Shown: positions 1 through 64,000 of the stretch, piece by piece
Layout of the letters: each line of letters begins with the position of its first letter
Numbering within the stretch: position 1 is the first letter of the stretch
IMG/VR virus record: IMGVR_UViG_3300029286_000009
Location: 124,001-188,000 of that record
Strand: one strand, 5' to 3'
Length of the DNA stretch: 64,000 bases
Program-made: the position numbers and the translations under genes
Notes under the pieces: model-generated
Told to the model about the DNA's origin: nothing
Database searches by the model: none
The model's input: only the letters and a program-made list of their open reading frames with translations

Positions 1-94
1 TATGGAGCACCTGGTAGGGGCACAACCGGGAACCTGCCTCTAGTCTAAGGGGCGCGCTTAGGGTGGGGCAGCCACCAATAACAGGAGGTGCCCA
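1..94 (+). promoter_or_regulatory. Structured 5' leader (copy A, truncated by window edge) upstream of peptide ORF 95
   Basis: CTGCCTC(34-40)/GGGGCAG(65-71) stem with inner TCTAAG/CTTAGG; GCACCT(7-12) can pair with AGGTGC(86-91), masking SD GGAGG(84-88); same layout as 19373-19502. Confidence 0.6.
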
Positions 95-409
95 ATGGAC
101 TCCTACAACAGCATTGAAGGTTTGGCTCGAACCACAGTGCAGTGGTTCAAACGCCATCGTCGAGCAGTAGTGATCGTGGCAAAGATTCTGTATATTCTCT
201 ATAGAATCTGTAGAATCTATATGTGCGACCCAGACTACTTGATGCGGAGGATGACAGACTCACACTCTGCCATCTGTAGCACCGCCGCCCTTAGCAAAAT
301 CACTTCTTCCATAGTCTCTTCTCCTTTACTTCCCAACAAGATAGGGGTTCCTATACTGGTCTGTTGTTTCTGGGGTAATGATACCTTGTCTCAAAAAGGA
401 ATCTCGTAG
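95..409 (+). CDS. Cationic-hydrophobic peptide, homolog of 19503-19607, with C-terminal extension
   Basis: SD GGAGG; WFKRHRRAVVIVAKILYILYR aligns with WLTRHRRMLLIVVKVILWLVYK. Confidence 0.55.
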   Translation: MDSYNSIEGLARTTVQWFKRHRRAVVIVAKILYILYRICRIYMCDPDYLMRRMTDSHSAICSTAALSKITSSIVSSPLLPNKIGVPILVCCFWGNDTLSQKGIS

Positions 410-595
410 AAGCATCCGAGATAAGTGACCAATTTCGTCCTCGATAAAGAGCAAGTCATTGGTGATGTGTGTTATGTCTTTTCCATCCGCCACCATTCTA
501 AATTTGGACTTTGTGAGGAATCGGTAAGCGAACCAGTTGAGTCGCAGAAGGCTTTTTACCAATAACCGTAACCACCAAGTTAATGGTCGATCCAT
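326..595 (-). CDS. hypothetical protein
   Basis: 89 aa ORF on arm coding strand with purine-rich upstream RBS. Confidence 0.5.
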   Translation of the reverse strand: MDRPLTWWLRLLVKSLLRLNWFAYRFLTKSKFRMVADGKDITHITNDLLFIEDEIGHLSRMLLRDSFLRQGIITPETTDQYRNPYLVGK

Positions 596-622
596 TTTAA
601 TTTTCCTTTCTTTTACATTTTT

Positions 623-708
623 CAGCCAAACGGCGACGGGGAGTTGAACCCCGCCACCTCCGGGTATGAGCCGTTGGTCAGACCGCTTTACCGTTTAGCT
701 GCTCCGCC
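623..708 (-). tRNA. Degenerate tRNA-Met(CAT)-like element
   Basis: Minus strand: T arm CGGGG-TTCAACT-CCCCG, CGG-CTCATAC-CCG anticodon-like arm, fMet-like GGAGCAGC; D arm and acceptor non-canonical, no encoded CCA. Confidence 0.4.
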
Positions 709-1021
709 CTCCTCAGGCTGGCCGGGACCGCGGGGAAAACAGAAACCAAATTTTTTGTTTTGCTGGCGACAATTGGAGTTGGCCACCAGCAGTTTGAAAG
801 GAGACGAAAGAGATAAGTCAAGAACTGGAAGAGGTTTGTGAGACAACCCTCATGTATGTGCTATCTTGATTATCCCGAATATTCATTAAATATACCTTAT
901 TGGGGTAGTGGGACTACCAATAAAGGCATATTAGAAAGGGTACATGCGTAATTAACTTAGGTAGGGGCCTCTACATAAGAGACTCCTACTCTTTCGGAAC
1001 GTCTTTTTCTAGGATGATTAG

Positions 1022-1312
1022 TTACTGCATAAACTGAAGATTGACAGTCATCTGGGGTTCTTCTCCATTGTGTTTTTTAGCTTCCATGTCTGCTCCTTGC
1101 TGGATTCCGACTAGGAAGATTGATTGCATCGCCAAGGCCAGCGGAATATCAAGTTTAGTAGTTAACTCAAGTGCACGTCTGGCAAGATATTCTGCCCACC
1201 GCATTCCTTCTTGGTCTAGAAGGTTCTGGGCGTTTTTCCTGGTTTCAACGAAACTCTCATTCTTCAGTTTTTTTTCCAGTGTCATAATATCGTTAATTGT
1301 GAATTTTGGCAC
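1022..1312 (-). CDS. hypothetical protein
   Basis: 96 aa ORF, SD GGAGG upstream. Confidence 0.6.
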   Translation of the reverse strand: MPKFTINDIMTLEKKLKNESFVETRKNAQNLLDQEGMRWAEYLARRALELTTKLDIPLALAMQSIFLVGIQQGADMEAKKHNGEEPQMTVNLQFMQ

Positions 1313-1313
1313 T

Positions 1314-1580
1314 TTACCTCCGTTCTCCGGGCGGGTTCTTTTGCAAGAGGTTTAGCCTCACCCATAGTTCTGCATGCTCTTTTTGCACTACTTCTTCAAT
1401 TTTGTCGAGCTTATAGTCAATATAGGCGGCTTCATAGCCTGCGGTTCTTCCACTAATCCTACCTATTGTAGCACCAATTGACAAGCTCAGAACGAGAATG
1501 ATTAGAACTAAGAGACTTACGTCGTTATCATTCCACATGCGACCTCCTACTTTTTGACTACCGGGTCGTACTTGAGCCAC
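1314..1580 (-). CDS. Single-pass membrane protein
   Basis: Hydrophobic stretch VSLLVLIILVLSLSIGATIG. Confidence 0.55.
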   Translation of the reverse strand: MAQVRPGSQKVGGRMWNDNDVSLLVLIILVLSLSIGATIGRISGRTAGYEAAYIDYKLDKIEEVVQKEHAELWVRLNLLQKNPPGERR

Positions 1581-2470
1581 GTAAATTCATCCGGGTTTTC
1601 GGCATCATTCCACGAAGGATGTGACCCATTCATTTCCTTGATATCTTGCAGGTTGTCCAGCAAGCACTGTTTAAATGCAAGTATTTGACTTACCTTGGAC
1701 GCACTGGAATAGTTCCACACAGCAACAATATTGCGGGGAGCTGCAGTAATGATACCCATGGCCCCAAGCTTGGGGTAGTTGAGCTTCACGAGCTTGTAAG
1801 GCTCACCTAGTTTTTTCACGTAGCTTTCATCCAGACTGGCAAGCGTGAAAGTGTTTGGGTCAAGATCATCTATCCACTCGATAGGCCACCCAGCTGTAGC
1901 AAACACTGCTACGACTTCGCCGCTCTTTAGCATGCCCGTAGCCTCTGCGGGGGACTTCATCCTTACCAACTGCAGCCCTGCCTGAAGTCTTTCGTTCAGA
2001 AATTCTCCGGTTACAATCGCACTACCAAAACATCCAATCTTTTTGCCGCGTAGATCACGCAAATCTTGAATGACCATTCGGTTGTCGCCACCTATCCCTA
2101 TACGACTGAACCACCCACCTTTGGAAGCACTCCCGTCTTTCATGATTACAATGTGTAATGAGTTATAGTGCAGACCCACTAACCCACGCACGTTCTTGGC
2201 TACATTGGGATCAGTACGCCGTGCCATTTCCATAACATCCTCAGGTACGATACCCATGTTGACCTTCTTTGTCATTATGAGGTTGAGGTTGTCGAATCCA
2301 CCCGTAGTGTCATTATATTCTTTGACCATCGGACAATAGGTGGCGAGGTTTCGAAACATCATTGAATAGGTTGCTTTGGGATTCCCAGTAGCAAGGGTCA
2401 GGGGATCCTCAGCAAACGCACCTGTAAAGGTAATGGCTACCAACATAACTACCACAATCAAGCTTTTCAT
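1547..2470 (-). CDS. TAXI-family TRAP transporter solute-binding protein
   Basis: Signal peptide; LTLATGNPKATY, TTGGFDNLNLI, VNMGIVPEDV, LVGLHYNSLHIV motifs typical of TAXI SBPs. Confidence 0.75.
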   Translation of the reverse strand: MKSLIVVVMLVAITFTGAFAEDPLTLATGNPKATYSMMFRNLATYCPMVKEYNDTTGGFDNLNLIMTKKVNMGIVPEDVMEMARRTDPNVAKNVRGLVGLHYNSLHIVIMKDGSASKGGWFSRIGIGGDNRMVIQDLRDLRGKKIGCFGSAIVTGEFLNERLQAGLQLVRMKSPAEATGMLKSGEVVAVFATAGWPIEWIDDLDPNTFTLASLDESYVKKLGEPYKLVKLNYPKLGAMGIITAAPRNIVAVWNYSSASKVSQILAFKQCLLDNLQDIKEMNGSHPSWNDAENPDEFTWLKYDPVVKK

Positions 2471-2712
2471 TTTTCTTCTTCCTTTTTCTTGTTTGTTCTG
2501 AGCAAGGGGAAATATTCTTCCCTGGGTCTGTCGTGAAAGAGATCGAAATCAGTTTCGTCCAAGAATTTATTTAGATTTTCTGGAGAGCTAAAAACTTTCT
2601 CTATGTAGTCCTCCATTTCCTTCTCCCACGCAGGTTTAATTATGCTGCTCTTCGTCCGCATAACCACCTCAGTCTTCTTGCAAGAGCATACCAATTGCGA
2701 TTGCAATCGCAA
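2467..2712 (-). CDS. hypothetical protein
   Basis: ORF overlapping neighbour by 4 nt; true start probably downstream. Confidence 0.45.
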   Translation of the reverse strand: MRLQSQLVCSCKKTEVVMRTKSSIIKPAWEKEMEDYIEKVFSSPENLNKFLDETDFDLFHDRPREEYFPLLRTNKKKEEEK

Positions 2713-2753
2713 CAGTAACTATCACACCAATTATGATATCAGGCATTTTTCGA

Positions 2754-2891
2754 TTACCTCCTAAACATTGATGAGGGTTGGTCGGCTGAACGGGGTGTGG
2801 GGTTGTCGGGGGCAGAAAGTACGAGTAGTAGGCATACTAGTGCGACTGCTATTACACCAGCGATACGAAACCATTTCCAAAATGTAGTCAT
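2754..2891 (-). CDS. Small membrane peptide (45 aa, below ORF-track cutoff)
   Basis: Read by hand: MTTFWKWFRIAGVIAVALVCLLLVLSAP...; ATGA overlap with 2888-3637. Confidence 0.55.
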   Translation of the reverse strand: MTTFWKWFRIAGVIAVALVCLLLVLSAPDNPTPRSADQPSSMFRR

Positions 2892-3637
2892 CCAAGGTTC
2901 CTTTCGACTGTCTTAGGTTTAAGCAACTCCTCCAAGTTGGTGTGAGTAGTTTCAATTTGTTCTGCTTGGGACAGCACACTCTTAACTTCTAGCTCTCCGA
3001 ATATCTTATCAAACTGTTCAGAAACTGACTTAAGTGCTTCATCGGTAAGGAGCTGCTGCATCGCATCCCCTTCAGCTCCCTCGACACTCGCCATAGCTGT
3101 TTTGCCCGCCTCTACGAACGTGAGCTCAAAACGTTTACGTTCTATTTCTTTCTCATAATCCTTACACGCTTGTACAGCGGACTGAAGTTTTGTCATATTG
3201 GTAGCGTGAAACATCTGCATTGCAGCTAGAGACTTTCGGGGGATCGCGAGGTCGTGGTCAGGGTCGCGGTGAACTTCGTCATCGAGCATCCGTTCCATAG
3301 TCTTAACGATCCCACCAATACGTCCAAGGGCCCCCTCAGTAACTTTTATCTGTTCTTTTCGCTTGAGCAGAGTATTCTGTAGCTGCTCAATGGGGTTCGT
3401 GCGGGCTTCGGACTTGCGGGCAGATAGAATTGCATTTTCCCATTTCTGTCCTAGCATGGGCAAAGCAGAGAACAGCCCAAATCCCAAAATGCCCACAATC
3501 CCGATTCCCAATAAACCTAGTCCTGCCAGAAAGGCAGAGTAGATAATTGGGAGCAAGATTGCTAGTCCGGCGATACCGCCAAGGATAGCTATTCCTCTTA
3601 CCAACAGTTTTTGTTTTTTCTCATCCATTTGTAGCAT
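2888..3637 (-). CDS. Membrane-anchored coiled-coil protein, PspA/IM30-like
   Basis: Two N-terminal TM helices followed by long heptad-rich helical region. Confidence 0.55.
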   Translation of the reverse strand: MLQMDEKKQKLLVRGIAILGGIAGLAILLPIIYSAFLAGLGLLGIGIVGILGFGLFSALPMLGQKWENAILSARKSEARTNPIEQLQNTLLKRKEQIKVTEGALGRIGGIVKTMERMLDDEVHRDPDHDLAIPRKSLAAMQMFHATNMTKLQSAVQACKDYEKEIERKRFELTFVEAGKTAMASVEGAEGDAMQQLLTDEALKSVSEQFDKIFGELEVKSVLSQAEQIETTHTNLEELLKPKTVERNLG

Positions 3638-3809
3638 TCACCTCCGTAGATTCAACGACTCCGTCCCAATGGCCCCGGTAGTAAGCTCTTCGTGCTATTC
3701 TTTCAACAATGTGCATCACCAAGTCCTCACAGTTTGCCGGATCCAGCTCTTCGTGTACCATCTTATTGCACCACTCTCTTGTCTCGTCAAACCTAGACAT
3801 TTTATCTCC

Positions 3810-4028
3810 TTATTCTTTGGGTGAAAATCTTTCGCAATTTCCGTAGTAGTTATCGTTGCAGGATGCCCAAGTGACTTCTCCAGTTCTGCAGTCGATATTT
3901 TTCTTAGAATGACACTCCCAAAAGCAACTATGTTTAGCTTTCCAGTGGAACGGCCACATGAATGTTGTATTCCCCGCAAACTTGCACTCTATGCATAACG
4001 TTTTGCATATAGGTGTTGCTATTTCCAT
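3810..4028 (-). CDS. Cys-rich hypothetical protein
   Basis: CIECK...C...C motifs. Confidence 0.5.
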   Translation of the reverse strand: MEIATPICKTLCIECKFAGNTTFMWPFHWKAKHSCFWECHSKKNIDCRTGEVTWASCNDNYYGNCERFSPKE

Positions 4029-4029
4029 A

Positions 4030-4290
4030 TCATTTCTCCGTGTTGATTTCTCTATTCCTTCTAGCCCATGCTAGAAATTGTGGTACCGTGCCATAAAATA
4101 CATCCTCGTCTTCGTCGCGTACACACACATGCGGGTCTATCCTGTTACCTTCGCAGTCTACGTCTGCTACCGATACGCAAAAGTCCATCGGGTCTCCAAC
4201 GTAGACCGCTACGTCGCGGTCGTTTATTTCTCTTACATAAGGTTTGTCCTCGTCCGTGTATATCGTAACTGTTACCATGTACCTCCTCAC
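4030..4290 (-). CDS. hypothetical protein
   Basis: SD GAGG, coupled to neighbours. Confidence 0.55.
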   Translation of the reverse strand: MRRYMVTVTIYTDEDKPYVREINDRDVAVYVGDPMDFCVSVADVDCEGNRIDPHVCVRDEDEDVFYGTVPQFLAWARRNREINTEK

Positions 4291-4628
4291 AGAACCTCAA
4301 CGGATATTTGTGCATCTGAAGACATTTCATTAAGTTCTTTTTCCACTTGGTCTAGCAGATAGGCCAGATGACACAATATTCGTTTTACGTCATCGGGCAA
4401 GTCTACTTCCGGATCAAAGCCTCCGCGGGCGTCTAGTATGCAAGCTTGGATGCCCCCCTTCTTGACTTTAGGACACACTGCCGGTCCGAGTGCACGAGCA
4501 GTCTTACTGGCTTGCTTCTTTAGCTCATTTACAAAATGAACAATGAGAACAATCTCTGGATAAGAATGATGGGTTTTAAATAGGTAATTTTCCAGATGTT
4601 CCCACATTTGTTTATAATCAAGTTCCAT
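4287..4628 (-). CDS. hypothetical protein
   Basis: 113 aa, coupled ORF. Confidence 0.55.
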   Translation of the reverse strand: MELDYKQMWEHLENYLFKTHHSYPEIVLIVHFVNELKKQASKTARALGPAVCPKVKKGGIQACILDARGGFDPEVDLPDDVKRILCHLAYLLDQVEKELNEMSSDAQISVEVL

Positions 4629-5181
4629 CTTCTAGTTCCCTTTTTGTCCATGAATCCTTTTCGTCATAATCAAAAACAAATCTACCCTTCTCTGTCTTGC
4701 CTATCATTTTTACTCTTGGTATCCCCGCAGTCTCCAATGTTTTGTCTTTTCTGTTAACAATAAAGTCTACTCTGCAGTGCTCGCACATTACCAAATACCC
4801 CTCGGGCTTGTTGACATAAGCTATCTTGGACCAGCTGCGCCGCCCCTTTGTGTCTTGTCCACAATAAGGGCATGTTACTGTTGCTCTTGGTGTGCCCCAT
4901 TTATCCCAAGTAAAGTCCGGGTCTAATTGAGGGGGTAGTAAAGGTGGGATGCCAATTATAGCCCGTAACTCATCAGGTGAAATTTTACCCGTTTCACAAT
5001 GCCAGTGGTGATCAGCACACAGTGATGCACCGTTGCTAAGGTAATAACCACCATCTGGCCACAGTGCTCTGTCTATTATATGATGGGCATCCACAGGGGG
5101 TTCTCCACAAATGACACACTTACAGTTATCTCGGTTAAATACGGCTTCCTTGAACTTTTCTCGTGTCAGTAATTCTTCCAC
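4618..5181 (-). CDS. HNH endonuclease with C-terminal Zn ribbon
   Basis: RDNCKCVICG..DAHHII..NGASLCADHH; CPYC/CEHC. Confidence 0.75.
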   Translation of the reverse strand: MEELLTREKFKEAVFNRDNCKCVICGEPPVDAHHIIDRALWPDGGYYLSNGASLCADHHWHCETGKISPDELRAIIGIPPLLPPQLDPDFTWDKWGTPRATVTCPYCGQDTKGRRSWSKIAYVNKPEGYLVMCEHCRVDFIVNRKDKTLETAGIPRVKMIGKTEKGRFVFDYDEKDSWTKRELEDGT

Positions 5182-5383
5182 TATTTTTGATCCCCTTTTT
5201 CTGTACCCCGTGTTCGTTTGTAGTATTACTCAGCTGCAGTGAGGAACAGGGTGTATTAGCTCTGCCACAATATCACCCTAGGTATCTTTCCATTCTCCGT
5301 CCGTTATTGGGTCTGCCCCGAAACAAGATTTTACTTCTTCAAAAGTCATTACTAACTCTCTCTTGATCTGTATCTTGTGTAGA

Positions 5384-5635
5384 CTACTTTGATTCCTCCC
5401 GTATTTCTGCTAATCTTTTGTTTACATGATCCTGCATGTTCACATATGCGTCACTGTAACCCAGCTTGTAAGCCATTATCATCATTGGATAGGCCACAGT
5501 ACCTCTTCGTTCCATCGATGCTTCGAGCCCAATCGCTTCTTCCAGCAATGCCAACATTTTTTCGTGTACTTCAGATTCGTATGGCACCTTTAATCCTCCT
5601 CGGGCACACGGCTTATGTATCCGCAGTTCGGGCAT
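5384..5635 (-). CDS. hypothetical protein
   Basis: 83 aa ORF on arm strand. Confidence 0.5.
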   Translation of the reverse strand: MPELRIHKPCARGGLKVPYESEVHEKMLALLEEAIGLEASMERRGTVAYPMMIMAYKLGYSDAYVNMQDHVNKRLAEIREESK

Positions 5636-5964
5636 TTACACAGGTCCTCAACTTGGTATAAGAAGGTCGCATCTAACATTACATGAAAGCCACAGCTTGG
5701 GCATTCATACGGGCCTTCTAGTTCACACTTTTCTACTTCAACGGGTAGCCATATTCCAGCTGGTGTGTGTAGTTCGTGGTACCAACTTATTGCTCGATAA
5801 ACGGATTGAGCCAAATCTTTAAAATCTTCTTTCATATCTATATGTCCTCTGCCCCACGATTGGCGCAGAAACCTATCTAATACTGCTACACACTGTGCAT
5901 CGGTTAAGATTTGCTCTTCACCTTCAGAATCCAAAAAGTCAGTATTTTCCGTGTCTGAATCCAT
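5590..5964 (-). CDS. Zn-ribbon hypothetical protein
   Basis: CPSCG and CPNCG; SD GGAGG. Confidence 0.6.
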   Translation of the reverse strand: MDSDTENTDFLDSEGEEQILTDAQCVAVLDRFLRQSWGRGHIDMKEDFKDLAQSVYRAISWYHELHTPAGIWLPVEVEKCELEGPYECPSCGFHVMLDATFLYQVEDLCKCPNCGYISRVPEED

Positions 5965-6091
5965 ATAATTTAAGCCTCCTTGCTACTTCTTTCTCTGAAA
6001 ACGTGCCCCCGCACCCGTAGTAAAGGTCTACCCAATCAGCCCTGTAATCGGAATACCAGTACGGAATATATTGGTAAACCTTTGTCTAATT

Positions 6092-6316
6092 TCATACGTC
6101 TTTCCTTTTAATCACCCATTTGTAACGTAGGATACATTCTACGCCAATTGAGTGAAGGACTGCGGGGCGGACCCAGTTAGCTGTCTGGTCAATCCATACC
6201 TGTTGATCTTCTGCCTTTAAGTATATGCTGTATTGATCAACATCTTCTGCATTGGCAATCTTTTCGCCAGCACGCAAGTAAGGAAGCATTTCGTCAAATG
6301 TAAGATACTCTGTCAT
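6092..6316 (-). CDS. Tad2/DUF2829-like small protein
   Basis: LTFDEMLPYLRAGEKI...ECILRYKWVI matches the F-x-E-x-L-x(4)-G...W-x-I frame. Confidence 0.4.
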   Translation of the reverse strand: MTEYLTFDEMLPYLRAGEKIANAEDVDQYSIYLKAEDQQVWIDQTANWVRPAVLHSIGVECILRYKWVIKRKDV

Positions 6317-6470
6317 CTACTATTTCCCCCACTTTAAATTGTTGATTTTGAACCATAAGAATGTCGTATGTCAGTATAAGTGCACTTCTCACTTTACCGA
6401 TATCCTTTGGTTTAATGCCCCCGAATTTATTCGTGGGGAGTAGTCACACATGGTAGAACTTCTATGAAGA

Positions 6471-6689
6471 TTACATTTTTTTTCTCCGTTTTCCCACATT
6501 CCAATCACCTGTAATTACTTCTTCCCATGAGAGGCTGCTACTCGCACCTCTGAGCTTTCGACCACGATCGAACCGGCGGTAGCCCAACCGATAGTCACTT
6601 CTCAGATAATACTCAGTTACAATTGCACCAATAACTACGTGAACTACCTCACCACGGATAAGGTTTGGCATTATTTCTTCAAACTTCAC
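6471..6689 (-). CDS. Tad2/DUF2829-like small protein
   Basis: MKFEEIMPNLIRGEVV...LSWEEVITGDWNV. Confidence 0.4.
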   Translation of the reverse strand: MKFEEIMPNLIRGEVVHVVIGAIVTEYYLRSDYRLGYRRFDRGRKLRGASSSLSWEEVITGDWNVGKRRKKM

Positions 6690-6898
6690 TTTTCGCTCCC
6701 GCTCTCCCTCTTACGCAAAGATTCTTTTGATGTCGGTCCGACTCGAATGTGTGCGAATTCTGTGTTTTCAAACCAGATAAAACTTCCATCTGTAAACCCA
6801 ATGCGGATAACATCATCATCGGCTGCTTCACTTCCGTTTATCTTCGTTGAAGAAATTGTTTTGCCTATAATTTGGTTTAATTTATTTTGATTTTCCAT
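6686..6898 (-). CDS. hypothetical protein
   Basis: SD GAAGGAG, coupled. Confidence 0.55.
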   Translation of the reverse strand: MENQNKLNQIIGKTISSTKINGSEAADDDVIRIGFTDGSFIWFENTEFAHIRVGPTSKESLRKRESGSEK

Positions 6899-6951
6899 CT
6901 TATCTCCTTCAGTAAACTGTTAATTGTTGCTCGCGAAGTTCTTTCTGAATT

Positions 6952-7509
6952 TCAGGGCTTTTCCATCTCCGCAGCTATATCTGCTAAATTACATAAATCA
7001 ATGGTATCAGCAGCATAAGCAGCAGCACGAGCAGCATAAGCAGCAGCACGAGCAGCATTGGTGGCGAGATATTCTCTTGCCGCCTTAATCGCTTTGCGTG
7101 GGCGGTCGTCGGATGGGTATTTAGTCTCGAAGATCGAAAGCACCGCCTCGGCACAGAGCACAGCAAACTGTATCCGCATACACTGTCGCTTCTTGTTGTC
7201 CAGATACCAATCCGGCAATTTGAGACGTTGCGTTGTTGTCAAGACAAAGCAGCCTACTTTCCCCCAATCCTCAATGACGATCTCGCCTTCTGCTTCCCAC
7301 AAAAGAGGCTTCTGGATATTAGCGTGGAGCGGGTTTAATAGCAAAGCTAGATTGCTGTTACGGTAAGCGTGTACAACATCCACAGAGCATAGTTGCGGAT
7401 CGACACACACCGGGAGTTTTAGTGTTTTACCGGAGTACCACTGCGTTTCTCCGGGCTTCTTACGTTGAGTATACCCTTCTTGGTCAGTTAACTTGTATAG
7501 TGTAACCAT
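6952..7509 (-). CDS. Conserved phage protein (DUF7666-like N-terminus, DRPRKAI..AR helical C-terminus); paralog of 31465-32169
   Basis: LYKLT..W..G..LCS..HAY..LNP.H..WEAEG..DWGKVGC shared with 31465 gene. Confidence 0.6.
   Translation of the reverse strand: MVTLYKLTDQEGYTQRKKPGETQWYSGKTLKLPVCVDPQLCSVDVVHAYRNSNLALLLNPLHANIQKPLLWEAEGEIVIEDWGKVGCFVLTTTQRLKLPDWYLDNKKRQCMRIQFAVLCAEAVLSIFETKYPSDDRPRKAIKAAREYLATNAARAAAYAARAAAYAADTIDLCNLADIAAEMEKP
7009..7058. repeat. 21-bp tandem repeat, 2.4 copies
   Basis: AGCAGCATAAGCAGCAGCACG x2 plus partial; encodes ARAAAYA repeats. Confidence 0.9.
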
Positions 7510-7700
7510 TTGGTGCGCAAATCCTTTCTAACTGGGATCGAATCGTTTACTAACATAAAGAACGTGTTTTCGAGTTTGTCATTAAACAAACAAAACTCAA
7601 ATATTGTGCCTATTGGTTGATTCTGTGCCCACACATTTTCCCGGCTCACTGGAATACCGTCTCCTTGCTCAATAGGTAAAATTAATACGGAATTATGCAC
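7488..7700 (-). CDS. hypothetical protein
   Basis: 70 aa ORF. Confidence 0.4.
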   Translation of the reverse strand: MHNSVLILPIEQGDGIPVSRENVWAQNQPIGTIFEFCLFNDKLENTFFMLVNDSIPVRKDLRTKWLHYTS

Positions 7701-7760
7701 TTGGCAAAATCACATCTTAAGCTTATAATTCCACAGTTTTCTTGCGCTGGGGTGACCTGC

Positions 7761-8549
7761 CTACGCGCTTCTAATCCGTCCCCAAAATATCAGATCTTCG
7801 ACATCCTTTTTGTCCGCGTACCAGCATTTCCCTACTGCATCTTTTACCCAAATCTGCTCCAAGTCTGATGTCAAGACGCTTAATTGTGCAGGCTTCCAAT
7901 ATATCTCAGTATGTGAGTCCCCAGGTGCAAGTAATTTGGGTAGGTCATAGGGAGGGAGAAAGGTAAAACGATCACCGTCCGTTCTTGCCTGTCTCCATTT
8001 TCCTCCAACCGTATTCACTGTGATAGGGTGACGACCAACATTCGTGATTGCCACCTGCAAACAGTGTTGGGGCTCGCCTATTGGCATACCGTCGAGAGCG
8101 TGCTGACTGACCCCAAACTTGGCATCAACCTTTCTATTGTGAAGATATTCTCGAATGAGGGATTCTAGTTGTATTTCCATGATTTTGCCAACTGTATGCA
8201 AGTGTACATCCAGGGGCTGATGCTTGTCTAGATTCTCAAAAAGTTCATCAGGAGCATCAATTACTAAATTGCCTACGATTGTTATTGGGGACGTATACCC
8301 CCTAAAGATTATCTCAGTGAATTTTTCATTTCTAACATCTTTTGGGACTGCTGATGGGGGATGTAAATATTTAATATTACAAACTTCACAGTAATACCCG
8401 GTTGGTTGGTTTTCGTGTGGAAGTCCTGTTCCTGTGGGTGCACCGAACGGTGGTCTCCAAAGCCATTCTTGTTCCAGTCTCCCCCCGCAATTACACTTTG
8501 GCGAGTCAGGCCCCTCGACCAGTTTGTCAGATCCTCCAGGTGTTTGCAT
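7761..8549 (-). CDS. hypothetical protein with N-terminal Zn finger
   Basis: 262 aa; CNCG/CEVC. Confidence 0.6.
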   Translation of the reverse strand: MQTPGGSDKLVEGPDSPKCNCGGRLEQEWLWRPPFGAPTGTGLPHENQPTGYYCEVCNIKYLHPPSAVPKDVRNEKFTEIIFRGYTSPITIVGNLVIDAPDELFENLDKHQPLDVHLHTVGKIMEIQLESLIREYLHNRKVDAKFGVSQHALDGMPIGEPQHCLQVAITNVGRHPITVNTVGGKWRQARTDGDRFTFLPPYDLPKLLAPGDSHTEIYWKPAQLSVLTSDLEQIWVKDAVGKCWYADKKDVEDLIFWGRIRSA

Positions 8550-8752
8550 AACTTTTGCTCCTTTCTTTTCTCAGTTTGCTTTCCCTTATTTCTCGCTAGA
8601 GAACCACAAGTAGTTTACAAGTGAGTAAAGTATCAGTGTTCCCAGAATGGCACCCGAAGGTAATGCATTAGTAGCCATTAGTGCTCCCACCCGCAAAATG
8701 CTTGCCCGCGTAATATTGCCTACTTGCGTTGTGTGAATTTGAATGGGTGTAA

Positions 8753-8998
8753 TCATAATTCTTCTTCATAGAGGTTACGGAGGTCTTCAATGCCACCTAA
8801 AACATAGTGGTAGGATTCACACAAGTGTTCTATATCGACGAAAAGGTCGACCAATCGACCAACCATGTCTGTGTAGTCGTCGACTGTCTCTGGCTTGGGT
8901 GTGCTCTGATCAAGTTGTAAGTTCAATTTGTCCAGGACAGATACGTCTAAGTTAAGTAGTTCCGTTTCTATTCGATCTATTATTTCTGACAACTTCAT
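8753..8998 (-). CDS. hypothetical helical protein
   Basis: SD GGAG. Confidence 0.55.
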   Translation of the reverse strand: MKLSEIIDRIETELLNLDVSVLDKLNLQLDQSTPKPETVDDYTDMVGRLVDLFVDIEHLCESYHYVLGGIEDLRNLYEEEL

Positions 8999-9009
8999 CT
9001 TTTCTCCGA

Positions 9010-9285
9010 TTATTCTATAATGGTATGCCGGTCCTCTATATCCATTTTAAGGAACGGTCCCGAACGGTCTTCCCAGGGACGTCTACGTGGCCAGCGACGA
9101 TACCAGCACCGTTCGCGTTCGATCTGCCCACTCCCACAGCATTCAGGGCATATCACTTTGATACCATCGCAGCGAGTCTGTATTCCGGTTCCATCGCAAC
9201 AAGGACAAGGTTCGGTAAAGGCATATCTGTAAGATTCGTAAGTTGTGTAGTCGGTATCTACTGGGCCATGTCCGATTCTAATCAT
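9010..9285 (-). CDS. DnaJ-type Zn-finger protein
   Basis: CPCCDGTG...CPECCGSG (CxxCxGxG repeats). Confidence 0.65.
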   Translation of the reverse strand: MIRIGHGPVDTDYTTYESYRYAFTEPCPCCDGTGIQTRCDGIKVICPECCGSGQIERERCWYRRWPRRRPWEDRSGPFLKMDIEDRHTIIE

Positions 9286-9412
9286 GGTTTATTCTCCTTT
9301 CTACATTCTTGACCTAATTCTTTGAGTCCTGCAATAAACTCAATTCCTGCGAGAATTATACCCGCAAGCACCCCGAGTATAACAATCGCGCATAGGATAT
9401 TTTCTGTCATCT

Positions 9413-9637
9413 CTATTTCCTCCACTTGCTGCGTAACCAATCTGCGCTGCGGTTTATAGACTCGGGGAGCTGCAAGCGAACGACGTCTATGGCATTCATA
9501 AGATCGTGATAGGCTTCTTCTAGCAATGGCACATCACTTATCCTGTATGATCCTACCCACTCTACTTTGTGCTTCGCCCACATAGCACCAAGAGCAAACG
9601 CCCCTACTGCTAAAACAACGTTTCCTATGGTTCCCAT
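9413..9637 (-). CDS. Small membrane protein
   Basis: SD GGAGGAG; N-terminal hydrophobic helix. Confidence 0.55.
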   Translation of the reverse strand: MGTIGNVVLAVGAFALGAMWAKHKVEWVGSYRISDVPLLEEAYHDLMNAIDVVRLQLPESINRSADWLRSKWRK

Positions 9638-9781
9638 GTCACTCCTCCTTGCTTAGTGCGTCTTCTGTTAAAAGCTGTTCCTCAGTAAAACAATCAATAC
9701 AGATTAATTCACCGCAATAATCAAACAATGTATCGCGTGCCCCGCACTTTGTGCATATTTTGTCTTCCACTGTCAGCCTCC

Positions 9782-10018
9782 CTAGTCAAGAAAGTGGCGG
9801 GGTAAACCTGTACAACTACATCCGCTTTCGTGGATGTGCTGGTCAAAGTCATCCCTGAAGTATCTAAGATCATCATTTAGTGTTTCTATCTTTTGTCGCT
9901 GTTCTTCTACTTCTTCAAACAGCTTCTCTACAACCTTAGAAAGAGACGTTACGGTTGCCAACAGTGCATCTGGCTCCTTCGCGTCAACAGCTTTGTAGTA
10001 TGTACCTTCGTCGTGCAT
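9782..10018 (-). CDS. Coiled-coil hypothetical protein
   Basis: SD GAGG, heptad pattern. Confidence 0.55.
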   Translation of the reverse strand: MHDEGTYYKAVDAKEPDALLATVTSLSKVVEKLFEEVEEQRQKIETLNDDLRYFRDDFDQHIHESGCSCTGLPRHFLD

Positions 10019-10059
10019 TTCTTACCTCAATGCAGTATTGTTGATTCTTGATTGACAAT

Positions 10060-10371
10060 CTATCGTTGATGGACGTCTATCACACAGCGTAGTCGTTCTA
10101 TCTCCGTATTCTTGCGTTTTAACTCTACTTGTAACCGATGTATCGTTTCCTTAGCACCGTATAGGTCCTCTGTTATCTCTTCTGCTACTTTAAGTAAAGT
10201 TATCTCCCACGTGCGGCTCACTCCGGGGCACTCTTCTATTTCATCTTCGTAGAATTGAATTGCTTCTTGAAACTGCTGCAGCAACTCCCCGTAGTCTGCC
10301 CCCGAGTCCGCCTCTCGGTCTACTTGCACCTGTTGTTCTTTCCTCAAACTCCGCCCCCCATTCTCCTCCAT
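10060..10371 (-). CDS. Coiled-coil hypothetical protein
   Basis: 103 aa. Confidence 0.5.
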   Translation of the reverse strand: MEENGGRSLRKEQQVQVDREADSGADYGELLQQFQEAIQFYEDEIEECPGVSRTWEITLLKVAEEITEDLYGAKETIHRLQVELKRKNTEIERLRCVIDVHQR

Positions 10372-10805
10372 TCGTGGAATGTATACTTGCGGGCAGCTCG
10401 CAAAATATTGTGCTTGACAGCGTCCATTGTTTTACGCCACCACTTGGCTTCGGGTAGTCCGGTCATCTCATACAGCTCGTTCCACATTGCCTCGTAGCAG
10501 ACTTCCTCTGCTACCCCTTTCTCATTTTCCAGAGCATCTATAGCTATACCTAAGCTGAACCAAGCCGCGGGGCTATCCTTCTGCTCCTTTTGCAATGCCT
10601 TGAGCACATTTATTACTGTTACGTCATATTTGCAGTTGACCATTGTGTCTCCTATAAAGATGTTGTAGACGTTGGGAGGCTCATTCGGCAATGGGAGGCT
10701 CATTCGGCAAACCGTAATCTGGTATTGTGCCTCCCCCAGGTTTCTAACTATGCATAATCTTGATGATTGATTCATAGGCATGCCCCTCATTGCGCTTGAA
10801 CTCAT
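10344..10805 (-). CDS. hypothetical protein
   Basis: 153 aa, start uncertain. Confidence 0.5.
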   Translation of the reverse strand: MSSSAMRGMPMNQSSRLCIVRNLGEAQYQITVCRMSLPLPNEPPNVYNIFIGDTMVNCKYDVTVINVLKALQKEQKDSPAAWFSLGIAIDALENEKGVAEEVCYEAMWNELYEMTGLPEAKWWRKTMDAVKHNILRAARKYTFHEWRRMGGGV

Positions 10806-11418
10806 CTGTTAGAAAGATGTAACCTCTTCCAAGTAGTTCGTTGAGAAATGCATTGCGACCCCGCCGATAATCCTCGTCAGACACAGTGGGGTATTCTGCT
10901 CGGATTCGTCGCTCAGATTCCATTACGATATGTTCTGTGTCAAGAAACCCTGCTAAATCTAGGTCGCATATAAGTTTTTCTTCCGAGCTAGAACTGTTAT
11001 ACTCCAGATTCTTATACGCCCGGCTGAGCCCATGCATAGTTGCCCATATACAATGGGATACTTTATTGTAGTCTAGTTTTGTGTAGGCATCAGTTAGACA
11101 AGCTCCTAGCTGTTGGCTACGTAGCTCGTTATCTGTCCGCGACGGATCGCAATAGATATCATGAAACCATATAGCCCACTCTATCTCATTCCAGTACCTT
11201 GTGAAATCTGGGTTACGCACGCGAAAGCGATAGAAGGTGTTGAGCATGTTGGGTATATGCCAACCTAACCCGTGATATTCTCGCTTGGGAATATGATAAA
11301 GATGCCATAACAGCTCCCACATGCCTTCTAGGAAGTGTCTGTCAAGGTCCATGGAGAACGCGTAATCTACCCACATTGTTCTTGCTTTATTATAGACCAT
11401 CCTCTTCCTCTCTTTCAA
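10744..11418 (-). CDS. HD-superfamily metal-dependent phosphohydrolase (COG4339-like)
   Basis: YH..W.HI, AIWFHDIY.DP..DNE..S, DLDLAG, IRAEY..R..FL. Confidence 0.8.
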   Translation of the reverse strand: MKERKRMVYNKARTMWVDYAFSMDLDRHFLEGMWELLWHLYHIPKREYHGLGWHIPNMLNTFYRFRVRNPDFTRYWNEIEWAIWFHDIYCDPSRTDNELRSQQLGACLTDAYTKLDYNKVSHCIWATMHGLSRAYKNLEYNSSSSEEKLICDLDLAGFLDTEHIVMESERRIRAEYPTVSDEDYRRGRNAFLNELLGRGYIFLTDEFKRNEGHAYESIIKIMHS

Positions 11419-11641
11419 TCTGTAGATTTAGTAGAGACAGAGTGAGTAGCACTTGGTTTATGTGAGTCACACCAGGTACCTCTATGAACCTCTGTCTTGG
11501 ATAATAAGCACCTCTTACTTTTACCCCCGCCCGAAATTCAGGAGAAGCTATATAAGCTTTCTACCACCTGAAGTTCGTCGGGGGTTAGGTTACAATTTTC
11601 TACGACTACATTACAACATATGTAGTTTATCACTGTAACCT

Positions 11642-12223
11642 CTACAATATGCCGAGTGGTTTAGTGGTCTCAGCCACGGTGACCCTAACCAATCGATATT
11701 TGTATGTAAGACCATTGTTGTAACCTGCTTTTCTTACCAAATTTAGTGCAGAGATGCCCTCGTCCAATGATGAAAATCCAAATTTGATGTGATCATCATG
11801 AGAGGACCGCTCAATTACTACGTCGTAGGCACACGCGGGCACAGTGTCATAATTAATTACTTGCCATTCCCCGTCAGGTGATAGCTGGGCCTGGATAGTA
11901 TAGTAGGTAATGAATCTGGCTGGTGAGGTAGTTGTAATTGCTCCGTCACACTTGTCTTTACTTTGCCCAGAGAAGCGGGGGTCATACGTATGCCAACCCC
12001 ACTCTTCTTCGTTCCTCTCGTTCACCCCTATACACCATTCATAGAAGGTCTTATTTTCGAATGAACGGAGGACAATGTCACTATTCATGTAACCAACTAG
12101 AACCTCTTGTTGTGTGTAGTTTGCGAACGCTGCTAGAGCTCTTTCGTTAAGGGCACCAGTAAAATTATAGCAACGATAATGAGGGACCAAATACTGGCTC
12201 TGGTGTCGTGTGATTAGAAACAT
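11642..12223 (-). CDS. hypothetical protein
   Basis: 193 aa, SD GGAG. Confidence 0.6.
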   Translation of the reverse strand: MFLITRHQSQYLVPHYRCYNFTGALNERALAAFANYTQQEVLVGYMNSDIVLRSFENKTFYEWCIGVNERNEEEWGWHTYDPRFSGQSKDKCDGAITTTSPARFITYYTIQAQLSPDGEWQVINYDTVPACAYDVVIERSSHDDHIKFGFSSLDEGISALNLVRKAGYNNGLTYKYRLVRVTVAETTKPLGIL

Positions 12224-12460
12224 TTATTTTTCTCCTATTTGCTTTTTTCTGACTGAAATGTGAATGTAAGGAAGACCTAACTCTAGCGTTACTGTGATTT
12301 CCCCACCGTCTCCAAACCAACTGATATTACCCCCGAATCCGATATTGTGTCCCAGACCATATTTGGAGTAAAGCCTCCGATATCCCAAGAGAAAGATAAT
12401 ATCGGTTCTGAAGATGCTACACCAAATTTTCAAACTACCAAAAGCTATGTTTACTTTCAT
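12224..12460 (-). CDS. hypothetical protein
   Basis: coupled ORF. Confidence 0.45.
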   Translation of the reverse strand: MKVNIAFGSLKIWCSIFRTDIIFLLGYRRLYSKYGLGHNIGFGGNISWFGDGGEITVTLELGLPYIHISVRKKQIGEK

Positions 12461-12924
12461 TCCCCCCGTTCCTGTGCGTGCTGTTTACCCTGCAAGGACT
12501 TCCAGCCTCGTTGCGTGTATGCTTTGAGTGTGTCCCTCTTTCCTAGCACCACCATCTTAACCGAGCCTAAGAGATACTTTCGGTCTGTCCAAAACTCATA
12601 TAAGCGGTGTCCTTCCGTCCACGGAGAACACCCCCGCAGTTCGTCTGCGTAGGTGGTAGCCTCCTTAATTGCTTCGTCCAAGATTTTGATGACTTCTTCC
12701 GGAACCCACATTGCATTCTCTTGTCCAATTTCCATAGTGAGCGTGCTTGGGTTAAATTCGAACAGTTGAAGTTGTATGGAGCTTCTTCGCTTGCATAGGG
12801 CATCAATTGATATCCGAAAAATCTCTATGAGGTCACCTTTATCGTAGTCTTTGAGTGGCATCTCTGCTGGTAGGTCGAACTTGATGCACGCTTTAGTAGC
12901 TGGTGGTGTCGTAGACTCTTTCAT
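12457..12924 (-). CDS. hypothetical protein
   Basis: 155 aa, coupled. Confidence 0.55.
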   Translation of the reverse strand: MKESTTPPATKACIKFDLPAEMPLKDYDKGDLIEIFRISIDALCKRRSSIQLQLFEFNPSTLTMEIGQENAMWVPEEVIKILDEAIKEATTYADELRGCSPWTEGHRLYEFWTDRKYLLGSVKMVVLGKRDTLKAYTQRGWKSLQGKQHAQERGE

Positions 12925-13118
12925 GATACCAACTCCTCCGCATTATGGGTGGGGCCTTCTTGGTAGAATACACACAAATGAGTAGTTTCTTCTCTATTCT
13001 TCACTTTTACACGTATTAAAACTCTTGCACGAGAACCATCTGTAAACGAAAGTAGTAATCGATCCTCTTTAAGAGTAGCTACAGCGATCTCTTTTTCAAC
13101 TAGTTTTGGAATTTCCAT
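12921..13118 (-). CDS. hypothetical protein
   Basis: SD AAGGA. Confidence 0.5.
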   Translation of the reverse strand: MEIPKLVEKEIAVATLKEDRLLLSFTDGSRARVLIRVKVKNREETTHLCVFYQEGPTHNAEELVS

Positions 13119-13159
13119 TATCTTTCCTTTCTACTTGCACTCATTTTCCTACGTTTCCA

Positions 13160-13375
13160 TCAGACAATATCAATACACGCTGTAGGGATTTCCCACTTGC
13201 AAGTTTTGAGTTGGTCACCCTTGCACGAATGTCTCTTTTTGCAGACTTGGCATTTAACCGGAAGTCTTCTACATTTATTGCAGTAAGCATCGCGGGGGTA
13301 GTTATTTGGAACACTGACTTCCCAGCATATACCACAGAGTGCTGTATCATCCTTGGCATAATGGTCTGTAAACAT
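13160..13375 (-). CDS. Cys-rich Zn-finger hypothetical protein
   Basis: Multiple CxxC pairs. Confidence 0.45.
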   Translation of the reverse strand: MFTDHYAKDDTALCGICWEVSVPNNYPRDAYCNKCRRLPVKCQVCKKRHSCKGDQLKTCKWEIPTACIDIV

Positions 13376-13398
13376 TTTTATCCTTGGTTATTATCCTC

Positions 13399-13659
13399 TT
13401 ACTTTCTTGTGCAGCTTTCGCTTTGATCCGTGTAAAACTTGTGTTCACATATAATATCCTCTATAACTTGGCAGCATATAACTCTGAGTGGTTTCTTATA
13501 ATTGTGTTCGATCCTCAGTTTGTAGAAGCTCATTGCCTCGTGAAGATGTGTGAACCCATTACGTTCACCGAGCTCAGCCCCACACCACCCATATCGCGTG
13601 TCCCATGTGAACCACTCTGCTCCCTCCGCTCCAGCTTCTTGGACAAAATATTGCTTCAT
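13399..13659 (-). CDS. hypothetical protein
   Basis: 86 aa. Confidence 0.5.
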   Translation of the reverse strand: MKQYFVQEAGAEGAEWFTWDTRYGWCGAELGERNGFTHLHEAMSFYKLRIEHNYKKPLRVICCQVIEDIICEHKFYTDQSESCTRK

Positions 13660-13859
13660 AACTCTCCCCAGAGCGTATTCTTTGGTGTAAGTGCTTTATC
13701 GAGTAACCTTTTAATATCTTCTTCCGCATCACTTTTTATGGTGATAAGAATTCCTTTTTCTTCGCCCTCACACCATGTACACTCCTTAGGGAAGGCATCG
13801 CTTGCGTAAACTTGTACTCGGCACTTACTGCATTGTAACAACCGTATTATACCCATCAA
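13656..13859 (-). CDS. Zn-ribbon hypothetical protein
   Basis: CSKC/CTWC; SD GGAG. Confidence 0.55.
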   Translation of the reverse strand: MMGIIRLLQCSKCRVQVYASDAFPKECTWCEGEEKGILITIKSDAEEDIKRLLDKALTPKNTLWGEL

Positions 13860-13874
13860 TGTCTCCTTTCTATC

Positions 13875-16082
13875 TTAATTTGCCTTCTCCTTGGTGCCGC
13901 TGAGGTATCTGTCAATTTCCTCCACCAACACACGATTGATAAGTTTACGGTTAGGCGATTTGGGCAATGAAGATTTATCCATTACTTCATTCAGTGCTTT
14001 GTCTTCCTTTTCCGCCCACTCGATTAGTTCCTCATACTTCCAAGCACCATTACGAATAGCGAGTAATTCTTCTGCGTCAGGGCGTCGTACGATTACGCCT
14101 TTACCTTCTAGTATTTCTCGTGCCATACGCATGAGACGAACAAGGTGAAGGGCGTGTTTAGAGTTCCCATGAATCGCAATTTTACCTTTTCTTCTGGTGA
14201 TAAGAACTTCGTTTGGAACCGTAAAACACACAACATGTCCATTTTTAACCCTGACAGGATGAATGTGTTGAGACTTACTCAAGTATGCACAGGTTCTAGT
14301 TTTTCCGATATATACCTGATACATTGCACAGTTGCCAAATTCTCTTGGTTTACGATCATAATAGTAAGGGCCCCATACTTGTGATACAATTCCGGCTTGT
14401 AAACACATTATCTGGACATCATCAGCTAGCCTCTTCAGGCTTGTATAGTATATACTACTAAATTTTCGGTATGTGCCGTCTCCGCCAATTAATCCTTCTA
14501 GCATCAATCTAGCTTGTCTTTCGTTAAGTTTGTCTTTAAAATGTGGGAGATGTTTGTTTTTTGCTTTGCCACACAAACCATATATCTCATCAGCAAGTTG
14601 GGCAGAGAATGAGTAAACACATTCTTTTGTAATTCTGCCTGACTTTAGTGTACGCTCATAATAGTATCGCTTCGCACCGTAACATTCTCTCAGATTTTCT
14701 AACCAAGGAATAAGGGGACTAGCAGGGTGTTGCGATATATTTAAAGACTTTGCTTTGTTTTTATAGAAAATTATAGACCCTTCGGCAATATATACACCAA
14801 TCAGCCTAAGTTTTTCGTTAGGTATCGGGTAATCTTCTCTGGGATTACAAGTTAATCTTGCATGAAAAGATCCGTAACGAGATTTTTCTATCTTGTCTAC
14901 CGATATTAGTGCCCAATCTGCCTGCTCTGGGTTGTATTTGATAGTAAAGTTATTGGATTTTTGTCGGTGGGTTCTGGTTACAAGTAATCTATGGTTGCTT
15001 GTCACAACACAGTTAGATTGTTGCATCCTTATCTCATATAGGAACCCAGAAGCTCTGTATGAATCTCGACCCAAGAAATGTTGATACTCTAAATTTCCTT
15101 CAGTGTTGATCGTTCCTAATTTATCGTTCTCAGATATTTCTCTGTATAACTTCCAACCTGTATCAGTCAAAAACTCGGTATCACTTAGATAACAGTCAAA
15201 TCCGTGCTTTTGTTCAAGTTCTGATCTTTTCGGATTACGTTCCTGCTTCCACTTTTCGTAATGATTCCAATCTTCCAGGTGGTTCTTGTAAGCAGAATAT
15301 CTTTGAAGATAGTTTACGAAGTCAGAATCGAATCCCAGCGTTCTGTTCGCCGCCCGTTCTAACACATCCTTGAGATGGTCTACATTAGCCTCTATGTAGA
15401 GTTGTTCAGTCACTACATTAACCATACGAACCATTTCTGGTCCTAGCTGTATCTTGGTGTCTTCCGTCAAGTGGGTCTGATCAACTAACCATTCACCTAC
15501 TTGAAGTTCTATCATTTTCAGAGCACCGTGTAGTTGGTCCTTCGGGAATTTCATTCCTTCTATCCCGTAGTCTGCACGCGTAGGATAGGTGGGCGGGTTG
15601 CTAGTCCAGCGATGATGGTTGCGCATCCTTTTGAGCTGTTGCATAGCGTACCCACTAAAGCGGTGTTTAAGTAGCTTACTGAGGAATGCATCCTTGATTT
15701 TGGAGAACCTTTCCATAAGTGGGTGTGCATAGATGATTGAATCTTCAGGAACGAACAACAGTTCCAGCATATTCGGGTTTCCATCTGCTGCTAATCCGAT
15801 CATTTTTTTAAGTGACCAGATTACAATATCACTATCGGGAACCAAGTCTCTCCTTGTTCCTTTAGCAACCAGAGGAATTACTTCTTTGCTATCAGTTTGC
15901 TCGAAGTTACCAAACCCGTAGAAATATTCTTTAGGAGGAATAGTCGCCCCCCGGTAATCCATATCTGATTCGGGTGTATTTGTCCCGTAAAGTTGAGATC
16001 CTGCGGGGGTAAGATAGACAATGTTTGAACCTATCCAGTTTTTTATGTTTATCAAGCTTCCTTCCCTTCTATAATTCTCCAT
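13875..16082 (-). CDS. Predicted nucleotidyltransferase (Pol-beta superfamily, Nuc-transf/COG3541-like), intein-interrupted
   Basis: GSQLYGTNTPESDMDYRG motif; NPNMLELLF; after intein removal KHGFD|SKHALHLVRLMRMAREIL. Confidence 0.85.
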   Translation of the reverse strand: MENYRREGSLINIKNWIGSNIVYLTPAGSQLYGTNTPESDMDYRGATIPPKEYFYGFGNFEQTDSKEVIPLVAKGTRRDLVPDSDIVIWSLKKMIGLAADGNPNMLELLFVPEDSIIYAHPLMERFSKIKDAFLSKLLKHRFSGYAMQQLKRMRNHHRWTSNPPTYPTRADYGIEGMKFPKDQLHGALKMIELQVGEWLVDQTHLTEDTKIQLGPEMVRMVNVVTEQLYIEANVDHLKDVLERAANRTLGFDSDFVNYLQRYSAYKNHLEDWNHYEKWKQERNPKRSELEQKHGFDCYLSDTEFLTDTGWKLYREISENDKLGTINTEGNLEYQHFLGRDSYRASGFLYEIRMQQSNCVVTSNHRLLVTRTHRQKSNNFTIKYNPEQADWALISVDKIEKSRYGSFHARLTCNPREDYPIPNEKLRLIGVYIAEGSIIFYKNKAKSLNISQHPASPLIPWLENLRECYGAKRYYYERTLKSGRITKECVYSFSAQLADEIYGLCGKAKNKHLPHFKDKLNERQARLMLEGLIGGDGTYRKFSSIYYTSLKRLADDVQIMCLQAGIVSQVWGPYYYDRKPREFGNCAMYQVYIGKTRTCAYLSKSQHIHPVRVKNGHVVCFTVPNEVLITRRKGKIAIHGNSKHALHLVRLMRMAREILEGKGVIVRRPDAEELLAIRNGAWKYEELIEWAEKEDKALNEVMDKSSLPKSPNRKLINRVLVEEIDRYLSGTKEKAN
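14163..15194 (-). mobile_element. Intein (344 aa) with LAGLIDADG homing endonuclease
   Basis: Starts CYLSDTEFLT..GW, ends VCFTVPNEVLITRRKGKIAIHGN with +1 Ser; motifs LIGVYIAEGS and LEGLIGGDG. Confidence 0.9.
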
Positions 16083-16624
16083 TTACTTTTGAACGCCCAG
16101 TCTAGACTTAGTGGTGAGGTTCTCAGTCCTGTTAAACAGAATTCATAGCCGTTTTCGGCCTCAATAGCGTTAACTTCACCAGACTCCATACCTTTCAAGG
16201 CTTCTAGAAAAGAAAGGGGGTAATCTTTTACGACTTGCCACTTCATCTGTGTGAGTAAGCCATTCACCGAGCATCCGGAATCTAGCCATTTGTCCATAAA
16301 CACCTGCAATTTACCTTTACAGTATCTGTAGTTCCAGCAATTTCCTACGGGGCGCATGATGATAGTCTCATCCTCCGACATTTTATTCAGGGCGTCCAAA
16401 AAACTCACCCCACTGTCTGCGAGCTGAGAACAATTACCCGTAACTTCCCACTCTTCTTCTGGGAAGGAATTAACTGTAAGCATAGAGATTACCCACCTGC
16501 CACAATTACAGAGTTCCAGCTTTCCCTGGTTGAATCGATAGTTATTGTTGTTAGCATGCCCTACGGGCCTCATAACGAGACCTTCACACTCTGCCATCTT
16601 CTTCAAAGCGTCTATGAAGTTCAT
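16052..16624 (-). CDS. Protein with three tandem Tad2/DUF2829-like repeats
   Basis: MNFIDALKKM..EEWEV / SFLDALNKM..MKWQV / SFLEALKGM..SKWRI; start moved to ATG 16624. Confidence 0.5.
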   Translation of the reverse strand: MNFIDALKKMAECEGLVMRPVGHANNNNYRFNQGKLELCNCGRWVISMLTVNSFPEEEWEVTGNCSQLADSGVSFLDALNKMSEDETIIMRPVGNCWNYRYCKGKLQVFMDKWLDSGCSVNGLLTQMKWQVVKDYPLSFLEALKGMESGEVNAIEAENGYEFCLTGLRTSPLSLDWAFKSKWRIIEGKEA

Positions 16625-16643
16625 TTTGCCTTTGCTCCTGTCT

Positions 16644-16874
16644 CTATAACTTACACAGTTCCTCAAGTTCGATCAGCCTTAATTTTCGCAAAGTGTGAGC
16701 GACCCAACTTAAGTCGGCGAGCCTCTGCATTTTTATGATCCTTTGTTTAGGGTAGTAAGATGCAATAACTTCTATGCCATCTGGAGATGGGTCTTGTTTT
16801 TTGATTAAATCCTCTAATTCTTTGGCTGTCACATCACAGTTATCTACTACCAGTGCACAACATACGATATTCAT
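16644..16874 (-). CDS. hypothetical protein
   Basis: SD GGAGG. Confidence 0.55.
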   Translation of the reverse strand: MNIVCCALVVDNCDVTAKELEDLIKKQDPSPDGIEVIASYYPKQRIIKMQRLADLSWVAHTLRKLRLIELEELCKL

Positions 16875-16935
16875 ATTGCTCCTCCCTCCTAGTTCTCCTC
16901 TACTTTCGCAAAACGTCGGTATCAGACAGTTGCTG

Positions 16936-17145
16936 TTATTGTGCTATCTCCTCAGTAAAATACTGATCGCAATGCGGGCATCTACTACTCTCGTAATCTC
17001 CCCCGTCGTATACTACCCTGGAGTCTGGGTGCACTTTGCGATAATGTTTGTTGTTGGGGGCGACCTTAGAATTATTCCACGGATCTTCTGCAGTGCATAT
17101 AAACTCGTAAAAATCAGACAATGTTGGATGTTTTACGAATGGCAT
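16936..17145 (-). CDS. hypothetical protein with Zn ribbon
   Basis: CPHCDQ; SD GGAG. Confidence 0.55.
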   Translation of the reverse strand: MPFVKHPTLSDFYEFICTAEDPWNNSKVAPNNKHYRKVHPDSRVVYDGGDYESSRCPHCDQYFTEEIAQ

Positions 17146-17154
17146 TAGAATCTC

Positions 17155-17388
17155 CTAATTTTCCCCCTTACTTTCACAAGGACGCCATTCCTTGTTACCG
17201 TGAGTATTGCACCAACTTTGAACCCCGTCTCCCAAGGTGCACTGTACCGTGTAATATTTGTGGTCGCAGAAGATACAATTCAACCCATTATCCCATCGTT
17301 GTTGTGTCAGAGTAATTGGTGGGTCGTATTTATCGTTCTCGTAAACTATTTCCATTATTTCTCCACTAGACCTTTCTGCTCTTCCCAC
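17155..17388 (-). CDS. Cys-rich hypothetical protein
   Basis: CIFC; start uncertain. Confidence 0.45.
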   Translation of the reverse strand: MGRAERSSGEIMEIVYENDKYDPPITLTQQRWDNGLNCIFCDHKYYTVQCTLGDGVQSWCNTHGNKEWRPCESKGEN

Positions 17389-17660
17389 TTGCCAGTAAGC
17401 TTATTGAGCCCCCATGTGTGGTCAGCCCAATTACGGGAATATACCCCCTCTATTTTGAATCCTTCAAATATCGTATGCATCTCCATAAGAGCATTAAGGT
17501 CGGTCAGACAGTCTACATGGATAGCGTGCCATGTGGAGCTGATGTCTCCCCATTCATAAACTTCTTCTTCAAGTATAAGGTACATTACTTTTGCTCCAGT
17601 GCCTGTAGTCCAATGTAATAACCTCCGTCCACTCTTATACAGCGGACCCCGTAGTCCCAT
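17355..17660 (-). CDS. hypothetical protein
   Basis: 101 aa, start uncertain. Confidence 0.45.
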   Translation of the reverse strand: MGLRGPLYKSGRRLLHWTTGTGAKVMYLILEEEVYEWGDISSTWHAIHVDCLTDLNALMEMHTIFEGFKIEGVYSRNWADHTWGLNKLTGKWEEQKGLVEK

Positions 17661-18082
17661 TCACCGTTCCACTCCTTAATGTTGTATGGATGGTATTCTG
17701 AGAAAGCAATATCTGCATCACTGACGAACAAAGGTGCCTTCATGTTGTCTTCCCAGAAGCGTAAAAGAAGCAGTATCACAAGTTCAGAAATTGGACTCGC
17801 GATGAATGGTCCCTCAGGTATACTCTCGTTCTCATCCCGCGCACGCCCCTCCCCTCTTCCCTGTTCCGGGGTGCTCCAGCCCCTTACCCAATCGTTGGTG
17901 GCGACAAGCGTGCCGTCAGGAGCATAAAAGTAGCTTACTGACACATCTTCAACTAGCCCTTCATCACTGAGAAACATAGTAAATCCTTCGTAAGGAGGTT
18001 TCACGTTTTCCACTTTGGTCTCAACTCTGAGAGGTTGAGCCGTCAGCCTTTTCTTCTGATTTTCTAATGTTAAAGACATCAA
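17585..18082 (-). CDS. hypothetical protein
   Basis: 165 aa. Confidence 0.55.
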   Translation of the reverse strand: MMSLTLENQKKRLTAQPLRVETKVENVKPPYEGFTMFLSDEGLVEDVSVSYFYAPDGTLVATNDWVRGWSTPEQGRGEGRARDENESIPEGPFIASPISELVILLLLRFWEDNMKAPLFVSDADIAFSEYHPYNIKEWNGEWDYGVRCIRVDGGYYIGLQALEQK

Positions 18083-18190
18083 ACTTATCCTTTCTGTAAA
18101 AGACTAGGCTGTAGCAGTTCATTACTACATTTAATCCCTCTAGCATGGTTCAGGGTGTCCTGCCATACAGCGTTTGGAACCTAGTTATCC

Positions 18191-18454
18191 CTACATAATG
18201 AAGAAGTTGAGTTCACTATAGTTGTAAAGCTCAGCAAGATGTGCATTTATAGCTTCCCACTGACTTACATCTTCTTCATTGTCCGAATCCCAGGGATTTG
18301 GTCCCAAACTTCTCACCCACAACTTATACTTTTCCCTTATTGTTCTCCAAGACGAAGGTGTTCCTTTTTCCGTATCGGCAAAGTAACACAAATCCGTTAC
18401 CCAAGTGGGGGTTTGGTAAAGGTCCATCTCCTCACACTGCAGATTTATACTCAT
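18191..18454 (-). CDS. hypothetical protein
   Basis: SD GGAG. Confidence 0.55.
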   Translation of the reverse strand: MSINLQCEEMDLYQTPTWVTDLCYFADTEKGTPSSWRTIREKYKLWVRSLGPNPWDSDNEEDVSQWEAINAHLAELYNYSELNFFIM

Positions 18455-18704
18455 ACGGTTACTCCTTCGTGGCGATATGTTTATAGGAGAATTTCCTTAG
18501 TCTATTTCGATGTTAAGTATGTCCAAGACATCCCGTAGCTCATTCATAGCCTGGTCAGCATAATCAGTGCATGGGGGTTCCACACTACGTCTAATAACCT
18601 GAAGCAGAACTAGCACAGTGCCCAACTTCATTCCGATCACTGCACTCTCGGGGTCTATAACTGTCTGTTCAGACATAATCGCCCTCTGTTTCTTTCGTTG
18701 TAAA

Positions 18705-18917
18705 TCAGCACCATCTTATAATGGGGTCGTAGATTGATGCCTCGTGTTTCCAACCAGGGTGGTTCTTCTGCACTCCTTTTTCTTCGGGTTTTACTACACC
18801 TGTGCCGTTACATACCGAGCACAGAGTCGGAGTTCCATCGTGTCGTGTTTGCTTACCTGTGCCACAACAGCACGGGCAAGGTTGTTCCTCTCTTTTGAAT
18901 GACCACATAACTGCCAT
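18705..18917 (-). CDS. DnaJ-type Zn-finger protein, paralog of 9010-9285
   Basis: PCPCCCGTGKQTRHDG..CSVCNGTG vs PCPCCDGTGIQTRCDG. Confidence 0.65.
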   Translation of the reverse strand: MAVMWSFKREEQPCPCCCGTGKQTRHDGTPTLCSVCNGTGVVKPEEKGVQKNHPGWKHEASIYDPIIRWC

Positions 18918-18928
18918 TTAAACGCTCC

Positions 18929-19297
18929 TTAACTTATTTGCCTTTTTCCTCGACCCACTCCCTCCCCCACTTGGGTGTTTGCTACTTGCCATAGCTTGCG
19001 GAGTGGGGACAGGGGAGATACGTTAATATATGCCTGGTGCTCTTTGTGAATATACACATGAAGGCAGTATAGGGGCAGCCAACCTTTATCTTCGCGAAGC
19101 GTTAGACTTATTTGCCCACCCCCATCTTTACCTGTCAGATATTCGCCGGTACACTGCCACGAGATAACTTTGAAATTAGTGAGTGAAATTATCATCTCAA
19201 CAATTTCGCGTTCATCCTTGGGGCACCATACGAACACTATCCAATACATAATATAAGCTGTTGTTATCAATAATATTATTGCTAGTTCCATTTGCAT
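18929..19297 (-). CDS. Membrane-anchored hypothetical protein
   Basis: N-terminal TM helix. Confidence 0.55.
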   Translation of the reverse strand: MQMELAIILLITTAYIMYWIVFVWCPKDEREIVEMIISLTNFKVISWQCTGEYLTGKDGGGQISLTLREDKGWLPLYCLHVYIHKEHQAYINVSPLSPLRKLWQVANTQVGEGVGRGKRQIS

Positions 19298-19340
19298 TAT
19301 CCTTTTCTTTTACGGAACTATTCACCTGCCAAATAACGCA

Positions 19341-19369
19341 TTGACAAGAGCGAGGGCTATCCGTACACT
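19341..19369 (+). promoter_or_regulatory. Sigma70-type promoter, antisense to the arm
   Basis: TTGACA(19341-46)-17 nt-TACACT(19364-69). Confidence 0.75.
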
Positions 19370-19372
19370 ATC

Positions 19373-19502
19373 GGAGGCCGGTTAATCTGGGTGTTCACGG
19401 GCCCAGAACGCCTCTGGGCCAAAGGTAAGAACACAGCCGGTCAACCTGCCCCTGTGGGGGCGACCATAAGGGGGCAGGATACATTAATCCCGAGGTAGTA
19501 TT
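19373..19502 (+). promoter_or_regulatory. Highly structured 5' leader (copy B)
   Basis: Stems GCCGG/CCGGT, GTGTTC/GAACAC, GGCCCAGA/TCTGGGCC, CCTGCCCC/GGGGCAGG; SD GAGGT(19492-96) can pair with ACCTC(19510-14). Confidence 0.7.
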
Positions 19503-19607
19503 ATGAGAAACCTCAAATTCCTTCGGCGGTGGCTTACACGTCATCGTCGAATGCTCTTGATTGTAGTGAAGGTAATCTTATGGCTTGTCTATAAATACTG
19601 GATATAG
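19503..19607 (+). CDS. 34-aa cationic/hydrophobic peptide, type I toxin-like
   Basis: Read by hand: MRNLKFLRRWLTRHRRMLLIVVKVILWLVYKYWI*; promoter, SD and a homolog at 95. Confidence 0.65.
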   Translation: MRNLKFLRRWLTRHRRMLLIVVKVILWLVYKYWI

Positions 19608-19618
19608 TTTAATTTGTT

Positions 19619-19656
19619 AGGAGGCTCTAGCAGTGTCCCCCTGCTATCCTCCATTT
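19619..19656 (+). terminator. 3' hairpin downstream of peptide ORF
   Basis: GGAGG..TAGCAG/CTGCTA..CCTCC. Confidence 0.45.
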
Positions 19657-19664
19657 CTACTCCA

Positions 19665-19853
19665 CTATTCTTTTTTCTTCGTACCTTCTACTTCTCTGCA
19701 CCAGTAATCGATTTGGTCCATCGCCCACTCGTGGAGATACTCTTCCTCCACGTAAGTGTGCTTGTCTCCTACTTCCTCTAACTCCTCATCATTTATATCA
19801 ACAACCTCTGAGTACAATTTGATTCCTAATTCTATATTGAATTCGAATTTCAC
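19665..19853 (-). CDS. Acidic hypothetical protein
   Basis: GTG start after GGAG; VKFEFNIELG... Confidence 0.5.
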   Translation of the reverse strand: MKFEFNIELGIKLYSEVVDINDEELEEVGDKHTYVEEEYLHEWAMDQIDYWCREVEGTKKKE

Positions 19854-20071
19854 CCGTCTCCTTTCTTTTCGGATTCTCTGACAACTTGAACAGTTACCGT
19901 GTTCCCGCAATATGGGCAGGTAATAGTATGGGGACACAATGGGCGAATAAAACGGTCTTCGAAGCCCATCTTTTTGTGGCAGTGGGGGCACTCCATTACT
20001 GTATCTATCCCAGGAACTGAAAAGTGAGACCAAGTATTCTCGAAATCATTCAGGATATCTTTCATTCTCAT
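19850..20071 (-). CDS. Zn-ribbon hypothetical protein
   Basis: CPHC/CPYC. Confidence 0.55.
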   Translation of the reverse strand: MRMKDILNDFENTWSHFSVPGIDTVMECPHCHKKMGFEDRFIRPLCPHTITCPYCGNTVTVQVVRESEKKGDG

Positions 20072-20119
20072 CCTTTTATTACTCCTATAGGCATCAGTTT
20101 AGTCACAACTTCAACCAAG

Positions 20120-20872
20120 TCAGAATGCACAACTTTCCCAGTTTAACAGTTGGTCAAACCGTTTTAGTATCAAACCCGGGTTCTCTTTCCACTCCTTTTC
20201 CCAGATAGTATAAACACTATATCCCAGGTCTTTGATTAACTTTATCCTTTCTTCATCTCTATTCCAAATGTTTTGAGCTGTAAGACCATGATGGATAATG
20301 TCAGATGCACTGTATGTCTCTGGATTAGCATGCCAGAAATTACCATAGAACTCTATTACTACCCCATCTTTTCGAATGATACCATCTGGAAATAACCATG
20401 ATGCTTTCCCATAACTAATCGTCTCAGTAGTCACATTGTCATGGACTTCCTGTAACTCTTTAATAAATTTCTGTTCAATACGACTCCTGTTACAAGAAAA
20501 ATCATTTTTGGTAATCTTTCCTTCTCGCCATGACCTCCTCATATGTTCGCGACGGGCTTCACGTTGCTCTGGGTTATCTCTATACCATTGTTTGACACGA
20601 GCAGACTGTTCCTTTTTAAATCCCTCTCTCCTGGGCTTTGAGACTGCTTTAATAACCTTTTCTCTATATTCTTCATCCTTCCACAAATCTTTACTAATTT
20701 GTCTTAGCTTCTCCTTAGTTTGTGCAATTGTTTCTGGGTTATGTGTCTTTCCATAGAATGAGTTGTTCTCTCCGGTTCTATCTCTGTGGTGGTTACAAAA
20801 TCCAGTTTTATTCATATCTTGGAGAAGCTTCCCGCAAGTTTTGCACCGTTTGTTTAATTTAGGTTTTCCCAT
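20120..20872 (-). CDS. Homing-type endonuclease: NUMOD3-like repeat plus Vsr/EDxHD-like PD-(D/E)XK domain
   Basis: GENNSFYGKTH; FPDG..VVIEFYGNFWHANP..WNRDEER..LGYSVYTIWEKEW. Confidence 0.75.
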   Translation of the reverse strand: MGKPKLNKRCKTCGKLLQDMNKTGFCNHHRDRTGENNSFYGKTHNPETIAQTKEKLRQISKDLWKDEEYREKVIKAVSKPRREGFKKEQSARVKQWYRDNPEQREARREHMRRSWREGKITKNDFSCNRSRIEQKFIKELQEVHDNVTTETISYGKASWLFPDGIIRKDGVVIEFYGNFWHANPETYSASDIIHHGLTAQNIWNRDEERIKLIKDLGYSVYTIWEKEWKENPGLILKRFDQLLNWESCAF

Positions 20873-21254
20873 TTCTTATAATTTGTTCTCCTGTATTACT
20901 CCTTTCTGTCTCTTTGCAGTGTTTGACTCTGTCTCGTTTCAATTTCTGCAGGTCAGTTTTGGCAGCGAGAACGTCTCAGCCAATGTCCTTCCTAATTATA
21001 TTCATACTTAGTCAGCTACTTCATACCTAGGCCCAATGCTTCCCCCTGGACAGGGTGGGGTGACTCATTTTTCTGGGAAACCCGTGCGTGGTCCCTGATA
21101 CGCTTGTATGTGTCCGCGTTTACAGCGTGTCATAATTACTGGACCATCATCATCTGGGTTGAACTGGTCGTAGCAGAATATCCTGTCAAATACTCCCTCC
21201 GCAACTCCAAAGATAGCCTCTCTTATCTTGTGTATCGCCCCCATGATCCTCCGA

Positions 21255-21821
21255 TCACCATTCCCTTTCCGGTTCCGGTATTTTTACTCCTTCTTCTAAG
21301 TACTCCCGTAGCAACATTTTCTTGATCTCTTCCAAGCTTTCCAGGGCGTCCTCTGGGGTCTCCCCGTCGGCACACGATGCATGCCGCCCTAACCGAGGGA
21401 TACAAACATGCCAGCCCCCACCTTGGTTATGCGGTATTTTGGATATTACCACATCGTAGGAAAGCCTCATATAACGGTTTAATTCTTGTTCCACACGGTC
21501 CATCTTTTTCTTTTGTTCGCAGTATTGCCAGTACGAAGAAAGAGAGGGTTCACTAATTTCTATAGTGGGATAATAACGAGATTCTCCAAGTCCAAGTGTA
21601 GCATTTATTACAAAGTTTCTGGCTACTACAGAGCTATCGGCTAACATAGAGCAGTTAAGGTGATTCTTACACCAGAGAATACCATTCTCATCAATTAACT
21701 CTTCGACGCCTTCGTAAATAAGTGCCCCATAAAACATACAATCAACGAAGATGAAGTTTTCACAACCCCTCTTCCTAACCTTTTCAACTTTAACGATAAG
21801 TTTCATTGTTTGTTGCTCCAT
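21255..21821 (-). CDS. HicB-like antitoxin domain with N-terminal extension
   Basis: C-terminal YDVVISKIP..GGGWHVCIPRL..CADGETPEDALESLEE..LEEGVKIPEP. Confidence 0.7.
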   Translation of the reverse strand: MEQQTMKLIVKVEKVRKRGCENFIFVDCMFYGALIYEGVEELIDENGILWCKNHLNCSMLADSSVVARNFVINATLGLGESRYYPTIEISEPSLSSYWQYCEQKKKMDRVEQELNRYMRLSYDVVISKIPHNQGGGWHVCIPRLGRHASCADGETPEDALESLEEIKKMLLREYLEEGVKIPEPEREW

Positions 21822-22011
21822 TTGTTGCTCCGTTTATTTCCACATTTTGTGAGTAATCCTCAAGAGCATCACAAAGTTTAGAGAGGCTGTAATGTATGTC
21901 ATCTTCATGACTTACCAGTCTCTCCCACTCCTTTCGCATAACTCTTGCCATATCGAGACACGCCCCTAACAAGGTTTTTGCTGCTATCGGGTCTACTGTC
22001 CTTGCTATCAT
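21790..22011 (-). CDS. hypothetical protein
   Basis: coupled to rpoZ. Confidence 0.5.
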   Translation of the reverse strand: MIARTVDPIAAKTLLGACLDMARVMRKEWERLVSHEDDIHYSLSKLCDALEDYSQNVEINGATNGATNNETYR

Positions 22012-22196
22012 TATTCTTCCTTTCTTACTTTGCCTGCCGCAATCTCCCGTAAAGCAGTTACTATCTCTTTGTTGTCACTCTCAACTAGGGGCTCTGCTCC
22101 TCCCTTTAACTCCTTCACTCTTTTGCTAGTCAAGTGCACCAATTCAAAGCGATTCCCTATTTCATTCAAGCAGTCATCAATGGTTACTCGTGCCAC
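22011..22196 (-). CDS. rpoZ: RNA polymerase omega subunit
   Basis: (M)[51 protein letters not shown]; GTG start after GGAGGAGG. Confidence 0.9.
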
Positions 22197-22347
22197 TATA
22201 TACCTCCTCCATCTTGATATTCGAGTTCTTTGTCCAATTTTGTCCTGAGATGCCGCCAGTAAATGTAAGTAGGAGGGATAGCAGTTGCGATAGCTAATAT
22301 TATTGCTACCCCTACCCTGAAAAGTGTGTCTTCCATTATTCACCAAC

Positions 22348-22815
22348 TTAAACTGGGTTCAGAAGTGTGACTACACCCACAACGTTGATTAGTACCCACG
22401 CAACGTATAGAAAGAGAACATTCAACCAGCGTGATTCTACGTCCTCAAAGGAGTAATCAGACTCATCTTTTCTGTCACCTGTTTTACGTTGCCCAAAATA
22501 TTTGTGGTGGACTCTGTAAAGCAGGGTGTTCCCAACGATTAGAAGTGCAGTAGCTCCACAAATTTTCCATAAAGCAAATCCACAATAATTCCAAAACAGA
22601 ATCCACCATAACAGTTTGCCATAGGAAGTCTTGGAAAATTCTTCGGGTGTCAGGGACATTTCTTTCGCTGCCGCGGCTATCCCTTTAGCAACTTCTTCGA
22701 CTGTGGTTGTGTTGGTGGCGGACACTGGAGTTACTGTGTTTGCTGATGCACACGCTACAGAACAGACTACCAAACTTAGAATTAGAAACAAACTTTTCAC
22801 TGGGATTCCTTTCAT
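22348..22815 (-). CDS. Membrane protein with signal peptide
   Basis: Signal peptide plus 2-3 TM segments. Confidence 0.6.
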
Positions 22816-23309
22816 ACAACTATTTTTTCTATAACTTTGAAAGTTTCTTCAGTAACTAAAATCAGAGTTTCTCCCTCTTTACCGGATTGCTCCTTGTCGT
22901 AATTAACTTGTGTACGCATGCCTTCAACTATATTTTGTGCTGCAATCAAACTTCTGGTGGAGATACTCTCTGGCTTGCGAGAATAGTCTAGGAATATCTT
23001 CTGTACCCGGTAAGGATACAGTTTTCCCTCAATCCTACTTTGGATATACTCCTCTGAATATTTCTGAGCAACTTTCTTTTTGGTTCTTTCTCCTTTATTT
23101 TTGAAGCTACTTGCATATATAAATCGGTAACACCAGTCAGGTGGTCCCATGTCTGTAGCATCTGTAATGTAAACACAGGGATATTCAGCGGGAGATGAAC
23201 GAGGGCAGTATTCTGCTTTCAATGTATCAAGGAACTCTTCCCACTCTTCCCTATCGTTGATAACTCCGGATACCCACATAGTTTCATTCCTCCTACTTGT
23301 ATTATTCAA
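22812..23309 (-). CDS. hypothetical protein
   Basis: 165 aa; likely start MWVSG. Confidence 0.55.
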   Translation of the reverse strand: MNNTSRRNETMWVSGVINDREEWEEFLDTLKAEYCPRSSPAEYPCVYITDATDMGPPDWCYRFIYASSFKNKGERTKKKVAQKYSEEYIQSRIEGKLYPYRVQKIFLDYSRKPESISTRSLIAAQNIVEGMRTQVNYDKEQSGKEGETLILVTEETFKVIEKIVV

Positions 23310-23324
23310 ATATTGGAACTCTTG

Positions 23325-23741
23325 TTACTCTCTCTCTATCGCGTCATGTGTGGTCTCAACTTTTCCACACCTGGAGCATACACGACTCCACGCTAAATAG
23401 TTCCCATCACGAGATATAGCTGTTGGTTTATCCCATTTGTGTTCGCAGTCTCTCTGAATGGCTTCAAGGTTAAGAGCACGCCCGGCAAACTGCGTATCTT
23501 CGGGATCCCAGTCATACCATGTGATATTCCTACTTTCTTTCTGAAGAAAGTCTGGCACGTCTCTAAACACACAGATACCGACGAGACAATCTAGTTCGCA
23601 CAAAAGAGTTTCGACTCCTTCTCTGGTATAGTCTTGAAAGTTCGATAAGTCATACACATCCCAACTCCTGACACCATAATCGTCTTCTTCTGATGTAACT
23701 ATAATCATTTTATTTCCTTTCTTAGCATCCCAAATCAACAT
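23325..23741 (-). CDS. hypothetical protein with C-terminal CxH..CxxC
   Basis: 138 aa. Confidence 0.5.
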   Translation of the reverse strand: MLIWDAKKGNKMIIVTSEEDDYGVRSWDVYDLSNFQDYTREGVETLLCELDCLVGICVFRDVPDFLQKESRNITWYDWDPEDTQFAGRALNLEAIQRDCEHKWDKPTAISRDGNYLAWSRVCSRCGKVETTHDAIERE

Positions 23742-24513
23742 CTATAGTTGTGTATGTTGGGCTACCATAAGTTGCTTGCCCTACCCACACTGCTATTTTA
23801 TCGTTGATGTTCACTCTTACTTCTTCATGTGTATGACCACACAGAATAGAGAGTCTTGCATTTGTTTTGCAAGCCACTTCACTCAATGCCTTACCCATTC
23901 CTACATTGGAAAAGTGGGGAATGTACATATCGTCTGTTGCTAGCCCATTATACATACATGCTCTTACATAGGGTGGGGCATGAGTTACTACAATGATATG
24001 CCTTGCTCCAATCTTTAGTATTTGGTTGGTTAGTCTATTGGATGCTTTATCCGCTATCTTTTGCATCAAACCGAATGTTGCCCCGACTGTCAACCCGTGA
24101 AAATCATATATTGCACGATAGTCATTGAGTAGAAGCCCAGACCGTTGACTTCCGCCAGCACGACCATCCGCCCAGCCATCGTGACCAATTAGATAAGTGT
24201 GATCAGTTAGTTTAATTGCTGTGCAATTAGTAAGCCAAAATAAATTCTTGTGATCTTCTACAGACCTACGAACCATAGCATATACATGCTCGAATGTTGC
24301 CGCGTATATGTCATGGTTTCCTAAAACGAAGTACACAGGCATCGGGAGATTACCTAGCACTTTCAAGTGATATTTGATATGTTTCGCATCGCTAATATCG
24401 CCACTTATCACTACACCATCCGTTTCTGAAGTGGACAACCTACGCAAGAAATCGCCAAGTGCGTGATCATTCAACCATTCCAAATGGGGGTCAGTTACCC
24501 ATGCGAGTTGCAT
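23722..24513 (-). CDS. Calcineurin-like metallophosphoesterase
   Basis: TDPH, SGDIS, GNHD, THAP, CGHTH motifs. Confidence 0.9.
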   Translation of the reverse strand: MQLAWVTDPHLEWLNDHALGDFLRRLSTSETDGVVISGDISDAKHIKYHLKVLGNLPMPVYFVLGNHDIYAATFEHVYAMVRRSVEDHKNLFWLTNCTAIKLTDHTYLIGHDGWADGRAGGSQRSGLLLNDYRAIYDFHGLTVGATFGLMQKIADKASNRLTNQILKIGARHIIVVTHAPPYVRACMYNGLATDDMYIPHFSNVGMGKALSEVACKTNARLSILCGHTHEEVRVNINDKIAVWVGQATYGSPTYTTIDVDLGC

Positions 24514-24831
24514 CTATATCACCTCCAACTCTTCTTTCTCAGAAATCTCTGCCCGCCTTTCTTGCCATGTTAAATTTTTGACATGCTTTTGGCGACGAGG
24601 ATTTCCGCAACAAAAAGGATTGCTACATGTAGGCATATTTTCCGAAGCGACACACACCCAGTGCCAAAAGTCACTATAATCATCGAATCCATACATACCG
24701 CCCCATCTTCCCCAACGCCTACCTATCTGCTCCCACTTCTGCCGTACACGCTCTCTGTGGCTCCTTCTGTAGGCAATACCTCGTGCTGGCCTACCTCTTG
24801 ACAATAGTTTTGCTATCTTTCGGGAAGACAA
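24514..24831 (-). CDS. Basic hypothetical protein
   Basis: CSNPFCCGNPRR. Confidence 0.55.
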   Translation of the reverse strand: MSSRKIAKLLSRGRPARGIAYRRSHRERVRQKWEQIGRRWGRWGGMYGFDDYSDFWHWVCVASENMPTCSNPFCCGNPRRQKHVKNLTWQERRAEISEKEELEVI

Positions 24832-24929
24832 TTGCTTCTATCCTTTTCTGCGGAAGTATGTTCTCGCATAACAACCTCTCATGGGCGGGATAGTAAACTA
24901 AAAAGCAGCTTACTACCCCACTGAATTGA

Positions 24930-25940
24930 TTATTTACGAAACCGAGCGATGAGTTCCTTTGATGTTACCAGATTCATGCCTCCCTGTCTGAACCGGTCAA
25001 ATGCTTCTTCCATTGGTCCCGTGAAGTCAGCAACACCCGGAATCACAACAGCACTAGTACAATCTGTCACAATAGAGACCTTTTTAGCCAGGAACGGGTC
25101 TTTGGCAGCTATAATATCCAATAGGTCTTGTACAGTCCATGCTAAGCAATGAGATCCTGCCTGCCCTAAAATCCAGACTTCATCGTGGCTGAGTAGATTC
25201 TCTATGAACTTCACATTGAGCTCTCCAACAACAACCCCATCATGGGACTGGGTAACCTCAGGGCGTAACACCGAGTAGTTTTCGGTTAGCACCTTGCCAC
25301 CCTTTATTTGAAAACCGGTCTGTGATCCGCGAGCGACAGCGTGGAAGAATACTGCTTCGTAGAGCGAGGGGTTCATTGCGTGACCGGTTTCCCCGAGCAT
25401 TGTATGGTAGGGCCAGATCATCAGGGCGTACTTGCCAGTCGCACTAAGGCACTCTGTGTAGTACTGGCAATACTTCTGTAACCACATCAGCGGGGCGTTA
25501 ACCTCCTTACAGAGTGCTGGATTGAGTTTCCACAGACCAGTTTTCACATCTTTCTCGGAGAGAATGGTTCCAGGGGACGGGTGTTCACCATGGTCGTTTA
25601 CCCACGCTATCGAGAAGAATATCTGGTAGAGCATATGCGTATCCAAAGTAGGGCAAATTCGAGTGATCACGTCCATTAGCTCGTAAATCAGAACGCAGGT
25701 ACGGTTAGTATCGTCAATAGCTCCATGACCACTCCTACCCGTCACTGGCAGATTACCGTCGCTGTTTACGAAATCAATTTGTCCATCAATAATAAGCAAG
25801 CAGATTTTCAATGTGTCACTGGCTGCCGGTTTGAAGTTGTGGGTTCTCGCCCAGTCTATAGCGTCTTTCTGAAGACTGATCATATCGACTTTGCGCCGTG
25901 TATCGGTAAGTGTCGAATTATAAACTGCTGGAATTGGCAT
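24930..25940 (-). CDS. Cysteine hydrolase (isochorismatase/nicotinamidase-like)
   Basis: LLIIDGQIDF, TLDTH, WPYH, GQAGSHC, DCTS. Confidence 0.75.
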   Translation of the reverse strand: MPIPAVYNSTLTDTRRKVDMISLQKDAIDWARTHNFKPAASDTLKICLLIIDGQIDFVNSDGNLPVTGRSGHGAIDDTNRTCVLIYELMDVITRICPTLDTHMLYQIFFSIAWVNDHGEHPSPGTILSEKDVKTGLWKLNPALCKEVNAPLMWLQKYCQYYTECLSATGKYALMIWPYHTMLGETGHAMNPSLYEAVFFHAVARGSQTGFQIKGGKVLTENYSVLRPEVTQSHDGVVVGELNVKFIENLLSHDEVWILGQAGSHCLAWTVQDLLDIIAAKDPFLAKKVSIVTDCTSAVVIPGVADFTGPMEEAFDRFRQGGMNLVTSKELIARFRK

Positions 25941-25951
25941 GATTTCTCTCC

Positions 25952-27814
25952 TCAGGAAATTTTGACTAGACTGATATAGTGTGCCGACACAGCATATATG
26001 CCGCCGCTTCCTGCTTGTATCCTGTGTCCGCTGTTGATAAATGGTTCTGTGTCTGGGAAGGTCTTGTCCACGAAGATGGTATGAGATTTATCATATGTTA
26101 TGCGTGCTAGACCTCCGTCGGTTGCTGCAAATAGGTAGTTCCCAGCTGGTGTCTTTCCTCTGATTGTTCCTGCCCAACTACCATCTTGCCATGTGGTAGT
26201 GGTGTGTGCGAGGGGACTACCAAGAGAGTCTATGACCGTCCATGCAGTACGGGTGATGCCTTGATCTTGGTAGGCAACACCGAACCAGGCAATATTGCCA
26301 CTAAACAAGCATGTCGAGTCTACAAGCTGCCCTCGTATTGTAAGAGGAAGTTTGACGAAGTTATTAATGCCAGGCAGTTTTGCATTAAAGACGAATGCAA
26401 AATCAACTTCTCCTGCTCGGTAGAAACCAAACCCGAACTTTTCTCCTACCCAAAACAAGGATTGCCCGCTAAGTATATCTCCAATATATGTTGGAGCATA
26501 CACGTCTTCTCTCATTAACCTCCCATTCTCCACCCAGTATAGGTGGTGAGAGTTGACATCAAAAATAGGTAGATTTCCAAATTGATCGATGTTCCGTATT
26601 TCTTTTCCATTGAGCAATCGAGAACCCTTACCAACAAAAGTACTGGAAGGTGTGATTCTAAAACGCAGAAATGGGTCTAAATCGCCTTCTATAAAAGTTT
26701 GCCCTGTTTCCCGTTTGAATTTTCCACCTTCATGATACAACCAGAGCAAGTTACCCATGTAAGCGGTGTGAAGAATAGTTCCTTTCGTTTCGAAAATACG
26801 CTCGCACGTGACTTGTCCTCTTACCTGTATGGTTACGTGCTTCTGGGGTAGTTGGGTCTGACATATGGGGCATGTATGGCGACAGTGGGTTGCCCCGCAT
26901 AATTTGCACGTTTGCCATACTACTCTCTCGATAAGCTTTAAAGGAAATTTTCCGCGTAAGTCTTTCGTAAAGACTTGCTGAAAATGATGTAGTAAGTCAT
27001 CGGTTAAAGCTTCAAAATGTATTGCTGCTTTAGGGTATCTTACGTCAGGATGAAACACTGAGATTCTCTTGAGGGGGCGTTCTTCGTCTTGTAATAGATT
27101 CTTTCCAGTGGCTTTATAGACGCCTTCGTACGGAGCTACATACAACCAAGATTGGAATAAGAGAACATTGAAAGCGTACCAGTCAGAATCTAGTGTATGC
27201 GGATTTACCATTACAAGACGTTCTAGGGCAGGATCGCATAATAGTGGGTCTACAAATTTGGCTGTAAAAGTTTTGCAAAGGTAGGGACCAAACTGTGTGG
27301 AGTCTGCATCAATAACAAAAACATCCATATACTTAATTAGAATGTTAAGGTCATTTAGAGCGTCTCCTAACACCACACCTAAGTTGTGTGCTTCTGTGAT
27401 CCCATAGTGGAGATTCTGTGCGATGTGAGTAATCTGGTCATTCGATATCCCGCCACCCTCCCTGAACTTCCTTTCGCTATATTTCAGGATTACTTCAGCA
27501 TCTGCAACTAACGGCATCGAATACCCGATGATATTTCCGCCCTTCTCCCTAATCAAATCATTACCTTTTACTACACAGGACGGAAATGTTTGTTGTAGGA
27601 AAGCGGGGAGTTTTTGTTGGTGTTCTTTGATCCTCTCGTCAGCCATCTTCTGGGCATGCGGTTGTCCACGGTAATCAGAGTGGTTAGGGGGTTTAAATAT
27701 TTTGGCGATCAGACCGGGAGTTAACCTGTAGATGTCTGCTTCGCCCCCCTTGCCCCCAGACAATGCGTCTTTGGGAGTAAGAATCGTTTTCTTCCCACAA
27801 ATGTAAATATCCAT
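25952..27814 (-). CDS. Ser/Thr kinase-like protein of TerY-P type with long C-terminal domain
   Basis: GGKGGEADIY, IAKIF, VLGDALNDLNILI, IDADS, DWYAF; CKLC/CPIC Zn ribbon. Confidence 0.8.
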   Translation of the reverse strand: MDIYICGKKTILTPKDALSGGKGGEADIYRLTPGLIAKIFKPPNHSDYRGQPHAQKMADERIKEHQQKLPAFLQQTFPSCVVKGNDLIREKGGNIIGYSMPLVADAEVILKYSERKFREGGGISNDQITHIAQNLHYGITEAHNLGVVLGDALNDLNILIKYMDVFVIDADSTQFGPYLCKTFTAKFVDPLLCDPALERLVMVNPHTLDSDWYAFNVLLFQSWLYVAPYEGVYKATGKNLLQDEERPLKRISVFHPDVRYPKAAIHFEALTDDLLHHFQQVFTKDLRGKFPLKLIERVVWQTCKLCGATHCRHTCPICQTQLPQKHVTIQVRGQVTCERIFETKGTILHTAYMGNLLWLYHEGGKFKRETGQTFIEGDLDPFLRFRITPSSTFVGKGSRLLNGKEIRNIDQFGNLPIFDVNSHHLYWVENGRLMREDVYAPTYIGDILSGQSLFWVGEKFGFGFYRAGEVDFAFVFNAKLPGINNFVKLPLTIRGQLVDSTCLFSGNIAWFGVAYQDQGITRTAWTVIDSLGSPLAHTTTTWQDGSWAGTIRGKTPAGNYLFAATDGGLARITYDKSHTIFVDKTFPDTEPFINSGHRIQAGSGGIYAVSAHYISLVKIS

Positions 27815-27823
27815 AACACTACC

Positions 27824-28684
27824 TCATACAAGGGGGCCCGAGAATCGCTTACACACCACTACTGTAGTGTCGTCTGATAGCATCCCAAGTGCACGCAAGG
27901 ATGGACGAGTGATAGGGTTGGCCTTGGCTAGGAAACGTTGTAATTGGGCTGGATGATCATACCACGTTGCATCCTCCCAGATGTTCTGTATATTAGGAAT
28001 TATGACATCATTTCTACCAGGCAAAGTATGTCCTTCTTTCGCAAGGAAATCATCTATACCGTCTGTGGCTATTGCGATCGAAGTAACATCTCGGGGAAGC
28101 TTAACGATAGAGAATTGTCTGCAGGTCCCAGCATCCGGGTGATTCGCATCCAATTGATGGGCTAAATACGGCGGGGCATTTCCAGGAAATGGTCCTAACG
28201 CGGTGTGTTCTCCTTCAATCCAAATATGCCCGTCGCCAAAGTGAAATGCAAAACTCAGGTTGGGTGATAGATAGAACCCAATCACTGTAAAAAGATAACT
28301 TTCATAGATTAGATTCTTCACTACGTTCTCGTCGTCAGTAATGTCCACAGTACCCGCACGAATTAGCTCCAATAGTCTCTGGCGGCAACACTCCATTACC
28401 CAGGTAGGAATATCCTCCTCTGTAACCCACCAGGAGACGCGGCGTGCGTGTATTACAAGTGCAGGCACCAGATGCACTAATACTTGCGTGCATATTCGAG
28501 AACCAACTTCACTGAAACGCCCCGATCCGCAACCATCCGATACTACTGCGACTATATAGCCAGGGGTAGAAATGTGATCATACGCGTCTTGGTTGTTATA
28601 ACCCGCCGAATCATGGAAGGTACCTATTACACTCGCACCTGCAATCTTGTAGTTGTGCATTATATTCTCCGCATCGGGTAGCAA
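27824..28684 (-). CDS. PP2C-like protein phosphatase
   Basis: GASVIG..H..NNQDA, VVSDGCGS, FGDG, IATDG, DDTT. Confidence 0.85.
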   Translation of the reverse strand: MLPDAENIMHNYKIAGASVIGTFHDSAGYNNQDAYDHISTPGYIVAVVSDGCGSGRFSEVGSRICTQVLVHLVPALVIHARRVSWWVTEEDIPTWVMECCRQRLLELIRAGTVDITDDENVVKNLIYESYLFTVIGFYLSPNLSFAFHFGDGHIWIEGEHTALGPFPGNAPPYLAHQLDANHPDAGTCRQFSIVKLPRDVTSIAIATDGIDDFLAKEGHTLPGRNDVIIPNIQNIWEDATWYDHPAQLQRFLAKANPITRPSLRALGMLSDDTTVVVCKRFSGPLV

Positions 28685-28771
28685 AGAATGCCGCTTACTG
28701 TTGATTCAGTTATCAGAGATGGCATGTTGTATCCTTTCGAGAGGGGGCGGTTACCCACCCCCACTGTTGTA

Positions 28772-29593
28772 TCAAGTAGTAAAGCCACCTAGCACGGTTT
28801 GGCTGCCAAAACCTGCTTGGGAAACCGGTCCCAGGTTGGCTGCTTGAGAGACCGCGATGGCACTTTGAGAAAAGACAGCAAACGCTTTTCGGATGTCAGA
28901 CGCTGAATTTCCTGGGGTGAGGATCCACTGTGCAGGAATCCCCATACCGGTAAATACGCGGGTAAAGTTGGTATGACGGTCTTCTATACCCATCCCAACT
29001 ATAATATTACGCTCCATACGCAAGAGGTCCTCTGCAATAGTCTTAACATCTTGGGCGGACACCCCGCGTGAGGCGTTGTCTGCCCCATCAGTTGCGAACA
29101 GTGTAACTGTTCGGCAGGACTGTGCTTCTTCAGCAAGTTCTTGTGCTTTAAGGAAAACTGTTCCAAGTACCACCTTAGCTTGTGCATAAAGAGGAGTACT
29201 CCCGTAGCTTGGATCGTAAACACCAAGACCGAAAGGTGGCACGTTGTCCAGCTCGCAATAGGGGGTGTAAACTTGTCCAGATAGTGCACGAGCGTGGAAA
29301 AGAATGGCGTCCTTTTGTTTAGATTCTTTTAATGCTCGGATACACCCGTTCACACCCTTTACCATGGCATCAGGACCATCTTTGATGCAACTGATGGATC
29401 CGGAGTCATCAATTAGTAGAGTAACCAATATCACTGTGGAGGGTAGTTGCATCTGCCCCACATTGTTCCCCATGCCACCCTGGATTTGGGCACCAATATC
29501 CTGCAAGTTTAGAAGGTTGGCAGAAGTAGGGGACAACACCCCGTCGTCTTGTGCAGACTGGAGTAAGTTCTGAAGACTTGCGTTCTGGCTCAT
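28772..29593 (-). CDS. vWA-domain protein (TerY-like)
   Basis: MIDAS-like LLIDDSGSI, STPLY, ATDG.DN. Confidence 0.8.
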   Translation of the reverse strand: MSQNASLQNLLQSAQDDGVLSPTSANLLNLQDIGAQIQGGMGNNVGQMQLPSTVILVTLLIDDSGSISCIKDGPDAMVKGVNGCIRALKESKQKDAILFHARALSGQVYTPYCELDNVPPFGLGVYDPSYGSTPLYAQAKVVLGTVFLKAQELAEEAQSCRTVTLFATDGADNASRGVSAQDVKTIAEDLLRMERNIIVGMGIEDRHTNFTRVFTGMGIPAQWILTPGNSASDIRKAFAVFSQSAIAVSQAANLGPVSQAGFGSQTVLGGFTT

Positions 29594-29681
29594 CCTATTT
29601 TCCTTTCATATTTGTTAGGTTAGATGCATTACTAGGGGGATAGCTCTGATTACTCCTAGGATTTGCTTGTGGGGGGACAAT

Positions 29682-30143
29682 TTAGTTATATTCTTCAGTT
29701 TCTATAAAATCAGGATATATCTCTTCTATGGGGAGCCGGTTAAAACGTAAAAAATCGTCTCGATACAAGTAATATCCCATCCCTTCATGCCACCACTGCC
29801 CATTTGCGCACCAGTGTTCGTCTATACTCAGCCCATGATCGGGCTGCCACACTGGAATAGGAGAAAGATGGCATCCTTTCGGCCCCAAACTACAACAATT
29901 TCTGCATACCAGTTCTTCTACATTTACATGCCACATATCTTGTACGCCTTTCTGTTTTTGATATCTTGCGCGGGTAAACAAAAACCGGAAATTCTCTATG
30001 GGGGTTGTTGGGACGATTTCTACGCGTCCGTATTGACGCTCCACCGCCCCAACAGTTCTATGAATAATACTAGCTTTTGTAAAGGGGAGAACGCCTTCCC
30101 TTGCGTTCCCCCCGGTCCATATACTTTCAATATAGTAAAACAC
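29682..30143 (-). CDS. hypothetical protein; true start uncertain (N-terminal half overlaps structured RNA)
   Basis: Cys-rich C-terminal part MWHVNVEELVCRNC...; 5' part coincides with strong hairpins. Confidence 0.4.
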   Translation of the reverse strand: MFYYIESIWTGGNAREGVLPFTKASIIHRTVGAVERQYGRVEIVPTTPIENFRFLFTRARYQKQKGVQDMWHVNVEELVCRNCCSLGPKGCHLSPIPVWQPDHGLSIDEHWCANGQWWHEGMGYYLYRDDFLRFNRLPIEEIYPDFIETEEYN

Positions 30144-30205
30144 TACATCGTTAGTTGCCTAGCGTATTCCGTTCGCTTATTCATGCTTTAGGCGCTTGAA
30201 AATTC

Positions 30206-30280
30206 CGTGTCGCACTACTGCTATGCTACCACGCCATATTTTTTGGGGGCGTGGGGTGGATCTGCACCACCGTCTACACG
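30206..30280 (-). ncRNA. Circularly permuted tRNA-like domain (Y RNA/YrlA-like or two-piece tmRNA-like)
   Basis: CGTGT-AGAC-GGTGG-TGCAGAT-CCACC-CCACGCC-C-CCA-AAAAATAT-GGCGTGG-TA-GCAT-AGCAGTA-GTGC-G-ACACG; all four cloverleaf stems pair, 3' half precedes 5' half. Confidence 0.75.
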
Positions 30281-30431
30281 TAAGTTGCCATAGCACTGCT
30301 AATGGGAAATTGCTTAACGGCGTTTAGCCTTGGGTCAATCACCTCACGGGATTTAGCCTGATACACCCCTATGCCGTAGTGGGTGCTCTTGTGAACGTGC
30401 TCCTAAGCTTACGACCCAACTGTATGGAACC

Positions 30432-30519
30432 TTCTTGCTTGCTAGATAGTATATTCGTCTAATTATTTAACGTCCAATCGCCCCAACTAACTATTTGTAC
30501 ACTACCTAGCAAGCAAGAA
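30432..30519 (-). repeat. 22-bp inverted repeat (long hairpin)
   Basis: TTCTTGCTTGCTAG arms are perfect; extension pairs via two G-U only on minus strand. Confidence 0.85.
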
Positions 30520-30605
30520 AGTCCTGGTATTTTTGGCGGTGTGCCATCTACCTACACATGTGTAGCATGTAGGGTGGCTAAAGACAGCACACCACAGACA
30601 TAACA

Positions 30606-31376
30606 TTAACTGGTGGTTCGTATCGCGTCCAGAAAGCAGGAATAAACTTCTTCTCCTATCGCTGCGACGGGCACCGCCACCTGATTGGCACGTGCTCTTG
30701 CCTGCTTTACCTCACGTATCATCTGGTCAAGGACACTGAGTCCAACCATCTTCTGCCGTGGGGTGGGGCAACCGGTGTAACGTGTATTCTCATAGTGACC
30801 AACGACCTTTTGTTCGTCAACCACAATGACCTGTTCCTTATGTTCTTTTGTCGCGGGGGCGATGGACACGGGAACCTTCGTCATCTCGGTCTTATTCGCC
30901 TTTACAGGCTCAACAGTTCGACGTACACCTTCCAGCTCAGCAGATGTGTCGTTCTCCCAGTGTACGGTTGTATCCAGCGTAGGAATCCTGTCCGCAAGAT
31001 TCCGAATCCGGATAAGTTCTTTTTCAAGCCACATCAACATCGTGACCGGAACTGCTGTGATCACTTTGCCATTGGGCAGCGTAAGATCTGCAACCGCCTG
31101 CATATTGGCGAGCTCACGCTGGTACTCGGCGTCCATGCGATCAACAATTGCCTTGCCTATATACTTAAATCTTTCCGGCACGGTTGTCGTCAGACTGACC
31201 CTTTCTCCAGCACCGGCTTCCTCCGCCACACGATCATCGTCGTGCATCTTCAAAATTTTAACGTGTCCATTGAGCAGTTCTTTCTTGTCCAAGAGTCGAC
31301 TGGTCTCGTCCAGCATCTTAGCCTGAACCGCCTCCAGCTCCGGAATTTTTGCCAAAAGTTCGTGCAACATTCCCAT
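30606..31376 (-). CDS. Conserved coiled-coil protein (recalled as DUF7873-like)
   Basis: LHELLA, TTV, VPVTMLMWLEK, IPTLD..W, ATKEH.EQV, VVG, VKQARARAN pattern; family name from memory only. Confidence 0.55.
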   Translation of the reverse strand: MGMLHELLAKIPELEAVQAKMLDETSRLLDKKELLNGHVKILKMHDDDRVAEEAGAGERVSLTTTVPERFKYIGKAIVDRMDAEYQRELANMQAVADLTLPNGKVITAVPVTMLMWLEKELIRIRNLADRIPTLDTTVHWENDTSAELEGVRRTVEPVKANKTEMTKVPVSIAPATKEHKEQVIVVDEQKVVGHYENTRYTGCPTPRQKMVGLSVLDQMIREVKQARARANQVAVPVAAIGEEVYSCFLDAIRTTS

Positions 31377-31464
31377 TGTTTTAGTCTCCTTTTCCTTTCG
31401 TACATGAGGCTGAACTTACTCTCTTCTACTTATTATTAAATATATCAAAAGACGCATGTGTGCT

Positions 31465-32169
31465 CTAGGTGGGTCTTGTCTCTATATCGACCGCTCGATT
31501 TATCAGTTCTAGCGTATTGTTACCACTTGCTGCACAGGCACTAAGTAGGAGTGCACACTGACGTTCTATTGCTATCCTATTACTATTATGCCGGACATCA
31601 GTAGCTATAGCAAGGGCATAAAGTAAGGTTTCCACGAAAGGCTGCAGTGTGCTGAAGCGAGGTGGGTTGAATCTGCCCACTGCTCTTTCTAGTTCTAGCG
31701 AAATAGTAGTAAACTGTTTTTGTCCTGCATATACCTCTTTAATCACATCAATCACCTGCTGCACTAAATTGCTCTCTGTATATTCTTTTTCTATTTCACA
31801 GGACACTGCTTCAACACAAAGAAGTGCTAATTGGAGAATTACTCTATTTTGTTTTACCTTATCGGAGTACCATTCGGGGTAATCTATCCTTTTTATTGTA
31901 GTTAACGCGAAACAGCCAACCTTACCCCAGTCCTCTACTACTACTTTCCCTTCTGCCTCCCATATTAGCGGGTTTCTAAACCCGGCATGCACAGGATTTA
32001 GTAATAGAGCACTGTTTGGATCTCGGTACGCATGGATAACATCACAAGAGCAAAGTTGTGGGTCCAGGCATGGTAATAGGGTTAAAGTTTGTCCTTCTCT
32101 CCAGTGTGTTTCTCCTGTTAGGTCGCTCCTAGTGACCCCACGTTCGTTTGTCAGCTTGTAAAGAACCAT
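31465..32169 (-). CDS. Paralog of 6952-7509 with different C-terminal helical region
   Basis: MVLYKLT..LCSCDVIHAY..WEAEGKVVVEDWGKVGCF. Confidence 0.6.
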   Translation of the reverse strand: MVLYKLTNERGVTRSDLTGETHWREGQTLTLLPCLDPQLCSCDVIHAYRDPNSALLLNPVHAGFRNPLIWEAEGKVVVEDWGKVGCFALTTIKRIDYPEWYSDKVKQNRVILQLALLCVEAVSCEIEKEYTESNLVQQVIDVIKEVYAGQKQFTTISLELERAVGRFNPPRFSTLQPFVETLLYALAIATDVRHNSNRIAIERQCALLLSACAASGNNTLELINRAVDIETRPT

Positions 32170-32188
32170 ATTTTTCCCTTTTCTTGGT

Positions 32189-32839
32189 TTATCCCAAGAT
32201 TGTGTCCAGAGCATTACTCAACTCCTGTTTTGGGAACAATTTTACTATATGGAAAACATTTACACCACCATCTAATACGCATGTACCCAGATAATGGCAA
32301 TTAGGTGGTAAGTCCCAACCTGAAGGTAATAAGGAAAAGTAACGACGTTCGTAGGGAGCAGTCGGATACACAATCGCCCACATACTGGGGGGCTCGCCAT
32401 CATTAGGAACCTCTATATGCACAATGTTTGCACCCACAGGCATGTCTAATTCGGTTACATCATCTACCGGATCAACTTCATATCTCCAAATTTGCATTTT
32501 TGTTCCCGTTCCAGTGTCGTTCCTTACTGGATGTTCGCAGATTTTGTAATCTCGGATAGTGACATGTTCCTCGTAATAATCTCGCCACTCTGCGACTTTC
32601 TGATTTAGTGTGGTAGCTAGTTCATCTTTGTTGCATACAATGAAGAAGGGTGCACTAAAGGCCCCAGTTTTAATATAGTTCGTAGCCTCCGCAACGTCAA
32701 CCATTGTAATGATGGGAAGCTTTGCACCTATTGCGGTTTCAATAGTCAATATCGCATCTGTTATTGATCTACCGGAGTTGCTCATAACTAATTCCTTTCT
32801 CATTCTCTGTAATGCCAATCTTAATGCAGTTAATTCCAT
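32189..32839 (-). CDS. hypothetical protein with common phage C-terminal beta domain
   Basis: IWRY..MPVGA.I..MWAIV..P..R.F..G..YLGT..VFH. Confidence 0.55.
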   Translation of the reverse strand: MELTALRLALQRMRKELVMSNSGRSITDAILTIETAIGAKLPIITMVDVAEATNYIKTGAFSAPFFIVCNKDELATTLNQKVAEWRDYYEEHVTIRDYKICEHPVRNDTGTGTKMQIWRYEVDPVDDVTELDMPVGANIVHIEVPNDGEPPSMWAIVYPTAPYERRYFSLLPSGWDLPPNCHYLGTCVLDGGVNVFHIVKLFPKQELSNALDTILG

Positions 32840-32878
32840 ATTATCAGATTTATCATTTATATTTTCTTCTATTTCTCT

Positions 32879-33088
32879 CTAACGAAGTAGCTGCCCACAC
32901 TTAGGACACGGTTTGCCCACTGATAAGGGGGGTGTAAATTCAGCTATTCTAATCCTGTCCTCCATGTGTGCTTGGATCGCTTCTAGCTTTTCACGCAGCA
33001 TAGCCACCATTACACGAAGGGTGTTTCTTTCCCTTTCAATACTTTCATAAGTTTCTGGCATCACTACCTCCTCCAAGACATGCAACAC
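32879..33088 (-). CDS. hypothetical protein
   Basis: Coiled coil plus CPKCG; likely GTG/ATG start after GGAGGAGG. Confidence 0.5.
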   Translation of the reverse strand: MLHVLEEVVMPETYESIERERNTLRVMVAMLREKLEAIQAHMEDRIRIAEFTPPLSVGKPCPKCGQLLR

Positions 33089-33106
33089 AAGCTCTAATTG
33101 AAGTTG

Positions 33107-33955
33107 TTAGAATACAAGGTTTAGTCTGGCGTAGGGGCCGTTCGTGCTGACTTCTACGTTTCCTGTGTCAAACGGGAGCTTTCGTGTGCTATAACGATAG
33201 CCAATCTCCGCCCACATATTGTTTTGGCGGTAACCAAGTCCTGCCTCTAACAAACACCCACTTGTATGCCCGCCTGATGTGTAAAGTGCTCTGTAGGATA
33301 CGCACATCGGTGTCTGTACCGATTCCCCAGATACACCTACGCCAAGCATAATCTTGTTGAAGTCCTGCTTAACCTCAATTGTTGCTTGGCTCGTAGTTGA
33401 GGTGTTCGGGATGCCGCTGGCGATAGTATTCAAATGCCACCACTCACACATTCCAGTTGGCATTACTCTACGGTTGGTGAAGTAGGGTGTTGCTAACATA
33501 AAACGTTCCCCAGACAAACTGGCTTTCAGCGAAATGGTGTCAGCAAGTCGGGGTCCGAAAGTGTAACCACCTATACTTATCGGTACTGTAGGCACTCCTA
33601 CTCCAGAACGTACTAAGGGCGATATCCATGTGAATTCGGCATCTGCATATTGCGGCATATGTACACTGACCGAGAACTCAGGAATTGCTGCTTTAGCACT
33701 CCACCCAAACGCCGCCCCGAAATTGAGGTCAGGGTAGCCATTTTGTTGCAAGATGGACTTATAATCGGTCATATAGACGGTTAGCCCACCCGATGCGAAC
33801 ATTCGCGGAGGCGTAGGAGGAGGTGGTGGAGGCGGAGGGGCTATCACTGGAAGAGGAGGTGGAACTGCACGTGTCAGCATAGGGCCACCAGCCAATGTTG
33901 CCGAGAAGCAACCAGCGATAATAAAAAGGATAACAAACAATGTGAACTTTTTCAT
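33107..33955 (-). CDS. Putative outer-membrane beta-barrel protein with Pro-rich linker
   Basis: Signal peptide MKKFTLFVILFII..., poly-Pro, alternating beta strands, C-terminal YARLNLVF. Confidence 0.6.
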   Translation of the reverse strand: MKKFTLFVILFIIAGCFSATLAGGPMLTRAVPPPLPVIAPPPPPPPPTPPRMFASGGLTVYMTDYKSILQQNGYPDLNFGAAFGWSAKAAIPEFSVSVHMPQYADAEFTWISPLVRSGVGVPTVPISIGGYTFGPRLADTISLKASLSGERFMLATPYFTNRRVMPTGMCEWWHLNTIASGIPNTSTTSQATIEVKQDFNKIMLGVGVSGESVQTPMCVSYRALYTSGGHTSGCLLEAGLGYRQNNMWAEIGYRYSTRKLPFDTGNVEVSTNGPYARLNLVF

Positions 33956-33975
33956 TTTTAATTTTTTCCTTTCTT

Positions 33976-34491
33976 CTATTGGATGCATTTCCAAAGATCG
34001 GCTCTGTTATTGGGGTCCATAAACATGTGCCAGGATGCCTGTCTTAGTTTAGATCGTCGTAAGATATGGTGTTCACGTAATTCAACAAGCCCACTACTAT
34101 AACTTTGGGGGTCACCATCTGCGAATTTCACTCTCAAATCTTCCTCTTCTTTTTGTGTCTCACACTCTTCTTGTTCGAGCATTTGGCAGTATTCCTTCTC
34201 TGCATCCCTACTAAGTAGCCCGATTGGTGTGTCTCCAAACCACCGTGCAAACTCGCCACGCACCAATGCTTCCCTAATCTCTTTAGGAAAGTTAGAGGGG
34301 TAGTCGAATCCAGTGAATTCCTGATTATAACCACCTTCTAGTGAGTAAAACCACCGGATAGCACCATGCCCTGAAACCTCCTCCCATTGTATAAAATCCC
34401 GCAGTTCCTTGCCCCGAGGGCTCTCAATGTTAGCTGTTGTTAGGTACCAGATAGTTCCATTCTTTTCTATCCACGACACAAAGTCACACAT
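33976..34491 (-). CDS. hypothetical protein, paralog of 47834-48241
   Basis: MC.F.S..WYLTT..IES..GKELR.F..GHGAIR.FY. Confidence 0.6.
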   Translation of the reverse strand: MCDFVSWIEKNGTIWYLTTANIESPRGKELRDFIQWEEVSGHGAIRWFYSLEGGYNQEFTGFDYPSNFPKEIREALVRGEFARWFGDTPIGLLSRDAEKEYCQMLEQEECETQKEEEDLRVKFADGDPQSYSSGLVELREHHILRRSKLRQASWHMFMDPNNRADLWKCIQ

Positions 34492-34506
34492 AATATCGAT
34501 CCCTTC

Positions 34507-34761
34507 TTACCGACCAAAAACGATGTAAGTCACACTTTTCAGCACACGCACTGGTAGGAGTAAAATTTGTTCGACACACCCCGGAGTTCTTCTTAGCGGA
34601 ATAGGGGACGGGGGTGGACAATAGTAGATAGGTGGCAATGGTTGCACAACTTGTGCTTTCCAATGAACTGTCTTCATTTGAGGACCACCTGAGTATGCAC
34701 CGCTGATCAGAATTCCGATGACGATAAGGATCACTAAACCTATAATAACTTTCTGTTTCAT
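34507..34761 (-). CDS. Membrane-anchored Pro-rich protein
   Basis: N-terminal TM helix. Confidence 0.55.
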   Translation of the reverse strand: MKQKVIIGLVILIVIGILISGAYSGGPQMKTVHWKAQVVQPLPPIYYCPPPSPIPLRRTPGCVEQILLLPVRVLKSVTYIVFGR

Positions 34762-34764
34762 CTA

Positions 34765-35100
34765 TTATTCCTTTTGGTGTAGTTTTCTATGTTTTGTCCT
34801 AGTTATACACGTTAAATTAGTAAGACAATCATTATTATGATCTCCATCTAAATGATGTATATCGTCGCTAGGACCTAGTGTTATGTGGGGGTGACCCAGT
34901 GAATATATAACTCTTGCTAGCGGAAAAGCAATCCCCCTGTAAGCCAGGATGTTTCTCTTCTTGTAACGCATTATTCGCCCTCGCCCCGCGAGTTTTCTGT
35001 AAAACGTGGGTGGGAATGTTCCTGTGGGGAATACTAGCCCTGGCATGATATGGGTCTGCTTTATTTGGTCAATTATGGCATTGAATTCCTTCTTTGTCAC
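34765..35100 (-). CDS. HNH endonuclease (HNH_3-like)
   Basis: DIHHLDGDHNNDCLTNL..TKHRKLH. Confidence 0.75.
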   Translation of the reverse strand: MTKKEFNAIIDQIKQTHIMPGLVFPTGTFPPTFYRKLAGRGRIMRYKKRNILAYRGIAFPLARVIYSLGHPHITLGPSDDIHHLDGDHNNDCLTNLTCITRTKHRKLHQKE

Positions 35101-35112
35101 TGCTATGCCTTT

Positions 35113-35310
35113 CTAGCATATTCTGTTGCATGAAACAACGCAAGAAACCGCTTTGTCAAGTGCTGCTTCAAGATACTCACTTGGGAACACCCCATCGAGT
35201 GACCTCCCCCGATGGGCCCGTTCCAGCAGGATAATCAGCATCCTAGCCACTTCCTCTAAACTCAGACCGGGCGGTGGGTTTCTTATTCCGTAATCTACTG
35301 CTCCTAACAT
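35113..35310 (-). CDS. hypothetical protein
   Basis: 65 aa coupled ORF. Confidence 0.5.
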   Translation of the reverse strand: MLGAVDYGIRNPPPGLSLEEVARMLIILLERAHRGRSLDGVFPSEYLEAALDKAVSCVVSCNRIC

Positions 35311-35816
35311 TATCTTATCCTTCCTAGATATTTTTTCTCAATGAACACTTCCAGGTCGTCCACATCATAGGGATACCCAAATCCAGCCCTACCCCTTTTG
35401 TATGGATCGGTTGGAAATCTATCTCCTACTCGAAGAGGACAACGGAACCATGTTTTCACAATCGTGGTGTTAAGAAAGTGTTTATTGTCACGGAGAAGTT
35501 TAATGAACCTAGATGTAGTTACTTGTCGCCAAGAACCTACCCATTCAATGTTGGTAGTATCCTCTTTAGGTGAAGTAAGGTGTGTCCACAACAAACCAGT
35601 ATACCAAAAGTCTCGGCAACCATTGTGTAATACCTCTTGATTCCCTTTTTCATGCCAACAGACAAAAAATAAGCTCATGTGAGGCCATGGGAAAGCAAAG
35701 ATACCTTTTCGGCGGGGAGGACAGTGAAACGTTGGATTTCCTTCGTCATCAATTCTCTCTTTTATGGCCTCCTTGTAAGATACTGGAGAAAGCCCCCCGA
35801 ACCGTAATAATCTCAT
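35310..35816 (-). CDS. hypothetical protein
   Basis: 168 aa, SD GAGG. Confidence 0.6.
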   Translation of the reverse strand: MRLLRFGGLSPVSYKEAIKERIDDEGNPTFHCPPRRKGIFAFPWPHMSLFFVCWHEKGNQEVLHNGCRDFWYTGLLWTHLTSPKEDTTNIEWVGSWRQVTTSRFIKLLRDNKHFLNTTIVKTWFRCPLRVGDRFPTDPYKRGRAGFGYPYDVDDLEVFIEKKYLGRIR

Positions 35817-36244
35817 TCCTCATCCTCCTCGTAGGGGAACACGGAATCCATGAAAGCATGAGTAGAGTCTCGATTAGCGTCGATCTCAGCCATCTTCCAC
35901 AGAATTTCTTGGTAAACTTCTGACCGATAACTTTTCTCTCCTACGCGTGGGCTCGGGCTGTAATCGAACACATAGCTAGAATGATGATAATCTACGTCAG
36001 TCGCAGGGGGTGTCAACACGCCCTTTTCTTCGTAAAGAATGACAGCCTTGACGAACTTTCTGAGTTCAGACCACATCTTATGTCGAGACTTACGTTGCAC
36101 CTTGGGTAGCCTAACGGGATGTTTGCACCTTTTTGTGCCTCCTGAAGACACAACCATTTGTGTACTTCTGCTTGGATCTATCATGGGGACTGTCTTTCTT
36201 TGATACTTCTTCTGGGGGTATGCACCCCAAAGATGGTAACGCAA
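35813..36244 (-). CDS. hypothetical protein
   Basis: start uncertain. Confidence 0.45.
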   Translation of the reverse strand: MRYHLWGAYPQKKYQRKTVPMIDPSRSTQMVVSSGGTKRCKHPVRLPKVQRKSRHKMWSELRKFVKAVILYEEKGVLTPPATDVDYHHSSYVFDYSPSPRVGEKSYRSEVYQEILWKMAEIDANRDSTHAFMDSVFPYEEDEE

Positions 36245-36887
36245 TTACACACTCCGGAAACACAGTATCCATTGATCGCCACTCCCCATTTTGTGTGCAA
36301 TACTCTAATTTCCATGTCTTGTCAGAGACTTTTGTGACAACCGATTCAGAGCAACCAGACAGAGCTTCCCAAACGGGGATATCGTCGCAGACAGACCAGT
36401 AGTAATCTGTAGGGCCTCGGGAGTCATTGTCATTACCACCCAGTATTACAATTTCCGGATCTGACACAACATACCAGAACAGGTCCCGGAAGAAGGCATT
36501 GCAAATACGGCGTTCCGGATCGCCTGCTCTATATGGCAGAGCAACACAACTTTGGTGGTCGATGTAATAATCGTCGCAATCCTTGTCCAGCACGTTGCGT
36601 TGTATGATACGGTTTACCTTCTCTATGTCAGCTTGCGTGATCCCTCTGAGTGTATTGGTAAGGCTTTGCAACAACTGAACTGCCATATAAACCGCCTTGT
36701 CCTCAGGTTTAGTTAACTTAAAGAATTGCCAGCCAAATTCGCCTGGCTTCCAGCCAGCTCCCGATATACCTGGCCCCTTCTTCTTGTTCAGAGTCACAAC
36801 GGAGTGACTAGAGGATGAATTAGTTGTAAAGGTTTCTCTCTGGTAAATGTGTCGATTTAAACAAATACGAAAAAATATTGATTGCAT
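36111..36887 (-). CDS. hypothetical protein
   Basis: 258 aa. Confidence 0.55.
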   Translation of the reverse strand: MQSIFFRICLNRHIYQRETFTTNSSSSHSVVTLNKKKGPGISGAGWKPGEFGWQFFKLTKPEDKAVYMAVQLLQSLTNTLRGITQADIEKVNRIIQRNVLDKDCDDYYIDHQSCVALPYRAGDPERRICNAFFRDLFWYVVSDPEIVILGGNDNDSRGPTDYYWSVCDDIPVWEALSGCSESVVTKVSDKTWKLEYCTQNGEWRSMDTVFPECVIALPSLGCIPPEEVSKKDSPHDRSKQKYTNGCVFRRHKKVQTSR

Positions 36888-37222
36888 TTACCTGCCTTTC
36901 TTGTAATTCGGAGTAACCCGAGTTTCTCCATTTGTATCGTATACCGCCCCACAACTGAATTAGACCAGCCAGCAACAGATCCGATTTGTTTTTGGTCATA
37001 GCCACTAATACCGCGGCTTAGTTCCCCAGGATGTCGGCGGGCGATAATTAGTAAAGCCTGTAGTACATCGATACACGTACGAGCGGCTTTAGTGTGACCT
37101 GCTCCAAACGAACATTTTATCTTTTCAATTGCTTCGTCAATTTTTCTTTGTTCTTTTTGAGCAGGGGTGGTAGGTTCACCTATCACCGCAATCATCTGCT
37201 CACACCATTCCGCTCGTGGCAT
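36857..37222 (-). CDS. Winged helix-turn-helix protein
   Basis: DQKQIGSVAGWSNSVVGRYTIQMEKLGLLRITR; SD GGAAGG. Confidence 0.6.
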   Translation of the reverse strand: MPRAEWCEQMIAVIGEPTTPAQKEQRKIDEAIEKIKCSFGAGHTKAARTCIDVLQALLIIARRHPGELSRGISGYDQKQIGSVAGWSNSVVGRYTIQMEKLGLLRITRKAGKCNQYFFVFV

Positions 37223-37233
37223 GGTTCACCTTC

Positions 37234-37509
37234 CTATGCTAGGTTATCAGGAGAAACATTCATACTGAGGACCCTGGTCATGTCAGGGACTTCCGCCCGA
37301 GGAACATAGCCAGTCTCAGTCCCTTCTCTCTTGGGAAGGGTGCTTGACAGAGCTTCCACCTCATAATACATGTCATTGAGCAGCTTGTCTCTTTCTTCTT
37401 TTGCTTCTCGGAGTGAGTTTTCTATACTCTTGATTTCCAGCTGCCATTGGTCATAGGTGTCTATCAAACTAACTAGTGAATCTACTTTGTTTCTGAATTC
37501 TGATACCAT
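37234..37509 (-). CDS. Coiled-coil hypothetical protein
   Basis: 91 aa. Confidence 0.55.
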   Translation of the reverse strand: MVSEFRNKVDSLVSLIDTYDQWQLEIKSIENSLREAKEERDKLLNDMYYEVEALSSTLPKREGTETGYVPRAEVPDMTRVLSMNVSPDNLA

Positions 37510-38147
37510 CGTTTTGGTTCTCCTTTGAATTTGGGTTGCAGTCTTTGTACGGTAAATTCTATCCGATCAGCCCCCGGTCCGTACATCCGGTTGCACCGCT
37601 TGATTATTTTGTTACGTTCTTCAGCAAACTGGGTGTATTTATCCAAGTAGTCAGTCACACCAGGATTGCGATAAATCAGCCATGAATAATATTTAGATCT
37701 TAGCCAGGCTAACCTTTGTGCATCTGAAAAACTGCCCTTGAACTGTGTAAGATAATAATCGTAAAGACAAGCTATGGTGGTCGCAGAAAGTAAATTTGCG
37801 TTCGCACCACGAATTACAAATAGAGAAGTTCCTTCGGAATCATGACATTTAGTAAGAACAACACTTAGCCTAAGTTTTTGCAACACACGCTGAAGGATGT
37901 CTTCGTTCCATCCCCCTGTGCTAATCCCAGGTACAGAATGACTGGGAGAACGTTCAACTCCGTCTTCATGGACTTGTCTTATAAGAGCATATTGAGCCAG
38001 CTCTTCAGCTATAGGCCCGCAAAAGCCACACTCTTCAATCTTGCTAACTAGTCCAGGGTAGAACTCTGTTATGTGTTCTTCAAAAGATTTGCCGCTACAA
38101 AAGTTGGGCAATAACAAAACTAATGTAATACTTAGGACTTTTTGCAC
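37482..38147 (-). CDS. Secreted or membrane-anchored hypothetical protein
   Basis: Signal-like N-terminus; SD GGAGG. Confidence 0.6.
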   Translation of the reverse strand: MQKVLSITLVLLLPNFCSGKSFEEHITEFYPGLVSKIEECGFCGPIAEELAQYALIRQVHEDGVERSPSHSVPGISTGGWNEDILQRVLQKLRLSVVLTKCHDSEGTSLFVIRGANANLLSATTIACLYDYYLTQFKGSFSDAQRLAWLRSKYYSWLIYRNPGVTDYLDKYTQFAEERNKIIKRCNRMYGPGADRIEFTVQRLQPKFKGEPKRWYQNSETK

Positions 38148-38419
38148 AAATCCTCCTTGTGTTAGTTAAAATTCAGTTGCAGATTCCCACCGATAAACAT
38201 TTTCTTGCTCCATTCTTTCTATGTCCCACGTTCCTTCTGGGGTTTGGTAGACAAAGCCAACAAAGTATACATCATTACCTTTTCCGCAATCTGGAGAATA
38301 GAAGTCATCAATGTAAGCCCAACACGGAAACTGCTCGGGGTCCCCGCTAACTTCAGTAAACTCGTTCTTCTCTTCAATTTGCTTCCTGAGTCTAACCCAC
38401 TCAGCTTCATTTGTAACTA

Positions 38420-38560
38420 ATGGCGTTTTGTTTTCCTTTTTATTTATTTTTTTTATTCTTACCCTCCTCTTTTACTATATATATATTTGAGGGTATAGCG
38501 GTATTAGTACTCTAATACTGCCTATACTAGTATAGGAGGGTTGAGAAAGAAAATGATATA
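38420..38560. promoter_or_regulatory. Divergence point between the two gene arms, with stacked palindromes
   Basis: Pyrimidine-to-purine switch; GCGGTATTAG/CTAATACTGC hairpin(38498-38521); perfect 16-bp palindrome CCTATACTAGTATAGG(38521-36). Confidence 0.6.
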
Positions 38561-38731
38561 AAAGAAAGAGGTGCGGAATGTCTCATGATAGAGACAATAA
38601 ATGTCAGAGAGAAGACTGTAAGTGGTGGAATCCTGATTTTCCGATCAGTTGTCTTCAGTGGGATATTCAACGTTCTGCTGTGATTCTCGGTATCGAGAAG
38701 TGTGCTCGACATACAGTGGAGGAGAAGCGAA

Positions 38732-38926
38732 ATGCCGCACAGCATTGACGACAAATGTTATCGAGAAGATTGTTGGTGGTGGGATAATCAGCAGCCTTGT
38801 AACTGTTTATTGACCGCAACAAAATCGGTAGATCCTCAAACTTGTGAGGACCATAGACGTAATGCTAATTATCTCTGTGGATGCGGATTTTTTCATGGAC
38901 CAGGGGAACGGTGCGGTCCATGGTAA
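38732..38926 (+). CDS. Cys-rich small protein ending CGCG.FH.P.ERCGPW
   Basis: SD GGAGGAG; motif shared with 46051. Confidence 0.6.
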   Translation: MPHSIDDKCYREDCWWWDNQQPCNCLLTATKSVDPQTCEDHRRNANYLCGCGFFHGPGERCGPW

Positions 38927-39017
38927 ATTTGAATTTAGGAGGTTAGCATGTGGCACATAAATGCCCCAAAACTCTCGGATTTGATGCCGAGGGACTACAT
39001 TAAGAAGGAGCCTATAA

Positions 39018-39536
39018 ATGGCACAATTGAAGTTACTGAACGAAGAGAGCCTCAACAAGGAGTTACTGAACATTGGGAAGAAGCGGGATGCTGTGGAGAA
39101 AGTTCTGGAGCAGTCCCGCCAGCAGATGAACGAAGCCTACGCTAAAGCCGACGAGTTGAAGAAACAGAAAGTATTGTTTCAAACACTGAAAGAAACGATC
39201 GGTGAGACAGCAAAAGTGAGATCTGCTTACGCACGTGGTCTAGCTCAAGGTATGGGTATTGTTTTCGCTGATGGGGAGGCAGAATCATCATTGTTGGCGT
39301 TACTGGAGGAGTTTGCATTACAGGATGCGAGCAAAGAGACACGAGAGTCCAAGGGGAAGTCAACACCTAGAGCAAATGTTATTGTGCCTGAGAAGCCGAA
39401 AGGTAAACGTGGACGACCGCCTAAGGTCAAGGTTACAGAATCTGAAGAGCTCGAGGTTAATACCTCAGCCATTTCTAATCTTGCTGACTCTGATAGCGTG
39501 GAGGAAGTTGAGTATGACGATGGTTACGACGACTAA
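39018..39536 (+). CDS. Coiled-coil protein with AT-hook and acidic tail
   Basis: KGKRGRPPK; acidic C-terminus. Confidence 0.6.
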   Translation: MAQLKLLNEESLNKELLNIGKKRDAVEKVLEQSRQQMNEAYAKADELKKQKVLFQTLKETIGETAKVRSAYARGLAQGMGIVFADGEAESSLLALLEEFALQDASKETRESKGKSTPRANVIVPEKPKGKRGRPPKVKVTESEELEVNTSAISNLADSDSVEEVEYDDGYDD

Positions 39537-39773
39537 TTAAGCATCCTTCTGTACTGCCTAGCATTTAAAAGAGATATTGGAAAGGAGAAGAATGGAAGTT
39601 TTCTTTAAATGCGGAGATTGCAAGATAGGGATATTCTCTAAAGATAGGCTCACACGAAGACGAAAACATATTATCTATAAGTGTAACGTTTGTGGTAGAG
39701 AAGTCGTTGTCAAACGTAATCCGCGCAGTACAGAGTCACAACCCCAAATTAACTAGAAAGGCAGAATTCCAAG

Positions 39774-40523
39774 ATGAATGCCAAGCCGCTCGACCACCCG
39801 ATCTACGGGTCTATCCCACACCTGCCTCAATCACGTTTGGGGCCGTCTGATAAGCAAGCCTCGATTGGACATGTCCGCATCGCAACTGAAAAGCCACGCG
39901 ACAAATGCGATCTAATCATTGTGAGCGAGAAAATAGACGGGAGCAATGTTGGTGTAGCTAAGTTACCAGATAGCTCTCTCGTTCCCCTAATACGGTCAGG
40001 GTACGTAGCCGATACTTCGCCCTATCTCCAGCACCGCTATTGGGCTAGCTGGGTGTATGAGCACAGCCACAGGTTTAACTCACTTTTATCTAACGGGGAA
40101 TGGTGTGTAGGAGAGTGGTGCATTCAAGCACATGGAACTAAGTATACTTTTCTGGATGAACCTTTTTTCCTATTTGATATTTTCTCTACTGATAAACGTA
40201 TCACTAAATTACAGCTTGACTTAAGAAACAACTCTCTTTTAAAGCCATTTTGTTGCCCGCGGGTGTTCTTCTGTGCCAACTCAGCTCTTCCTGTTTGCGA
40301 AGCATCGGCAGTTCTCGGGGATCACGGTTTTCACGGAGCTCTCGACAAGGCAGAAGGTGCGGTTTGGCGGGTGGAACGTAATGGAATGGTAGACTTTCTA
40401 TGTAAATACGTTCGCCCACAGAAATATGACGGTATCTACCTCCCTGAGATAGCAGGTACTCATTATATTGTGTGGAACGAATGGGGTAGCGATTGTCAAT
40501 CACTTAAACATTTATTAAGATAG
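39774..40523 (+). CDS. ATP-dependent RNA ligase family protein
   Basis: YGSIPHL, EKIDGSN (motif I), GEW, LFDI, EGAVWR, CKYVR. Confidence 0.8.
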   Translation: MNAKPLDHPIYGSIPHLPQSRLGPSDKQASIGHVRIATEKPRDKCDLIIVSEKIDGSNVGVAKLPDSSLVPLIRSGYVADTSPYLQHRYWASWVYEHSHRFNSLLSNGEWCVGEWCIQAHGTKYTFLDEPFFLFDIFSTDKRITKLQLDLRNNSLLKPFCCPRVFFCANSALPVCEASAVLGDHGFHGALDKAEGAVWRVERNGMVDFLCKYVRPQKYDGIYLPEIAGTHYIVWNEWGSDCQSLKHLLR

Positions 40524-40539
40524 AAAAGGGAAGGAAAAG

Positions 40540-41319
40540 ATGGGACGTCGGCGTGTTATAACACCGGAACAGAAAGAAATGATTTTGGAACTCACAGCAG
40601 ACCTCAAGCTCCCCGAACAGTTACCTGTGGAGAGTGCGTTGTGTCTCATGTTCGTGATGGCAAATAAGTTTAATGGACAGCTCAACAAATCCGATTATTA
40701 TGTATTGGGTCGCACAGTGATGGGTGCAACCAATGCATATTATGATGTTTATCGGATCACAGCATTTGGACTTGGCTACGGCGATAGTGTCAAGGATGTA
40801 AATACGATATTTATACCCGGTAACTACCGACATTGGGGAGACCTTAAGAAGTCTTTCAGCGTATGGAGACGGGACTACTTCAATCGCATACCACAAAAAC
40901 TCCGAAAACAGGGGCGTAAGCAAAAAGATGAGACCTATGAATTACCGGTATGCCGGTTCAATGATGATGCAGTCGAACAGCTCTTTCAATCGAATGTTGC
41001 ACTCAAAGCAGATGTTAGTGCTCTTTTTGACTGCATCTCTGACCGCTTCTTGTCGTTGCGCCCCAAAGACTTCAATGAGGATGGGGAAGAAAATATTTTT
41101 GCAGGCTACAAGAAATTGAAACAAGAAGTGTTTGAGTTGCGAAAGATTGTTCGCATTTTGGGATACGAGCCTGATTTTGTGCGTAAGCAGTTGGCAACTG
41201 CTCAGCATATGGCAACTCAATCAGCTTTGTTTGCATCTTCTGCTATGGAGATACTCTTCAAACTGGCGGGAGGGAAGGACGAAGAATCAGGTCCTGCATC
41301 TGCTGTTGCCCGCCACTAA
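40540..41319 (+). CDS. hypothetical protein
   Basis: 259 aa. Confidence 0.6.
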   Translation: MGRRRVITPEQKEMILELTADLKLPEQLPVESALCLMFVMANKFNGQLNKSDYYVLGRTVMGATNAYYDVYRITAFGLGYGDSVKDVNTIFIPGNYRHWGDLKKSFSVWRRDYFNRIPQKLRKQGRKQKDETYELPVCRFNDDAVEQLFQSNVALKADVSALFDCISDRFLSLRPKDFNEDGEENIFAGYKKLKQEVFELRKIVRILGYEPDFVRKQLATAQHMATQSALFASSAMEILFKLAGGKDEESGPASAVARH

Positions 41320-41365
41320 CCGCATAGGGGTTCCCCTAAGGGAACCCTTTCCTAAAGGAGGAACA

Positions 41366-41806
41366 ATGACAGGGTATGAGGCTATTCGTTATGCTTGCGG
41401 GGGTAGTAAAATTCGTAACTCATCTTGGACATGGGCTCCGTGTTCATTTATAACTCTCCGTATCAGCCCACCCCCACAAGGCAATGAGTTTATGATCCAC
41501 ACCGATGCTGGTGCTTTCCCGCGTCCGTATACGTGGGACAACTCAGCGTTACTGGACACAAATTGGGAAGTCATAAGCGAAAAATCCATCTCTTCTTGCA
41601 CACCCGTAACCCAAGAGAAAAGAGATATTCGTGTTTGGCACACAAGCCTGGCAGGAACACCTATGACTTATGCGACAGCTATAGAATGTGCTAAAGAGCG
41701 GGCCCGCAGTAATCCTAATGTGAAGTATATTCTCGTCAGAGAGATACAGTCTGTTTGCTATGAAGTCCCAGATGTTGAACCGAAACTAGTGATCAAAGAG
41801 TTGTAA
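41366..41806 (+). CDS. Tad2/DUF2829-like domain fused to a C-terminal phage domain
   Basis: MTGYEAIRYACGGSKIRNSSW..WDNSALLDTNWEVI; SD GGAGG. Confidence 0.5.
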   Translation: MTGYEAIRYACGGSKIRNSSWTWAPCSFITLRISPPPQGNEFMIHTDAGAFPRPYTWDNSALLDTNWEVISEKSISSCTPVTQEKRDIRVWHTSLAGTPMTYATAIECAKERARSNPNVKYILVREIQSVCYEVPDVEPKLVIKEL

Positions 41807-41829
41807 ATTATTCAGAAAGGAAGGTCGGT

Positions 41830-43320
41830 ATGCGAGCCAAGTTGCCATATTGGGATAAAACTATGGAGTTAGCTCTTAATGTGGCTTTTGCAATAAGAGA
41901 TACAGGTCATTCCGTGTATGTTAACGGTGGACAGGCTCGTGAGTCTGTATTAGCGGTATTGGAAAATCGTGACCTTCACCCCGCTAAAGACATCGATATG
42001 TGCACATCAATGCCTGTTAGTGTAATGAAGCAATTGATAGTAGATGCACATATAGTGCCTACTGGTGAACAGTACGGGACGCTTACGTTTGTAAAGGATG
42101 GTGTTAGTGTAGAGGTTACCCAATACCGGAAAGATTTTGGTGATGTGAACGGCCCAACTGACAATCGTAAAGAGGTTTTCCCCACATTTTCATGTGACCC
42201 TGTTAGTGGTCCTCATTTTGACGTAGCCCGCCGTGACCTTACTATCAATGGGCTCTTGATAGACCCTTTTACAAGAGAAGTCATCGACTATGTAGGTGGA
42301 GTTGAAGACCTTTGTGCACACAAGATTAAGTTTATTGGAGGTGCTGTTGAGCGTTGCAGAGAAGATGCTCTTCGGTTGTTGCGGGCTATACGTTTCGCGG
42401 CACGCTATGATTACTCTCTGTCTCCTGAGGTGTTTGATGCAGCCGAAGACGAAATCGTGCAGAGACGCCTGAAGCTTCTGTCCGCTGAACGTGTAAGAGA
42501 TGAGTTCTTGGCCATTATGTCTGTTGAATCAGGGCACAATGTGGCGTGGGCACTCACAATGCTCGCTGAATTTGGTGTGCTGGGTTTCTGGTTCCCCGAA
42601 CTAGTTGCTATGATGGACGTGGAACAAAACATATATCACAGCCATGATGTTTGGGGACATACACTATTAGCTGTTGAACAGTCTGATCCTAATTTATATT
42701 GTCGTTTATTCGCTTTGTTCCATGACATAGGCAAACCCCCAACACAAGAGTTCGTTCATGAGGATTATGGCTACTCGTTTCATGGTCACCCCCATGTATC
42801 GTGTGATATGTTGGACACAATATTCGAACGATTGCGTTTCGGGCAAACCCGTACAGGCCAGTATGATTTTAATACAGACATACTTAAACATCTGGTGGGG
42901 CACCACATGGATGCATTCATTGATGGCAAGATGTCGCGTATGCTAAAACGTATTGGTATCGCACAGTATGGGAAGCATATGCTCGATTTGTCTTGGCGAG
43001 CAGGACGAGCAGATTTCTACGGAAGGAGCCCCAGGTGGCAAGTCAACCCGGATTTTCGGGGGGCAGACGAAAAGCTGCACCATACATACAATAAGGTTGC
43101 TGCTTACATCCATAGCATAGAGAACCCAGTGTTCTCAACTCGCGATTTGCAAATCGACGGGCGAGTAGTCATGCAAGAACTCCAAATTCCTCCGGGACCA
43201 GTTGTAGGTGAGGTGCTGAAACACCTTTTAGCTACAGTTCAAGATAACCTGGTTGCTAACACACAAGAGGAACTACTGTCTGAAGCTAAGCTGTATTGGC
43301 GAACCAGGGGTATAAACTAG
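41830..43320 (+). CDS. cca: Class II nucleotidyltransferase (CCA-adding/poly(A) polymerase family) with HD domain
   Basis: GGQAR..DID, RRDLTINGL, EDALRLLRAIRFAAR, SAERV.DE, HDVWGHT, LFHDIGKP. Confidence 0.85.
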   Translation: MRAKLPYWDKTMELALNVAFAIRDTGHSVYVNGGQARESVLAVLENRDLHPAKDIDMCTSMPVSVMKQLIVDAHIVPTGEQYGTLTFVKDGVSVEVTQYRKDFGDVNGPTDNRKEVFPTFSCDPVSGPHFDVARRDLTINGLLIDPFTREVIDYVGGVEDLCAHKIKFIGGAVERCREDALRLLRAIRFAARYDYSLSPEVFDAAEDEIVQRRLKLLSAERVRDEFLAIMSVESGHNVAWALTMLAEFGVLGFWFPELVAMMDVEQNIYHSHDVWGHTLLAVEQSDPNLYCRLFALFHDIGKPPTQEFVHEDYGYSFHGHPHVSCDMLDTIFERLRFGQTRTGQYDFNTDILKHLVGHHMDAFIDGKMSRMLKRIGIAQYGKHMLDLSWRAGRADFYGRSPRWQVNPDFRGADEKLHHTYNKVAAYIHSIENPVFSTRDLQIDGRVVMQELQIPPGPVVGEVLKHLLATVQDNLVANTQEELLSEAKLYWRTRGIN

Positions 43321-43346
43321 GAACGTCACTAGATAGGAGGAATATA

Positions 43347-43508
43347 ATGGCTAAGTCTAAGAAAAAAATCAGGCACAGTCGTCCGCGGAACTTTGTAGTG
43401 GAGATTATGATACTCCATTGCAAGGCAGGTGGGCACATTAATCAGAAAAAGGAGAAAGATAGAAAAGCATGCCGGAACTTCTGTCTAAACGACGCTTTGA
43501 ATCTGTGA
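43347..43508 (+). CDS. Small basic protein
   Basis: SD GGAGG; MAKSKKKIRHSRPRN. Confidence 0.5.
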   Translation: MAKSKKKIRHSRPRNFVVEIMILHCKAGGHINQKKEKDRKACRNFCLNDALNL

Positions 43509-43765
43509 TTGACCGAATACCTGTATTAGATAAAGCTCTGTATTCATTTGCAGAAGCTGTTTCGGATTATGAGCCCACGGCAGTAGATTTGGATGCATAC
43601 GATGAAGTCGACGCGTGTATCATCAGTTTACTAGACTCACTAAGTGAGGTGGAAGAAGCCCTAGAGAGACTTTCTGATAAGTTTCTTAACGGATTAACCC
43701 GCCTTGATGAAGAAGGTTTTGTTTTAGACCAGGAACTGGAGTCTGAAGAGTACGAGGTGGGCTGA
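43469..43765 (+). CDS. Acidic hypothetical protein
   Basis: 98 aa. Confidence 0.55.
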   Translation: MPELLSKRRFESVIDRIPVLDKALYSFAEAVSDYEPTAVDLDAYDEVDACIISLLDSLSEVEEALERLSDKFLNGLTRLDEEGFVLDQELESEEYEVG

Positions 43766-44085
43766 TGGTTTACAAAGGCACACGTAATATGGTATGCCCT
43801 GTTTGTAAAAAGACGATGACTTATGGGCACCCAGTGATGTATCGTGTGAACAACGTTGAGACACGGGGGCATTTGTGGTGTCCTACTTGCTTTACAAAAG
43901 TGTATTCGCAATATACAACCTCAAGAGAAGCAGACTTGGAAACATTTCAATCCTCAATTAAAGATGTGGTCGATAAAGCACACCGTGAAATAACAGATCG
44001 GGCATTCCCTGCTATAAATGGCTTTTGGTTTTGTTATTTTGAAAACCACAATCTGGGACTTGTTATCAACTATGCTATAGAATAG
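43765..44085 (+). CDS. Zn-ribbon hypothetical protein
   Basis: CPVC/CPTC. Confidence 0.55.
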   Translation: MVYKGTRNMVCPVCKKTMTYGHPVMYRVNNVETRGHLWCPTCFTKVYSQYTTSREADLETFQSSIKDVVDKAHREITDRAFPAINGFWFCYFENHNLGLVINYAIE

Positions 44086-44094
44086 GGGGTTACC

Positions 44095-44280
44095 ATGGGC
44101 AAGGACTTAAGAAAGTGTCCTCATTGTAAGGGGAGTGGCTGGGACCCTAAAGGGGGAGAGTGTTATGTATGTGATGGTACCGGGGTCATTGCCTCGGGAG
44201 ATGACGCTCCTGCGACTATACAGGACGCTGATGATTTCTTCAGCGACTATTACCAGCGGAAAACCGCACAAGACTTCTAA
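44095..44280 (+). CDS. DnaJ-type Zn-finger peptide
   Basis: CPHCKGSG..CYVCDGTG. Confidence 0.6.
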   Translation: MGKDLRKCPHCKGSGWDPKGGECYVCDGTGVIASGDDAPATIQDADDFFSDYYQRKTAQDF

Positions 44281-44292
44281 AAAGGAACTGAC

Positions 44293-44739
44293 ATGAGTTC
44301 AAAAATGGTTGGAATCACAGTTATCAATAGATGCCAAAAGTTACTGTATAACATGATCGACAACAAGATCAAGATCGCTTGCCAAGGCATGAGTGCAGAA
44401 CAAATTAACAATTTTGCTTGGAAGCTGTTGGGACAAGAAGACCTTATGGCGGAAAAGCGAGAACTGAAGAAACGGTTGGAGGATATAAATACAGAACTCG
44501 ATAAGTTTGGGAGACAGCTCTACTTCCAGTATGACGGATTTTCTCACGGGGATAAAGACTGCAATAGTAACTCGAAACTGGCACGGGCACAGATAAAAGC
44601 CCAAGACATGCTCTACCCGCAAGTCAAAAAATTGCAGAAGTTGAAAGACTCCATTGAGGAGCGGACTTTATTGTGTATCGCACCAGAAGACTTACAAGCG
44701 TTACTTAAGGAAGTTAAAGCAGAGATAGAAAACTGCTGA
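44293..44739 (+). CDS. Coiled-coil hypothetical protein
   Basis: 148 aa. Confidence 0.6.
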   Translation: MSSKMVGITVINRCQKLLYNMIDNKIKIACQGMSAEQINNFAWKLLGQEDLMAEKRELKKRLEDINTELDKFGRQLYFQYDGFSHGDKDCNSNSKLARAQIKAQDMLYPQVKKLQKLKDSIEERTLLCIAPEDLQALLKEVKAEIENC

Positions 44740-44805
44740 CCTCTGACCTAAATGGGGGTGGCAATCTTTTTTAAAGAGGTTGCCTCCCTATGAAAGGAAC
44801 AAAAA

Positions 44806-45054
44806 GTGATAGAACATCCTGTTATGATAGGGCAGACCGCTACCGCACTTACTTTGCTCTACGGATCTAACATTCAAATCGGAACGGATAATCAGCAACG
44901 ACTGTATGTATATGACTCTAGTTTGCACCATACCAAATATTTCAACTCAGAAGACGACTTGATGATATGGCTGTTGGAGCAAATCCACACAATCTCAGGT
45001 ATCAAACTTGTGTGGTTCAAGGACCACGGGGTACAAGTGAAAAATACCGCCTGA
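44806..45054 (+). CDS. hypothetical protein
   Basis: SD AAGGA. Confidence 0.5.
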   Translation: MIEHPVMIGQTATALTLLYGSNIQIGTDNQQRLYVYDSSLHHTKYFNSEDDLMIWLLEQIHTISGIKLVWFKDHGVQVKNTA

Positions 45055-45164
45055 CGCGGTTGCGGGGTAGTGTGCACACACAACAATGAATATAGCCACA
45101 ACTACGCTGCATAATACCACAATGCTGCTATCGAAACAAAATTTAACAACAATAAGGATTACAC

Positions 45165-45872
45165 ATGACCAGATTGACTGGATTTGAAGCTCAGATATAC
45201 ATACTGGGGGGTGGCAAGGCTCGGCAGCTCATATGGCCGCTCGGGTGGTATGTGGTTATTGATGAGTTCGGGCACTTCATTCATACTAACTCTACAGGTG
45301 CCAAGATCGTAACCTGGGAGTGGACTGCAGACTCTCTTGAATGTGCGATATGGGAACCCTATATTGAGCCGAAGGGTGACCCGGCGGAAGACCGGCGCTG
45401 TGCGACGTGCGGGGGATGGAAAACTGATGCATATCAGCAGGCTGGTGTGTGCACGAATACTTCTAGCCCCTTTTGCGGACGCACTTATGGAACTTCAGCT
45501 CTTCCGTGTAAAGATTGGTATCCTATTGTCATTCCCCCTTCCTCCTTCTTCATCGTCTGGTCACCCGAAGGAGCCACGCCACCCGAAATGCGATATGCGA
45601 CACATGATCAGGCTAGAGAAGCAGCCGAGGGCATGGCACTACTGCATCCAAACCAAAAGTTTTACCCGTTGTTCTGTAACGAATACTGTGTCTCTTCCGC
45701 GACACGGTGTCCCTTACCATCGGAGTGGGAGAGAGCGTGGGATGGTTTGCAACAGTCGTTTGATGGCGACAATTGTCGCCATATACTTAAAACGATTTGT
45801 GACCATGATCCCCGTAGGAAGACCGAAGTTCGTCCAGTATGGAAGGAAACGAAAGAGAGGGAGATGCTATGA
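45165..45872 (+). CDS. Modular protein: Tad2-like N-terminus, Cys-rich domain, shared phage domain
   Basis: LTGFEAQIYILGGGKARQLIW..WEWTADSLECAIWE; CATC; FIVWSPEG..PNQKFY. Confidence 0.5.
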   Translation: MTRLTGFEAQIYILGGGKARQLIWPLGWYVVIDEFGHFIHTNSTGAKIVTWEWTADSLECAIWEPYIEPKGDPAEDRRCATCGGWKTDAYQQAGVCTNTSSPFCGRTYGTSALPCKDWYPIVIPPSSFFIVWSPEGATPPEMRYATHDQAREAAEGMALLHPNQKFYPLFCNEYCVSSATRCPLPSEWERAWDGLQQSFDGDNCRHILKTICDHDPRRKTEVRPVWKETKEREML

Positions 45873-46050
45873 TTGAGATTGGTTCTAATTTAATGGAAAC
45901 TGTTCAGGCGGGGCGGACCTGATAGCGACACTAAGCGGGTGGGTATGCCCAGATTGCGAGTACAAGCAATATTGGGTGCATGATTTTATGTTTAGTTGGT
46001 GCACAACAGACCTAAACGCCGTGTTTCTTCTTGGATAGTGGGGTCCAACT

Positions 46051-46242
46051 ATGCCGACTAAAGAAAAGCTGTGTTCAAAATGCGGTTCCGAAATGACCCT
46101 TAGCGGAACCTACGGTTATTTTTGGAGTTGCCCCTGTTGTGGGCAAATTGAACAACTCACCGAAGAGGAGCAACCCGAGAAAGCTCATATGTGCGGTTGT
46201 GGACATTTTCACAGGCCAAGCGAACGGTGCGGCCCTTGGTAG
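46051..46242 (+). CDS. Zn-ribbon peptide ending CGCG.FH.P.ERCGPW
   Basis: CSKC/CPCC; motif shared with 38732. Confidence 0.6.
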   Translation: MPTKEKLCSKCGSEMTLSGTYGYFWSCPCCGQIEQLTEEEQPEKAHMCGCGHFHRPSERCGPW

Positions 46243-46339
46243 AAGGAGACCAGTTCAACTAAATCTACAAGTATAAAATATAGACGGTGCCAGTGAACTA
46301 CACAGATTAAAATTAACGGGACCCCAAAGGAGTGCAAAG

Positions 46340-46720
46340 ATGCGAATTCAACAACAAATACAACAAAAACTAACAACAGCGATGGTAGAAAAAGATGAGG
46401 ATACTAAGTCTACTCTCCGATTCATTTTGGGGGAGTTTAGCCGGTGCCGAGAAAAGGAAATTCCCGACCTATTGGCTATTAAGATTGTGCGTAAGGCGAT
46501 TGAAGATGAGCAGTCTATAAACGGTTCCCAACAGTTTATCAATATCCTCAAACAGTTTATCCCAACCCCTGTCACAAAAGAAGAAGTTTTGGTATGGATT
46601 CAAGACAATATCGACTTTTCCCTTTTCCGTAACAAACCACAAGCAATGCAGCCCATTATGGCACATTTTGCCGGGCGAATAAGTGGGAGTACAGTAAAAG
46701 AGATTATAGAGGCTTTGTAA
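46340..46720 (+). CDS. yqeY: GatB/YqeY domain protein
   Basis: ..TAMVEKD..KSTLRFILGE..ILKQFIP..EEV..I..N..AM..IM..F.GR.SG..VK. Confidence 0.75.
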   Translation: MRIQQQIQQKLTTAMVEKDEDTKSTLRFILGEFSRCREKEIPDLLAIKIVRKAIEDEQSINGSQQFINILKQFIPTPVTKEEVLVWIQDNIDFSLFRNKPQAMQPIMAHFAGRISGSTVKEIIEAL

Positions 46721-47821
46721 ATGCCAAGTGACACAATTGTAAGATGTGCACGAGTTGATGCTATTACTGAGCATCCCCACGCAGACAACTTGTTGATATT
46801 GGACATTCTTGGTTGGCAAGTAATTACTAATAGAGACACAAACCCCAAGGTAGGAGAGTTAAGAGTTTTTATTGCACCTGATCTTATTCTTCCTCAGGAA
46901 TTGGCAGAGCAACTAGGAGTTACTGTATATTTAAAAAATGGGAATCGGGTAAGACAAGTAAAGCTCAGAGGAATTATGTCATTTGGTATCGCCGCGTCTA
47001 ACCATTGGAATTTCCAAGAGGGCGAAGAAGTATCTGAGCAACTAGGTATAACAAAGTATAGCCCTCCTGAAGAGTTCACAGTCGGTGATCAAGCACGGGA
47101 ACATCCACTTTTTACTCACTACTCTAACATCGAAAACTTTAGAAACTTTCCTAAAGCTTTTGAGGAAGGTGAAGTGGTAGCAATTTATGAAAAGATTGAA
47201 GGAACAAACTCTAGAATGGGAGGTGTTCGTATAACTGAAGCAGAAGTTATGGGTGTTGACCAGAGAATGCCTATCCCCCGTAAACACTTGCACCATGAGA
47301 CTTTTGTGGGGTTTATGATTGGCTCTCATAGCACACAAAAGAAGTTTGAGGCCGCTAAACCTACGATTTACGCATCTCCCTATAACCCACACGTTCGGGA
47401 TGCAATTTGCAAAATTATGTATGACTATAATGCCAACGTGGTCATTTTCTTTGGAGAAATATTTGGTAGGGGCATTAAGAATGGTGCTAGAAGTATGACT
47501 TACGGAAGGAACACACCGGACTGGCGGCTATTCGATATTTACATAGACGGTAGATTCGCTGGTGTTCAGGAACTAACTAATTTGGCAACTCTATACGGAC
47601 TAGAGTTAGCTCCTCTCCTTTATTGTGGGCCATTTAGTTTGGATGCCTTAAAATTGCATGCCAATCAACCAACTCAGTTAATGGACCAAAGCCCCCATCT
47701 CAGTGAAGGAGTGGTCATAAAGCCTCTAAGCGAACGTGTGTATGATGGGTGCAGGCGTCTCTTGCTCAAATACAAGAGCGACGCCTATGAGGAACTAAAA
47801 GCAAAGGGAAAAGCTGGGTGA
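46721..47821 (+). CDS. RNA ligase, DRB0094/Rnl5 family
   Basis: N-terminal OB (HPHADNL..GWQVI..FIAPD), VRQVKLRG..SFG, EKIEGTN, FGEIFG, FDI, EGVVIK, KYKSDAY. Confidence 0.85.
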   Translation: MPSDTIVRCARVDAITEHPHADNLLILDILGWQVITNRDTNPKVGELRVFIAPDLILPQELAEQLGVTVYLKNGNRVRQVKLRGIMSFGIAASNHWNFQEGEEVSEQLGITKYSPPEEFTVGDQAREHPLFTHYSNIENFRNFPKAFEEGEVVAIYEKIEGTNSRMGGVRITEAEVMGVDQRMPIPRKHLHHETFVGFMIGSHSTQKKFEAAKPTIYASPYNPHVRDAICKIMYDYNANVVIFFGEIFGRGIKNGARSMTYGRNTPDWRLFDIYIDGRFAGVQELTNLATLYGLELAPLLYCGPFSLDALKLHANQPTQLMDQSPHLSEGVVIKPLSERVYDGCRRLLLKYKSDAYEELKAKGKAG

Positions 47822-47833
47822 AAGGACATAACG

Positions 47834-48241
47834 ATGTGTGAATTTATCTCAGTAGTCAAACTAGGTGAAACCTTATGGTATTTAACCACACCAGATATTG
47901 AGTCTAAAAAGGGAAAGGAGCTGAGACATTTTTGTGAATACCCCAGTGATTTGAGGGGACATGGGGCAATCAGGTATTTCTATGATATACCTGACAACGT
48001 AGGAGAAGACTTGGAGTTTATTAACTTCCGTGACCCCGCAAATTTACCCGCTGAGCTCGTGTCTGCTATGGTAAACGGGAAATTTGTCAGGTGGTTTGGG
48101 GAACCCCCGTATGGACTTCTTAACGAGAAGCATGAAGACGGCTATACGGAAACTTATGAGGCTCTCCGGAGGCCATATGTAGATATGGGGGTAAGAAGTC
48201 AACTACCTCCAATTGAAATCGGAGGCTTTCCAGCTGCTTAA
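47834..48241 (+). CDS. hypothetical protein, paralog of 33976-34491
   Basis: shared N-terminal motifs. Confidence 0.6.
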   Translation: MCEFISVVKLGETLWYLTTPDIESKKGKELRHFCEYPSDLRGHGAIRYFYDIPDNVGEDLEFINFRDPANLPAELVSAMVNGKFVRWFGEPPYGLLNEKHEDGYTETYEALRRPYVDMGVRSQLPPIEIGGFPAA

Positions 48242-48407
48242 ACCTCTCTGCGAGGGGTTGACAAAACTTGTAATGCATCCGGAAGATTACCAACAGTTTA
48301 ACCCCCCAAATGGATGGGGAAATTACGATGGGTTGGTGCAATTCGTGAGAGATTACTTGACTGCATGCACAAATTACCCGGAAGCAACAGTAAGGGTGTG
48401 GAGGTAA
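48213..48407 (+). CDS. hypothetical protein
   Basis: NPPNGWGNYDG..CTNYPEA. Confidence 0.5.
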   Translation: MKSEAFQLLKPLCEGLTKLVMHPEDYQQFNPPNGWGNYDGLVQFVRDYLTACTNYPEATVRVWR

Positions 48408-48412
48408 AACTA

Positions 48413-49486
48413 ATGGGTGACACACGGTACGTAAATAGTCCAGAAAAATACGTAAATAGTCAAGAAGAATACGACTCTATCCCAGATGACTTCGACGGGT
48501 ATATCTATGTGCGGGGAAACATACCCCGTATAATGAAAACCCCACCACGGGCACATGTTTATCTTGTTAATCAGGCATGTGTGGGCTTTATTGGTGGAGA
48601 TGCCCATATCAGTAGTATTTTTGACAATTCTACGGTTACATCTATTCGGGATAATGCCTGTGTAAGCCACATAAGTGATGCTGCTGTGGTTCACGCCATC
48701 AGGGGAAAGGCACGGATTTATTGCATTTCTGGGCGTGCAGCTATCACCAGCGTTGGCGAATCCGCCCGTATCGATTCCGTAAGTGGTAGTGTAATCATAG
48801 ATGTGGTAGAGGGGAGTGCTAGCATAGATGTTTTGCTGGGGTCTGCTCATATCAGGAGGGTGGGGCAAGATGCTGTAATTCGTGACATGTTCGGAAACAC
48901 GCAAATTGAAGAACTTCGGGATGGGGCCCGCATTAAACGAGTTGGGGGAGCTGCTATTGTTGCTTTAAAGGGAAACTCCATTATAGAACATGCTTACTCC
49001 TCTGCAGTTATTAGGGTATATTCTACCGCTGCTAAGATAAAAAACGCTTATCAGAATGTAGTCATTCTCGGTTATGGTTGCTCCCCTGCAATTAATGAGT
49101 GTGCTAGCAGTGTTTCAGTAATCGACATACCACCATCCGAGGTAAGTCCCAGAGATTTCCGTGATATATTTGACTTGGTAAGACAACCTGATGGACGTAT
49201 CGTTCTCTTCAAAATAACACAACCAGACGGAACTGATTACTTCTCTGGACAAGTCTTATATGAGGGCATCGTTGAATGTAGTGATTGGGATCCAGATCCT
49301 GGGATACAATGTGGGCAGGGTCTTCACCTTTCAGCTACGTCTGCACTAGCAGCACTGTATCATTGTTCCGGAAGAGTGAAACGCTGTTTAGTGGATCCGG
49401 AGGACATTGTATTCTTCAAGGATGACCTTTCTAAAGTAAGATGCAAAAAGGTTGAGGTTATTGAAGATTGTGGTTTATTGACTTAA
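48413..49486 (+). CDS. Beta-solenoid repeat protein with DUF7666-like C-terminal domain
   Basis: ~9-aa repeats (A-x-I-x-x-I-x-G/D); C-terminal DWDP..CGQGLH..V..EDIV..KVRC; SD GGAGG. Confidence 0.65.
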   Translation: MGDTRYVNSPEKYVNSQEEYDSIPDDFDGYIYVRGNIPRIMKTPPRAHVYLVNQACVGFIGGDAHISSIFDNSTVTSIRDNACVSHISDAAVVHAIRGKARIYCISGRAAITSVGESARIDSVSGSVIIDVVEGSASIDVLLGSAHIRRVGQDAVIRDMFGNTQIEELRDGARIKRVGGAAIVALKGNSIIEHAYSSAVIRVYSTAAKIKNAYQNVVILGYGCSPAINECASSVSVIDIPPSEVSPRDFRDIFDLVRQPDGRIVLFKITQPDGTDYFSGQVLYEGIVECSDWDPDPGIQCGQGLHLSATSALAALYHCSGRVKRCLVDPEDIVFFKDDLSKVRCKKVEVIEDCGLLT

Positions 49487-49547
49487 AGGAATGGGAGCAT
49501 CGTGGTATCCACACCACACCAGAATAGGGAAAAGAAAAAGGGAAAAC

Positions 49548-49757
49548 ATGGTATACGAATACGAATGCTCAAATTGCGGTCAAATTACTGAGGTATCCTT
49601 TCCTATCAGTGCTAAGAAGCCAAAAGTGTTACCTTGTGGGCATTGTCAAAGTTGTGCCAAGCTAATTATCAGCCGGAGTAACTTTTTCTTAAGGGGAGGG
49701 GGCTGGTACAAAGATGGTTATGAAAAGAAACCCAATCCTAGCCCCGCCCCAACCTGA
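49548..49757 (+). CDS. FmdB-family zinc-ribbon protein
   Basis: YEYECSNCG..CGHC..F.LRGGGWYKDGY. Confidence 0.8.
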   Translation: MVYEYECSNCGQITEVSFPISAKKPKVLPCGHCQSCAKLIISRSNFFLRGGGWYKDGYEKKPNPSPAPT

Positions 49758-49797
49758 ACTTCAAAAGAACCTGGCAGTTGCCAGTAGGAGAAATAAT

Positions 49798-50058
49798 ATG
49801 GCAGCAGTAGTTCTTGGACAAGCTGACGACGCCACTATGCAACGAGTTCAAGATTGGAATAACAAGAATGTTCTGCAAAAACAAGCAGACAATGCACTCA
49901 TTTTGAAAGAGTTTGGTGATCTGGGGAACTTTCATGCACATCTACGCAAAACCAATAGTTCTCGAGAAAAGTGGCTAAAAGAGTCTGTTGTGTCTTATGC
50001 GGTTGAAGATGCTTTTGATTATTTACTTGATTGGCTTCTTCCTCGCGGAAGAGTGTAA
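49798..50058 (+). CDS. hypothetical protein
   Basis: SD GGAG. Confidence 0.55.
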   Translation: MAAVVLGQADDATMQRVQDWNNKNVLQKQADNALILKEFGDLGNFHAHLRKTNSSREKWLKESVVSYAVEDAFDYLLDWLLPRGRV

Positions 50059-50063
50059 CATGT

Positions 50064-50086
50064 GGGGGTCTACGTACCCCTTTTTT
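50064..50086 (+). terminator. Intrinsic terminator-like hairpin
   Basis: GGGGT-ctacgt-ACCCC followed by T6. Confidence 0.55.
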
Positions 50087-50090
50087 CTTT

Positions 50091-50129
50091 ATCAAACCTT
50101 TAGATGGTACCCTCTACCCATCAAAGGTA
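50091..50129. repeat. Recurrent hairpin motif, copy 1 (others at 52050-52092, 53043-53096, 54029-54066)
   Basis: ATCAAACCT..ATGGTA-CCCTC-TACCCAT..AGGT. Confidence 0.65.
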
Positions 50130-50312
50130 TATCTTAAGAGTAAGGGTAAGATTGATTAATTACCGCATGCGGTAAAGTTCTTTATTGAAGGGTTTAATGG
50201 CTACTATAGCCCGCAATCAATCTTACCCTATTCAAGACTGATTAACAAAGCGGGTCTTCCCGCAAAACGTTATTGTTCAAGTAACGTAGCTTTTACTGTT
50301 CGGAGGTTGTGA

Positions 50313-50483
50313 ATGAACAAGAAACAGATTAGTAAAAAGAAGTCTCGTGCAACACAAACCATTCAACATGATTATAGCTCGCTTACCTACGAAGCAGTTG
50401 CTGTTGATATGAGAAAAATAGAGATCAGTCGGCTGAAACGCGGCAAAGGCTTCGACTGTTTCGTTGTCCCCTCGGGGCGTTAA
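50313..50483 (+). CDS. Small basic protein (56 aa)
   Basis: SD GGAGG; MNKKQISKKKSRA...PSGR*. Confidence 0.55.
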   Translation: MNKKQISKKKSRATQTIQHDYSSLTYEAVAVDMRKIEISRLKRGKGFDCFVVPSGR

Positions 50484-50762
50484 TCCCCCAAATCACATTC
50501 GTTAGCCTTGTTTGTAGGGGGTCTGAATTTCTTCCTGGCTCTTTGCAAACTCTAAGGATGTCATCCAGGCAGGGGCTACACAAACTGCTGTGGGCAGTTT
50601 TCGCAATAGAATAAGAAACAAAGGCTTTTGTTTTCCTGTTCTAAGCTTTACTGTCTTAAATCGGTGGTTACTCCACCATACACTTACGTTCCGGGGCTAA
50701 AAAAGCCCAAAATATATGCCATTCCAATAGGCAGATTTCTCACTAAAAGAAAGGAATTTGAC

Positions 50763-51239
50763 ATGGCAACACAGAAGAATTCGAAGAAAGGTAACCGCCC
50801 GTTCAAAGCCCCGCTTCGAAAAGTCGGTATCAAGTCAGTTAAAGTAAATTATGACACGCTGGTGGTTACGTTCTGGCGACGACAGACCACAGCAACTAAA
50901 GCTGGTATCAAGACTGGTCCGTCTATAGGACGTCCGGCTGTCCAGCGAATTGACGACAAAAATCCCGTAGAATTTAACTGTGAGTCTGAAGACTATGCTA
51001 CTCTCCTCGCTCAGCATGTCCTAAAGATGGGAGCTACCACAAAAAAGAGCGGGCTGGTGTATCAGATTCGCCGGCTGGTAGAAGACCCTACTCGTTTCAC
51101 CGCAGCTACCATGCGCTCGGCAAACCGGCGTGTATACCGCGGTAAGATGAAAGTCATAAAAGAAGAGCGGCGGCGGCGTGAAGAAGCACGCCTTTTGGCG
51201 ATGCAAAAACGTTCTGGGGCGGGACAACAAAGACCTTAG
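50763..51239 (+). CDS. Basic hypothetical protein
   Basis: SD AAGGA; Arg/Lys rich. Confidence 0.6.
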   Translation: MATQKNSKKGNRPFKAPLRKVGIKSVKVNYDTLVVTFWRRQTTATKAGIKTGPSIGRPAVQRIDDKNPVEFNCESEDYATLLAQHVLKMGATTKKSGLVYQIRRLVEDPTRFTAATMRSANRRVYRGKMKVIKEERRRREEARLLAMQKRSGAGQQRP

Positions 51240-51254
51240 ATAGAAGAGGATAAT

Positions 51255-51473
51255 ATGGACAACAAGATCAACTTTCTAATTTTGGGGTTCAGTGTAATTG
51301 TGATTAGTATTGCACTTCTCTGTATTTCAATTAAAACAAGTTCAAGAATTATATCCCTGGAACAACAGGTTGTTGAGATAAAAACACACCAACAAATGTT
51401 ATCCAGCCCAACTGAAGATTGGGTGGTTAGGTCTAACGATCAGTTGTGGCTGCCAATGTCAGGTAAACGATAA
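51255..51473 (+). CDS. Small membrane protein
   Basis: N-terminal TM. Confidence 0.55.
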   Translation: MDNKINFLILGFSVIVISIALLCISIKTSSRIISLEQQVVEIKTHQQMLSSPTEDWVVRSNDQLWLPMSGKR

Positions 51474-51514
51474 AGAATCTCCGTAAAACTGCCCAACACA
51501 TTAAAGGAAAAAAA

Positions 51515-51934
51515 ATGGACCACGAAGAAGTTTCGTTTGTAAGGTTCGCCCTCTGGGCCGCAACACTTGCCCTTGTAGTGACTGTTCTCATCTTTTGGGC
51601 TTACCCTGTCTACACTGTTTGGCAAAGAGGACTGGCCGGGGAAGCTGAACTCCGACAAGCTGAATGGAACCGGCAGATAAAGATAAGAGAAGCCCAGGCT
51701 GCTGAAGAATCTGCGGGGCATTTGGCGTCAGCAGAAGTGAAGCGGGCGGAAGGTGTAGCAAAGGCAAATTTAATCATCGGCGGCAGTCTCAAGGATAATG
51801 AAGGGTATCTTCGTTGGCTTTGGGTGGAAGGAATGAAAGAAAATACTGGTAAAACCACAGTATATATTCCCACTGAAGCCAACTTACCTGTTCTTGAGGC
51901 AACACGACTCCATCTCCCAGCATCTTCTAAGTAG
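51515..51934 (+). CDS. Phage membrane protein (SPFH/band-7 C-terminal-like)
   Basis: TM, then GEAELRQAE..EVKRAEGVAKAN..YLRWLW..YIPTEANLP. Confidence 0.65.
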   Translation: MDHEEVSFVRFALWAATLALVVTVLIFWAYPVYTVWQRGLAGEAELRQAEWNRQIKIREAQAAEESAGHLASAEVKRAEGVAKANLIIGGSLKDNEGYLRWLWVEGMKENTGKTTVYIPTEANLPVLEATRLHLPASSK

Positions 51935-52049
51935 GTAGTTCTGTGTAAGGGTCGTCTGGTGCTGCAACTAGGCGACCTATTCCTTCAATTTGGATTCATC
52001 TCCAATTATTGTACGTTCCAAAATCCCCCTTCTCGTGTATACGTGTTAT

Positions 52050-52092
52050 ATCAAACCTAATAATGGTAACCCTCAGTTACCCATTTTAGGTG
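52050..52092. repeat. Recurrent hairpin motif, copy 2
   Basis: ATCAAACCTAATAATGGTAACCCTCAGTTACCCATTTTAGGT. Confidence 0.65.
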
Positions 52093-52502
52093 CAGATATA
52101 TTTATAAGACAATAGGGTTTATTAGGTGCAGTAAGATAAAAAAACAGTCGCGCGAGGGTTACACACGCGTACGCAACTATAAAGCCTTATTGGTAAGTCC
52201 CTCTTACCCATATATAAGGGTTTATAGAGTATCTTAAAGTACATTAGGGTACAAGAGGAAAAATGACAAAAAGGAGAAGTTAACACCTTTTTTGTTTCGC
52301 GTGCGTTAAATCTATAGACTAATGGTTTAATATACGTGCGTGTAAATAAAGTAATCAAAGTTCTCGGCTTTGTTTTTGGATATAAACAATTAATAGCTTC
52401 TTGGGTTTTACACTTACTACTACTCACCTTCTTATCTCTTTCACTTTTGGCTCTCATCTAGGGCCGTTCAGTTTCTGTCTATCAGGAATAGGGGAGGGAT
52501 GT

Positions 52503-53006
52503 ATGGATTTATGTGTCAAGGCAGTTTTGGCTGTCTTAGTTGGTGAGGTTAGTCGAGTTCACATGGAGCAGATTCTGCTCCCTTTTCAATCCATCCGGTC
52601 CGGAGGGAACATGTCATTATGGGTAAGAGAGTCTGGTGATAGCTTAAAGAATACAACAAGAAAAATGTATTCGCCAGATGCGGTATCAAGTTTTGTGTGT
52701 TCACTGTTTATCTCCTCGAAAAGTGTGTTGAGAAGCACTACCAGAGGAGGAGGAAAGGAGATGCATAACTATTATGCAGAAATGGGAAGAGAGGTTCCCG
52801 AGAACAACTCTATATCTACCAACACTACTACTAACGAAGACAATCGGATTTATTGTCTTTCAACCGACTCCCGCCGTTTTCTGCTACGCAAAAGTAGGAC
52901 CAGACCTGTGAGGAAGAGTACTGTTGAGAAGTGCGATTCCAGGGACAGGGCAGCCGTTCACTGCGTTGAACGTTTGTCACATTCCTTGATTGCCCAACTA
53001 CAATAG
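52503..53006 (+). CDS. hypothetical protein
   Basis: start inferred from GGAGG; weak. Confidence 0.35.
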   Translation: MDLCVKAVLAVLVGEVSRVHMEQILLPFQSIRSGGNMSLWVRESGDSLKNTTRKMYSPDAVSSFVCSLFISSKSVLRSTTRGGGKEMHNYYAEMGREVPENNSISTNTTTNEDNRIYCLSTDSRRFLLRKSRTRPVRKSTVEKCDSRDRAAVHCVERLSHSLIAQLQ

Positions 53007-53042
53007 CTAGATTGGAGTCGTACGCGTTAGGCCCATGCCTTT

Positions 53043-53096
53043 TAGCCTAGTAATAATCCCTCTAACCCATCAAGGGTTTTAGGGTTATATAGGCTA
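53043..53096. repeat. Recurrent hairpin motif, copy 3
   Basis: TAGCCTA/TAGGCTA outer stem; core CCCTCTAACCCATCAAGG. Confidence 0.55.
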
Positions 53097-53208
53097 TCTT
53101 AGTACAATCGGGTTAAAGAAGAAAGTACCCAAGAAGAAAGGAAGACAAACTTTTGGGTAGTTACTTACAACCTACAGCTTTTTGCTGGCGCAGGAAAGGA
53201 GGTTAGTT

Positions 53209-53565
53209 ATGCATCAGCAATATACGGTATGGGTCTACAGGGGAAAAAGTCCAATGCTGTGCTGTGCTTCAATTCTCAATCGTCGGGCACCAGTGATGCC
53301 CCAACTTAAGCAGATATTGGAGGAGGAATATGAACAAAAGCTTCCGCCAAGGATTAGTATTTGGCTTGCAGCATGGTGCAATGAGAACGGTCCTTACTGG
53401 AGTATTGATCGGTACGTTTGTATTAAGCGTAATTCCAGTCGATCAATCCTTCAAGTCAACGGACGTTCTTTTACTGGTAGACATCTCTTGTTGCCGGTGT
53501 TGGAGACGCCTCGACGATGGTACGAGGTTTTATATGGGGATCATCGAACAGGGTTACTGTTATAG
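53209..53565 (+). CDS. hypothetical protein
   Basis: SD GGAGG. Confidence 0.55.
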   Translation: MHQQYTVWVYRGKSPMLCCASILNRRAPVMPQLKQILEEEYEQKLPPRISIWLAAWCNENGPYWSIDRYVCIKRNSSRSILQVNGRSFTGRHLLLPVLETPRRWYEVLYGDHRTGLLL

Positions 53566-53634
53566 TTACCCTGGGGGGTTTTGCACAGACACTGTCCCAT
53601 GCTTTGGAAATTAGTGAGAAAGGAGTAACTAGGT

Positions 53635-54006
53635 GTGGGTGGAAGGCAACTCTCGTACAATCTTGCGGGGGTGGTAAAGGAGGAAATCAAATTGGCTAGA
53701 ATGCACAGTGCGGAGCGAGAAGAGAAAATATGTCACTTGAGACACCAGGGTTTTTTCTATCATGAGATAGCCTTGATAGTTGGGGTAGCCAAACGGACTG
53801 TCGTACAGGTGTGTAAGGCTGCTGGACTAAATAAAATTCGGTGCCACAAGTGGTTAAACGATCCAGAATTTGTGAAAGCAATCATGGATCCAACTATTTC
53901 CTATGCCCGCATTGGACAAAAGTATAATCTGTCCCGCCAACGAATTCAAGTTCTGGCAAAAGAAATCGGCGTAACTCGGCGAAGAAGCGGGGAGAATGCA
54001 GAGTGA
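53635..54006 (+). CDS. Double helix-turn-helix DNA-binding protein
   Basis: FYHEIALIVGVAKRTV; SYARIGQKYNLSRQRIQ. Confidence 0.65.
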   Translation: MGGRQLSYNLAGVVKEEIKLARMHSAEREEKICHLRHQGFFYHEIALIVGVAKRTVVQVCKAAGLNKIRCHKWLNDPEFVKAIMDPTISYARIGQKYNLSRQRIQVLAKEIGVTRRRSGENAE

Positions 54007-54028
54007 AAGCGTGCACGCAAATAATCAT

Positions 54029-54066
54029 ATGTACCTTTTAGGGTAACCCCTTACCCAAAAGTACAT
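54029..54066. repeat. Recurrent hairpin motif, copy 4
   Basis: ATGTAC..GGGTAA-cccc-TTACCC..GTACAT. Confidence 0.55.
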
Positions 54067-54165
54067 TTATAGAATTAGGGTTTAGTTGGTACATTACACA
54101 AGTGTACCTACACAACTGCCCAATGTATGTTGGGCATACCACAACATATCGAGGAGGAAAAAGAA

Positions 54166-54357
54166 ATGATCACATTACTATTGACAGTCGGGTTTATGAC
54201 GTGGCCTCTCTGGGGCACCCCACCTGCGTGGGCATCCACTCCGGCGATGATGCTCGGGTTTGGGGTGGTGGGATTTTTTACTGGTAGGGCTGCTGAAGAG
54301 GTCTTCTCGGGGCGGCCTTGCGAGCAAACGCAAACGTCCCTTCAGCAAGCCGCGTAG
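54166..54357 (+). CDS. Small membrane protein
   Basis: SD GAGGAGG; two hydrophobic segments. Confidence 0.55.
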   Translation: MITLLLTVGFMTWPLWGTPPAWASTPAMMLGFGVVGFFTGRAAEEVFSGRPCEQTQTSLQQAA

Positions 54358-54416
54358 GTCTCACCTGCTAGGAGGAACTTTGTTCCCCCTAGCACTTCTC
54401 ACCAAGGAGGAAAATT

Positions 54417-54854
54417 ATGAGTTACTTTAGTGAGTTGTCACCGTTTGGGAAATTACTGGCGGTGTGGATTGCTTGCCCTACCACTGTGGCTTCGGTAGCA
54501 TGGCACCTTCCTGAACTATTCAACAAGGAACTCGAAAATGCCGCACTCTCCATTCAGAGTGCCCCCCGCGGGTGGGCGTTCATAAAGGAATGGAGAAGCA
54601 CCACCAAGAAAATGGCAGAGCTTGTCGGGAAGCTTCGCGAGTACGAGGAGCGTACCCGGTTCGGCGAGAATCTGAACGAAGCTGTTATCACGGTTCAAGC
54701 TGAAATCCTGCAGCTTCAATCTCGATTGCTGCAGCTAAAGGCAGAGTCGGACGAGCTGGATAAGAAGTTCGACGACATCGGAGCAGTGATCAGCAAAATT
54801 AGGAAGGCCACGCACTGGTTCGATCGAGCCATGTTTGGTTCGATAGCTACGTAG
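54417..54854 (+). CDS. TM plus coiled-coil protein
   Basis: SD GGAGG. Confidence 0.6.
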   Translation: MSYFSELSPFGKLLAVWIACPTTVASVAWHLPELFNKELENAALSIQSAPRGWAFIKEWRSTTKKMAELVGKLREYEERTRFGENLNEAVITVQAEILQLQSRLLQLKAESDELDKKFDDIGAVISKIRKATHWFDRAMFGSIAT

Positions 54855-54861
54855 GTGCAGA

Positions 54862-55230
54862 ATGGAACTAAACTCTCTCCGTGGCCAACAGGAAATGATC
54901 CAACTCTTGACAGGAAATCGGCGACATGCTAATAATGTTTATACGATGCATATCGCTATTCCGGACAGGGTTGACTTGCTTCCTGTAGATGTCCTGTACG
55001 TTTGTCGGGGATTTCTTGCTTGGTGGAGAAACATCTGGGAACGTGCAAGACTAGCACGGCTTCGTGTTCTGCAGGAGCGGGTATTGATGGATGCTCTGGC
55101 AGTGCAAGATGCCTTTGTCAAGTACAACAGGTCGTCTGAAGAGTACAAAGGGCAGCACCAGCTGTGCGAACGGAATGGGGACCGCATCCCCAAGGTAGGT
55201 AAACTACCCAGACCTTTTGTTGAAGAGTGA
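54862..55230 (+). CDS. hypothetical protein
   Basis: 122 aa. Confidence 0.5.
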   Translation: MELNSLRGQQEMIQLLTGNRRHANNVYTMHIAIPDRVDLLPVDVLYVCRGFLAWWRNIWERARLARLRVLQERVLMDALAVQDAFVKYNRSSEEYKGQHQLCERNGDRIPKVGKLPRPFVEE

Positions 55231-55364
55231 GGTAATCATGGACACCAAGTGGTGGCATGTCCCGTTATATCCCGCATGTGTTCTTGCGGTAATAGCGGGA
55301 TTCGGTTTGAAGTTGGTTGGGGACGTGCTGATCACAATTGGCAGGTTCCTAAAGACACTGTGTA

Positions 55365-55790
55365 ATGAGTAATCATCCGGAGCCACCAGCATCTTCCAGG
55401 GGGTGTTGGTGGCTCTGCAATACCCTTTTGGAGTGGGGAATGTGGAGTACGATTAGGGAGGCGGTAAACTTTGCGTACTGGCAACGTACTACTTGTTACG
55501 GGAGGTATGCACCGTTCGTTGTAGTTTACACTTTTTTAACCACATTTCTTTGGGTATGGGCACTTGCACTAAATCCTGTGCTCACGATAGGCTTGTCATT
55601 AATCTGTTTCGCCATGTTCCGCTTGTGGTACTTGTTTAACCGCGAGTCAATCCTGTGGGAAACCTTGGAGAGAGCACGGGCGAGACAACCAACAATTTTG
55701 GGTTCCTCAATGGAACTCCCCACCGGCTTGTATGCTTTTGCGTTTGTAGCGTGTTGTGTATACGTTATCGTGACAGCGTACTTCTGGTAG
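55365..55790 (+). CDS. Multi-pass membrane protein
   Basis: 3 hydrophobic helices. Confidence 0.55.
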   Translation: MSNHPEPPASSRGCWWLCNTLLEWGMWSTIREAVNFAYWQRTTCYGRYAPFVVVYTFLTTFLWVWALALNPVLTIGLSLICFAMFRLWYLFNRESILWETLERARARQPTILGSSMELPTGLYAFAFVACCVYVIVTAYFW

Positions 55791-55801
55791 AAAGGAATAC
55801 C

Positions 55802-55993
55802 ATGTTTGATATACAGTGGGTGGGTACGCCAACGGGCGTGATTTCGTTGCTCACCTTTAACGGTGCCCCCATCGATCATCTCCCTGGGTGTTGGACACCC
55901 TGGGTGAAGCCAGTTCTTGAACAGTATATGCTCCCGGAGCAGGCATTAGCGTTCATCCGGACGCACTTCTGGGAAACAGGAGCAATGCTATGA
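55802..55993 (+). CDS. hypothetical protein
   Basis: SD AAGGA. Confidence 0.5.
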   Translation: MFDIQWVGTPTGVISLLTFNGAPIDHLPGCWTPWVKPVLEQYMLPEQALAFIRTHFWETGAML

Positions 55994-56238
55994 CTCCCAA
56001 ACACGAGGAAGCCATAGCCTTGTTTCAAGACACCGTGGAAGACATGATTCGTGCTGCGGCGGCAGGACTCGGAGAGGCGACGGTAGACTGCGATGATGAC
56101 GCAATCGATATTTACTACCAAGCTATTCGGCATTTGGATGAGTTGAATCGTAGCATCGTGGTCATCCCGGATACGGTCGATAAACCCTTACTGCGGGTAG
56201 TTCCCGCGGATAAGAACACCAACGAAGGAGGTGCTTGA
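55990..56238 (+). CDS. hypothetical protein
   Basis: coupled ORF. Confidence 0.55.
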   Translation: MTPKHEEAIALFQDTVEDMIRAAAAGLGEATVDCDDDAIDIYYQAIRHLDELNRSIVVIPDTVDKPLLRVVPADKNTNEGGA

Positions 56239-56825
56239 TGAGAATGCCGCCTGAGGACCGCATGTACAATCGCATCATTCGCGTGATGCAACTTTCTCCC
56301 GGAAAAGAATTTACGGTAGACGATGTGGTAGAAGCTCTCGGAAGCAAAAACCACAAGCCTTCCGTCAATACAGCTTTGGGAAAACTTCGGCAAGACAGGA
56401 TTCTCAAATGGCTTCGGAAGGGAGTGTATACGTATCCGCTACCTGAGGGGCAGCAACCTACTTTACATGTGGTAGCGGAGCCGGAACCAATGGACACCCA
56501 CGCGCCCGAGGAATCCCCTTCCCGAATAGCTCTTCCGCCAACAGGCACCGTTTCTCGTCGGGTGCATGAGATTTCTCAGCAAGTGACCGAAATGGAAACC
56601 CGAGTTGTGGAAGCTGAGGAGTTGGTGCTCCAACTTCAAGCACAATTAGAGGAACGGGACCAGGAAATAGCCAAGTTGCGTCAGCAGATTGCCGGGATAT
56701 ACGAGGTAGCAAAGAATGACATCATGGACTATGTCCAGCGGTTCACGAAACAGGATGCGGAAAGAGGAGAGGAACAAGTGACTCGCCCTTTCGATCAAAG
56801 AAAACAAAACTCCCTGGCGAACTAA
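56235..56825 (+). CDS. Winged-helix plus coiled-coil protein
   Basis: FTVDDVVEAL..SVNTALGKL..WLRKGVYTY. Confidence 0.6.
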   Translation: MMRMPPEDRMYNRIIRVMQLSPGKEFTVDDVVEALGSKNHKPSVNTALGKLRQDRILKWLRKGVYTYPLPEGQQPTLHVVAEPEPMDTHAPEESPSRIALPPTGTVSRRVHEISQQVTEMETRVVEAEELVLQLQAQLEERDQEIAKLRQQIAGIYEVAKNDIMDYVQRFTKQDAERGEEQVTRPFDQRKQNSLAN

Positions 56826-56836
56826 TCACTTCCAGA

Positions 56837-57073
56837 GTGGTTAGTATCCTAGAGGAACTGGGGTTCACTGTTGCACCATCAAAGCGTGCGCCCCATATGA
56901 ATGCTAGTAGGGGTAATGGCAAGGGACAAAGTACAACTGGATTTTGTTTTCACACCCCCGCCGTTAGCCCTACAACGAGAACCAAGGTCATACTGGGTAA
57001 GATAGGCAGGGCCTTCGGGGAGGAAACCCGCAAGGCGGTCGTTAGGTCCTATCTTAAAAGTATGAAAAGGTAA
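56837..57073 (+). CDS. hypothetical protein
   Basis: 78 aa. Confidence 0.4.
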   Translation: MVSILEELGFTVAPSKRAPHMNASRGNGKGQSTTGFCFHTPAVSPTTRTKVILGKIGRAFGEETRKAVVRSYLKSMKR

Positions 57074-57229
57074 CGTCGGGAGGGACAGTCTAGCAACCAC
57101 TAGGCTGTCCCTATCGCGGCTATCAGATCGACTTGTCTATATACTTGCCGGAACCTTGTCCCATGAACAGCATCTTGCAACCAGAGGATTTCCGGCAATT
57201 TTATAGGCAGGGTCGCTGAGGAATGAGGT

Positions 57230-57973
57230 ATGATATTAAACACCTGCTTGAAATTGAATTATGATTGGGGACCACAAGAGATTAGGGAGTTATCGGGGGA
57301 ACTGGTGATTATGCCCGTTCGTGAGCTGCAGTACCATCTAGATATCCCTCTAGACACCGCAGGGGGTAGCTTAACTCCGCGAGAGATTCTTGCGAACCCA
57401 CATTCGCATCCTTTGGGTTACTCCAAGGTATTATGGGGTGGGTGTCAATCTTACGTGGTTGTAGTTAAACACCCGGTTTGTGAGCACTGGGTAATACTCG
57501 AAGGAATTTTCCATCTGATGGCAGAGGCCATACTAGGGCATTTTGCTGTGAAAGCAAAAATTCTCCAGTGGGATGACTTTCAAAGAGTAGCACATCCCAA
57601 GGGAGGGAAGACGGTGTTCAAAAAACAGTATCGTGTCGAACTGGGCGAACACTGGTGGCCACGATCGTTTGACCAATACCGGTACAACCTTCATGTTGCA
57701 AGAAGGGCTGGGGTTATACCGGATGAAAAGCACCCCCATATTGTAGACTTAGAAAAGGCGAAGCAACTCCGAAACTTAGATACGCTAGGTGGTCCTCCTG
57801 AAGATTTACAAAGTATAGAGGGAGAAGCAGTTGTGGAACTGGAACGTATCTGGGTAGCGTGGGTGGGGTGGGCACGCAATGAAGGATTCGACTGGATATA
57901 CGAGGATGGCCGGGGTCATACCCAAGGGGGTCAACATGTTCTCCATCCAGTTACACAAAACACTGATGGATAG
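57230..57973 (+). CDS. hypothetical protein
   Basis: 247 aa, SD GAGG. Confidence 0.6.
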   Translation: MILNTCLKLNYDWGPQEIRELSGELVIMPVRELQYHLDIPLDTAGGSLTPREILANPHSHPLGYSKVLWGGCQSYVVVVKHPVCEHWVILEGIFHLMAEAILGHFAVKAKILQWDDFQRVAHPKGGKTVFKKQYRVELGEHWWPRSFDQYRYNLHVARRAGVIPDEKHPHIVDLEKAKQLRNLDTLGGPPEDLQSIEGEAVVELERIWVAWVGWARNEGFDWIYEDGRGHTQGGQHVLHPVTQNTDG

Positions 57974-58349
57974 ATTCGAGGAGTCTGTCCATCAAACACA
58001 CGTGGTGATGTTATACGCAGGTAAGCCGTTTGCTCGCCTAGAATTACACTGGTGGGAACACTTTGACGATCTTCCTCTACCAACTAGGGCGGTCTTTTCG
58101 TTACCTCTGATTGACACGTGGGAAAAGATCAGTTCTTCCAGAAGACTCTCACACCTTGGCCACGGGTATTGGCTAGAAGTTTATGAGGAAGAGTGTGGGG
58201 TTCACAACATCTATCTTCTCCACAAAAACAGGGAAGGGAAGTGGATGAAAGCACCATTTTCAACGAGCACAGGAAAATTAGGTGCTCGATGCGAGCTTAA
58301 GTGGATACCTGCAATTCTGGCAATGTTTTCACAAGAGAAAGGAAAATAG
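57879..58349 (+). CDS. hypothetical protein
   Basis: start probably downstream. Confidence 0.5.
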   Translation: MKDSTGYTRMAGVIPKGVNMFSIQLHKTLMDRFEESVHQTHVVMLYAGKPFARLELHWWEHFDDLPLPTRAVFSLPLIDTWEKISSSRRLSHLGHGYWLEVYEEECGVHNIYLLHKNREGKWMKAPFSTSTGKLGARCELKWIPAILAMFSQEKGK

Positions 58350-58731
58350 GATGTGTGTAGACCGGCTATTCGAGGAACTGATAGAGGCAGTGGAAAGGGG
58401 AAATGAGAGGCAATGGTCCATTGCCTCTGATCTTTTGGTGGCACTTTTTCAGGAAGGTTTATACCCAACATTCTTTGATATGTGCATGTACCTCCTGTCC
58501 ATGTCAGAAAAACAAAGTAAGTCTGGTAAGGAGCTGGGGGTGTTGCTGAGCCCTAGGGCTCTTGTAATCTGGATTTATGGTCTTGGCTTTCTTAAATTTG
58601 TAGGTGACTCCTCGGCGGCAAACTACGCGTTCCAGAGTGCCCGCCCCAACGGAAAGGAGACTATGATGAACACGGTGGTTAAAGATGCAGTAGTCTTGGC
58701 GATGGACATCCACCGGGGGCAAGCCCAATGA
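58282..58731 (+). CDS. hypothetical protein
   Basis: likely start MCVDRLF. Confidence 0.5.
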   Translation: MLDASLSGYLQFWQCFHKRKENRMCVDRLFEELIEAVERGNERQWSIASDLLVALFQEGLYPTFFDMCMYLLSMSEKQSKSGKELGVLLSPRALVIWIYGLGFLKFVGDSSAANYAFQSARPNGKETMMNTVVKDAVVLAMDIHRGQAQ

Positions 58732-58873
58732 CTGCTTCAAAGAGGGCGGGATTCTTTTCCGGAGAGTAAGTCCGCAGTATATCTGCAACTTACTTGGCGT
58801 AGGGGCGGCTAAGGCAAACCCAAGCTCTACCATGGAAGCGGTTTAGCACCAGCATACTTGAGGGGGGTCTGAT

Positions 58874-59236
58874 ATGATGAGTATGAGGCAATGGCAAATA
58901 CAAACGCCTCTACGTGAGAGCATGAGTGACTCAGCGTTACCTCTTGTCCATCAATTCTATGTTGATCACAAGGAACACATGGATAAGTTACTGACAAGGA
59001 CCCGGGTACACATTTATAGGTCGCCTGTTGATTTTATCCTTGTTGAGTTCTTCCCCAAGATGCGTAGAGCCTGCATCTTATTCTACCTGGAAAAGGGGAA
59101 GCCCTTTTCAGAACTTTACACAGGGGAGTATCAAGAGCTGGTAGATTTGTGGATTCACCATTGGCTTCCAGCGTTACTCGAACAACCCTGGAAAAGTTGG
59201 GATTCCTTTATGCAACTTGTCCACCACAATGTGTAA
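58874..59236 (+). CDS. hypothetical protein
   Basis: 120 aa. Confidence 0.55.
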   Translation: MMSMRQWQIQTPLRESMSDSALPLVHQFYVDHKEHMDKLLTRTRVHIYRSPVDFILVEFFPKMRRACILFYLEKGKPFSELYTGEYQELVDLWIHHWLPALLEQPWKSWDSFMQLVHHNV

Positions 59237-59289
59237 CGCCTTATAGGTAGAAAAGACCCACATACGAATCTAAATGAAAGGAAAAGGTA

Positions 59290-60030
59290 ATGGCAATGGC
59301 GGATTATAAGATATATAAGAAGGCTAACACCGGCTACATGGACCAAGTCTATGCCGATCTGGAAGAACGGGTAGAGCTGCTCGTACAACAAGGAGTCATC
59401 GATCGAGATAAGAGGATATGGCTTTTGGAACGGCTCCATCACCTACTCGTATGTGACCCACCTTCCGTAACAAAGGACCGTGATCTTGCGGAAGGATTTG
59501 GTTACCTTCTTCGTTTGCTCTGCGGTGATAGAAGACGTGGTATCACTACACCTATTTTGCATGTCCTTATGGGGACACAGGGAAGTGGTAAAACCACTTA
59601 TGCAACCCGAGAAATGCCGGCGTTGATATTACTTTCTTCTGATTCTTGGTTCAGTGTCGACGATGCGGGGCGCAAGTACTGGAATAACCACAACCACCGG
59701 GCTTACTACTCAGCAGATCTGAACCCGCAGACACTGGACACAGCAGGGAAATGGGTGTGGCAAGTATTTGGGGAGCTCCTTCGACGGAGTGAGTCCTTTG
59801 TTCTAGAGGGGACCTTTCCATCTAAGATATCGCGCTCTGCCGCAATCAATATTGCCCATTCCTTCGGGTATCGGGTCAAAGTAGTGTGGTTCAATACTGA
59901 ATTGGCTGAATGCTTGCGGCGGAATAACAAAAGGGTTGATGCTATACCTGACGCTGTTTTAGCCAGCACCTTTGCAAGCATGGAGCCCCCGCGAGAGGAT
60001 GAAGGTTGGGATCACATAGAGGTTGTGTAG
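59290..60030 (+). CDS. P-loop kinase (AAA_33 / polynucleotide-kinase-like)
   Basis: GTQGSGKTT, LSSD, VLEGTF..R, CLRRNNKR..IP. Confidence 0.8.
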   Translation: MAMADYKIYKKANTGYMDQVYADLEERVELLVQQGVIDRDKRIWLLERLHHLLVCDPPSVTKDRDLAEGFGYLLRLLCGDRRRGITTPILHVLMGTQGSGKTTYATREMPALILLSSDSWFSVDDAGRKYWNNHNHRAYYSADLNPQTLDTAGKWVWQVFGELLRRSESFVLEGTFPSKISRSAAINIAHSFGYRVKVVWFNTELAECLRRNNKRVDAIPDAVLASTFASMEPPREDEGWDHIEVV

Positions 60031-60132
60031 GAAAGAGGCAAAGTATGTTCTACTCGGATTGTGGATAAGTAATTATCCTCAAACGTTTTTAAATAAGCTG
60101 TCAACTCTAGACACTTACCAGAAAGGCTGTCG

Positions 60133-60354
60133 ATGAACGCAGAAAATATTAGTGTCGAGATGTATAATTGGTGGGGACATCTAGAAACAAGAAGTGGGCT
60201 CACCATGGAAGAAGCAGAGGTTTTTATAGAGGGACACAAGGAGAAATCCAAACCACCTCTCACTTACCACATAAAGGAACTGGACTCTTTTGGTGTTTAC
60301 AAAACACGCTGTAGTGTTGCTACCAGTGGGGACGTGATACAGCATTGGTGGTAG
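60133..60354 (+). CDS. hypothetical protein
   Basis: 73 aa. Confidence 0.45.
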   Translation: MNAENISVEMYNWWGHLETRSGLTMEEAEVFIEGHKEKSKPPLTYHIKELDSFGVYKTRCSVATSGDVIQHWW

Positions 60355-60532
60355 GGGTTCCAGTGTGCAGCATGCACGCGTATTAAATATAACTTTAGAT
60401 AGAGGAAAGCAGACTCCTGATTCCTGACTGCGAAGCCCGTAAGGGTAAGTGGGAAGGGATTGAAATGGAAAAAGAAAGCATGTAGGTGCTTTCTATAATA
60501 AAATCCCTTTGAAAGGGCGGGTGGGAAAGAAA

Positions 60533-61042
60533 ATGGAATTGCTGGAAGTAGTAAGGGATATAGAGAAGCGTGTGGCAGGACACTTCGAATGTCCTGCCCC
60601 GTGGTCCAACGGGACCCAGTGGGTCCGTATCGTCCCTATCGGGACGAGTAAGACCCTGGTGTGGGAACTCTCCTATGGAGGGGGTTCCTACGAAGACGAG
60701 TGGTCAACCATTCGATTCTTCGTCTCCGTAGAAGCTGCTCAGGCGGCATTTGCGGAGCATCTCCGGGAAGAGCGCATCAGGGTGCTCTCCTCCACCCCGT
60801 TATCCGAGTTGAGGTGGAAGCGGGGAAAAGAGGAGGGTGCAATTGATGTGATGGACTCCATGGGTTATTGGACTCATGGAGTTCCTTGCAATAAAGACCT
60901 TCCACCTTCAGAGGAACCAGCCCCTGAGTGGAAGGAGGCGGGATGTTGGGAGGATAAATCCCAGCAGTTTGGGTGGAGGTGGAAGGGGTATAAAGTAAAC
61001 CCCGCCACGGGAGAGTGCATGTTCTTCTCCCACGATATGTAA
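60533..61042 (+). CDS. hypothetical protein
   Basis: Trp-rich, ~169 aa. Confidence 0.55.
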   Translation: MELLEVVRDIEKRVAGHFECPAPWSNGTQWVRIVPIGTSKTLVWELSYGGGSYEDEWSTIRFFVSVEAAQAAFAEHLREERIRVLSSTPLSELRWKRGKEEGAIDVMDSMGYWTHGVPCNKDLPPSEEPAPEWKEAGCWEDKSQQFGWRWKGYKVNPATGECMFFSHDM

Positions 61043-61156
61043 ATTATACTTTTACGCCCTAACCCGAGGCGTATAATAAATATCGGGTTTTGCATTTTTC
61101 GCGGGCGCGATAATTAAAAAAATGTTACCCGTGCCCTTAAACACTAAAGAAAGGAG

Positions 61157-61525
61157 ATGAGAGTAGATATGGATATAATAATTTCTTGTTATGGAACTTT
61201 ATACCATAGGGAGGAATACGCGGCCCCTTATGGATTTAGGAGGCCCGCCGGAGAGCGGGTAGACCTGTGGGGGCTCGAGGGGAAGTGGGTTAGGATAATA
61301 CCTGATCAGTCTATTTTTGTGTTCTCAGCTAAGGAAGAAGGTGAGGTTGTTATTATTGAGAGTGGTTTCACTAATACTGCTCTTAATGGAGCAACGTTAC
61401 CCATCCAGGTATTAACGATGGGTAATGATGCAGAACTTAAGGCAGCCATGAAAGAGTGTGGACTGCCTTCGTGTACCCGTAAGAATTTGTTAAAGGATTT
61501 TTTGAGGTGGTACTTTCTAGATTGA
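61157..61525 (+). CDS. hypothetical protein
   Basis: SD GGAG. Confidence 0.55.
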   Translation: MRVDMDIIISCYGTLYHREEYAAPYGFRRPAGERVDLWGLEGKWVRIIPDQSIFVFSAKEEGEVVIIESGFTNTALNGATLPIQVLTMGNDAELKAAMKECGLPSCTRKNLLKDFLRWYFLD

Positions 61526-61529
61526 CCCC

Positions 61530-63779
61530 CTCCCGATAGCTCCGGGTGTATGCGTCGAATAGGATACGTGTACACCTGGAGTTACAGGTAGCAAAAAGGC
61601 TTTTTTGTTACCCGTGTAGATGGGGTAAAATACGCACTAGGAGCGTTATAGTGCGAAGAACGACACTGGGGTGATAAAAGGTATAGGGATACGCGTAGGA
61701 AGGCTGAGAAGAGCTTAGAAGCGGTAATAGCATAGGCAGCAACAGAATATACACCTTTGAATAGGGGTACATGTTATCCTGCCCGCAGAGAGTAAAACAT
61801 AGACGTAAAGAGGAGAATCGTAACGGAGAAGAAGGAAAGCGTATACAATGGGGTGTAAGAGTATAATTACACAGGTGGGGACGCGTGTATATGAATATGC
61901 ATATATAGCTATATAATATACGTTCACAGAGTAAAGTGTAGAAGCAAAGAAGAGAATGGAGATGCAACGAATAAAGAAATGAGTAGAGTGATAGATAAAA
62001 CAGAGTATGACGATATGATTATAGAGAAGGGGACGAGAATATATAAATATTCATATATACATATAATACTATGCCCACTGTGTCTTTTATATAGAGAGCA
62101 CCCGCACCCTTGTTTCTGACCTTTCGTTTTCATTTTGCCGCGTCTTTTTCGTTTTCTAGTCTTTATAACCCCTTGTTTTCCCTATTTTTTCTATTTAAGG
62201 TCTTTTTGTCCCCGCTTTGACTCTATTTCCCATTTTTGTCTTCCCTGTTTTTACCCTTTCTAACCCTAATCTTCCACTTTAACTTTTCTTTGATTCCTTA
62301 ATAGTAAAAACTACTTAACTAGCGTTGTACCAAATCGTATTTTTCATGATTTTTTCTGAAAAAGGTATCTCACTAATATCACTCATCTTCCTTTTTAAGG
62401 GTGTCCCGATTTCCCATCCTGACAAAAAATACCTATTTTCACTTATGCGTAATTATTAAAGTAGTCATACGTGAGTATTTGTATATAAACATGCAAATAT
62501 ACAAACAATTACTACACACAGTGACACCCTGCCCGCAATTAGCACATTTAACTACGCAACTATATACTATGAAACTGTGGCTGTTGTCTGGATCAGCCTG
62601 AACTAAATACCAGTAGGTTGTATTTAATTTGGTTATGTTCTTTTTATTCTCTTGCGAAAGTTGAGGTGACTCCGATGCAAGAGCAACTACACTCAAGTGT
62701 TCGAGGGTGTATAAACAGAGAGACGCCAGGCGTTGTTTCCTGTACCCAATAAACAATATGTTACCTGTGCATATAAACACTAGGTGGTATTAGACTCTCA
62801 TATAACTCATAACATGGTCAGGGCAGACCTTTAATCCTCTTCGCCGAGGGTATCGTTAAGGGATATAAGATGAGTAAGAATACAAGGACAACGATTTTTT
62901 CAAAAACAAATGAATATGTCTTCATTAAAGCTTTTCCCGCGATCTGCCAGTAAAAGGAGCTTGTCTAACTCAGAAAGAGGCGATCGGGAGATTGCTTTAG
63001 CTTTGTACAGCGCCCGCCAAAATTTTCTTTTATACACGCCTGCGTATAATTATATTTATAGTATAATGGAGAGGGAACAAAGGATACCTGTTTACCGTAG
63101 TAGGCGGTACATAAGCTATACAGGTATCATCACCCTCTCCTATAGTAGCTGATAAAACCCGGCTCCCATCGGAGTTCCTCCTAGCTTCAAGGGCTCTGGG
63201 TTTTTCTTTCTTTGGGTGTGCTAATAGTTACACCCTGCGGTGCGGGATGCCTAAGGTGTGATGGCCCCGCAATCAAGACATATGCACCAGGAAAAGAAGT
63301 GGCTACCTTTCTCGGGGGGAGACCATTTCTTTTCTTGTACCTTTCTTTTCTTACCCACTAACCCAGTTAGTTTGAAGGGGTTATTACAATTATGCACGCG
63401 TGTTTATACTTATAGTAGAATAGAGGCATATCAAATTTTACTGGTGTGTCTCAATTTATACTTGGCAGTAGGAGGTTAAACTGCCAGAAGCTCGTCCCTC
63501 GTATTGTGCGGGGCTGAACGAGTGCAATTGTAAACATGATTTTCTTCTTTGGAAGGAGAAGGGAATGATTATCAGAGTTTACCCGGATGGCACGATCGAT
63601 CGTGTTATTGCGGTAGTGCGGCACTAGATGCCGCGGGGGAGTAGAAAGCACTCCCTGGCAACAGAAACAAAGGCTTTCATTATACCCGCGTGCAATTGTG
63701 TGGGTATAATATATGTAATAATTAATAGGAGAGAGACCCGCCATATAAAGGGGTTCAACGTCTTTTGTAGGAGGTTGTC
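61530..63779. other. Long, essentially non-coding region with purine/pyrimidine blocks and hairpins
   Basis: No convincing ORF; A/G-rich ~61925-62060 then T/C-rich ~62105-62300. Confidence 0.6.
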
Positions 63780-64000
63780 ATGAAGGCTTTCACAATCGCT
63801 GGTGCATTGTTGGATCTCGCAATAACAAAATCGTATGCGGCTGTTCAGAGTGAGGTGAGGAACGAACTCACCAACGCGAAAGATTTCGTTGAGAAGATTA
63901 AATACGAACATGCGGTCAGAAAAGAACTGGCTGTAATCAACAGGCAGTCCGAGGAATTGAGGCGGCGACAGGCAGAGTATGCAGTCGCCCGGAAGTATTT
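63780..64000 (+). CDS. hypothetical coiled-coil protein (runs off window)
   Basis: SD AGGAGG; MKAFTIAGALLDLAITK... Confidence 0.6.
   Translation, partial: MKAFTIAGALLDLAITKSYAAVQSEVRNELTNAKDFVEKIKYEHAVRKELAVINRQSEELRRRQAEYAVARKY

What the first reader, a model, noticed from the sequence alone, without database searches (positions are those of the whole stretch)
29985..30600. ~600-nt structured RNA around the tRNA-like core, with a tmRNA-tag-like reading frame
Seen (minus strand; G-U pairs agree with this strand): a 22-bp hairpin (30432-30519), TTGGGTC/GACCCAA, CCATTAGC/GCTATGG, GCCTA/TAGGC, GGGGGGAACGC/GCGTTCTCCCC (30084-30113), GCGTC/GACGC and GTTGGG/CCCAAC stems. About 50 nt after the 5' half of the tRNA-like domain comes TAG|GCA ACT AAC GAT GTA GTG (A-T-N-D-V-V), reminiscent of tmRNA resume frames (ANDEN/ANDN). 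It stays open for 158 codons into ORF 29682. Inference (speculative): either a permuted tmRNA derivative that could append a long domain to stalled proteins, or a large scaffold ncRNA.
Basis: partly seen in the sequence, partly recalled or inferred. Interest (0 to 1): 0.6.

Follow-up and report, generated by a model that had tools for sequence, protein, structure and literature searches.

The report
Phage Y-RNA-like permuted tRNA mimic
The region holds a real, conserved non-coding RNA of a jumbo phage built around an 'inside-out' (circularly permuted) tRNA-like domain and always partnered with one uncharacterised protein gene; it resembles bacterial Y RNAs (YrlA), not a tmRNA, and the tag-like reading frame is an accident.

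Summary
The window lies in a 259.7-kb lake phage.

The core (window 30280-30206, minus strand) is a circularly permuted tRNA. It runs anticodon-stem 3' strand, T arm, acceptor 3' strand, C73-CCA, A-rich linker ending in U, acceptor 5' strand, D arm, anticodon-stem 5' strand.

The same element lies next to a DUF7873 gene, almost always just downstream, in nearly all of about 100 metagenomic, viral and MAG loci. All 21 pairs show compensatory changes.

About 340 nt (30420-30084) match a shared family architecture:
- helix A enclosing tandem U-N-A-R-R-N hexamers
- a helix flanking the tRNA-like domain
- an AU-rich hairpin
- an 11-13 bp terminal GC hairpin

The only Rfam resemblance is sub-threshold YrlA (22-36 bits; gathering score 69).

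The tmRNA reading fails:
- no G3:U70 pair (0 of 39)
- no conserved reading frame
- the 'ATNDVV' codons lie on a conserved hairpin
- some relatives lack a free CCA end
- the phage has a genuine tmRNA elsewhere

I propose a Y-RNA-like tRNA mimic that forms a particle with DUF7873. That function is inferred, not shown. The three outer hairpins could not be tested.

The parts
30606..31376 (-). DUF7873 gene (256 aa), the only gene co-conserved with the RNA and its likely protein partner
   Evidence: Pfam PF25283, E 7e-48. About 90 relatives found in metagenome and viral contigs. It is the only neighbour shared across loci. The AF2 model has pLDDT 88 and no clear fold match. A homo-oligomer model scores ipSAE 0.48 against a best control of 0.00.
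30535..30599 (-). Long hairpin just after the DUF7873 stop codon. Specific to this window, with no counterpart in relatives.
   Evidence: MFE fold, coordinates. No second copy in the phage genome. Conservation could not be tested.
30430..30521 (-). Specific to this window.
   Evidence: Absent from relatives, where helix A starts within about 20 nt of the stop codon. One promoter-like match lies inside it (30476-30448), which is no more than chance gives.
30330..30420 (-). Helix A (GUUGGGUC at 30420-30413 with GACCCAA at 30336-30330) enclosing a domain with UNARR-type motifs such as AUCAGGCUAAAU. This is the family's 5' domain.
   Evidence: Alignments. Compensatory variants include UUCGGGG/CCCCGAA, UUUGGGG/CCCCAAA, CUCGGG/CCCGAG and CUGGGG/CCCCAG. 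Matched duplex energy is -17.5 against -15.7 kcal/mol mismatched, 11/5000 permutations. Tandem hexamers: 97 observed against 6.5 expected across 39 members.
30288..30305 (-). Hairpin C (CCAUUAGC/GCUAUGG). Alternatively, the same bases form the 5' strand of the bipartite helix that flanks the tRNA-like domain.
   Evidence: In the family the flanking helix gives -17.4 kcal/mol matched against -12.1 mismatched, 0/2000 permutations. The window's version is weak (-11.2) but in the family register.
30206..30280 (-). Circularly permuted tRNA-like domain. Segments in order: AC-stem 3' strand 30280-30276; variable 30275-30272; T arm 30271-30255; acceptor 3' strand 30254-30248; C73 30247; CCA 30246-30244; linker AAAAAUAU 30243-30236; acceptor 5' strand 30235-30229; UA 30228-30227; D arm 30226-30212; G26 30211; AC-stem 5' strand 30210-30206.
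   Evidence: Read. Model R1 scores 86.9 bits on window 30173-30311 and finds one copy in the phage genome. On 39 members 93.9% of cells are paired and all 21 pairs change on both sides. The window's T loop (UGCAGAU) and D loop (AGCAGUA) depart from the family's canonical UUCRAAU and AGYGGUA.
30185..30205 (-). Single-stranded 3' side of the internal loop next to the tRNA-like domain. In the family it reads A-U-N-A-R-R-C-U-N-A-R, and here it is shifted to UUCAAGCGCCUAAAG.
   Evidence: 27 of 39 members match the motif at this place; the window does not match strictly.
30128..30149 (-). AU-rich hairpin (GAUGUAGUG-UUUU-ACUAUAUUG).
   Evidence: By my reading of the folds and sequences, relatives have an AU-rich hairpin at the same place, often with a CUUGAAA-type 7-nt loop.
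30084..30113 (-). Terminal GC-rich hairpin (11 bp, loop AAGGGAAG) followed by UUUA. This is the likely 3' end of the RNA.
   Evidence: 27 of 35 members have a GC-rich hairpin of at least 7 bp (mostly 11-13 bp) at the same distance, and 23 of those have an AGG/GGA loop. The simple terminator scan does not call it, because the U run is short.
30003..30053 (-). Hairpin GUUGGGG...CCCAAC enclosing GCGUC/GACGC. It lies beyond the family's 3' end, in the leader of the next ORF.
   Evidence: No counterpart in relatives. Not testable.
29682..29939 (-). Small Cys-rich ORF (85 aa from ATG 29939). The 153-aa GTG-started ORF to 30143 is its spurious upstream extension.
   Evidence: An AAAGG sits about 10 nt before the ATG. 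In the 64%-identical relative the gene after the gap is 90 aa.

Best explanation
The region encodes a non-coding RNA of about 340 nt or more on the minus strand (conserved part 30420-30084). It belongs to a family, absent from Rfam 15, that is found next to DUF7873 genes in phages.

Its centre is a circularly permuted tRNA-like four-way junction. The acceptor stem is closed by ...C73-CCA-AAAAAUAU..., and the 'anticodon stem' opens into the rest of the RNA. This is the topology of bacterial YrlA Y RNAs.

Shown by sequence comparison:
- the permuted cloverleaf
- helix A
- the helix flanking the tRNA-like domain
- the terminal hairpin
- arrays of a U-N-A-R-R(-N) motif
- the near-obligate linkage to DUF7873

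Inferred:
1. The RNA is co-transcribed with DUF7873, because in most relatives helix A starts within about 20 nt of the stop codon.
2. In the window's subtype, host RNase P cuts between U30236 and G30235. The basis is a 7-bp acceptor stem and U at -1. The 3' side is then trimmed to the encoded CCA. The result is a nicked two-piece tRNA mimic, as shown experimentally for M. smegmatis YrlA.
3. The RNA works as a scaffold or decoy particle, as Ro60-Y RNA does. An oligomeric DUF7873 or a host factor binds the repeated UNARR motifs. The tRNA-shaped module engages or diverts tRNA-recognising host proteins such as RNases, modification enzymes or tRNA-directed defence nucleases.

It does not encode a tag peptide.
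For: Structure and strand:
- z = -6.8 on the minus strand against -2.6 on the plus strand.
- G-U pairs fit the minus strand (my reading of the arms).

Permuted tRNA and its linkage:
- It is found downstream of DUF7873 in 47 of 73 loci by a strict pattern.
- Model R1 finds it in 29 of 37 loci searched, among them most of those the strict pattern had missed.
- It is present in 9 of 10 independent MAG loci.
- There is a single copy in the window's own phage, at 86.9 bits.
- Covariation: 93.9% of cells paired, all 21 pairs with double changes, 0/500 shuffles as high. The D stem (96%) and AC stem (77%) were not selection criteria.

Other shared helices and motifs:
- Flanking helix: 0/2000 permutations.
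- Helix A: 11/5000 permutations.
- Terminal hairpin in 27 of 35 members.
- Hexamer arrays enriched about 15-fold.

Likeness to YrlA:
- It is the only Rfam family that matches, always below threshold.
- YrlA is described as a circularly permuted tRNA mimic (bioRxiv 10.1101/312249).
- M. smegmatis YrlA has a 7-bp acceptor stem, is cut by RNase P and is found in vivo with a CCA end (PMC4201824).

RNase P determinants: U at -1 in 31 of 39 members, median linker 8-9 nt.

Protein partner:
- Only DUF7873 is co-conserved.
- The DUF7873 self-association model scores ipSAE 0.48, best control 0.00. That mark was reached by 20 of 30 proteins solved as pairs and 1 of 23 solved as single chains. Runs agree in at least 75% of contacts, and partner pLDDT is at least 78.
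Against: - There is no expression or end-mapping data. No RNA run holds the sequence.
- DUF7873 is mildly acidic (pI about 6) and has no recognisable RNA-binding fold. Binding to the RNA is inferred from synteny only.
- The window's copy is the most divergent one. Its T and D loops are non-canonical. Its flanking helix is weak (-11.2 kcal/mol, about the mismatched mean). It has only one strict tandem hexamer.
- The family does not reach Rfam's YrlA threshold.
- The window's phage has no Ro60 gene.
- The acceptor arm differs between subfamilies, so RNase P processing and a free CCA end cannot be general.
Confidence: 0.55

Rival explanations
1. A two-piece (permuted) tmRNA derivative. It would be charged at its CCA end, enter stalled ribosomes and append the peptide encoded from GCA 30158 onward.
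For: The gene order (T arm, acceptor 3' strand, CCA, linker, acceptor 5' strand) is that of permuted tmRNA genes. There is a weak tmRNA_permuted hit of 12.7 bits, E 6.1. CCA is encoded and the acceptor stem has 7 bp.
Against: - ARAGORN finds nothing here, although it finds the phage's real tmRNA. Rfam confirms that one at 61.9 bits against a gathering score of 47.
- 3:70 is C:G here and G:U in 0 of 39 members.
- No frame is conserved after the tRNA-like domain, and the window's frame has no in-frame stop for 158 codons.
- The 'tag' codons lie on a conserved hairpin, and the frame crosses the conserved terminal hairpin.
- The domain keeps a full D arm and a short anticodon-like stem, unlike tmRNA.
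- Some members have a closed 4-bp acceptor hairpin.
- The phage has no SmpB gene.
Confidence: 0.03
2. A permuted pre-tRNA gene. After RNase P and 3' processing, and cleavage and ligation of the flanks (for example by RtcB), it would mature into a working tRNA with an N-A-R (Leu-type) anticodon, as in Cyanidioschyzon permuted tRNAs.
For: The D and T arms are canonical in most relatives. After the AC-stem 5' strand the sequence reads A-U-N-A-R-R-C, like an anticodon loop. RtcB lies directly after the RNA in L094 and is present in 2 of 5 other phages. The window's phage has no tRNA genes.
Against: - Pair 31:39 is mismatched in 24 of 39 members.
- I saw no bulge-helix-bulge motif.
- The N-A-R 'anticodon' is one unit of a repeated hexamer motif found all over the RNA.
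- Large conserved 5' and 3' domains would be discarded.
- Subfamilies with a 4-bp closed acceptor stem cannot give a tRNA.
- The window's phage has no RtcB gene.
- The window's T and D loops lack U55, A58 and G18.
Confidence: 0.07
3. A cis-acting 3' UTR element of the DUF7873 mRNA, with no function of its own in trans. It would be a stabiliser, or a signal that lets RNase P form the mRNA's 3' end (as the mascRNA element does for MALAT1).
For: The RNA follows the stop codon with no room for a promoter in most relatives. It has the same orientation in almost all loci. It ends in a terminator-like hairpin.
Against: - In L033, L038 and L039 the element lies upstream of the gene.
- About 300 nt of conserved multi-domain structure with repeated motifs is far more than a 3'-end signal needs.
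- Known Y RNAs are likewise co-transcribed with their protein partner (PMC4201824), so co-transcription does not argue against a trans role.
Confidence: 0.15
4. An ordinary Y RNA that works with a Ro60 (Rsr) protein supplied by the host (or by the phage in some relatives). It would tether Ro60 to PNPase, as in Thermus phage phiLo.
For: Sub-threshold full-length YrlA matches in relatives. A TROVE gene lies about 4 kb upstream of the DUF7873-RNA module in one 215-kb phage. Phage Ro60-Y RNA particles are known (PMC12135203).
Against: - There is no TROVE gene in the window's phage.
- Among five other phages, one has a TROVE match over the Pfam cut-off (G002) and one a sub-cut-off match (G003, 20.6 bits against 23).
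- Among five MAGs, none has a match over the cut-off; one has a sub-cut-off match (21.4 bits).
- I saw no conserved GNCGAAN0-1G motif. The CGAA in helix A covaries away in relatives.
- The RNA's 5' and 3' ends do not pair with each other.
- The constant partner is DUF7873, not Ro60.
Confidence: 0.12

Closest known systems
YrlA (Y RNA-like A, Rfam RF02553), especially Mycobacterium smegmatis YrlA
   Same: - Circularly permuted tRNA-like domain in the order AC-stem 3' strand, T arm, acceptor hairpin, D arm, AC-stem 5' strand.
- Canonical T- and D-loop sequences in most members.
- The domain sits on a helix formed by the sequences on either side of it, with internal loops.
- It is co-transcribed with a partner protein gene.
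- It occurs in phages.
- M. smegmatis YrlA also has a 7-bp acceptor stem, is cut by RNase P and is found in vivo with a CCA end as a two-piece RNA (PMC4201824).
   Different: - It does not reach the Rfam threshold. The window gives no hit, and relatives give 22-36 bits against 69.
- The partner gene is DUF7873, not Ro60/Rsr.
- It is about three times longer. It has an extra 5' domain (helix A with tandem UNARR hexamers) and an extra 3' domain (AU-rich hairpin and a conserved terminal hairpin).
- In the window's subtype the CCA is encoded in the genome.
- No Ro60-binding motif was recognised.
Two-piece (permuted) tmRNA of alpha-proteobacteria, cyanobacteria and beta-proteobacteria (Rfam RF04321 and relatives)
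   Same: Permuted gene order, with the CCA-bearing acceptor piece upstream of the piece that starts with the acceptor 5' strand. Similar overall size. Likely processing into two base-paired pieces.
   Different: No G3:U70 pair. No conserved tag frame, resume codon or stop. A full D arm and a short anticodon-like stem. No match from tmRNA models. The phage has a separate, genuine one-piece tmRNA.
Circularly permuted tRNA genes (Cyanidioschyzon merolae and some archaea)
   Same: The 3' half lies upstream of the 5' half, joined through the acceptor ends. The break is in the anticodon region.
   Different: No bulge-helix-bulge splice motif. The anticodon arm is incomplete. There are long conserved flanking domains. 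The setting is bacterial and phage, where no splicing endonuclease is known.
Protein-sponge sRNAs with repeated motifs (CsrB/RsmZ type)
   Same: Many copies of a short purine-rich motif are displayed in single-stranded stretches and hairpin loops of one RNA.
   Different: The motif is U-N-A-R-R(-N) with a 6-nt period, not A(N)GGA. It is joined to a tRNA mimic. The binding protein is unknown. This is a resemblance only, recalled from general knowledge and not tested here.

Membership tests
tmRNA (one-piece or permuted) | tRNA-like domain with acceptor stem, T arm and a 3' CCA end | tested here: met
   T arm 30271-30255, 7-bp acceptor stem, C73-CCA at 30247-30244.
tmRNA (one-piece or permuted) | G3:U70 alanine identity pair | tested here: not met
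   C3:G70 in the window. Across 39 members the pairs are C:G 23, G:C 12, U:A 3 and U:G 1, with no G3:U70.
tmRNA (one-piece or permuted) | Short tag reading frame with a resume codon and an in-frame stop, conserved among relatives | tested here: not met
   The window's frame stays open for 158 codons through two conserved hairpins. No frame or peptide is shared by 18 members.
tmRNA (one-piece or permuted) | Recognition by ARAGORN or Rfam tmRNA models | tested here: not met
   ARAGORN finds 0 genes in the window. tmRNA_permuted scores 12.7 bits against 47. The same tools find the phage's real tmRNA at G000:215104-215625, at 61.9 bits against 47.
tmRNA (one-piece or permuted) | Pseudoknots and a long P2 helix in place of the anticodon arm | tested here: inconclusive
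   A bipartite helix flanks the domain in the family. No pseudoknot search was possible.
YrlA / bacterial Y RNA | Permuted tRNA-like module (AC-stem 3' strand, T arm, acceptor hairpin, D arm, AC-stem 5' strand) | tested here: met
   The alignments to the YrlA model show the same order of elements.
YrlA / bacterial Y RNA | Score at or above Rfam's gathering threshold (69 bits) | tested here: not met
   No YrlA hit in the window at E up to 10. Relatives score 22-36 bits.
YrlA / bacterial Y RNA | Encoded next to a Ro60/Rsr (TROVE) gene | tested here: not met
   No TROVE gene in the 96%-complete phage. Among five other phages, one has a match over the Pfam cut-off and one a sub-cut-off match (20.6 bits). 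Among five MAGs, none is over the cut-off and one has a sub-cut-off match (21.4 bits).
YrlA / bacterial Y RNA | Ro60-binding stem with the GNCGAAN0-1G motif, formed by the RNA's 5' and 3' ends | tested here: inconclusive
   A helix flanks the module, but I saw no conserved GNCGAA motif. The CGAA in helix A covaries away in relatives. The RNA's ends are not mapped.
YrlA / bacterial Y RNA | Binding to Ro60 and modification by TruB and DusA | not testable with these tools
   Needs biochemistry.
Circularly permuted tRNA gene | 3' half upstream of 5' half, joined by a short intervening sequence | tested here: met
   (median linker 8-9 nt).
Circularly permuted tRNA gene | Leader and trailer form a bulge-helix-bulge motif, and joining gives a normal 5-bp anticodon arm with a 7-nt loop | tested here: not met
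   Pair 31:39 is unpaired in 24 of 39 members. The flanks form a long bipartite helix instead. Some members have a 4-bp closed acceptor hairpin.
Canonical tRNA | Colinear cloverleaf detected by ARAGORN or Rfam RF00005 | tested here: not met

The most novel reading that the evidence does not exclude
DUF7873 and this RNA form a previously unrecognised class of phage ribonucleoprotein. Its RNA is a processed, CCA-ended (possibly chargeable) two-piece tRNA mimic fused to arrays of UNARR motifs. An oligomeric phage protein replaces Ro60. The particle captures or diverts host tRNA-directed machinery, such as RNase P, exoribonucleases or anticodon-targeting defence nucleases, during infection.
Probability: 0.25. 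Interest if true: 0.8.

Novelty: new variant of a known kind. Interest (0 to 1): 0.62.

Why it matters
Bacterial Y RNAs have so far been found by their position next to Ro60. This locus shows the same inside-out tRNA design in a larger RNA with a different and wholly uncharacterised protein partner.

The pairing recurs in about 100 loci from soil, sediment, freshwater and marine phages and MAGs. That gives DUF7873 its first functional lead. It also defines an RNA family that current annotation misses, since ARAGORN finds nothing and no Rfam family reaches its gathering score.

The family offers a natural series of acceptor-arm variants: encoded CCA, a hairpin linker without CCA, and a closed loop. 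That series can be used to ask what the tRNA shape is for in Y-like RNAs.

For annotation, the practical lesson is that the 153-aa ORF 29682-30143 is over-extended and that no tag peptide should be predicted here.

Tried and rejected
- **Known RNA families.** Rfam at gathering thresholds gave nothing on the window or for the element on 20 relatives. At loose E-values only chance-level Phe_leader and tmRNA_permuted hits appeared.
- **Similar DNA.** blastn of the region against 50,697 phage records gave no match. An exact 17-mer of the T arm in IMG/VR gave 16 hits, all chance, with no flanking similarity.
- **Single-protein locus search.** DUF7873 alone found no relative in IMG/VR. An alignment was needed.
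- **Close relative.** The 64%-identical DUF7873 (P0002) sits on a 6.3-kb contig whose DNA could not be served. I tried to reach that phage through the neighbouring 273-aa protein, but those contigs lack the module. The window-specific hairpins therefore stay untested.
- **Expression.** All 10 runs that hold the sequence are DNA runs kept as contigs, so I did not lay reads.
- **Group I intron or permuted intron-exon idea.** I dropped it. No intron model matches, and the flanks form their own conserved helices.
- **A coding reading of the hexamers** (alternating hydrophobic and basic residues). I dropped it. Stops occur in every frame and nothing beyond the motif is conserved.
- **DUF7873 fold.** No convincing match in PDB (Foldseek best E 0.1; VIA Z 8.2 or less over short helical stretches), BFVD or the ESM Atlas beyond its own family. 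Weak PUR-alpha/Whirly rows (probability 0.15) are not evidence.
- **RNA-repair link.** RtcB directly follows the RNA in one locus. It is absent from the window's phage and lies far from the module in two other phages. I did not keep it as a general association.
- **Promoter and terminator scan.** Nothing beyond chance.
Full report
**Context**

The window is bases 124001-188000 of a 259,732-bp virus record, 96% complete by CheckV. It comes from lake and freshwater metagenomes. Genes run on the minus strand up to about 38 kb of the window.

The finding covers the 666-nt gap between a DUF7873 gene (30606-31376, minus strand; Pfam E 7e-48) and a small ORF.

**Observation**

The gap folds at -231.9 kcal/mol on the minus strand, z = -6.8. 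The plus strand gives z = -2.6. By my reading of its two arms, the long hairpin at 30521-30430 has four G-U pairs that would be A-C on the other strand. The GCA ACT AAC GAT GTA GTG frame exists at 30158-30141 and runs open into ORF 29682-30143.

**The core is a circularly permuted tRNA**

Read 5' to 3' on the minus strand, the segments are:

| Segment | Sequence | Window coordinates |
|---|---|---|
| Anticodon-stem 3' strand | CGUGU | 30280-30276 |
| Variable region | AGAC | 30275-30272 |
| T arm | | 30271-30255 |
| Acceptor 3' strand | CCACGCC | 30254-30248 |
| Discriminator | C | 30247 |
| CCA | CCA | 30246-30244 |
| Linker | AAAAAUAU | 30243-30236 |
| Acceptor 5' strand | GGCGUGG | 30235-30229 |
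| U8 A9 | UA | 30228-30227 |
| D arm | | 30226-30212 |
| G26 | G | 30211 |
| Anticodon-stem 5' strand | ACACG | 30210-30206 |

ARAGORN and Rfam at gathering thresholds report nothing here. The only loose hit is tmRNA_permuted at 12.7 bits, covering just the T arm and acceptor hairpin.

**Relatives**

An alignment of DUF7873 proteins pulled 79 metagenome loci and 12 viral loci.
- nhmmer with the window's gap found weak but specific matches just downstream of the DUF7873 gene in ten of them, always over the permuted core.
- A strict pattern found the element in 47 of 73 loci with at least 450 nt of downstream sequence. The pattern required a 5-bp T stem, a 7-bp acceptor stem, NCCA, a linker and a D stem.
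- A covariance model built from 39 members (R1) matched 29 of 37 further loci searched, among them most of those the strict pattern had missed.
- It found the element in 9 of 10 loci from an independent genome collection, mostly Myxococcota MAGs.
- It found exactly one copy in the window's own phage, at 86.9 bits on window 30173-30311.

On the 39-member alignment 93.9% of cells pair. All 21 pairs show changes on both sides, and no shuffle or slid register comes close. The T and acceptor stems were selection criteria, so their pairing percentage is circular. The D stem (96%) and anticodon-like stem (77%) were not.

Most relatives have canonical GGUUCRAAUCC T loops and AGYGGUA D loops. The window's copy is the most divergent, with T loop UGCAGAU and D loop AGCAGUA.

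**Shared architecture beyond the core**

The family shares these elements, 5' to 3':

1. **Helix A.** It starts within about 20 nt of the DUF7873 stop codon. The consensus is UUCGGGG with CCCCGAA, with compensatory variants. Matched duplex energy beats mismatched with 11/5000 permutations.
2. **A GC hairpin and tandem hexamers inside helix A.** The hexamers read U-[C/G/U]-A-R-R-N. Tandem pairs number 97 observed against 6.5 expected over 39 members.
3. **A junction motif**, RAGGCUCAAG. The window has AAGGCUAAACG.
4. **A bipartite helix formed by the sequences on either side of the tRNA-like domain.** Matched energy is -17.4 and mismatched -12.1 kcal/mol, 0/2000 permutations. The window's version is weak at -11.2 but sits in the same register.
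5. **An 11-12-nt single-stranded stretch next to the domain**, reading A-U-N-A-R-R-C-U-N-A-R.
6. **An AU-rich hairpin**, often with a CUUGAAA-type loop. The window's is at 30149-30128.
7. **A terminal GC hairpin** of 11-13 bp with an AGG-type loop, in 27 of 35 members.

The conserved RNA in the window is therefore about 30420-30084. The two long hairpins at 30599-30430 and the hairpin at 30053-30003 have no counterpart in the relatives available. They are single-copy in the phage. They cannot be judged, because the only close relative's DNA was not retrievable.

**The tmRNA reading fails**

- The 3:70 pair is C:G here and never G:U in 39 members.
- Translating the stretch after the domain in 18 members shows no shared frame, resume codon, stop or peptide beyond the hexamer motif.
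The frame then crosses the terminal hairpin and merges with the upstream extension of a small ORF.
- That ORF's likely start is ATG 29939, with an AAAGG about 10 nt upstream. The homologous position in the 64%-identical relative holds a 90-aa gene.
- Members found by the model without requiring CCA fall into three acceptor types:
  - 7 bp with NCCA and an A-rich linker, as in the window
  - 7 bp with a hairpin-bearing linker and no CCA
  - a closed 4-bp hairpin

  A free, chargeable end is therefore not a family property.
- The phage has no SmpB gene.
- The phage does encode a genuine one-piece tmRNA at genome 215104-215625. ARAGORN finds it, and Rfam scores it 61.9 bits against a gathering score of 47.

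**Closest known: YrlA**

At loose thresholds the only Rfam family that hits the relatives' element is YrlA (RF02553). Scores are 22-36 bits against a gathering score of 69, and several alignments cover the full model.

The YrlA model has the same order of elements. YrlA is described in the literature as resembling a circularly permuted tRNA with a closed acceptor loop (10.1101/312249).

M. smegmatis YrlA has a 7-bp acceptor stem. It is cut by RNase P in vitro. In vivo it is found as two fragments, one with a CCA end (PMC4201824).

The window's subtype has the same determinants. Its acceptor stem has 7 bp, U sits at -1 in 31 of 39 members, and the linker is short and A-rich. It also encodes the CCA itself.

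The differences are these:
- It falls below the Rfam threshold.
- It is about three times longer, with extra 5' and 3' domains.
- I recognised no Ro60-binding motif.
- Its constant partner is a different protein.

TROVE/Ro60 is absent from the window's phage. Among five other phages, one (G002) has a match over the Pfam cut-off, about 4 kb upstream of the module, and one (G003) has a sub-cut-off match of 20.6 bits. Among five MAGs, none has a match over the cut-off.

**The partner**

Of 13 neighbouring proteins in the window, only DUF7873 recurs across the loci. In L033, L038 and L039 the RNA lies upstream of the gene instead of downstream. This looks like a two-part module.

The AF2 model of DUF7873 is confident (pLDDT 88). 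It matches no solved or predicted fold outside its own family. The protein is mildly acidic.

A three-copy model supports self-association:
- ipSAE is 0.48, with a best control of 0.00.
- That mark was reached by 20 of 30 proteins solved as pairs and by 1 of 23 solved as single chains.
- The runs agree in at least 75% of contacts, and the partner's pLDDT is at least 78.

This supports binding but does not show it. No paper in the library mentions DUF7873.

**Mechanism**

- *Shown:* a conserved, strand-specific, multi-domain RNA with a permuted tRNA module and repeated UNARR motifs, tied to DUF7873.
- *Inferred:* co-transcription with DUF7873. RNase P cleavage at 30236/30235 with trimming to the encoded CCA, giving a nicked two-piece tRNA mimic. 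A scaffold or decoy role like that of Ro60-Y RNA particles, including the phage phiLo particle that engages host PNPase (PMC12135203). The UNARR arrays would serve as a multivalent protein-binding platform.

None of this could be tested, because no RNA-seq run holds the phage.

**Rivals**

| Rival | Confidence |
|---|---|
| Cis-acting 3' UTR element only | 0.15 |
| Ordinary Y RNA working with host Ro60 | 0.12 |
| Permuted pre-tRNA that matures into a tRNA | 0.07 |
| tmRNA derivative | 0.03 |

**Verdict**

The feature is real. The tmRNA-tag idea is wrong. The unit is about 340 nt rather than 600 nt on present evidence.

It is a new variant of a known kind (Y-RNA-like tRNA mimic). It belongs to an RNA family that no Rfam 15 model reaches and that I did not find described in the paper library searched. 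That family is widespread in phages.

Noticed in passing
outside the window: G000:C1:215104-215625 (locus L131:305-825): The same phage encodes a full-length one-piece tmRNA. ARAGORN predicts the tag ASSPGYEAKLTWWRHAGNRVP*, and Rfam tmRNA scores 61.9 bits against a gathering score of 47. The phage has no SmpB gene.
   Followed up: partly
whole phage genome (G000, 259,732 bp): ARAGORN finds no canonical tRNA gene anywhere in this jumbo phage. Several relatives carry tRNA arrays right beside the DUF7873-RNA module, for example 20 tRNAs upstream in L080 and a tRNA directly after the RNA in the Myxococcota MAG loci.
   Followed up: partly
window 28772-29593 (-): The 273-aa protein has no Pfam hit but over 1,000 homologues. 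Among the hits that carry a source name, many are cyanobacterial (Leptolyngbyaceae and others) at about 50% identity. This may be a host-derived gene and a hint that the host is a cyanobacterium.
   Followed up: no
window 27824-28684 (-) and 23722-24513 (-): A PP2C-type protein phosphatase and a calcineurin-like metallophosphoesterase lie a few genes downstream of the RNA. The PP2C gene stays next to the 273-aa gene in related phages (L128, L130).
   Followed up: no
locus L094:2143-2517: An RtcB RNA ligase gene starts about 25 nt after the terminal hairpin of the RNA in this relative. This recalls the Salmonella rsr-yrlBA-rtcBA operon. RtcB is also in L059, and in two other phages far from the module, but it is absent from the window's phage.
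   Followed up: partly
phage G002 (holds L108): TROVE at G002:C1:57659-58603 (-): A Ro60 (TROVE) gene lies about 4 kb upstream, on the same strand, of the DUF7873-RNA module in this 215-kb phage. It is the only phage of six examined with a TROVE match over the Pfam cut-off.
   Followed up: partly
loci L120, L119, L118, L122, L042, L086 (RNA just downstream of DUF7873): A subfamily has a closed 4-bp acceptor hairpin (CGGC-CUCCUAA-GCCG) in place of the 7-bp stem with CCA. Another subfamily (L058, L030, L041, L046, L048, L056 and others) has a hairpin inside the linker and no CCA.
   Followed up: partly
window 30476-30448 (-): A sigma-70-like promoter match (TGGACG, 17 nt spacer, TATACT) sits inside the long hairpin. 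It would start transcription about 20 nt before helix A. One match against 1.8 expected by chance, so this is not evidence.
   Followed up: no
window about 38150-39020: Gene orientation and GC skew switch here, from minus-strand genes to the left to plus-strand genes to the right. This marks a divergent transcription or replication boundary.
   Followed up: no
locus L130:8879-10183: A related 381-kb phage carries a reverse transcriptase (RVT_1) gene and a Fic-domain gene near its homologue of the 273-aa protein.
   Followed up: no

What the first reader, a model, noticed from the sequence alone, without database searches (positions are those of the whole stretch)
30206..30280. Circularly permuted tRNA-like domain with an internal CCA
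Seen: on the minus strand the 3' half comes first (anticodon-stem strand CGTGT, variable AGAC, T arm GGTGG-TGCAGAT-CCACC, acceptor strand CCACGCC, discriminator C, CCA). An 8-nt linker AAAAATAT follows, then the 5' half (GGCGTGG, T8 A9, D arm GCAT-AGCAGTA-GTGC, G26, ACACG). All four stems pair with canonical spacing, but there is no anticodon loop, no G3-U70, and the T loop is non-TTC. Established: this topology occurs in bacterial YrlA Y RNAs (Ro60 partners), in two-piece tmRNA precursors of alphaproteobacteria, and in permuted tRNAs of Cyanidioschyzon. Inference: this element fits none cleanly, since it has a full D stem unlike tmRNA, an internal CCA, and no Ro/TROVE gene in the window. It may be a new phage tRNA-mimic RNA whose partner is the adjacent 30606 protein or the TerY-P module; RNase P/3' trimming would yield a two-piece, CCA-ended RNA.
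Basis: partly seen in the sequence, partly recalled or inferred. Interest (0 to 1): 0.85.

Follow-up and report, generated by a model that had tools for sequence, protein, structure and literature searches.

The report
Phage tRNA-mimic RNA paired with DUF7873
The reported "inside-out" tRNA is real: it belongs to a widespread, apparently undescribed family of tRNA-mimicking RNAs that always sit beside one uncharacterised protein gene (DUF7873) in phages and bacteria, so the two probably work together.

Summary
A strict pattern finds it once in the window and never in 200 shuffled windows.

It is not an isolated oddity. The gene just upstream (30606-31376, -) is a DUF7873 protein. In all 22 first-round DUF7873 loci, in 52 of 54 non-redundant metagenome loci (the other two have weak hits) and in 6 of 6 cultured phages examined, a covariance model finds the same permuted module next to the gene on the same strand. 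All four stems covary.

In 62 of 80 modules with a 7-bp acceptor stem, CCA follows the discriminator. Most have U at -1 and G at +1, which looks like an RNase P site.

Relatives give sub-threshold, full-length hits to Rfam YrlA. However, the Ro60-binding motif is nearly absent, no TROVE gene lies nearby, and one complete carrier phage has no Ro60.

Best reading: a YrlA-type tRNA-mimic RNA with a new protein partner, probably nicked by RNase P into a two-piece, CCA-ended RNA. Its function is unknown, and processing, expression and protein binding are untested. I rate it a new variant of a known kind.

The parts
30606..31376 (-). DUF7873 (PF25283) gene, 256 aa. It is the conserved protein partner encoded directly upstream of the RNA.
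   Evidence: Pfam E = 7.4e-48. The family has 2,529 representatives at 50% identity, all single-domain and about 250 aa. AF2 model pLDDT 92.6, with no significant PDB or BFVD fold match.
30448..30476 (-). Sigma-70-like promoter candidate (TGGACG, 17-nt spacer, TATACT) between the protein gene and the RNA.
   Evidence: Consensus scan only; the count is not above the shuffled expectation. Klebsiella phage FBKp24 has a promoter annotated at the equivalent place.
30352..30361 (-). Distal copy of the family's strand-specific repeat motif (TCAGGCTAAA).
   Evidence: Sequence read. Motif family AGGYTNA: AGGCTC occurs 49 times upstream of modules, against 3 on the opposite strand and 2.9 expected.
30323..30334 (-). 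Proximal motif CCCAAGGCTAAA. It ends exactly 42 nt before the module.
   Evidence: A CYS(N0-4)ARRNTNA motif occurs in 57/85 loci at a median of 42 nt (IQR 39-44) from the module; the window's spacing is 42.
30281..30322 (-). 42-nt spacer. In most relatives it is the 5' strand of a long interrupted stem formed with the 3' flank.
   Evidence: Spacer/3'-flank duplex: median z = -2.64, with 56/84 loci below -2; the window gives only z = -1.33. The Myxococcota alignment shows the stem with covariation.
30206..30280 (-). Circularly permuted tRNA-like module, in the order AC3, variable, T arm, acceptor 3' strand, C73, CCA, linker, acceptor 5' strand, D arm, AC5.
   Evidence: R1 covariance model 72.5 bits, the only hit in 64 kb. 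Covariation in all four stems. After in-silico re-permutation ARAGORN calls it a tRNA.
30244..30246 (-). Encoded CCA after discriminator C73 (30247); predicted mature 3' end of the upstream piece.
   Evidence: CCA follows N73 in 62 of 80 family modules with 7-bp acceptors.
30235..30236 (-). Predicted RNase P cleavage site, between U(-1) at 30236 and G(+1) at 30235.
   Evidence: Position -1 is T in 44/80 and +1 is G in 67/80. The linker CCCAAAAAATAT is identical in L087, and the short-linker consensus is C-CCA-AAAAC-NYAT. Precedent: M. smegmatis YrlA (PMC4201824). Not tested here.
30114..30205 (-). 3' flank of the RNA. It holds degenerate motif-like stretches (TCAAGCGCCTAAAG, TAGGCAACTAAC).
   Evidence: Read. 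In the family, an ARRNTNA motif lies within 14 nt after AC5 in 40/85 loci.
30081..30113 (-). 11-bp G+C-rich hairpin followed by UUU; likely 3' end or terminator of the RNA.
   Evidence: MFE folds. It is not called by the terminator scan because the U tract is short. Comparable hairpins follow the module in L007, L009, L012, L024, FBKp24 and phiRSL1.

Best explanation
The element is the tRNA-like head of a roughly 360-nt non-coding RNA. This RNA belongs to a widespread family with YrlA-type topology, and it forms an autonomous two-gene module with the protein encoded just upstream, DUF7873.

Shown here:
- The RNA folds as a cloverleaf opened at the anticodon loop and closed at the acceptor end.
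- All four stems covary across the family.
- The module is almost invariably adjacent to a DUF7873 gene on the same strand, in phages and bacteria.
- The flanks carry strand-specific AGGYUNA repeats. One copy sits a fixed 42 nt before the module.
- In most relatives the 5' spacer pairs with the 3' flank, giving a rod-like shape similar to a Y RNA.

Inferred:
- Host RNase P cuts between U(-1) at 30236 and G(+1) at 30235.
- 3' exonucleases trim the A-rich linker back to the encoded CCA at 30246-30244. The phage's own CCA-adding enzyme (41830-43320) could maintain that end.
- The product would be a nicked, two-piece tRNA look-alike with genuine tRNA ends and no anticodon.
- DUF7873 binds the AGGYUNA motifs at the base of the stem.
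- The tRNA-shaped head presents the complex to, or competes for, tRNA-recognising machinery.

I think the RNA most likely acts as a tether or regulator of DUF7873, in the way a Y RNA acts for Ro60. It could be a pseudo-substrate that holds a tRNA-directed activity of DUF7873 in check. The setting would be the phage-host conflict over tRNAs, since in cultured phages the module lies inside tRNA gene clusters.
For: Structure and chance.

Family and covariation:
- MAFFT alignment of 15 modules: 95.5% of cells paired, 19/21 pairs with changes on both sides, slid controls 33-48%.
- An independent alignment of 14 short-linker members re-predicts the cloverleaf, with 17/20 pairs covarying.

Association with DUF7873:
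- 22/22 first-round loci.
- 49 downstream plus 3 upstream strong hits in 54 non-redundant metagenome loci, median 169 nt from the gene.
- 6/6 cultured phages: phiRSL1, FBKp24, Ronaldo, RHph_TM30, K479, Mimi.
- Reciprocal search starting from the RNA: 4/4 testable modules have DUF7873 upstream.

Specificity: 0 hits in 151 kb of unrelated viral DNA, and a single hit in the 64-kb window.

No third partner: no recurrent Pfam family and no TROVE among 59 flanking ORFs.

Processing signals: CCA 62/80, U(-1) 44/80, G(+1) 67/80.

Flank features: motif enrichment and fixed 42-nt spacing; flank pairing.

YrlA likeness: full-length sub-threshold hits, L006 37.9 bits and L009 35.6 bits.

Context: the window also encodes a CCA-adding-enzyme-like protein, RlaP and two RNA ligases. 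The module lies within tRNA clusters in isolates.
Against: - There is no expression, end-mapping or binding data for any family member.
- DUF7873 has no recognisable RNA-binding or catalytic domain and no significant fold match. Its binding to the RNA is inferred from adjacency alone.
- The training modules were first picked by a script that required pairing and CCA. This biases and slightly biases R1 towards CCA.
- The window's own copy is atypical. Its T loop TGCAGAT is unique among 115 hits, and its D loop lacks GG. It gave no YrlA hit at E <= 10, and its flank duplex is weak (z = -1.33).
- Many bacterial members have a closed 4-bp acceptor hairpin with no CCA. Cleavage into two pieces therefore cannot be essential to the family's core function.
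- R1 hits of about 27-48 bits also arise at junctions of tandem tRNA genes. Some weak 'second modules' may be artefacts of this kind.
Confidence: 0.6

Rival explanations
1. It is an ordinary YrlA-type Y RNA that works with a Ro60 (Rsr/TROVE) protein encoded elsewhere in the phage or in the host. Its position next to DUF7873 would then be incidental.
For: The T, acceptor-stem and D arms come in the same order, with a rod-like stem. Relatives give full-length YrlA hits at E of 1e-4 to 1e-5. Only 64 kb of the 259.7-kb contig could be inspected.
Against: - All YrlA hits are far below the gathering score of 69 bits, and the window copy gives none.
- The Ro60-binding motif GNCGAAN0-1G is present in only 2/85 loci.
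- No TROVE is found in the window's large ORFs or in 59 flanking ORFs.
- The complete Gordonia phage Ronaldo genome has the module but no annotated Ro protein and no unassigned CDS above 356 aa.
- Adjacency to DUF7873 is near-obligate.
Confidence: 0.12
2. It is a cis-acting part of the DUF7873 mRNA. In this view a tRNA-like UTR element is cut by RNase P to define or stabilise the mRNA end, as with MALAT1-mascRNA, or is bound by DUF7873 for autoregulation. It would not be a separate trans-acting RNA.
For: The element is always on the gene's strand and usually within 90-350 nt downstream; in three to four loci it is 149-386 nt upstream. In the window a 24-bp inverted repeat (30524-30501 with 30450-30426) could be a processing hairpin in a read-through transcript.
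Against: - A promoter is annotated between the gene and the RNA in FBKp24, and a sigma-70-like site lies at 30476-30448 in the window.
- The RNA region has its own terminator-like hairpin.
- Many loci carry two modules or an extra tRNA-like unit.
- The distance to the gene reaches 1 kb.
- The conserved flanks and fixed 42-nt spacing are more elaborate than a cleavage signal would need.
Confidence: 0.15
3. It is a true circularly permuted tRNA gene. Its transcript would be circularised and re-opened to give a decoding tRNA, as in Cyanidioschyzon merolae.
For: After in-silico re-permutation, 79 of 80 modules are called tRNA by ARAGORN. Most have canonical T and D loops. After AC5 many read AU(C/U/A)A, a possible remnant of positions 32-33. 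The window encodes two RNA ligases.
Against: - No anticodon loop can be assembled from the flanks. Instead the flanks pair with each other into a long stem.
- No bulge-helix-bulge signal, group I intron or small ribozyme was detected.
- Two modules in L008 are about 90 nt apart, leaving no room for intron halves.
- Bacterial members have closed 4-bp acceptor hairpins that cannot give tRNA ends.
- N73 is a pyrimidine in 56/80, which is unlike normal tRNA sets (the comparison rests on general knowledge).
Confidence: 0.05
4. It is a two-piece (permuted) tmRNA-like rescue RNA.
For: There is a weak hit to Rfam tmRNA_permuted in the correct register (12.7 bits, E = 5.3). The order T arm, acceptor 3' strand, CCA, spacer, acceptor 5' strand is the same. 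One relative locus carries a genuine phage tmRNA 650 nt from DUF7873.
Against: - The score is far below the gathering threshold of 47 bits.
- There is no G3:U70 (C3:G70 here, U3:A70 in L003).
- A full D stem and an anticodon-type stem are present.
- No conserved tag frame exists: the hexamer repeats read as (R/K)-hydrophobic in varying frames, with no consistent start or stop.
- ARAGORN, which detects permuted tmRNA, finds nothing.
Confidence: 0.03
5. It is a chance arrangement, or the decayed junction of two neighbouring tRNA genes.
For: A loose pattern gives about 18 chance hits in 366 kb. R1 scores tandem-tRNA junctions at 27-48 bits.
Against: The strict pattern gives 0/200 shuffles. There is no tRNA anywhere in the window. 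The R1 score is 72.5 bits with a fully complementary acceptor. Stems covary across the family and the position relative to DUF7873 is conserved.
Confidence: 0.01

Closest known systems
YrlA, the bacterial and phage Y RNA-like RNAs (Rfam RF02553) that partner Ro60/Rsr
   Same: Both have a permuted tRNA-like domain in the order (V), T arm, acceptor-like stem, D arm. In both, the domain sits on a long stem formed by the RNA's 5' and 3' parts. Both are encoded next to a protein partner on the same strand and occur in phages and bacteria. Relatives of the window element give full-length YrlA matches at E of about 1e-4 to 1e-5.
   Different: All scores are below the gathering threshold, and the window copy does not match at all. 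The GNCGAAN0-1G Ro60 motif is in only 2/85 loci. The neighbour is DUF7873, not TROVE. Most phage members have a 7-bp acceptor stem with an encoded CCA and linker. AGGYUNA repeats lie in the flanks.
Mycobacterium smegmatis YrlA (Chen et al. 2014, PMC4201824)
   Same: It has a 7-bp acceptor-like stem, is cleaved by RNase P in vitro and in vivo, and its upstream fragment ends in CCA. This is the same two-piece outcome predicted here.
   Different: In M. smegmatis the CA is added after transcription and the RNA is bound by Rsr. Here CCA is encoded in 62/80 modules and no Ro60 is associated. Processing has not been tested here.
Two-piece (circularly permuted) tmRNA of alphaproteobacteria and others (Rfam tmRNA_permuted, RF04321)
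   Same: The gene order is acceptor piece (T arm, acceptor 3' strand, CCA), then an intervening segment, then the acceptor 5' strand. There is a weak hit in the correct register.
   Different: There is no G3:U70, no tag reading frame and no pseudoknots detected. A full D arm and an anticodon-type stem are present. The score is 12.7 bits against a threshold of 47.
Circularly permuted tRNA genes of Cyanidioschyzon merolae and Thermofilum pendens (from general knowledge)
   Same: The 3' half precedes the 5' half, joined across the acceptor end with CCA and a short linker.
   Different: Those mature through a circular intermediate into decoding tRNAs, using a bulge-helix-bulge motif and the splicing endonuclease. 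Here no anticodon loop can be rebuilt and the flanks pair into a rod.
Type III toxin-antitoxin pairs such as ToxIN (from general knowledge; a functional analogy only)
   Same: Both are self-contained protein-plus-structured-RNA two-gene modules scattered across phages and unrelated bacteria with variable neighbours. Both have repeated RNA motifs that could bind the protein.
   Different: The gene order is reversed and the repeats are hexamers rather than ~36-nt units. No toxin-like domain is recognised and there is no PADLOC hit. Toxicity has not been tested.

Membership tests
YrlA / Y RNA-like (RF02553) | Scores at or above the Rfam gathering threshold (69 bits) | tested here: not met
   The window gives no hit even at E <= 10. 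The best relatives reach 37.9 and 35.6 bits.
YrlA / Y RNA-like (RF02553) | tRNA-like domain with T arm, acceptor-like stem and D arm in that 5'-to-3' order | tested here: met
YrlA / Y RNA-like (RF02553) | GNCGAAN0-1G motif near the 5' end (the proposed Ro60 contact; PMC4201824) | tested here: not met
   Present in 2 of 85 loci within 90 nt upstream of the module. The window has CCCAAGGCTAAA instead.
YrlA / Y RNA-like (RF02553) | Encoded within about 4 kb of a Ro60/TROVE gene on the same strand | tested here: not met
   No TROVE in the window's six ORFs of 330 aa or more, nor in 59 flanking ORFs of 17 loci. None is annotated in the complete Ronaldo genome. The remaining ~196 kb of the window's own contig could not be inspected.
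YrlA / Y RNA-like (RF02553) | Bound by Ro60/Rsr in vivo | not testable with these tools
   Requires immunoprecipitation.
Permuted tmRNA (RF04321) | Scores at or above the Rfam gathering threshold (47 bits), or is detected by ARAGORN | tested here: not met
   12.7 bits, E = 5.3. ARAGORN finds none.
Permuted tmRNA (RF04321) | G3:U70 alanine identity pair | tested here: not met
   C3:G70 in the window; U3:A70 in L003.
Permuted tmRNA (RF04321) | Tag reading frame with a resume codon and stop in the coding piece | tested here: not met
   No conserved frame. The frames of the hexamer repeats vary and lack consistent starts or stops.
Canonical tRNA (RF00005) | Contiguous cloverleaf with an anticodon loop | tested here: not met
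   ARAGORN and Rfam find none. The element is called a tRNA only after artificial re-permutation with an added loop.
Circularly permuted tRNA gene (Cyanidioschyzon type) | 3' half, CCA, linker, then 5' half, with complementary acceptor strands | tested here: met
Circularly permuted tRNA gene (Cyanidioschyzon type) | Flanks that can rebuild an anticodon loop through a processing motif and ligation | tested here: not met
   The flanks pair into a long stem. No intron or ribozyme family was detected. Bacterial members have closed acceptor hairpins.
DUF7873-associated permuted tRNA-like RNA (the family defined here) | High-scoring R1 module on the same strand next to a DUF7873 gene | tested here: met
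   In the window the module scores 72.5 bits and begins 325 nt after the gene's stop.
DUF7873-associated permuted tRNA-like RNA (the family defined here) | CYS..ARRNTNA motif about 42 nt upstream of the module | tested here: met
   The motif lies at 30334-30323 and the spacer is exactly 42 nt.

The most novel reading that the evidence does not exclude
After RNase P cleavage and trimming, the two-piece RNA would be a genuinely aminoacylatable, anticodon-less tRNA. It would work with DUF7873 as a new translation-linked or tRNA-surveillance system. Possibilities include delivering an amino acid, occupying a ribosomal or EF-Tu site, or acting as the RNA antidote of a tRNA-directed toxin. Phages would deploy it alongside their tRNA clusters.
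Probability: 0.15. Interest if true: 0.9.

Novelty: new variant of a known kind. Interest (0 to 1): 0.75.

Why it matters
Bacterial Y RNAs with tRNA-like domains are known only as partners of Ro60, and the purpose of their tRNA mimicry is still unclear. This work points to a second, large set of such RNAs. The partner protein family has about 2,500 clusters at 50% identity. It occurs in jumbo and small phages and in several bacterial phyla. These RNAs are tied instead to an uncharacterised 250-aa protein with no matched fold. Most encode their own CCA and an RNase P-like site.

That gives an independent system for asking what a tRNA-shaped head does for a ribonucleoprotein. It assigns a likely RNA partner to a domain of unknown function. 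It also corrects annotations in cultured phages: a 'suppressor tRNA' in Klebsiella phage FBKp24, and small ORFs drawn over the RNA in Gordonia phage Ronaldo and Vibrio phage K479. Six cultured phages carry the module, so the predictions can be tested directly.

Tried and rejected
- Standard detectors. ARAGORN and Rfam at gathering thresholds find nothing in the window.
- Natural permuted intron-exon (group I) origin giving a circular tRNA. There is no Intron_gpI or ribozyme hit at E <= 10. Tandem modules lie only about 90 nt apart. The flanks pair with each other.
- Reading the AGGYTC hexamer repeats as a peptide or tag ORF with (R/K)-hydrophobic repeats. The frame relative to DUF7873 varies, stops intervene, and there is no consistent start or end. 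The signal is better described at the nucleotide level.
- Ro60 partner. No TROVE was found.
- Defence-system and naming libraries. PADLOC and NCBIfam give nothing for DUF7873 or its neighbours.
- Fold of DUF7873. Two AF2 models were made (pLDDT 80.8 and 92.6). Foldseek against PDB and BFVD, and profile searches against PDB sequences, give no significant match. The best weak hits (Cas7, Pur-alpha) have TM scores below 0.2. The ESM Atlas returns only other DUF7873 clusters.
- Closest relative, P0002 (64% identity). Its contig shows the same ~520-nt gap after the gene, but no DNA was available.
- DNA pattern searches for near relatives of the window's odd T and D loops. One pattern was mis-spaced by one base and returned only chance matches. 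The other returned one chance match. Neither set contains an R1 hit, so I used them as a negative control.
- Literature. No paper mentions DUF7873 or a permuted tRNA-like RNA in phages outside the Ro60 context.
Full report
**1. The observation**

The order is AC-stem 3' strand CGTGT, variable AGAC, T arm GGTGG-TGCAGAT-CCACC, acceptor 3' strand CCACGCC, C73, CCA, linker AAAAATAT, acceptor 5' strand GGCGTGG, TA, D arm GCAT-AGCAGTA-GTGC, G26, AC-stem 5' strand ACACG. An unconstrained fold of 361 nt recovers this permuted cloverleaf.

A strict pattern requires four fully paired stems, canonical spacing, CCA and at most one G-U. It hits once in the window, at this site, and never in 200 dinucleotide-shuffled windows. 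ARAGORN and Rfam at gathering thresholds report nothing in the window. At E <= 10 the only relevant match is a 12.7-bit hit to permuted tmRNA, in the correct register.

The window is part of IMG/VR contig IMGVR_UViG_3300029286_000009, a 259.7-kb phage contig. It has no close DNA relative among deposited phages.

**2. Surroundings in the window**

The element lies in a non-coding stretch of about 670 nt.

- Upstream on the same strand is a 256-aa DUF7873 protein, 30606-31376 (Pfam E = 7.4e-48).
- Downstream, the listed 153-aa ORF has no Met before residue 70. It probably starts near 29936, so the G+C-rich hairpin at 30113-30084 is not coding.
- A sigma-70-like site lies at 30476-30448. This is a consensus match only.

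Elsewhere the window encodes several RNA-end repair functions:

- an RlaP nucleotidyltransferase carrying a LAGLIDADG intein;
- a protein resembling a CCA-adding enzyme;
- two RNA ligases;
- a metallophosphoesterase;
- a PP2C phosphatase.

None of the six ORFs of 330 aa or more is a TROVE protein.

**3. A family, and a protein partner**

*First homologues.* Homologues of the DUF7873 protein led to loci with the same arrangement. In L003 a permuted cloverleaf follows the gene, and every stem has a different sequence from the window's.

*Pattern script.* A pattern script then found such modules downstream of DUF7873 in many viral and bacterial loci. Most have canonical T loops (TTCRAAT) and D loops (AGYGGTA).

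*Covariation.* On a MAFFT alignment of 15 modules, 95.5% of cells are paired. Nineteen of 21 pairs change on both sides, and slid controls give 33-48%. These 15 sequences had been selected for pairing, so two less circular checks matter:

- Rfam's own YrlA model hits seven of these sites full length, although below threshold.
- RNAalifold on 14 further members with about 140-nt flanks re-predicts the cloverleaf, with 17 of 20 pairs covarying.

*Covariance model R1.* A model built from the 15 modules (R1) gives these results:

| Test set | Result |
|---|---|
| First-round loci with enough downstream DNA | strong hit in 22/22 |
| The 64-kb window | one hit only, 72.5 bits |
| 54 non-redundant metagenome loci | 49 strong hits downstream on the gene's strand (median 169 nt) |
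| Same 54 loci, remainder | 3 strong hits upstream; 2 weak hits only |
| Six cultured phages examined | 6/6 |
| 151 kb of unrelated viral DNA | 0 hits |

*Reciprocal search.* Starting from an RNA sequence pattern alone gave five high-scoring modules. Four have DUF7873 just upstream. The fifth locus is too short to tell.

*Method caveat.* R1 also scores junctions of tandem tRNA genes at 27-48 bits. Only hits of about 45 bits or more were counted.

*Neighbours.* Among 59 flanking ORFs from 17 loci, no Pfam family occurs twice and none is TROVE. The unit is therefore a self-contained protein-plus-RNA pair. In isolates it sits inside the phage's tRNA gene cluster.

**4. Anatomy of the family and how the window copy fits**

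*Acceptor end.*
- Of 115 distinct hits, 80 have a 7-bp acceptor stem.
- In 62 of those 80, CCA follows the discriminator.
- Short linkers are A-rich and end in YAT. The window's CCCAAAAAATAT is identical to that of L087.
- Long linkers fold into a hairpin that stacks on the acceptor stem.
- Position -1 is U in 44/80 and +1 is G in 67/80.
- The discriminator is a pyrimidine in 56/80.
- Myxococcota and related bacterial copies instead have a closed 4-bp acceptor hairpin. They are followed by a second, non-permuted tRNA-like unit and a terminator.

*Upstream flank.* The flanks are rich in a strand-specific motif. AGGCTC occurs 49 times, against 3 on the opposite strand and 2.9 expected. One copy (CYS..ARRNTNA) ends a fixed 42 nt (IQR 39-44) before the module in 57/85 loci. 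In the window, CCCAAGGCTAAA ends at 30323, exactly 42 nt before the module.

*Stem formed by the flanks.* The 45 nt before the module and the 60 nt after it are complementary well beyond shuffled controls. The median z is -2.64, and 56 of 84 loci fall below -2. In the Myxococcota alignment this forms a long interrupted stem with covariation. The window's value is weaker, z = -1.33.

*Oddities of the window copy.* Its T loop (TGCAGAT) is unique among the 115 hits, and its D loop (AGCAGTA) lacks GG. A similar pairing, a G at T-loop position 55 with an A-G D loop, recurs in the second tRNA-like units of L021, L023 and L025. The odd loops may therefore be an alternative elbow rather than decay. 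This is inference.

**5. The protein**

DUF7873 has 2,529 representatives at 50% identity in 1.84 billion proteins. All are single-domain and about 250 aa. With a 118-sequence alignment AF2 gives pLDDT 92.6: an alpha/beta protein with a long beta-hairpin and a conserved Arg/Lys-rich helix, K..AR.RAN.

Nothing significant emerged from the following searches:

- Foldseek against PDB or BFVD;
- profile searches of PDB sequences;
- PADLOC, NCBIfam or PHROGs;
- the ESM Atlas, which returned only other DUF7873 clusters.

Its binding to the RNA is inferred from near-obligate adjacency, not shown.

**6. Mechanism**

*Shown.* The RNA is conserved and structured. Its topology is YrlA-like: a tRNA-shaped head on a rod. 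It carries motif repeats at fixed spacing. It is obligately linked to DUF7873.

*Inferred.*
- RNase P cuts at 30236/30235.
- The linker is trimmed to the encoded CCA.
- The two pieces stay annealed as a nicked tRNA look-alike.
- DUF7873 binds the AGGYUNA motifs.
- The head engages tRNA-recognising machinery.

The processing step has direct precedent. M. smegmatis YrlA has a 7-bp acceptor stem, is cut by RNase P, and ends in CCA in vivo (PMC4201824). Bacterial members lack a cleavable acceptor end, so the core function must rest on the tRNA elbow and the protein. The CCA end would be a phage-lineage elaboration.

I favour a tether, regulator or pseudo-substrate role, in the way a Y RNA serves Ro60. 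The rivals are an ordinary Ro60 Y RNA, a cis-acting UTR element, a true permuted tRNA, a tmRNA-like RNA, and chance. They are weighed in their own sections.

**7. Comparison with what is known, and novelty**

The element works like a YrlA RNA but fails the tests that define the family:

- it does not reach the Rfam threshold;
- it lacks the Ro60 motif;
- it has no Ro60 neighbour.

A complete carrier genome, Gordonia phage Ronaldo, has no annotated Ro60 protein and no unassigned CDS long enough to be one. I found no paper on DUF7873 or on such RNAs outside the Ro60 context. The jumbo-phage survey PMC7824862 mentions only TROVE with a tRNA-like partner.

I therefore rate this a new variant of a known kind. 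The TerY-P alternative is not.

Noticed in passing
window 13875-16082 (-): A 735-aa ORF with an N-terminal RlaP (RNA-repair Pol-beta nucleotidyltransferase) domain and a LAGLIDADG domain at residues 524-592. It is probably an intein-containing RlaP.
   Followed up: no
window 39774-40523 (+), 41830-43320 (+), 46721-47821 (+), 23722-24513 (-): A cluster of RNA-end repair functions: two RNA ligases, a CCA-adding-enzyme-like protein (PolyA_pol head, HD and tRNA_NucTran2_2 domains) and a calcineurin-like phosphoesterase.
   Followed up: partly
window 30501-30524 and 30426-30450 (-): A 24-bp inverted repeat (GGACTTTCTTGCTTGCTAGGTAGT with its complement) brackets the promoter-like site upstream of the RNA. 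Rfam scored it weakly as Phe_leader. It could be a processing hairpin in a read-through transcript.
   Followed up: no
L029 (Klebsiella phage vB_KpM_FBKp24, NC_061421.1) 4013-4097: The record's 'tRNA-OTHER / tRNA-Sup-TTA', also called by ARAGORN, borrows the T arm and acceptor 3' strand of the permuted module. Its own acceptor pairs at only 5/7, so it looks like a mis-call rather than a suppressor tRNA.
   Followed up: partly
L030 (Gordonia phage Ronaldo) 3989-4198; L174 (Vibrio phage K479) 2408-2563: Small annotated ORFs (gp125 in Ronaldo; VPHK479_0060 in K479, on the opposite strand) overlap the R1 RNA hits and are probably spurious.
   Followed up: no
L004 821-1191: A standard one-piece tmRNA (Rfam 112.9 bits; tag GEPIAFPGLQLQAAA) lies about 650 nt upstream of a DUF7873 gene on a short metagenome contig. 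The contig ends before the place where the permuted module would be expected.
   Followed up: partly
L021 2249-2321, L022 3555-3625, L023 3545-3615, L025 3371-3441: In Myxococcota loci a second, non-permuted tRNA-like unit follows the permuted one. It has unusual T loops (TGCGAYY), D loops without GG (AGTAGTA) and, in several, an anticodon loop YCGACAA (C33 in L023). ARAGORN and Rfam call these units tRNA-Val, tRNA-Gly or tRNA-Arg.
   Followed up: partly
5' flanks of many loci, e.g. L018 3330-3360, L012 3268-3296, L014 3280-3310: Tandem AGGYTC hexamers read in one frame as alternating Arg/Lys and hydrophobic residues (RLRLRFRSRF, KLKLKVRLN, RLKVRIRII). The frame relative to DUF7873 varies and no start is evident. 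Whether any of this is translated remains open.
   Followed up: partly
L029 3868-3933, L028 3895-3975, L012 3297-3369, L024 3283-3357, L026 3311-3378: Many loci carry an additional upstream permuted module with a tRNA-Leu-like D arm (GCGGAATTGGTAGACGC), A73 and almost no anticodon-type stem. The window has no such second module.
   Followed up: no
window 25952-29593 (-): A PP2C phosphatase (27824-28684) lies next to a 620-aa ORF with a weak PADLOC PD-T4-6 match (E = 0.0017) and a 273-aa ORF matching a PHROG family of unknown function. It does not co-occur with the RNA in other loci.
   Followed up: partly
L133 1881-2040 and tRNA arrays in L152, L157, L165, L169: Method note: junctions between tandem tRNA genes, especially paralogues with similar acceptor stems, score 27-48 bits with the permuted model. 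They can pass for permuted modules unless acceptor complementarity and flanking tRNA halves are checked.
   Followed up: yes
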